NCBI GenBank assembly: GCA_032718475.1
Contig: JAUCBJ010001856.1
Span: 1 to 64,000, forward strand
DNA length: 64,000 nt
Direction: 5' to 3'
Source of the DNA: Nemertoderma westbladi
Lineage: Eukaryota; Animalia; Xenacoelomorpha
Part shown: positions 1 through 64,000 of the stretch, piece by piece
How positions within the stretch are numbered: the stretch's first letter is position 1
Layout: every line of letters starts with the position of its first letter
Notes under the pieces: generated by a model
Told to the model about the DNA's origin: nothing
Seen by the model: only the letters and a program-made list of their open reading frames with translations
Database searches by the model: none
Translations under genes and position numbers: made by a program

Positions 1-654
1 GCAGCTCTCTCTCCTGTGGGGGTTGACAAGCAGCCGTTGAGATAACTGACGCCTGTGAGGCCAATAGTGTGCGGTAATTCCACTGGCCTCTAGTGGCCTG
101 ACCTCAGCATTACTAATCTAATCAATAGTGGGGGTTGGGGGTGCTTTTTTGCTGAGTCAGTTTGCCATTCCACAGGGCGGGTGTCGCAGTTGAGTCATAT
201 ATGGGGCCCATCACCCCATACCTACTCTGAAGCACATGTCCCACCATTATTGGCTATGCAGCCCCTGCTGCAGGTGAAGGTCGCAGTGAAGTGCACTCAA
301 TTTGGATATGAGAGCACTCTACTCCTGACATGCCATTTTTGGTAGATTACTATCTGCCTGGTCAGGCCCAATACCCCTGCAGCCGAATAAATGGGTTCTT
401 AACCCAGGACCAAAGGCGTAACTATTCCAGAACGAAGGGGGTCCTTTGTCCTTGTTACAGGACCAGATTATGTATGCCCTTAGTAAGGGGGCCAAGACAT
501 CTCCTTTATGCTGCATGGAATTGGCAAGTTTTCTGAATCAATGACCCAGAATACCTAACCTGATTCGTAAACAGTGATGACGCTTCCCTGTTGATATTTT
601 TAAAACAATATATATTTAATATAAAAAGTCATTGTCCTCATAAGATCATCATAA

Positions 655-1555
655 TGATGATGGGGGTGATGATAACTCCACCTACTGGCTCCAGAAGTCG
701 AGGAAATCCTGCCAAGTACCTAACTGATCTAGACTTTGCTGATGACTTAGGAGTACTCTCAGAATCACTAGAGGGAGCCCAACGGCAACTCAGCTCATTG
801 GAACATGCTGCTTCTAGTGTTGGTCTTTTTATTAACTCCAGAAAGACCACAATTTTAACAGTTTACTTTGAAAGTCCTCAGCAAGTCTCTGATCGGATGA
901 GCATAAGCTCAAAAGATGGCTTGAGCATGTGGATGACTTCTGTTACCTGGGATCATGGATCCGGAAGTCAGGTGAGGACCTTCGAATGCGTAAGGGAAAG
1001 GCATGGGCAGCCTTGAATAGGCTTTCCAGGATTTTGAAGTCACCGAGAATTAATCGGAAACTTAAGGTCCGATTATTTAGAGCAGGCAGCAGTAGTTCCA
1101 GTACTCCTCTATGGGAGTCCATGCTGGGCTCTAACTGCTGAGGACACCAAATCTTTCTTTTCAAATTCACAAGAATGCTACGCCGGGTTCATTGTGTCAA
1201 GTACAATGCACATATCTCCAACGGGACACTATATAACATTGGAGGTGTCTCATTGGTTCCCCCAAGCTTGACACTAGAACAAAATCACCTCCGCTTATCA
1301 CATTGCTTACGCCGTGAGGACCAGCCAGTGCATAATCTTGTACTTTGGCAGCCTCATGGAGTGAATAAGCATGGTGGACAGCCCATGACTTTCTTGAGAC
1401 GCATCTTAAAGGACACTGGCCTTGAAGATGAGTATGATCTAGCAGATGTCATGGGTGATAGGGAGTTGTGGCGGTGCAATTTTGTCGATAAGCCGGCACA
1501 GCATTCTTAAAAATGCAGCTGCAATGCAGCATGCCGATCCTAGTAGTAGTAGTAA
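655..1555 (+). mobile_element. Decayed 3' part of an RTE-like non-LTR retrotransposon (RT C-terminal half and 3' tail)
   Basis: Frameshifted ORFs give YLTDLDFADDL (RT catalytic F/YADD motif), GLFINSRKT, DDFCYLGS, KAWAALNRL and MLRRV. The element ends in a (TAG)n tail at about 1541-1555, typical of the RTE clade. The 5' boundary is approximate. Confidence 0.85.
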
Positions 1556-2963
1556 TATAAAAAGTAACTGAAAACTCTACATATTTATTTTCCACTCATT
1601 TTATTAGCGAAATTCAGATATTCCGCACTGGTGTGCGTGGTGTGTCGTGTTTTCCACTCGTTGGCATATCAGGATCAGCTTGCCAACTCGTTTACAAACA
1701 ACCACTCAGACAGAATAGTTTAATTTCACTAAACTGAAAGTGAGTGAAAAGTGCAGATCTTTTGTAATAATACGGCATTGAATAGCTACAAGGTGATGCC
1801 AGATAGGGTAGGTGCTATGAGCTACAGTATGATATCATAAGAGGGTTAGTTGTGACGTTTGGTATAGTACTGAGTCTGAGTGTTAATAAGCGGGAAATTC
1901 AAATTAGAGTTATGCTACTACTGTCCTGCAGTCCCTGTCTTTTCATCATTATCCTGTCTACCTGTCATCATCCTGTCATCATTAGGCCTACAGAATTAAT
2001 CACAAATCATTTAAACAACAACTCTGGAAACTCTGCCTATCTGCAACTGCAACACTGCAAGCAGTCGGACTCAGGCACCAGCCAGGCAGCCACCACTCAG
2101 CATTCGCAGACAGGCAGACTGACTCAGCCACTGCCTGACTGCCAACTGCTACTGCACCAGGCAGCCAGGCGCAGCCCGCAGCCCGCAGCGCGCTGGTTGT
2201 TAGACAGGGCAGTCAGGTTTGGTCAGTAGGTCAATCAGTCAGTCATCAGTTGGCGTTAGCTGACACCAGTTGGTTTGGTAGGCCTAGTCAATCGACTATT
2301 CCGCCTGTTTTTAAATTTTGATCCTCGCCTATCCTATTCCATATTCCAGCATCCAGTCAGCCAGTGTCCAGGTCTGCAGGTTGTAATAGTGAATAGGCTA
2401 TCCTACGAGACTGCCAGAATAGGCCTACTGGAATAGTCAGATAGGCATAAAAATTCGAAAGTACAGCAGTAGGCTTACCGGGTGCGGGTAGGGCTACATC
2501 CTGCATACTTACATATAACGGATACTCCATCTGCTGATCTGTCAATACAAATAACAAGTGTTTCACATGGCAGCAAGGGCCTGCTGGCTGCTGCGGATAC
2601 TCCTATCTGCAATCTGCATATATCAGTTTAAGTTTGTCGTCTCTTGTTTCGCGTTTTCTGCAGATAATTTTGAGATTTTCTGCATAAATTTTGAGAGAGT
2701 TTAGTAATGAAGAAACAAAATAAAGTGGACCATTGTTAACAGTAAGAAAACGTGTCGAACTATCATGAATCGCATTAACAAATTTCGTAGCATTTAATTG
2801 AAAATTGATAAATTTCGACCTTAAACTTAGATTCCAATATCTTTGATCCAGGATATTTTCGATACATTGCTTTCGTAGATAGGTATATTTCCAATATCAG
2901 TGTAGACTTTCACGGGCAATCCAGAGTAGTTAGTAAAATTACCGATAGTTGGAATTATTACAA

Positions 2964-35395
<32,432 letters not shown>

Positions 35396-35472
35396 GGTGG
35401 CGCACCCACGTACCCGCCAATACAAGACATTTGGTAATCGAACTGGTAGAATTGAAGTGTCAAAACCAAAAC

Positions 35473-35478
35473 AATAAA
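35473..35478 (+). terminator. Candidate polyadenylation signal of GK
   Basis: AATAAA 78 nt downstream of the stop codon. Confidence 0.5.
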
Positions 35479-36935
35479 TATAGTGGGAATGGAATAGCTA
35501 TCAAACATTAAACGTGAGGAAGGTTACTTGTGTGTGGGAATACGATGAAGCCTTTCTTAATTTGTTCGAACTCTTTACATGCAACTGTTTGAAAGGTGTC
35601 TACACTGGCACTTTTCATTGAGAACACGGTAAAGTACTTTCCAAAAGTCTGCGGTTTTATTCCAAAATTGTAACATCACCAAACGGCCGCCTATAAAAAC
35701 TGTTTCAAATAATTAGAAATTGGTTCAACTAAATTATAAACAAATTCATAAATCTATTGAATTTGGATGTTTCCGGTACCGGTAAGCTGCTAGTTGGTCG
35801 TACTGTAGCTTTTATTTTAAACGACTCGCTGTAATGTGCCAACAACGGAATGTTAATTTTAGACAACAGCGTTACGAACTGTTTAAATTTTGGACTAAAT
35901 TTATATTAACGTTTCTTAAAATAGTTAGTAAAATCTGGGTCTATTCTGCGATAGTCAATGGTTATATATTTACTTTTAATGCAATTTTTATTTGTAATAT
36001 TTTGTAGAATATACTGTAGATTTCTCTATCAAGTTTATTTATTTATAATTCGTGTGTTTAACATTGTTAGATAATAATAATAGCTAATAATTTAGGCCTA
36101 CTTAAGTGTATAACTATATACAATTCTAATATTTATTTACATTATTACATTATGATCTATCATGTCGGAACAATTGAATAACGGCGATAAACTAAAATTG
36201 GGAACCGGTACTGAATAAAAATATAATAATAGATTTAAATCAGGACTTATGATTTAAATCTTATTTTTTTGAATGCAAGTTTTAACTTTTGTTAACCTAA
36301 CGTGTACGTCCTGTACAGCACAGTTATCACAGCTGTTAGTTGTTTATATATTAATTTAAGTATTAGTCTAGGCAGCGAGGGGAATTTAAAGGTTGTTGGA
36401 TCAATCCAATCATGGAATGGCATCTCGAAAGTTAAGTTCTCAAACAACATCAGCTTCTTCTGTGCTAAATTATTTATTATGAAATTATATATTGCATTTG
36501 CAATTAGATGCTACTACAGTATGTTAAATTCATATGAAATCTATGAAAAGGTCGTAATGATTTAGTTATAATCGAAACTAATTTAGTTGCAATATAGTTA
36601 ATAGTTATTTTGTAAACTGATATTGATGTAATATAAAAGTTTAATATTATTTAGAATTGTTATTGTTATAATATAAATATAGATTTAATACGCTAATACC
36701 AAAACCATCGCAGTGAAGAAACACGTTTCCATTTTATAATAAGTTAATTATTACCTGTCGTTTTGCTGCTATTCGCATCGCGTTCCCCTGTAAAGGCAAT
36801 AAGAGCCCCCCCCCCCCCCCCCCCCCGCCACCCCCCAATCCATATGATGCATAATAATGAATATATCGAAACAGGCGTATAAAGAGCGGACTGCAGACAA
36901 TGTACTGCGGACTGTCAATCAAATATCAAAAAATT

Positions 36936-37902
36936 GGAATCCATGAAATCAAGGCGGTAAATTTGAATTCTCGCTTTCTAATCATGTAGTCTACTAATTG
37001 CGGTGGAGTGGGGCTGGAAACTTGTGTTCCCATTGGCTTAATCGAGTTTACCTGGTTCAAAGGGAGCCGCGGCTTTTAGTAATCATCTAATTGGCTAATT
37101 TCTTTAATTATTATTATTAATTATGTATTAAAGTAAAGCAAAGCAGGTGCAATGTGTACGTGTACTTACTGTATATCTAGTATATATTATTATGCGGCGT
37201 GAGAGGGCAGAAGCCACAATCCTTGTGTGTTTCGGGTTTTATCACACTACAGGCGCCACTTTTTATATAGAAAACATACAGCGTTATTTTTACTTGGCTG
37301 TCTTGGGTTACTTTATTAATGACTTGGTTTTTGGGGTGTTTTATAGGTACAGACTGAGATATTGGTTTGGTTTTAGGTTAAGGTTTGTTGGTCAGGCACA
37401 TTAACCACAACACAATTAACCACATTTGCCAAACCAATATCACAACTGCCAACCTCACACAGATGATAGAGCCAATATGGGTATTTCACACTAGAGGCGC
37501 CACTTTTTCACAGATCCCTTCGCACCAATACCAAAGAGTCCGAAATTTCACAAAATTTCTTATATTAGATCCTCATGACTAAGGGTTGTTAGGGTACAAT
37601 TACTGCTTTAAGTAGGGTTTGGGCCGCCACTTTGTAACGTGCGAGGCCAACTATATCCGTGAAAAAGTGGCGCCTCTAGTGTGATATCCCTAGAATAGCG
37701 GACTGAGATATTAGCCAATTAGAAGATTACCAACCAGCTAAGAGCTATAATCTCCCTTTGAATGAGGTAAGTTCAATTGAGCCAATAGTAACACAATATT
37801 CCAGCTCCAGGCCACGGTTTGTAGGTAGATACAATTAGGGGCTGGACTACATGATTAGAAAGCGACAATTCAAATTTACCGCCTGGATTTCATTGCGGAT
37901 TC
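36936..37902. mobile_element. Diverged foldback/MITE-like structure with inverted arms of about 165-190 bp and a nested inverted repeat
   Basis: About 36936-37100 (ggaatcc..atgaaatcaaggcggtaaatttgaattctcgctttctaatcatgtagtc) is the reverse complement of about 37711-37902. Inner pair: tcacactagaggcgccacttttt (about 37486) and aaaaagtggcgcctctagtgtga (about 37662). Confidence 0.7.
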
Positions 37903-38063
37903 CCCTAGAACAGTTCATATAACAACATGTATAGTAACAAAGACCTCGAAATACAGCTTGCCAAGATGCCAACACATTGTTACAAAAGACGCGCAACCTA
38001 ACGACCAAAGGAACAAATGAAAGACGCATTACCCTGCCTCACGGTGCCTCTGTTGGTTATTAT

Positions 38064-38676
38064 GATGCTGTGATACCGTCGGGTTTGGATGCTGCGATAC
38101 CATCGGGATTGGATGCTGTGATACCATCGGGATTGGATCCGGTGATACCATCGGGATTGGATGCTGTGATACCATCGGGATTGGATCCGGTGATACCATC
38201 GGGATTGGATGCTGTGATACCATCGGGATTGGATACTGTGATACCATCGGGATTGGATACTGTGATACCGGCGGGATTGGATCCGGTGATACCATCGGGA
38301 TTGGATACTGTGATACCGGCGGGATTGGATCCTGTGACACCGGCGAGATTGGATGCTGTGATACCAGCGCGATTGGATGCTGTGATACCAGCGGGGTTGG
38401 ATCCTGAGATACCAGAGGGATAGGATCCGGTGATACCGGCGGGATTGGATACTGTGATACCGGCGGGATTGGATCCTGTGACACCGGCGAGATTGGATGC
38501 TGTGATACCAGCGCGATTGGATGCTGTGATACCAGCGGGGTTGGATCCTGAGATACCAGAGGGATAGGATCCGGTGATACCGGCGGGATTGGATCATGTG
38601 ATACCAGACGGATTGGATCCGGTGATACCGGCGGGATTGGATACTGTGATACCAGCGAGATTTGATGCTGTGATAC
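38064..38676. repeat. 24-bp minisatellite, about 25 copies
   Basis: Unit GATGCTGTGATACCATCGGGATTG with variants; includes a 144-bp higher-order duplication. Confidence 0.92.
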
Positions 38677-41600
38677 TGACCTCGGACGTACTTTATGGAC
38701 GACCCCCTACCCCCCTGACCTCGGACGTACTTTATGGACGACCCCCAACCCCCCTGACCTCGGACGTACTTTATGGACGACCCCCAACCCCCCTCTGACC
38801 TCGGACGTACTTTATGGACGACCCTCTACCCCCCTCTGACCTCGGACGTACTTTATGGACGACCCCCTACCCCCCTGACCTCGGACGTACTTTATGGACG
38901 ACCCCCAACCCCCCTCTGACCTCGGACGTACTTTATGGACGACCCTCTACCCCCCTCTGACCTCGGACGTACTTTATGGACGACCCCCTACCCCCCTCTG
39001 ACCTCGGACGTACTTTATGGACGACCCCCTACCCCCCTCTGACCTCGGACGTACTTTATGGACGACCCCCTACCCCCCTGACCTCGGACGTACTTTATGG
39101 ACGACCCCCCTACCCCCTCTGACCTCGGACGTACTTTATGGGCGACCCCCTCCCCCCTCTGACCTCGGACGTACTTTATGGACGACCCCCTACCCCCCTC
39201 TGACCTCGGACGTGCTTTATGGACGACCCCCTACCCCCCTCTGACCTCGGACGTACTTTATGGACGACCCCCTACCCCCCTGACCTCGGACGTACTTTAT
39301 GGACGACCCCCAACCCCCCTCTGACCTCGGACGTACTTTATGGACGACCCTCTACCCCCCTGACCTCGGACGTACTTTATGGACGACCCCCTACCCCCCT
39401 CTGACCTCGGACGTACTTTATGGACGACCCCCTACCCCCCTCTGACCTCGGACGTACTTTATGGACGACCCCCCTACCCCTTCTGACCTCGGACGTACTT
39501 TATGGGCGACCCCCTCCCCCCTCTGACCTCGGACGTACTTTATGGACGACCCCCTACCCCCTCTGACCTCGGACGTACTTTATGGACGACCCCCTACCCC
39601 CCTCTGACCTCGGACGTACTTTATGGACGACCCCCTACCCCCCTCTGACCTCGGACGTACTTTATGGACGACCCCCTACCCCCCTGACCTCGGACGTACT
39701 TTATGGACGACCCCCAACCCCCCTCTGACCTCGGACGTACTTTATGGACGACCCTCTACCCCCCTCTGACCTCGGACGTACTTTATGGACGACCCCCTAC
39801 CCCCCTCTGACCTCGGACGTACTTTATGGACGACCCCCTACCCCCCTCTGACCTCGGACGTACTTTATGGACGACCCCCTACCCCCTCTGACCTCGGACG
39901 TACTTTATGGACGACCCCCCTACCCCTTCTGACCTCGGACGTACTTTATGGGCGACCCCCTCCCCCCTCTGACCTCGGACGTACTTTATGGACGACCCCC
40001 TACCCCCCTCTGACCTCGGACGTACTTTATGGACGACCCCCTACCCCCCTCTGACCTCGGACGTACTTTATGGACGACCCCCTACCCCCTCTGACCTCGG
40101 ACGTACTTTATGGACGACCCCCTACCCCCTCTGACCTCGGACGTACTTTATGGACGACCCCCTACCCCCCTCTGACCTCGGACGTACTTTATGGACGACC
40201 CCCTACCCCCTCTGACCTCGGACGTACTTTATGGACGACCCCCTACCCCCTCTGACCTCGGACGTACTTTATGGACGACCCGCAACCCCCCTCTGACCTC
40301 GGACGTACTCTATGGACGACCCCCTACCCCCCTCTGACCTCGGACGTACTTTATGGACGACCCCCTACCCCCCTCTGACCTCGGACGTACTTTATGGACG
40401 ACCCCCTACCCCCTCTGACCTCGGACGTACTTTATGGACGACCCCCCTACCCCTTCTGACCTCGGACGTACTTTATGGGCGACCCCCTCCCCCCTCTGAC
40501 CTCGGACGTACTTTATGGACGACCCCCTACCCCCCTCTGACCTCGGACGTACTTTATGGACGACCCCCTACCCCCTCTGACCTCGGACGTACTTTATGGA
40601 CGACCCCCTACCCCCTCTGACCTCGGACGTACTTTATGGACGACCCCCCTACCCCTTCTGACCTCGGACGTACTTTATGGGCGACCCCCTCCCCCCTCTG
40701 ACCTCGGACGTACTTTATGGACGACCCCCTACCCCCTCTGACCTCGGACGTACTTTATGGACGACCCGCAACCCCCCTCTGACCTCGGACGTACTCTATG
40801 GACGACCCCCTACCCCCCTCTGACCTCGGACGTACTTTATGGACGACCCCCTACCCCCTCTGACCTCGGACGTACTTTATGGACGACCCCCCTACCCCTT
40901 CTGACCTCGGACGTACTTTATGGGCGACCCCCTCCCCCCTCTGACCTCGGACGTACTTTATGGACGACCCCCTACCCCCTCTGACCTCGGACGTACTTTA
41001 TGGACGACCCCCCCTCTGACCTCGGACGTACTTTATGGACGACCCCCTACCCCCCCTCTGACCTCGGACGTACTTTATGGACGACCCCCTACCCCCTCTG
41101 ACCTCGGACGTACTTTATGGACGACCCCCCTCTGACCTCGGACGTACTTTATGGACGACCCCCCTACCCCTTCTGACCTCGGACGTACTTTATGGGCGAC
41201 CCCCTCCCCCCTCTGACCTCGGACGTGCTTTATGGACGACCCCCTACCCCCTCTGACCTCGGACGTACTTTATGGACGATCCCCTACCCCCCTCTGACCT
41301 CGGACGTACTTTATGGACGACCCCCCTACCCCCCTCTGACCTCGGACGTACTTTATGGACGACCCCCTACCCCCTCTGACCTCGGACGTACTTTATGGAC
41401 GATCCCCTACCCCCCTCTGACCTCGGACGTACTTTATGGACGACCCCCCTACCCCCCTCTGACCTCGGACGTACTTTATGGACGACCCCCTACCCCCTCG
41501 GACCTCGGACGTACTTTATGGATGACCCCCTACCCCCTCTGACCTCGGACGTACTTTATGGGCGACCCCCTCCCCCCCTCTGACCTCGGACGTACTTTAT

Positions 41601-44600
41601 GGACGACCCCCTACCCCCTCTGACCTCGGACGTACTTTATGGGCGACCCCCTCCCCCCTCTGACCTCGGACGTACTTTATGGACGACCCGCAACCCCCCT
41701 CTGACCTCGGACGTACTTTATGGATGACCCCCTACCCCCTCTGACCTCGGACGTACTTTATGGGCGACCCCCTCCCCCCCTCTGACCTCGGACGTACTTT
41801 ATGGACGACCCCCTACCCCCTCTGACCTCGGACGTACTTTATGGACGACCCGCAACCCCCCTCTGACCTCGGACGTACTTTATGGACGACCCCCCTACCC
41901 CTTCTGACCTCGGACGTACTTTATGGGCGACCCCCTCCCCCCTCTGACCTCGGACGTACTTTATGGACGACCCCCTACCCCCTCTGACCTCGGACGTACT
42001 TTATGGACGACCCCCCCTCTGACCTCGGACGTACTTTATGGACGACCCCCTACCCCCCCTCTGACCTCGGACGTACTTTATGGACGACCCCCTACCCCCT
42101 CTGACCTCGGACGTACTTTATGGACGACCCCCCTCTGACCTCGGACGTACTTTATGGACGACCCCCCTACCCCTTCTGACCTCGGACGTACTTTATGGGC
42201 GACCCCCTCCCCCCTCTGACCTCGGACGTGCTTTATGGACGACCCCCTACCCCCTCTGACCTCGGACGTACTTTATGGACGATCCCCTACCCCCCTCTGA
42301 CCTCGGACGTACTTTATGGACGACCCCCCTACCCCCCTCTGACCTCGGACGTACTTTATGGACGACCCCCTACCCCCTCTGACCTCGGACGTACTTTATG
42401 GACGATCCCCTACCCCCCTCTGACCTCGGACGTACTTTATGGACGACCCCCCTACCCCCCTCTGACCTCGGACGTACTTTATGGACGACCCCCTACCCCC
42501 TCGGACCTCGGACGTACTTTATGGATGACCCCCTACCCCCTCTGACCTCGGACGTACTTTATGGGCGACCCCCTCCCCCCCTCTGACCTCGGACGTACTT
42601 TATGGACGACCCCCTACCCCCTCTGACCTCGGACGTACTTTATGGGCGACCCCCTCCCCCCTCTGACCTCGGACGTACTTTATGGACGACCCGCAACCCC
42701 CCTCTGACCTCGGACGTACTTTATGGATGACCCCCTACCCCCTCTGACCTCGGACGTACTTTATGGGCGACCCCCTCCCCCCCTCTGACCTCGGACGTAC
42801 TTTATGGACGACCCCCTACCCCCTCTGACCTCGGACGTACTTTATGGACGACCCGCAACCCCCCTCTGACCTCGGACGTACTCTATGGACGACCCTCTAC
42901 CCCCCTCTGACCTCGGACGTACTTTATGGACGACCCCCCTCTGACCTCGGACGTACTTTATGGACGACCCCCTACCCCCTCTGACCTCGGACGTACTTTA
43001 TGGACGACCCCCTACCCCCCTCTGACCTCGGACGTTCTTTATGGACGACCCCCTACCCCCTCTGACCTCGGACGTACTTTATGGACGATCCCCTACCCCC
43101 CTCGGACCTCGGACGTACTTTATGGATGACCCCCTACCCCCTCTGACCTCGGACGTACTTTATGGGCGACCCCCTCCCCCCCTCTGACCTCGGACGTACT
43201 TTATGGACGACCCCCTACCCCCCTGACCTCGGACGTACTTTATGGACGACCCCCAACCCCCCTCTGACCTCGGACGTACTTTATGGACGACCCCCCTACC
43301 CCCCTCTGACCTCGGACGTACTTTATGGACGACCCCCTACCCCCCTCTGACCTCGGACGTACTTTATGGACGACCCCCTACCCCCCTCTGACCTCGGACG
43401 TACTTTATGGACGACCCCCCTACCCCCTCTGACCTCGGACGTACTTTATGGGCGACCCCCTCCCCCCTCTGACCTCGGACGTACTTTATGGACGACCCCC
43501 TACCCCCCTCTGACCTCGGACGTACTTTATGGACGACCCCTACCCCCCTCTGACCTCGGACGTACTTTATGGACGACCCCCTACCCCCCTCTGACCTCGG
43601 ACGTACTTTATGGACGACCCCCTACCCCCTCTGACCTCGGACGTACTTTATGGACGACCCCCTACCCCCCTCTGACCTCGGACGTACTTTATGGACGACC
43701 CCCTACCCCCTCTGACCTCGGACGTACTTTATGGCGACCCCCTCCCCCCTCTGACCTCGGACGTACTTTATGGACGACCCCCCTACCCCCTCTGACCTCG
43801 GACGTACTTTATGGGCGACCCCCTCCCCCCTCTGACCTCGGACGTGCTTTATGGACGACCCCCTACCCCCTCTGACCTCGGACGTACTTTATGGACGATC
43901 CCCTACCCCCCTCTGACCTCGGACGTACTTTATGGACGACCCCCCTACCCCCCTCTGACCTCGGACGTACTTTATGGACGACCCCCTACCCCCTCTGACC
44001 TCGGACGTACTTTATGGACGATCCCCTACCCCCCTCTGACCTCGGACGTACTTTATGGACGACCCCCCTACCCCCCTCTGACCTCGGACGTACTTTATGG
44101 ACGACCCCCTACCCCCTCGGACCTCGGACGTACTTTATGGATGACCCCCTACCCCCTCTGACCTCGGACGTACTTTATGGGCGACCCCCTCCCCCCCTCT
44201 GACCTCGGACGTACTTTATGGACGACCCCCTACCCCCTCTGACCTCGGACGTACTTTATGGGCGACCCCCTCCCCCCTCTGACCTCGGACGTACTTTATG
44301 GACGACCCGCAACCCCCCTCTGACCTCGGACGTACTTTATGGATGACCCCCTACCCCCTCTGACCTCGGACGTACTTTATGGGCGACCCCCTCCCCCCCT
44401 CTGACCTCGGACGTACTTTATGGACGACCCCCTACCCCCTCTGACCTCGGACGTACTTTATGGACGACCCGCAACCCCCCTCTGACCTCGGACGTACTCT
44501 ATGGACGACCCTCTACCCCCCTCTGACCTCGGACGTACTTTATGGACGACCCCCCTCTGACCTCGGACGTACTTTATGGACGACCCCCTACCCCCTCTGA

Positions 44601-46655
44601 CCTCGGACGTACTTTATGGACGACCCCCTACCCCCCTCTGACCTCGGACGTTCTTTATGGACGACCCCCTACCCCCTCTGACCTCGGACGTACTTTATGG
44701 ACGATCCCCTACCCCCCTCGGACCTCGGACGTACTTTATGGATGACCCCCTACCCCCTCTGACCTCGGACGTACTTTATGGGCGACCCCCTCCCCCCCCT
44801 CTGACCTCGGACGTACTTTATGGACGACCCCCTACCCCCCTGACCTCGGACGTACTTTATGGACGACCCCCAACCCCCCTCTGACCTCGGACGTACTTTA
44901 TGGACGACCCCCTACCCCCCTCTGACCTCGGACGTACTTTATGGACGACCCCCTACCCCCCTGACCTCGGACGTACTTTATGGACGACCCCCAACCCCCT
45001 TCTGACCTCGGACGTACTTTATGGACGACCCCCTACCCCCTCTGACCTCGGACGTACTTTATGGGCGACCCCCTCCCCCCTCTGACCTCGGACGTACTTT
45101 ATGGACGACCCGCAACCCCCCTCTGACCTCGGACGTACTCTATGGACGACCCTCTACCCCCCTCTGACCTCGGACGTACTTTATGGACGACCCCCCTCTG
45201 ACCTCGGACGTACTTTATGGACGACCCCCTACCCCCTCTGACCTCGGACGTACTTTATGGACGACCCCCTACCCCCCTCTGACCTCGGACGTTCTTTATG
45301 GACGACCCCCTACCCCCTCTGACCTCGGACGTACTTTATGGACGATCCCCTACCCCCCTCTGACCTCGGACGTACTTTATGGACGACCCCCCTACCCCCC
45401 TCTGACCTCGGACGTACTTTATGGATGACCCCCTACCCCCTCTGACCTCGGACGTACTCTATGGACGACCCTCTACCCCCCTCTGACCTCGGACGTACTT
45501 TATGGACGACCCCCTACCCCCCTCTGACCTCGGACGTACTTTATGGACGACCCCCTACCCCCCTCTGACCTCGGACGTACTTTATGGACGACCCCCTACC
45601 CCCTCTGACCTCGGACGTACTTTATGGACGACCCCCTACCCCCCTCTGACCTCGGACGTACTTTATGGACGACCCCCTACCCCCCTCTGACCTCGGACGT
45701 ACTTTATGGACGACCCCCTACCCCCTCTGACCTCGGAATAACCTTATGGACGACCCCCTACCCCCCTCTGACCTCGGACGTACTTTATGGACGACCCCCC
45801 CCCCCCCCCCTCTGACCTCGGACGTACTTTATGGACGACCCTCCTACCCCCCTCTGACCTCGGACGTACTTTATGGACGACCCCCTACCCCCCTCTGACC
45901 TCGGACGTACTTTATGGACGACCCCCTACCCCCCTCTGACCTCGGACGTACTTTATGGACGACCCCCTACCCCCCTCTGACCTCGGACGTACTTTATGGA
46001 CGACCCCCCTACCCTCCTCTGACCTCGGACGTACTTTATGGACGACCCGCAACCCCCCTCTGACCTCGGACGTACTCTATGGACGACCCTCTACCCCCCT
46101 CTGACCTCGGACGTACTTTATGGACGACCCCCTACTCCCCTCTGACCTCGGACGTACTTTATGGACGACTCCCTACCCCCCTCTGACCTCGGACGTACTT
46201 TATGGACGACCCCCCTCTGACCTCGGACGTACTTTATGGACGACCCCCTACCCCCCTCTGACCTCGGACGTACTTTATGGACGACCCCCTACCCCCCTCT
46301 GACCTCGGACGTACTTTATGGACGACCCCCTACCCCCCTCTGACCTCGGACGTACTTTATGGACGACCCCCTACCCCCCTCTGACCTCGGACGTACTTTA
46401 TGGACGACCCCCTACCCCCCTGACCTCGGACGTACTTTATGGACGACCCCCCTACCCCTTCTGACCTCGGACGTACTTTATGGGCGACCCCCTCCCCCCT
46501 CTGACCTCGGACGTACTTTATGGACGACTCCCTACCCCCCTCTGACCTCGGACGTACTTTATGGACGACCCCCTACCCCCCTCTGACCTCGGACGTACTT
46601 TATGGACAACCCCCTACTCCCCTCTGACCTCGGACGTACTTTATGGACGACCCCT
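38676..46655. repeat. About 40-bp tandem array (about 195-200 copies, 8 kb) with variable C-runs, probably an amplified DNA-transposon terminus
   Basis: Unit CTGACCTCGGACGTACTTTATGGACGACCCCCTACCCCC(C)T; the last copy ends ...GGACGACCCCT followed by TAA and unique sequence. Confidence 0.95.
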
Positions 46656-47457
46656 TAAGTTGCTATTATTGAGTGATTCGATTGTGGATCGCTTGGAAGC
46701 ATCCGTCATTAATTAAAGGAGTTATGTTAGATTTTCTGTCTCCAAAAACCTTAGGGTTCCCGGAGTTAGAGATAACGAGTTTAAACTCACTAACGCGTAA
46801 ACCAGATGTTATTTAAATCGCTTTTTCATTTTAATTAAATGTTTTCTTGGATCTATAAATATGTATCATTATTGGTCACAATGATATTCCTTTATTTCTA
46901 ATTTATTTTTTTAAGCTCATTTTTTTTTACCAGGTTTCTTACTATTAAAAGCATATATATGCGGCTTGTGGAGCGGGGGGGGGGGGGATGCTACCAAGTT
47001 TCTTTGTAACGATGCTGGTCACGCAAACATTTGATACATGAAAAAAGTACTTTTCGGTTATACAATACATTGTATTATCTTTTAAACCTTAAATTATTTG
47101 CCAACTGAATTGTATGATTAATTTATCCTAGTTACTGGAGTTTCTTGTGATTGTGAACTATTTGATTGGGTAACATTTTATAAATCAACCACATTAATTA
47201 AAATCGAACCATAAATAATATTTTCATAAAATATGTTTTGTCGATTTTATTAGATAGAAACTGGTCTCACAATTATTTCCCTTGTAAGAAATTTCCCATC
47301 TTTTTGTGAAACACTACTAGGGACAAGAGAAATACTTAATACTAATAATTCCTTACGGCTCCGTCAATTTCTGTCCTAGAAAAAATTGGGGTTGTAAACA
47401 ATCGCTATTTTATAATTAATTCGCCCTCGTTCCTTCTCTATCTTTTTAGGTCATTAA

Positions 47458-47586
47458 AGGCCGGTTTACACGTGGTAAATTTTTCGGCAAATAGCAACTT
47501 AATTTTGAACAACATGGCTTGATCGCAGTGTAAACGTGGCAACTTTTTAACAGCAACTTAGAAAGTTCCCACGTGTAAACCGGCCT
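47458..47586. mobile_element. 129-bp MITE, PIF/Harbinger (Tourist)-type
   Basis: Perfect 18-bp TIRs AGGCCGGTTTACACGTGG / CCACGTGTAAACCGGCCT flanked on both sides by TAA (47455-57 and 47587-89). Confidence 0.85.
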
Positions 47587-48280
47587 TAAGACAGACAAAG
47601 GTCAGCTTTGTTCGGAGAAGTTGGGATTTACGCATCTGTACTTGATTTGAATACGTGGTTGAACTCGGCTTCTCACGCTGAACACTTCATCATAGCTGGA
47701 GCAAACTTCGTTAAGTGTTTGTAATTGATGTTTGTGAATATAGTTTTACTTCGTTGTTAATTGTTATTAGTGTTACAAACGTTTCTTCCTAGAATTATGT
47801 TTAATATTTCGCTGCAAAAAGTAAATAAAATGTAAATTTTTTGGTGCGAACTTGACTGTCAATCACAGTGTTTCTAATATTTGTGTGGGTTGTATACGAT
47901 TGACACGCGTTGTTGTGATTATTACACACTCCCTCCATCCGTATTACTAACACTGATGCAAACTCGCATTAAAGAACATCTGGTTAATCGCTCACTCTAT
48001 TGTTCCCATATATCTTTTATGCAAAATTTTCTACAGAAACCGAATTGTAAAAACGTAATGCAACAATAAAAAGCAACTAATAATTGGGTACAAATTGCTC
48101 AAAATTATGTCATTCAGAGCAATTTACCCACAAATGGCCTGTGATTAAAGTTGCACGTATAATTTAGAACAAACTATTGACGTCATCCTTGCTAGGGCGT
48201 TGGGTTTATGCTTGCTAACCATATTAGCTTTATGCTTACATAGCATTAGGTCATTGTTCTATCATACGCAACCCTCCATG

Positions 48281-48289
48281 TATATATAA
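48281..48289 (+). promoter_or_regulatory. Candidate TATA box of the ShK-domain gene
   Basis: TATATATAA about 125 nt upstream of the ATG at 48408. Confidence 0.4.
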
Positions 48290-48407
48290 CAGCCGAATTT
48301 TATATCCTTCACATTAACTTTTGATTTTACGGATTTTAAATCTAATAAGTTTACTTAAAAATTTAAATATTTCAAGATAAAAACAAATTTAAAGCTAACA
48401 AATCAAG

Positions 48408-48435
48408 ATGTGGACTTGGATGGCCTGTTTGATAG
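48408..48435 (+). CDS. ShK gene exon 1 (start of signal peptide)
   Basis: aagATG context; encodes MWTWMACLI; donor AG|GTAAGT; phase matches exon 2. Confidence 0.75.
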
Positions 48436-51400
48436 GTAAGTTGTTGTTCGCAACCTCAAACTAAATCTGTTTTAACAAATGATGCTACTACTACTACGAT
48501 CGGAATGCTGCATGTTGTGCCGGCTTGACGACAAAATTGCGCCGCCACAACTTCCTTGGACCCATGACATTTGCTAGATCATCCGCATCGTCAAGGCCAG
48601 TGCCCTTTAAGGTCGTGTCATGTCACGATCAAGTCATGGGCTGTCCACCATGCTTATCCACTCCATGCGACCGCCAAAGCGTAAGATTATGCACTGGCTG
48701 GTCCTGACGGCGAAAGCAATGTCTTGCAAAGCGGAGGCGGTTCCGTTCAAGTGTTAAGCTAGGGAAGACTAATCGAACACCTCCAATGTTGTATAGAGTC
48801 TGATTGGGGATGTGTTCATTGTACTTGACACAATGAACCCGGCGCAGCATTCAGGATTCCCAGAGATTTGGTATCCTCTACAATCAGAGCCCAGCATGGA
48901 CTCCTTAAGGTTCCGTTTTATTCTATGGGACTTCCAAATTCTGGACAGACTATTTAACGCAGCCCATGCCTTCCCCTTACGTATCCGAAGGTGTTCACCT
49001 CACCATGGTGGATGACTTATGTAGCAGAAGTCATCCACGTGCTCAAGCGAACCGTCTCTAGAGCTTATGCCCTTACAATCAGACATTTATTGAGGACTGT
49101 CTAGGTTGACTGTCATGATTTTGGTCTTCTTGGAATTTACAAAAAAACCGACAATAGAAGCAACCTACACCAATGAGAAGAGGCGCCTTTGGGCTCCCTC
49201 TAGTGATTCTGACAGTACCTCTAAGTCATCAGTAAATTAAGGTTCCACAACTTTGACGGAACCCATTTTGGTTTGCAGTCTCTCAACAGGATCCCTGATG
49301 GGATTTAATATAATTCTGTTGTATAGCTTTGGAGCAATCGAGATTAGCGAGATTAGCGAGATTCCTCGAAAAGATCCACGGGTTGTTAGGTTGCCCTTCT
49401 TTGGGGCTGGGACCAACTTATTTGTTTTCAGTTCTTGAGGGACTATCTTTGTCCTATACATGTCCACAATAATGGTGTGAATGAGCTCCAAACACTCAGG
49501 AATTTTAAAGACCTCAGGGGCACGCCATTTACTCCACTGGCACGAATCATAGTATAGGTCGCGATCGATTTTAATAATCGCTGAATGGGCGTGCAACAAA
49601 GTCTGTGAGCATCATAAGCATACAATATGTTTGTTTAGTAGGGCCAGATCAGCATTGTCCTTCTTTGTGTCTTTCTGTGCGAACGTCTGATATGATATTA
49701 ATATCTCAGCAGCGGCTCTGTCAAATTTAATGAAATTGTGTGCGTGTTATGTAGTAGACTAAAAAATTCATATAGTTTTACTCATAAAATCTCGATCAAA
49801 GTTTCAAAATTTTCACACTAGACATAGACAATGCCTATTTGGACCGACCACACAGTACTTTATAGACTGTTTGATACTTAAATCGCGTACACCAAATCCC
49901 CGCAACGAGTAACGTGCATGTAGCAAGTTCACTTTATTTCCTCTGGTTATGTTCCCTCACTTAACAGTCTTCAGGAATTAGCTAACCACAATTATTGTGT
50001 GTTAAAACCGGTTTTATTTTTCAGTTCTACCTGCCCTTTCCATGTCGGGAGTGATTCTTCCTCCGGCTTGTGTAGAGGATGCTGATATCGGCGTACTCTG
50101 CGCTGGATGGGCCGCCGTTGGTGAGTGCCTTAACAACCCCGATTACATGTATATCCACTGCCAGAAGAGCTGCAACAAATGTGATGATGGATACGCCGGT
50201 TAGTATATACAGTAGTTCCTTATTGCGTAATATGATATTTACTATTTGAGGTTTTGGCAGCACAAGGTTTCTAGACATCTTAAAAGTTGAATATGAAATA
50301 ATAAGGATTTTGACTCTCAATTTGGCAATTTAAATTCCTATAAACCCCTCCAAAAAATATACACTTTTTTGACATCGTATCACTTTCATATGCAGTTTTT
50401 ATTCTGAAACCTTATTTCGAAATTTTACATTTATACTTGTTGCAAAGTTTATATATGTAAATACGTGTATCACATCATAATAATTGATTATATTCCATCA
50501 AAGTATAAATAAATTAATAATCTGTTATAGATTGCGTCGAAGAGTCGGATGCCCATTTCGATTGCGAAGGCTGGGCTGCTGATGGACAATGTGGAAGTAA
50601 CGCCCAGTTCATGTACTCCTACTGTCAGTCATCCTGTAACAAGTGTGACGATGGAACTGGTAAGCTACCAAGGCATCATACTAGCTAGGTAGCTACTCAA
50701 CTAGCTAGTTATTATAGTTGATGTAATGTTACTGTATCTGTCTATTGTTAGTTAGTACATTAATTAATAACTTTTCTATATTATTCCCCGTCTATTAATA
50801 TAATAATTAATTCATTAATTTTATACTTTATATACTTATATATTTCCCAGTCTGCGTGGAGCGTGATGATCTCGATGATAACTGCGCCGAGTGGGCTGCC
50901 GAAGGGCAATGTACGGCTAACAAAGCCTACATGTACAACTACTGCCAGTCCAGTTGCGATAAATGCGGAGATGGTGTCGACGCACCCCCAGCTGATCCCT
51001 GCCGTAAGTGTTTTATGCTAAAACTGTAGTATTTGTGTGGTTTTTATGTATTTTACAGTAAGTGCATAACAGCTGTTGGATCTGCTTCTTCTAGTAAGTA
51101 ATATCGCTATTTCTCTTTCAGCTTGTGTTGAAGCTCCCGACAATAACTTCCATTGTCCTGGCTGGGCCGCCGATGGTGAATGTGGCGCTAATCCCGACTA
51201 CATGTACGAACAGTGTCAGACAACCTGTAACAAATGCGACGATGGAACTGGTAAGCTACCAAGGCCTTCAAATACTGTAACTAGGTAGCTAATCATATAG
51301 CTAGTTTTGTCTTAACCTTCAAGGTACAAAACATCTTTCACAGTTAGGAAATTATGTTAAAACAATCGAAAGATAATTTCCAGTCCCAATTTAATAAATA

Positions 51401-54400
51401 ATCGATTACTTTCAGTTTGTAACGAGAGACCAGACTTGGATGTGAACTGCCCCGGATGGGCTGCTGATGGAGAGTGTGGTAATAACCCACGGTACATGTA
51501 CAACTACTGTCAGACTTCCTGCAACTACTGTAATGATGGAGAAAGTAAGTGGAACTTACCGGTATTTAGAAACTCACTTTTATTTAGTACTTTTAATTAA
51601 AAGTTTAAAATCATTAGGATACCATATTCAGATTGATAGGTCTAGGTAAAATAAATGCAGAGCAAGATGTAAGTCCGAGTTACTGGAAGGGAAATTTGGG
51701 AAGTGGTTGTAATGCATGACCGTGGTTGTCGGTTGTTTATAAACCCTGAGTTACTGGAAGGGATGTTTGGGCAGTGGTTGTAATGCATGGCCGTGGTTGC
51801 CGGTTGTTTACAAACCCCGAGTTACTGGAAGGGATGTTTGGGCAGTGGTTGTAATGCATGGGCGTGGTTGCCGGTTGTTTACAAACCCTGAGATACTGGA
51901 AGGGATGTTTGGGCAGTGGTTGTAATGCATGGCCGTGGTTGCCGGTTGTTTACAAACCCTGAGTTACTGGAAGGGATGTTTGGGCAGTGGTTGTAATGCA
52001 TGGCCGTGGTTGCCGGTTGTTTATAAAGCCCGAGTTACTGGAAGGAATGTTTGGGCAGTGGTTGTAATGCATGGCCGTGGTTGCCGGTTGTTTACAAACC
52101 CCGAGTTACTGGAAGGGATGTTTGGGCAGTGGTGGAAATGCATGGCCGTGGTTGCCGGTTGTTTACAAACCCAGAAGATACGTGAATCAGCGTGTCTCAG
52201 CATTTAATTCTGGAGCATAGTTTATGATGGAACCCGTTTGATATTAATTGGGCAATGGCACGTCGTCGTGGCCTCTTAGTCCATATATATTAATCCCACC
52301 ACCATCTGGAGGGTTGTCGATGGCATGGAGTATGCCCTTGATAATTATTTAATGAATGTGAGATTCTTTTAGGCTCGTTAGGCCAAGGAATGCCTGTTCA
52401 CCTCCATGGATGATCTTCTACAGTAAACCCGTCCACTCTGTTTCCCAAATTAATGCAGCTGTTCACCACCATGGATGATCTTCTACAGTTAACCCTTCCA
52501 ATCTGTTTCCTAAATAAATGCATGTTCACCACCAACGGGGCCAGGAATGCCACGCCTGCTTTATGTAATGCAGATGTAATACATACTGCTACTACTGTAA
52601 TAATACTACTACAGTACGATACCTACTGTAATGCAATCTTATAATTTTTCCCCCAGACTGTGTCGAATTACCCGACGATAACGACAACTGTTCGGGATGG
52701 GCCGCTATCGGCGAATGTACAGCCAACAAATCCTACATGTACACCCACTGTCAGACTTCTTGCAACAAATGTGATGATGGAGGTAAGTATGTTGTACAGT
52801 ACACCCACTGTCGGACTTCTTGCAACAAATGTGATGACGGCGGTAAGTATGTTGTACACCCACTGTCAGACTTCTTGTAACAAATGTGATGATGGCGGTA
52901 AGTATGTTGTACACCCACTGTCGTACTTCTTGTAACAAATGTGATGATGGCGGTAAGTATGTTGTACACCCACTGTCAGACTTCTTGTAACAAATGTGAT
53001 GATGGCGGTAAGTATGTTGTACACCCACTGTCAGACTTCTTGCAACAAATGTGATGATGGCGGTAAGTTGTACACCCACTGTCGGACTTCTTGTAACAAA
53101 TGTGATGATGGCGGTAAGTATGTTGTACACCCACTGTCGTACTTCTTGTAACAAATGTGATGATGGCGGTAAGTATGTTGTACACCCACTGTCAGACTTC
53201 TTGTAACAAATGTGATGATGGCGGTAAGTATGTTGTACACCCACTGTCAGACTTCTTGTAACAAATGTGATGATGGCGGTAAGTATGTGGCACCCACTGT
53301 CGTACTTCTTGTAACAAATGTGATGATGGCGGTAAGTATGTTGTACACCCACTGTCAGACATCTTGTAACAAATGTGATGATGGCGGTAAGTATGTTGTA
53401 CACCCACTGTCGGACTTCTTGTAACAAATGTGATGATGGCGGTAAGTATGTTGTACACCCACTGTCGTACTTCTTGTAACAAATGTGATGATGGCGGTAA
53501 GTATGTTGTACACCCACTGTCAGACTTCTTGTAACAAATGTGATGATGGCGGTAAGTATGTTGTACACCCACTGTCGTACTTCTTGTAACAAATGTGATG
53601 ATGGCGGTAAGTATGTTGTACACCCACTGTCAGACTTCTTGTAACAAATGTGATGATGGCGGTAAGTATGTTGTACACCCACTGTCGGACTTCTTGTAAC
53701 AAATGTGATGATGGCGGTAAGTATGTGTACACCCACTGTCGGACTTCTTGTAACAAATGTGATGATGGCGGTAAGTATGTTGTACACCCACTGTCAGACT
53801 TCTTGTAACAAATGTGATGATGGCGGTAAGTATGTTGTACACCCACTGTCGGACTTCTTGTAACAAATGTGATGATGGCGGTAAGTATGTTGTACACCCA
53901 CTGTCGTACTTCTTGTAACAAATGTGATGATGGGGGTAAGTATGTTGTACACCCACTGTCAGACTTCTTGTAACAAATGTGATGATGGCGGTAAGTATGT
54001 TGTACACCCACTGTCACACTTCTTGTAACAAATGTGATGATGGCGGTAAGTATGTGTACACCCACTGTCGGACTTCTTGTAACAAATGTGATGATGGCGG
54101 TAAGTATGTTGTACACCCACTGTCGGACTTCTTGCCACAAATGTGATGATGGCGGTAAGTATGTTGTACACCCACTGTCAGACTTCTTGCAACAAATGTG
54201 ATGATGGCGGTAAGTATGTTGTACACCCACTGTCAGACTTCTTGCAACAAATGTGATGATGGCGGTAAGTATGTTGTACACCCACTGTTAGAATTCTTGT
54301 AACAAATGTGATGATGGCGGTAAGTATGTTGTACACCCACTGTCACACTTCTTGTAACAAATGTGATGATGGCGGTAAGTATGTTGTACACCCACTGTCA

Positions 54401-57400
54401 CACTTCTTGTAACAAATGTGATGATGGCGGTAAGTATGTTGTACACCCACTGTCAGACTTCTTGCAACAAATGTGATGATGGCGGTAAGTATGTTGTACA
54501 CCCACTGTTAGACTTCTTGTAACAAATGTGATGATGGCGGTAAGTATGTTGTACACCCACTGTCACACTTCTTGTAACAAATGTGATGATGGCGGTAAGT
54601 ATGTTGTACAGTGTACACCCACTGTCGGACTTCTTGTAACAAATGTGATGATGGCGGTAAGTATGTTGTACACCCACTGTCAGACTACTTGTAACAAATG
54701 TGATGATGGCGGTAAGATGTTGTACAGTGTACACCCACTGTCGGACTTCTTGTAACAGATGTGATGATGGCGGTAAGTATGTTGTACACCCACTGTCAGA
54801 CTTCTTGTAACAAATGTGTTGATGGCGGTAAGTATGTTGTACACCCACTGTCAGACTTCTTGTAACAAATGTGATGTTGGCGGTAAGTATTTTGTACAGT
54901 GTACACCCACTGTCGGACTTCTTGTAACAAATGTGATGATGGCGGTAAGTATGTTGTACACCCACTGTCACACTTCTTGTAACAAATGTGATGATGGCGG
55001 TAAGTATGTTGTACACCCACTGTCAGACTTCTTGCAACAAATGTGATGATGGCGGTAAGTATGTTGTACACCCACTGTTAGACTTCTTGTAACAAATGTG
55101 ATGATGGCGGTAAGTATGTTGTACACCCACTGTCACACTTCTTGTAACAAATGTGATGATGGCGGTAAGTATGTTGTACACCCACTGTCACACTTCTTGT
55201 AACAAATGTGATGATGGCGGTAAGTATGTTGTACACCCACTGTCGGACTTCTTGTAACAAATGTGATGATGGCGGTAAGTATGTTGTACAGTGTACACCC
55301 ACTGTCGGACTTCTTGTAACAAATGTGATGATGGCGGTAAGTATGTTGTACACCCACTGTCAGACTTCTTGTAACAAATGTGATGATGGCGGTAAGTATG
55401 TGTACACCCACTGTCGGACTTCTTGTAACAAATGTGATGATGGCGGTAAGTATGTTGTACACCCACTGTCGGACTTCTTGTAACAAATGTGATGATGGCG
55501 GTAAGTATGTTGTACACCCACTGTCAGATTTCTTGTAACAAATGTGATGATGGCGGTAAGTATGTTGTACACCCACTGTCAGACTTCTTGTAACAAATGT
55601 GATGATGGCGGTAAGTATGTTGTACACCCACTGTCAGACTTCTTGTAAGAAATGTGATGATGGCGGTAAGTATGTTGTACACCCACTGTCAGACTTCTTG
55701 CAACAAATGTGATGATGGCGGTAAGTATGTTGTACACCCACTGTTAGACTTCTTGTAACAAATGTGATGATGGCGGTAAGTATGTTGTACACCCACTGTC
55801 ACACTTCTTGTAACAAATGTGATGATGGCGGTAAGTATGTTGTACACCCACTGTCCCACTTCTTGTAACAAATGTGATGATGCGATGGCGGTAAGTATGT
55901 TGTACACCCACTGTCGGACTTCTTGTAACAAATGTGATGATGGCGGTAAGTATGTTGTACAGTGTACACCCACTGTCGGACTTCTTGTAACAAATGTGAT
56001 GATGGCGGTAAGTATGTTGTACAGTGTACACCCACTGTCGGACTTCTTGTAACAAATGTGATGATGGCGGTAAGTATGTTGTACAGTGTACACCCACTGT
56101 CGGACTTCTTGTAACAAATGTGATGATGGCGGTAAGTATGTTGTACACCCACTGTCAGACTACTTGTAACAAATGTGATGATGGCGGTAAGTATGTTGTA
56201 CACCCACTGTCGTACTTCTTGTAACAAATGTGATGATGGCGGTAAGTATGTTGTACACCCACTGTCAGACTTCTTGTAACAAATGTGATGATGGCGGTAA
56301 GTATGTTGTACACCCACTGTCACACTTCTTGTAACAAATGTGATGATGGCGGTAAGTATGTGTACACCCACTGTCGGACTTCTTGTAACAAATGTGATGA
56401 TGGCGGTAAGTATGTTGTACACCCACTGTCGGACTTCTTGCCACAAATGTGATGATGGCGGTAAGTATGTTGTACACCCACTGTCAGACTTCTTGCAACA
56501 AATGTGATGATGGCGGTAAGTATGTTGTACACCCACTGTCAGACTTCTTGCAACAAATGTGATGATGGCGGTAAGTATGTTGTACACCCACTGTTAGACT
56601 TCTTGTAACAAATGTGATGATGGCGGTAAGTATGTTGTACACCCACTGTCACACTTCTTGTAACAAATGTGATGATGGCGGTAAGTATGTTGTACACCCA
56701 CTGTCACACTTCTTGTAACAAATGTGATGATGGCGGTAAGTATGTTGTACACCCACTGTCAGACTTCTTGCAACAAATGTGATGATGGCGGTAAGTATGT
56801 TGTACACCCACTGTTAGACTTCTTGTAACAAATGTGATGATGGCGGTAAGTATGTTGTACACCCACTGTCACACTTCTTGTAACAAATGTGATGATGGCG
56901 GTAAGTATGTTGTACACCCACTGTCCCACTTCTTGTAACAAATGTGATGATGCGATGGCGGTAAGTATGTTGTACACCCACTGTCGGACTTCTTGTAACA
57001 AATGTGATGATGGCGGTAAGTATGTTGTACAGTGTACACCCACTGTCGGACTTCTTGTAACAAATGTGATGATGGCGGTAAGTATGTTGTACAGTGTACA
57101 CCCACTGTCGGACTTCTTGTAACAAATGTGATGATGGCGGTAAGTATGTTGTACACCCACTGTCAGACTACTTGTAACAAATGTGATGATGGCGGTAAGA
57201 TGTTGTACAGTATACACCCACTGTCGGACTTCTTGTAACAAATGTGATGATGGCGGTAAGTATGTTGTACACCCACTGTCAGACTTCTTGTAACAAATGT
57301 GTTGATGGCGGTAAGTATGTTGTACACCCACTGTCAGACTTCTTGTAACAAATGTGATGTTGGCGGTAAGTATTTTGTACAGTGTACACCCACTGTCGGA

Positions 57401-60400
57401 CTTCTTGTAACAAATGTGATGATGGCGGTAAGTATGTTGTACACCCACTGTCACACTTCTTGTAACAAATGTGATGATGGCGGTAAGTATGTTGTACACC
57501 CACTGTCAGACTTCTTGCAACAAATGTGATGATGGCGGTAAGTATGTTGTACACCCACTGTTAGACTTCTTGTAACAAATGTGATGATGGCGGTAAGTAT
57601 GTTGTACACCCACTGTCACACTTCTTGTAACAAATGTGATGATGGCGGTAAGTATGTTGTACACCCACTGTCACACTTCTTGTAACAAATGTGATGATGG
57701 CGGTAAGTATGTTGTACACCCACTGTCGGACTTCTTGTAACAAATGTGATGATGGCGGTAAGTATGTTGTACAGTGTACACCCACTGTCGGACTTCTTGT
57801 AACAAATGTGATGATGGCGGTAAGTATGTTGTACAGTGTACACCCACTGTCGGACTTCTTGTAACAAATGTGATGATGGCGGTAAGTATGTTGTACAGTG
57901 TACACCCACTGTCGGACTTCTTGTAACAAATGTGATGATGGCGGTAAGTATGTTGTACACCCACTGTCAGACTACTTGTAACAAATGTGATGATGGCGGT
58001 AAGATGTTGTACAGTGTACACCCACTGTCGGACTTCTTGTAACAAATGTGATGATGGCGGTAAGTATGTTGTACACCCACTGTCAGACTTCTTGTAACAA
58101 ATGTGTTGATGGCGGTAAGTATGTGGTACACCCACTGTCAGACTTCTTGTAACAAATGTGATGTTGGCGGTAAGTATTTTGTACAGTGTACACCCACTGT
58201 CGGACTTCTTGTAACAAATGTGATGATGGCGGTAAGTATGTTGTACACCCACTGTCAGACTTCTTGTAACAAATGTGATGATGGCGGTAAGTATGTGTAC
58301 ACCCACTGTCGGACTTCTTGTAACAAATGTGATGATGGCGGTAAGTATGTTGTACACCCACTGTCGGACTTCTTGTAACAAATGTGATGATGGCGGTAAG
58401 TATGTTGTACACCCACTGTCAGATTTCTTGTAACAAATGTGATGATGGCGGTAAGTATGTTGTACACCCACTGTCGGACTTCTTCTAACAAATGTGATGA
58501 TGGCGGTAAGTATGTTGTACACCCACTGTCAGACTTCTTGTAACAAATGTGATGATGGCGGTAAGTATGTTGTACACCCACTGTCAGACTTCTTGTAAGA
58601 AATGTGATGATGGCGGTAAGTATGTTGTACACCCACTGTCAGACTTCTTGTAACAAATGTGATGATGGCGGTAAGTATGTTGTACACCCACTGTCAGACT
58701 ACTTGTAACAAATGTAATGATGGCGGTAAGTATGTTGTACACCCACTGTCGGACTTCTTGTAACAAATATGATGATGGCGGTAAGTATGTTGTACACCCA
58801 CTGTCAGACTTCTTGTAACAAATGTGATGATGGCGGTAAGTATGTTGTACACCCACTGTCAGACTTCTTGTAACAAATGTGATGATGGCGGTAAGTATGT
58901 TGTACACCCACTGTCGGACTTCTTGTAACAAATGTGATGATGGCGGTAAGTATGTTGTACACCCACTGTCAGACTTCTTGTAACAATGTGATGATGGCGG
59001 TAAGTATGTTGTACACCCACTGTCAGACTTCTTGTAACAAATATGATGATGGCGGTAAGTATGTTGTACACCCACTGTCAGACTTCTTGTAACAAATGTG
59101 ATGATGGCGGTAAGTATGTTGTACACCCACTGTCACACTTCTTGTAACAAATGTGATGATGGCGGTAAGTATGTGTACACCCACTGTCGGACTTCTTGTA
59201 ACAAATGTGATGATGGCGGTAAGTATGTTGTACACCCACTGTCACACTTCTTGTAACAAATGTGATGATGGCGGTAAGTATGTTGTACACCCACTGTCCC
59301 ACTTCTTGTAACAAATGTGATGATGCGATGGCGGTAAGTATGTTGTACACCCACTGTCGGACTTCTTGTAACAAATGTGATGATGGCGGTAAGTATGTTG
59401 TACACCCACTGTCAGACTTCTTGTAACAAATGTGATGATGGCGGTAAGTATGTTGTACACCCACTGTCAGACTTCTTGTAACAAATGTGATGATGGCGGT
59501 AAGTATGTTGTACACCCACTGTCACACTTCTTGTAACAAATGTGATGATGGCGGTAAGTATGTGTACACCCACTGTCGGACTTCTTGTAACAAATGTGAT
59601 GATGGCGGTAAGTATGTTGTACACCCACTGTCGGACTTCTTGCCACAAATGTGATGATGGCGGTAAGTATGTTGTACACCCACTGTCAGACTTCTTGCAA
59701 CAAATGTGATGATGGCGGTAAGTATGTTGTACACCCACTGTCAGACTTCTTGCAACAAATGTGATGATGGCGGTAAGTATGTTGTACACCCACTGTTAGA
59801 CTTCTTGTAACAAATGTGATGATGGCGGTAAGTATGTTGTACACCCACTGTCACACTTCTTGTAACAAATGTGATGATGGCGGTAAGTATGTTGTACACC
59901 CACTGTCACACTTCTTGTAACAAATGTGATGATGGCGGTAAGTATGTTGTACACCCACTGTCAGACTTCTTGCAACAAATGTGATGATGGCGGTAAGTAT
60001 GTTGTACACCCACTGTTAGACTTCTTGTAACAAATGTGATGATGGCGGTAAGTATGTTGTACACCCACTGTCACACTTCTTGTAACAAATGTGATGATGG
60101 CGGTAAGTATGTTGTACAGTGTACACCCACTGTCGGACTTCTTGTAACAAATGTGATGATGGCGGTAAGTATGTTGTACACCCACTGTCGGACTTCTTGT
60201 AACAAATGTGATGATGGCGGTAAGTATGTTGTACAGTGTACACCCACTGTCGGACTTCTTGTAACAAATGTGATGATGGCGGTAAGTATGTTGTACAGTG
60301 TACACCCACTGTCGGACTTCTTGTAACAAATGTGATGATGGCGGTAAGTATGTTGTACACCCACTGTCAGACTACTTGTAACAAATGTGATGATGGCGGT

Positions 60401-63374
60401 AAGATGTTGTACAGTATACACCCACTGTCGGACTTCTTGTAACAAATGTGATGATGGCGGTAAGTATGTTGTACACCCACTGTCAGACTTCTTGTAACAA
60501 ATGTGTTGATGGCGGTAAGTATGTTGTACACCCACTGTCAGACTTCTTGTAACAAATGTGATGTTGGCGGTAAGTATTTTGTACAGTGTACACCCACTGT
60601 CGGACTTCTTGTAACAAATGTGATGATGGCGGTAAGTATGTTGTACACCCACTGTCACACTTCTTGTAACAAATGTGATGATGGCGGTAAGTATGTTGTA
60701 CACCCACTGTCAGACTTCTTGCAACAAATGTGATGATGGCGGTAAGTATGTTGTACACCCACTGTTAGACTTCTTGTAACAAATGTGATGATGGCGGTAA
60801 GTATGTTGTACACCCACTGTCACACTTCTTGTAACAAATGTGATGATGGCGGTAAGTATGTTGTACACCCACTGTCACACTTCTTGTAACAAATGTGATG
60901 ATGGCGGTAAGTATGTTGTACACCCACTGTCGGACTTCTTGTAACAAATGTGATGATGGCGGTAAGTATGTTGTACAGTGTACACCCACTGTCGGACTTC
61001 TTGTAACAAATGTGATGATGGCGGTAAGTATGTTGTACAGTGTACACCCACTGTCGGACTTCTTGTAACAAATGTGATGATGGCGGTAAGTATGTTGTAC
61101 AGTGTACACCCACTGTCGGACTTCTTGTAACAAATGTGATGATGGCGGTAAGTATGTTGTACACCCACTGTCAGACTACTTGTAACAAATGTGATGATGG
61201 CGGTAAGATGTTGTACAGTGTACACCCACTGTCGGACTTCTTGTAACAAATGTGATGATGGCGGTAAGTATGTTGTACACCCACTGTCAGACTTCTTGTA
61301 ACAAATGTGTTGATGGCGGTAAGTATGTGGTACACCCACTGTCAGACTTCTTGTAACAAATGTGATGTTGGCGGTAAGTATTTTGTACAGTGTACACCCA
61401 CTGTCGGACTTCTTGTAACAAATGTGATGATGGCGGTAAGTATGTTGTACACCCACTGTCAGACTTCTTGTAACAAATGTGATGATGGCGGTAAGTATGT
61501 GTACACCCACTGTCGGACTTCTTGTAACAAATGTGATGATGGCGGTAAGTATGTTGTACACCCACTGTCGGACTTCTTGTAACAAATGTGATGATGGCGG
61601 TAAGTATGTTGTACACCCACTGTCAGATTTCTTGTAACAAATGTGATGATGGCGGTAAGTATGTTGTACACCCACTGTCGGACTTCTTCTAACAAATGTG
61701 ATGATGGCGGTAAGTATGTTGTACACCCACTGTCAGACTTCTTGTAACAAATGTGATGATGGCGGTAAGTATGTTGTACACCCACTGTCAGACTTCTTGT
61801 AAGAAATGTGATGATGGCGGTAAGTATGTTGTACACCCACTGTCAGACTTCTTGTAACAAATGTGATGATGGCGGTAAGTATGTTGTACACCCACTGTCA
61901 GACTACTTGTAACAAATGTAATGATGGCGGTAAGTATGTTGTACACCCACTGTCGGACTTCTTGTAACAAATATGATGATGGCGGTAAGTATGTTGTACA
62001 CCCACTGTCAGACTTCTTGTAACAAATGTGATGATGGCGGTAAGTATGTTGTACACCCACTGTCAGACTTCTTGTAACAAATGTGATGATGGCGGTAAGT
62101 ATGTTGTACACCCACTGTCGGACTTCTTGTAACAAATGTGATGATGGCGGTAAGTATGTTGTACACCCACTGTCAGACTTCTTGTAACAATGTGATGATG
62201 GCGGTAAGTATGTTGTACACCCACTGTCAGACTTCTTGTAACAAATATGATGATGGCGGTAAGTATGTTGTACACCCACTGTCAGACTTCTTGTAACAAA
62301 TGTGATGATGGCGGTAAGTATGTTGTACACCCACTGTCAGACTTCTTGTAACAAATGTGATGATGGCGGTAAGTATGTGTACACCCACTGTCAGACTTCT
62401 TGTAACAAATGTGATGATGGCGGTAAGTATGTTGTACACCCACTGTCACACTTCTTGTAACAAATGTGATGATGGCGGTAAGTATGTTGTACACCCACTG
62501 TCCCACTTCTTGTAACAAATGTGATGATGGCGGTAAGTATGTTGTGCACCCACTGTCGGACTTCTTGTAACAAATGTGATGATGGCGGTAAGTATGTTGT
62601 ACACCCACTGTCAGACTTCTTGTAACAAATGTGATGATGGCGGTAAGTATGTTGTACACCCACTGTCGGACTTCTTGTAACAAATGTGATGATGGCGGTA
62701 AGTATGTTGTACACCCACTGTCAGACTTCTTGTAACAAATGTGATGATGGCGGTAAGTATGTTGTACACCCACTGTCAGACTACTTGTAACAAATGTGAT
62801 GATGGCGGTAAGTATGTTCGTACACCCACTGTCGGACTTCTTGTAACAAATGTGATGATGGCGGTAAGTATGTTGTACACCCACTGTCAGACTTCTTGTA
62901 ACAAATGTGATGATGGCGGTAAGTATGTTGTACACCCACTGTCAGACTTCTTGTAACAAATGTGATGATGGCGGTAAGTATGTCTGTACACCCACTGTCG
63001 GACTTCTTGTAACAAATGTGATGATGGCGGTAAGTATGTTGTACACCCACTGTCACACTTCTTGTAACAAATGTGATGATGGCGGTAAGTATGTTGTACA
63101 CCCACTGTCAGACTTCTTGCAACAAATGTGATGATGGCGGTAAGTACGTCATACAGTACAGTCTGTCACAGTTCTGTAATATTTGTTAACATTAGATCCA
63201 CGTCCTTTTTCACAAAGCCGTACAGTTACAATGTTATACACGATTGTTACAGGTTGCAACCAGGATGCCGACGATAACCCGAATTGCGGTCCGTGGGCGG
63301 CGGAAGGACAATGTGGAGCTAACCCGGCGTTTATGTACACTCACTGCCAAACCTCCTGCAACAAGTGCGGTTAA
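48408..63374 (+). CDS. Secreted protein with seven tandem ShK (ShKT) domains, 329 aa: join(48408-48435,50025-50198,50531-50659,50851-51003,51122-51250,51416-51544,52657-52782,63253-63374)
   Basis: N-terminus MWTWMACLIVLPALSMSG is hydrophobic and signal-peptide-like. Seven exons each encode C-x9-C-x2-WA-x2-G-x-C-x2-N-x3-M-x3-C-x3-C-x2-C, the ShKT six-cysteine pattern. All introns are GT-AG phase 1, and the spliced CDS is 990 nt. Confidence 0.9.
48485..49680 (-). mobile_element. Second decayed copy of the RTE-like LINE, antisense in ShK intron 1
   Basis: Minus-strand MLRRVHCVKYNEHI...HGGQPMT closely matches 1175-1510. Upstream RT motifs read VPAPKKGNL..FRGISL..KLYNRIILN. (CTA)n tail at 48485-48497. 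The central RT region is deleted near 49240. Confidence 0.87.
50025..50198 (+). CDS. ShK gene exon 2 (rest of signal peptide and domain 1)
   Basis: CVEDADIGVLCAGWAAVGECLNNPDYMYIHCQKSCNKC. Confidence 0.9.
50531..50659 (+). CDS. ShK gene exon 3 (domain 2)
   Basis: CVEESDAHFDCEGWAADGQCGSNAQFMYSYCQSSCNKC. Confidence 0.9.
50851..51003 (+). CDS. ShK gene exon 4 (domain 3 and linker)
   Basis: CVERDDLDDNCAEWAAEGQCTANKAYMYNYCQSSCDKCGDGVDAPPADPC. Confidence 0.88.
51122..51250 (+). CDS. ShK gene exon 5 (domain 4)
   Basis: CVEAPDNNFHCPGWAADGECGANPDYMYEQCQTTCNKC. Confidence 0.9.
51416..51544 (+). CDS. ShK gene exon 6 (domain 5)
   Basis: CNERPDLDVNCPGWAADGECGNNPRYMYNYCQTSCNYC. Confidence 0.9.
51677..52172. 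repeat. 71-bp minisatellite, 7 copies, inside ShK intron 6
   Basis: Unit GAGTTACTGGAAGGGATGTTTGGGCAGTGGTTGTAATGCATGGCCGTGGTTGCCGGTTGTTTACAAACCC(C/T); period 71 (51677, 51748, 51819...). Confidence 0.93.
52390..52535. repeat. Degenerate direct repeat of about 65 bp, 2+ copies
   Basis: ctgttcacc-ccatggatgatcttctacagt-aaccc-tcca-tctgtttcc occurs twice, with a partial third start. Confidence 0.65.
52657..52782 (+). CDS. ShK gene exon 7 (domain 6); its 3' end is the first copy of the 55-bp array
   Basis: CVELPDDNDNCSGWAAIGECTANKSYMYTHCQTSCNKC; donor GTAAGT at 52783. Confidence 0.9.
52738..63146 (+). repeat. 55-bp tandem array (about 185-190 copies, 10.4 kb); unit = last 45 nt of ShK exon 7 plus donor GTAAGTATGT
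   Basis: Unit TGTACACCCACTGTCAGACTTCTTGTAACAAATGTGATGATGGCG-GTAAGTATGT, with 54-, 60- and 62-bp variants. Confidence 0.97.
63253..63374 (+). CDS. ShK gene exon 8 (domain 7, terminal)
   Basis: Acceptor ttacag; CNQDADDNPNCGPWAAEGQCGANPAFMYTHCQTSCNKCG-stop. Confidence 0.9.
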
Positions 63375-63569
63375 ATACAGTACTGTACTGCTGTATAAGT
63401 AGGGGCAATAGTCTCTGCATTAGATATTCTAGTATCTAGTACCTACTGCAGTGCAGTACCGGTTACCAGCCTGACCTGTTGTCAGAAAGACTAACAATTA
63501 CTGAATTACTGATACGAGTTTGGTCAGTTGGTGCTGGAACTTGTTATTTACATCCTAAATTGCTAATTT

Positions 63570-63666
63570 GTGGCCGATGTGGCTCCGATGTGGCCCCGAT
63601 GTGGTCCGATGTGGCCCCATGTGGTCCGATTTGGTCCGATGTGGTACCGATTGGGTCCGATGTGGC
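63570..63666. repeat. Short 10-11-bp tandem repeat (TGTGGTCCGA)n, possibly the subterminal repeats of a transposon remnant
   Basis: About 9 degenerate copies of tgtggtccga, visible directly. Confidence 0.7.
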
Positions 63667-64000
63667 TTTTAGACGGACCCTTCATTTGCACCATTATCAT
63701 TAGGTAAAATCTTTATCTTTCAAATTGCATTGATTTCCTACAAGTATGTCAATGCTGCAATGGTTTACTTCCCCGTGGTGTTTTTCCTTCCCTCCTCACA
63801 CCGGTTTTATCTATACATAATCATCAAACCAGAAACGCCCAATTTCAAAATTGCTTTCGATTTCGTAATTCAAGTAGAGTTCGTGAACAATCTATTTACT
63901 CCGTTTCGCCAATAATATGTAACAGTTTACCACTTATAGTGCGACAGTCAAATAGCATAGGTAGTTTTAAAAATAGGTTGAAAAATTACATTTTAAATTC

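Follow-up and report, generated by a model that had tools for sequence, protein, structure and literature searches.

The window examined here, a 64,000-nt stretch of contig JAUCBJ010001856.1 of Nemertoderma westbladi, carries on its forward strand a gene of eight exons that starts with an ATG at 48408 and ends with a TAA at 63374, with all junctions in phase 1. Exons 1 to 6 lie at 48408-48435, 50025-50198, 50531-50659, 50851-51003, 51122-51250 and 51416-51544. Exon 7 (52657-52782, 126 nt, phase 1-1) encodes one ShK domain, and exon 8 (63253-63374) encodes the last ShK domain and the stop codon. The first exon, with its ATG at 48408 and a signal peptide, is putative. The Pfam ShK profile (PF01549) scores above its curated cut-off in all seven of exons 2 to 8 (28-38 bits vs 20.9), confirming the ShK domain that a first-pass annotation of the same sequence had assigned to exon 7; this exon is the seventh of eight if the predicted exon 1 is counted. 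Blocking of potassium channels is known for some ShK-domain proteins; the assignment made for this gene is a domain match only and says nothing about activity. Because several related ShK exon sequences occur among the loose contig ends in all four sequencing runs compared (X1 to X4; 62975-63377), the gene is a member of a paralogue family. Exons 3 and 5 have a donor and the first 16 intron bases in common (50531-50700 and 51122-51290), which reads as the trace of an exon duplication within the gene. Inside intron 6, away from exon borders, a 71-nt unit is repeated seven times (51675-52172) and a 65-nt unit 2.3 times (52389-52534).

The neighbouring gene encodes a glycerol kinase (2964-35395). 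It is intact, with nine exons, an FGGY_N domain and spliced contigs in run X4. Its exon 1 is 57% identical to a Lingula protein, and the best 120 of its 623 matches are all from animals, at 51-58% identity. Two tandem arrays involve its exon borders. The acceptor array (5297-29416, 24 kb) contains about 588 copies of a 41-nt unit made up of the acceptor and the first 26 nt of exon 4, and is the largest border array in the window. The donor array (30992-31870) contains 20 copies of a 44-nt unit made up of the end of exon 6 and the donor AAG/GTAAGA, where the slash marks the exon border; the last copy has no GT. Both kinase arrays are deep in the DNA runs X1 and X2, and the local haplotype of X1 in the kinase region has 28 differences from the window in 995 letters. 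Six long arrays make up 70% of the 64-kb window, and three of these lie away from exon borders. The intergenic region at 38064-46654 holds a 24-nt array (25.5 copies) followed directly by an 8-kb array of a 41-nt unit (198 copies), which we take to resemble the end of a DNA transposon. Retrotransposon-like fragments were noticed by eye at 600-1510 and 30340-30385; the latter is covered at very high depth in X1-X3, and its sequence is also found at 1300-1345.

Intron 7 of the ShK gene begins within a tandem array. Tandem Repeats Finder, which supplied the boundaries and the period, places the array at 52738-63146 on the forward strand, with a period of 55, 185.9 copies and 94% matches. The unit consists of exon 7's last 45 nt together with the first 10 nt of intron 7, the first copy spans the exon 7-intron 7 border, and the units follow one another head-to-tail. 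When the units were split at donor sites, 186 G/GTAAG sites were found, from 52783 to 63140, with the exact sequence G/GTAAGT at 181 of them and the T at +6 missing in the other five. The first-pass annotation had described a donor amplified about 187 times, with G/GTAAGT in nearly every unit; the amplification and the near-universal donor both stand, while the count is corrected, since 186 donor sites enclose 185 units between the first and the last. These 185 units are mostly 55 nt long (140 units), followed by 62 nt (21), 54 nt (11), 61 nt (5), 60 nt (4) and other lengths (4), and they fall into 36 variants of 51-62 nt. They are near-identical, with a mean of 2.2 differences from the commonest unit; judged from their sequence, the units are young. 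With regard to a possible stable hairpin that would hide the donors, a single fold of three units, made without a shuffle control, gave -38.2 kcal/mol.

Measured from its first donor, intron 7 occupies 52783-63252, or 10,470 nt, in agreement with the earlier estimate of 10.5 kb. The last GT (63140) continues into unique sequence, and an AG at 63251-63252 would close a residual intron of 113 nt (63140-63252, forward strand) that ends at the acceptor of exon 8, again as first proposed. Productive use of this last donor with the 113-nt intron was considered and rejected, as it would yield an exon of 10,483 nt with an early stop.

The sequence of the units holds traces of how the array may have arisen. 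The word TGTACA occurs in exon 7 (52738-52743), and both TGTACA and GTACA occur at the start of the intron. The earlier proposals that the unit originated as a duplicated exon tail plus donor, and that its junction lies at a microhomology, were both upheld, the parts being joined at this short word common to exon and intron. GTACA forms the joint of the first unit (60 nt) and TGTACA that of the common 55-nt unit; in the 62-nt unit this word is interrupted by 7 inserted nt. We infer that a first short duplication occurred by mis-pairing at the common GTACA/TGTACA word, that slippage then trimmed or lengthened the unit to give the 60-, 55- and 62-nt forms, and that unequal exchange or further slippage multiplied blocks of units. 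A higher-order duplication is visible at 56954-62339 on the forward strand, where 2,182 nt recur without any change 3,204 nt further on; a run of 38 units appears in the same order across this duplication, compared with at most four in 100 shuffled orders. At one position the C of the exon is kept in both end copies, and a T is found in 161 of the 186 units. The intron start of the last copy differs from that of the first at +8, +11 and +12, and is unlike that of all other copies; these differences would fit either CpG decay or the presence of two different alleles at the two ends of the array.

Arrays that cross exon borders have been described before. Human F7 has a 37-bp VNTR that straddles the border of exon 7 and intron 7, and splicing there is reported to use the most upstream donor alone (PMC1557585, Borensztajn et al. 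2006). As in the ShK array, the first unit spans the exon-intron border and a donor is present in every unit. However, F7 has 5-9 copies that include 4 exon bases, compared with about 186 copies and 45 exon bases in the ShK array, and the real donor is matched in full by its F7 copies, whereas the ShK copies differ from theirs at -2. F7 was tested by mutagenesis, whereas the ShK array is known from sequence and contigs. Human 6-16 (IFI6), CBS, LMNB2 and PDGF are described as carrying 10-25 repeated donors behind the authentic one (PMC1557585). In ABCA7, intron 18 contains a VNTR with a 25-bp unit that starts with the donor GT; its copy number ranges from 12 to about 427, the longest alleles measure 10,678 bp, and the VNTR is linked to splicing changes (PMC5954066). 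The ABCA7 VNTR is like the ShK array in having a donor GT in its unit, and its long alleles match the ShK array in size. It differs in that the 25-bp unit, as described, has no exon part, whereas 45 nt of the ShK unit are exonic, and in that ABCA7 has measurements of how its length varies and of the splicing effects linked to length, whereas the ShK array is known at one assembled length.

Further parallels come from the "mirages" of amphioxus (Adh3, BflGb6/BflGb9), where copies of donor and acceptor borders are found at several loci, splicing is reported to be regular, and the interior of the arrays is homogenised with the ends excluded (PMC3087553, Ebner et al. 2010). Ebner et al. called the mechanism behind mirages unclear (PMC3087553). 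The arrays of the window are like mirages in that both kinds of border are involved at several loci of one invertebrate genome; they differ in scale, with 3-6 units in BflGb6 compared with 186 and 588 in the window. The ShK array also shows what characterises mirage-type arrays, concerted evolution on the inside with the end copies left out. The mirages of amphioxus Adh3 are reportedly unstable in somatic tissue. The ShK array is a new, large example of a known repeat type; a literature search that covered few subscription journals found no genome-wide study of border-spanning arrays in invertebrates.

The authentic donor of intron 7, GAG/GTAAGT at 52783-52788, can be told apart from its copies. 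It is the only one of the 186 sites with an A at -2; among the 185 copies, 184 read GCG/GT and one reads GGG/GT. The first-pass annotation had named the first donor (52783) as the one that preserves the reading frame. It is not the sole one, since 58 of the 186 donors keep the frame, two of which are also stop-free, at 52783 and 52843. The second of these (52843-52848) lies 60 nt downstream of the first and would add 20 residues if used. On read-through, the first in-frame stop is a TAA at 52878-52880, so all donors after 52843 would be non-productive if joined directly to exon 7, because this TAA would be included.

Evidence on the splicing of intron 7 came from X4, a run from a third sample that is labelled "DNA?" and was taken as RNA from its coverage pattern. 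X4 is spliced in behaviour: one contig of 1,619 nt skips two GT..AG introns of the glycerol kinase gene. The same contig continues into the exons beyond both kinase arrays without any additional units, using the last acceptor of the one array and the first donor of the other. For the ShK gene, X4 shows no cover on the unique part of intron 7 (63155-63234) and a summed depth of about 1e5 on exon 8, where one 60-nt contig has no differences and a depth of 25,000; related ShK exons may add to these depths. The main X4 joint, from 63137 to 63251 at a depth of 14,586, consists of the last letters of exon 7 itself followed by exon 8, and its A at -2 matches one donor of the 186, the first. A second joint, at a depth of 64, is one letter shorter and is likely an error. 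Neither of these two listed X4 joints uses a copy donor (GCG/GT), and neither uses the second donor at 52843. Minor use of copy donors may occur, since contigs drop rare forms, and three loose X4 ends at 63141 do not point to any one donor. Interpretation of the main joint is complicated by the depth of zero in X4 on array-specific letters (63039): the X4 individual may for this reason lack the array, and an allele without it would produce an identical joint.

Taken as a whole, the array is a large border-spanning minisatellite. It is likely to be drifting, with no function of its own, and likely to be removed within one 10.5-kb intron from the first donor. The spliceosome would define the 126-nt exon 7 and choose the donor that lies furthest upstream and that also matches U1 best. 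An error at the third donor or beyond would bring in a stop and lead to degradation; the cost of the array would thus be small and it could grow, in a genome that seems to expand many short units to kilobase arrays.

An alternative, which we consider unlikely, accepts the neutral origin and proposes that array length tunes the output of the gene, with longer alleles slowing or misdirecting the splicing of intron 7 by analogy with the ABCA7 VNTR. Misdirected splicing could take the form of second-donor use, exon skipping or mini-exon inclusion, and there are precedents for such events: one-unit retention and exon skipping were observed for ABCA7 (PMC5954066), and 6-16 and CBS are reported to use two pseudo-donors beside the real one (PMC1557585), whereas no pseudo-donor is used among the X4 joints listed for the ShK array. 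The ShK array itself has the material for these routes. Its second donor is in frame and stop-free, as noted above, and between 54612 and 61435 on the forward strand are 26 long units (61-62 nt) in which ACAG is followed by 45 nt and a GT. In all 26 the 45 nt form a candidate mini-exon, stop-free and in phase 1-1, that would code for the second half of an ShK domain; the first-pass annotation missed these candidates. However, no pyrimidine tract goes with their acceptors, a strong donor stands 16-17 nt before each of these, and the X4 joints listed include no mini-exon joint and none of the other products expected under length tuning.

Less probable still is a reading built on the first-pass annotation, which had suggested that dense U1 snRNP sites could affect splicing kinetics, nuclear retention or premature-polyadenylation control: that the array is kept as a dense platform for the U1 snRNP and controls premature polyadenylation or nuclear retention. 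We regard this as very unlikely. The dense U1 sites exist on paper: scored against an 11-letter U1 complement, 177 of the 186 sites match at nine letters, compared with ten for the first donor and seven to nine for the gene's six other donors. The function drawn from these sites is unsupported. Neither AATAAA nor ATTAAA occurs in 52783-63252, the array plus the residual intron, which leaves control of premature polyadenylation with no such signal to act on, and of ten variant poly(A) hexamers looked for in the array, nine are absent and AAGAAA occurs three times. Telescripting within the array was rejected, there being no canonical poly(A) signals. For nuclear retention there is a precedent, as RNAs with 5' splice-site motifs are kept from leaving the nucleus via U1-70K and ZFC3H1 (PMC9074902). 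In that report, however, the retained RNAs are mature or misprocessed ones in which the motif is still present, whereas the motifs of the array would leave with the excised intron.

The pattern of substitutions could also be read in favour of a U1 platform. All 22 substitution types lie outside the seven donor columns of the 55 (P = 0.05 if substitutions are uniform), which is a weak hint that the donors are kept. Against this, a deletion removes +6 in five units, and ten adjacent non-donor columns are also invariant. The youth and near-identity of the units count against a U1 platform as well. Moreover, because the largest border array in the window repeats an acceptor and three of the long arrays lie off exon borders, no U1-specific cause is needed.

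The size of the array was assessed in public sequencing data. Five runs from three studies contain the upstream part of the ShK gene, none of them recorded as RNA. The runs were compared from the exon-8 side of the array, as contigs, and contig depth is not copy number. In the DNA run X2, the depth of array-specific contigs is 1,357 vs 5.57 on the unique flank, and in the DNA run X3 it is 766 vs 8; the resulting array/flank ratios, 244 and 96, are too rough to give the length of the array. The 31-mers of these array contigs have on average 127 (X2) and 134 (X3) occurrences in the window, and none at the true boundary. With array-specific contigs this deep in X2 and X3, the array is real and large in at least two samples. 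Among the 24 loose ends listed, of 49 on the exon-8 side, none represents an array-free allele. It is extremely improbable that the array was created by the assembly, or that its length in vivo is much smaller: no contig spans it, depth gives no copy number and one of the DNA samples may be the source of the window itself, but array-specific 31-mers are deep in two samples from two studies, the 36 unit variants stand in a non-random block order, and X2 and X3 contain a unit variant, with 4 nt inserted at 63083, that is not among the 36 of the window.

The assembled allele may nevertheless not be the one that is expressed. In X1, X2 and X3 alike, the longest contigs of the flank cease to fit the window at 63377, and X2 and X3 differ from it in the residual intron. 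Because of the break at 63377, the allele of the window may differ from the expressed one, and the break itself suggests an insertion specific to the window's allele. A high-depth repeat (63377-63560) starts 3 nt after the ShK stop codon.

The presence of three border arrays in one window raises the question of whether exon borders are favoured sites. Under random seeding, at least three of six arrays would fall on a border with P = 0.005 in this one window; without the ShK array, which prompted the analysis, the corresponding value for at least two of five is P = 0.037, again in one window. The excess of border arrays is a hint from a single window, and we regard as tentative, and rather doubtful, the proposal that giant minisatellites in this genome start preferentially at exon borders, with the ShK array also storing 26 in-frame cassettes of 45 nt. 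If it were true, border seeding would point to a repeat-generating process linked to splicing or transcription, and the 26 cassettes could add half-domains or seed new introns. If borders proved to be enriched genome-wide, both the origin of mirages and the model of intron gain by duplication would become directly testable. The locus is also a natural test of splice-site choice, with one real donor ahead of 185 near-equal copies in the ShK gene and one real acceptor behind nearly 590 copies in the neighbouring kinase gene, and with spliced transcripts of both genes already public.
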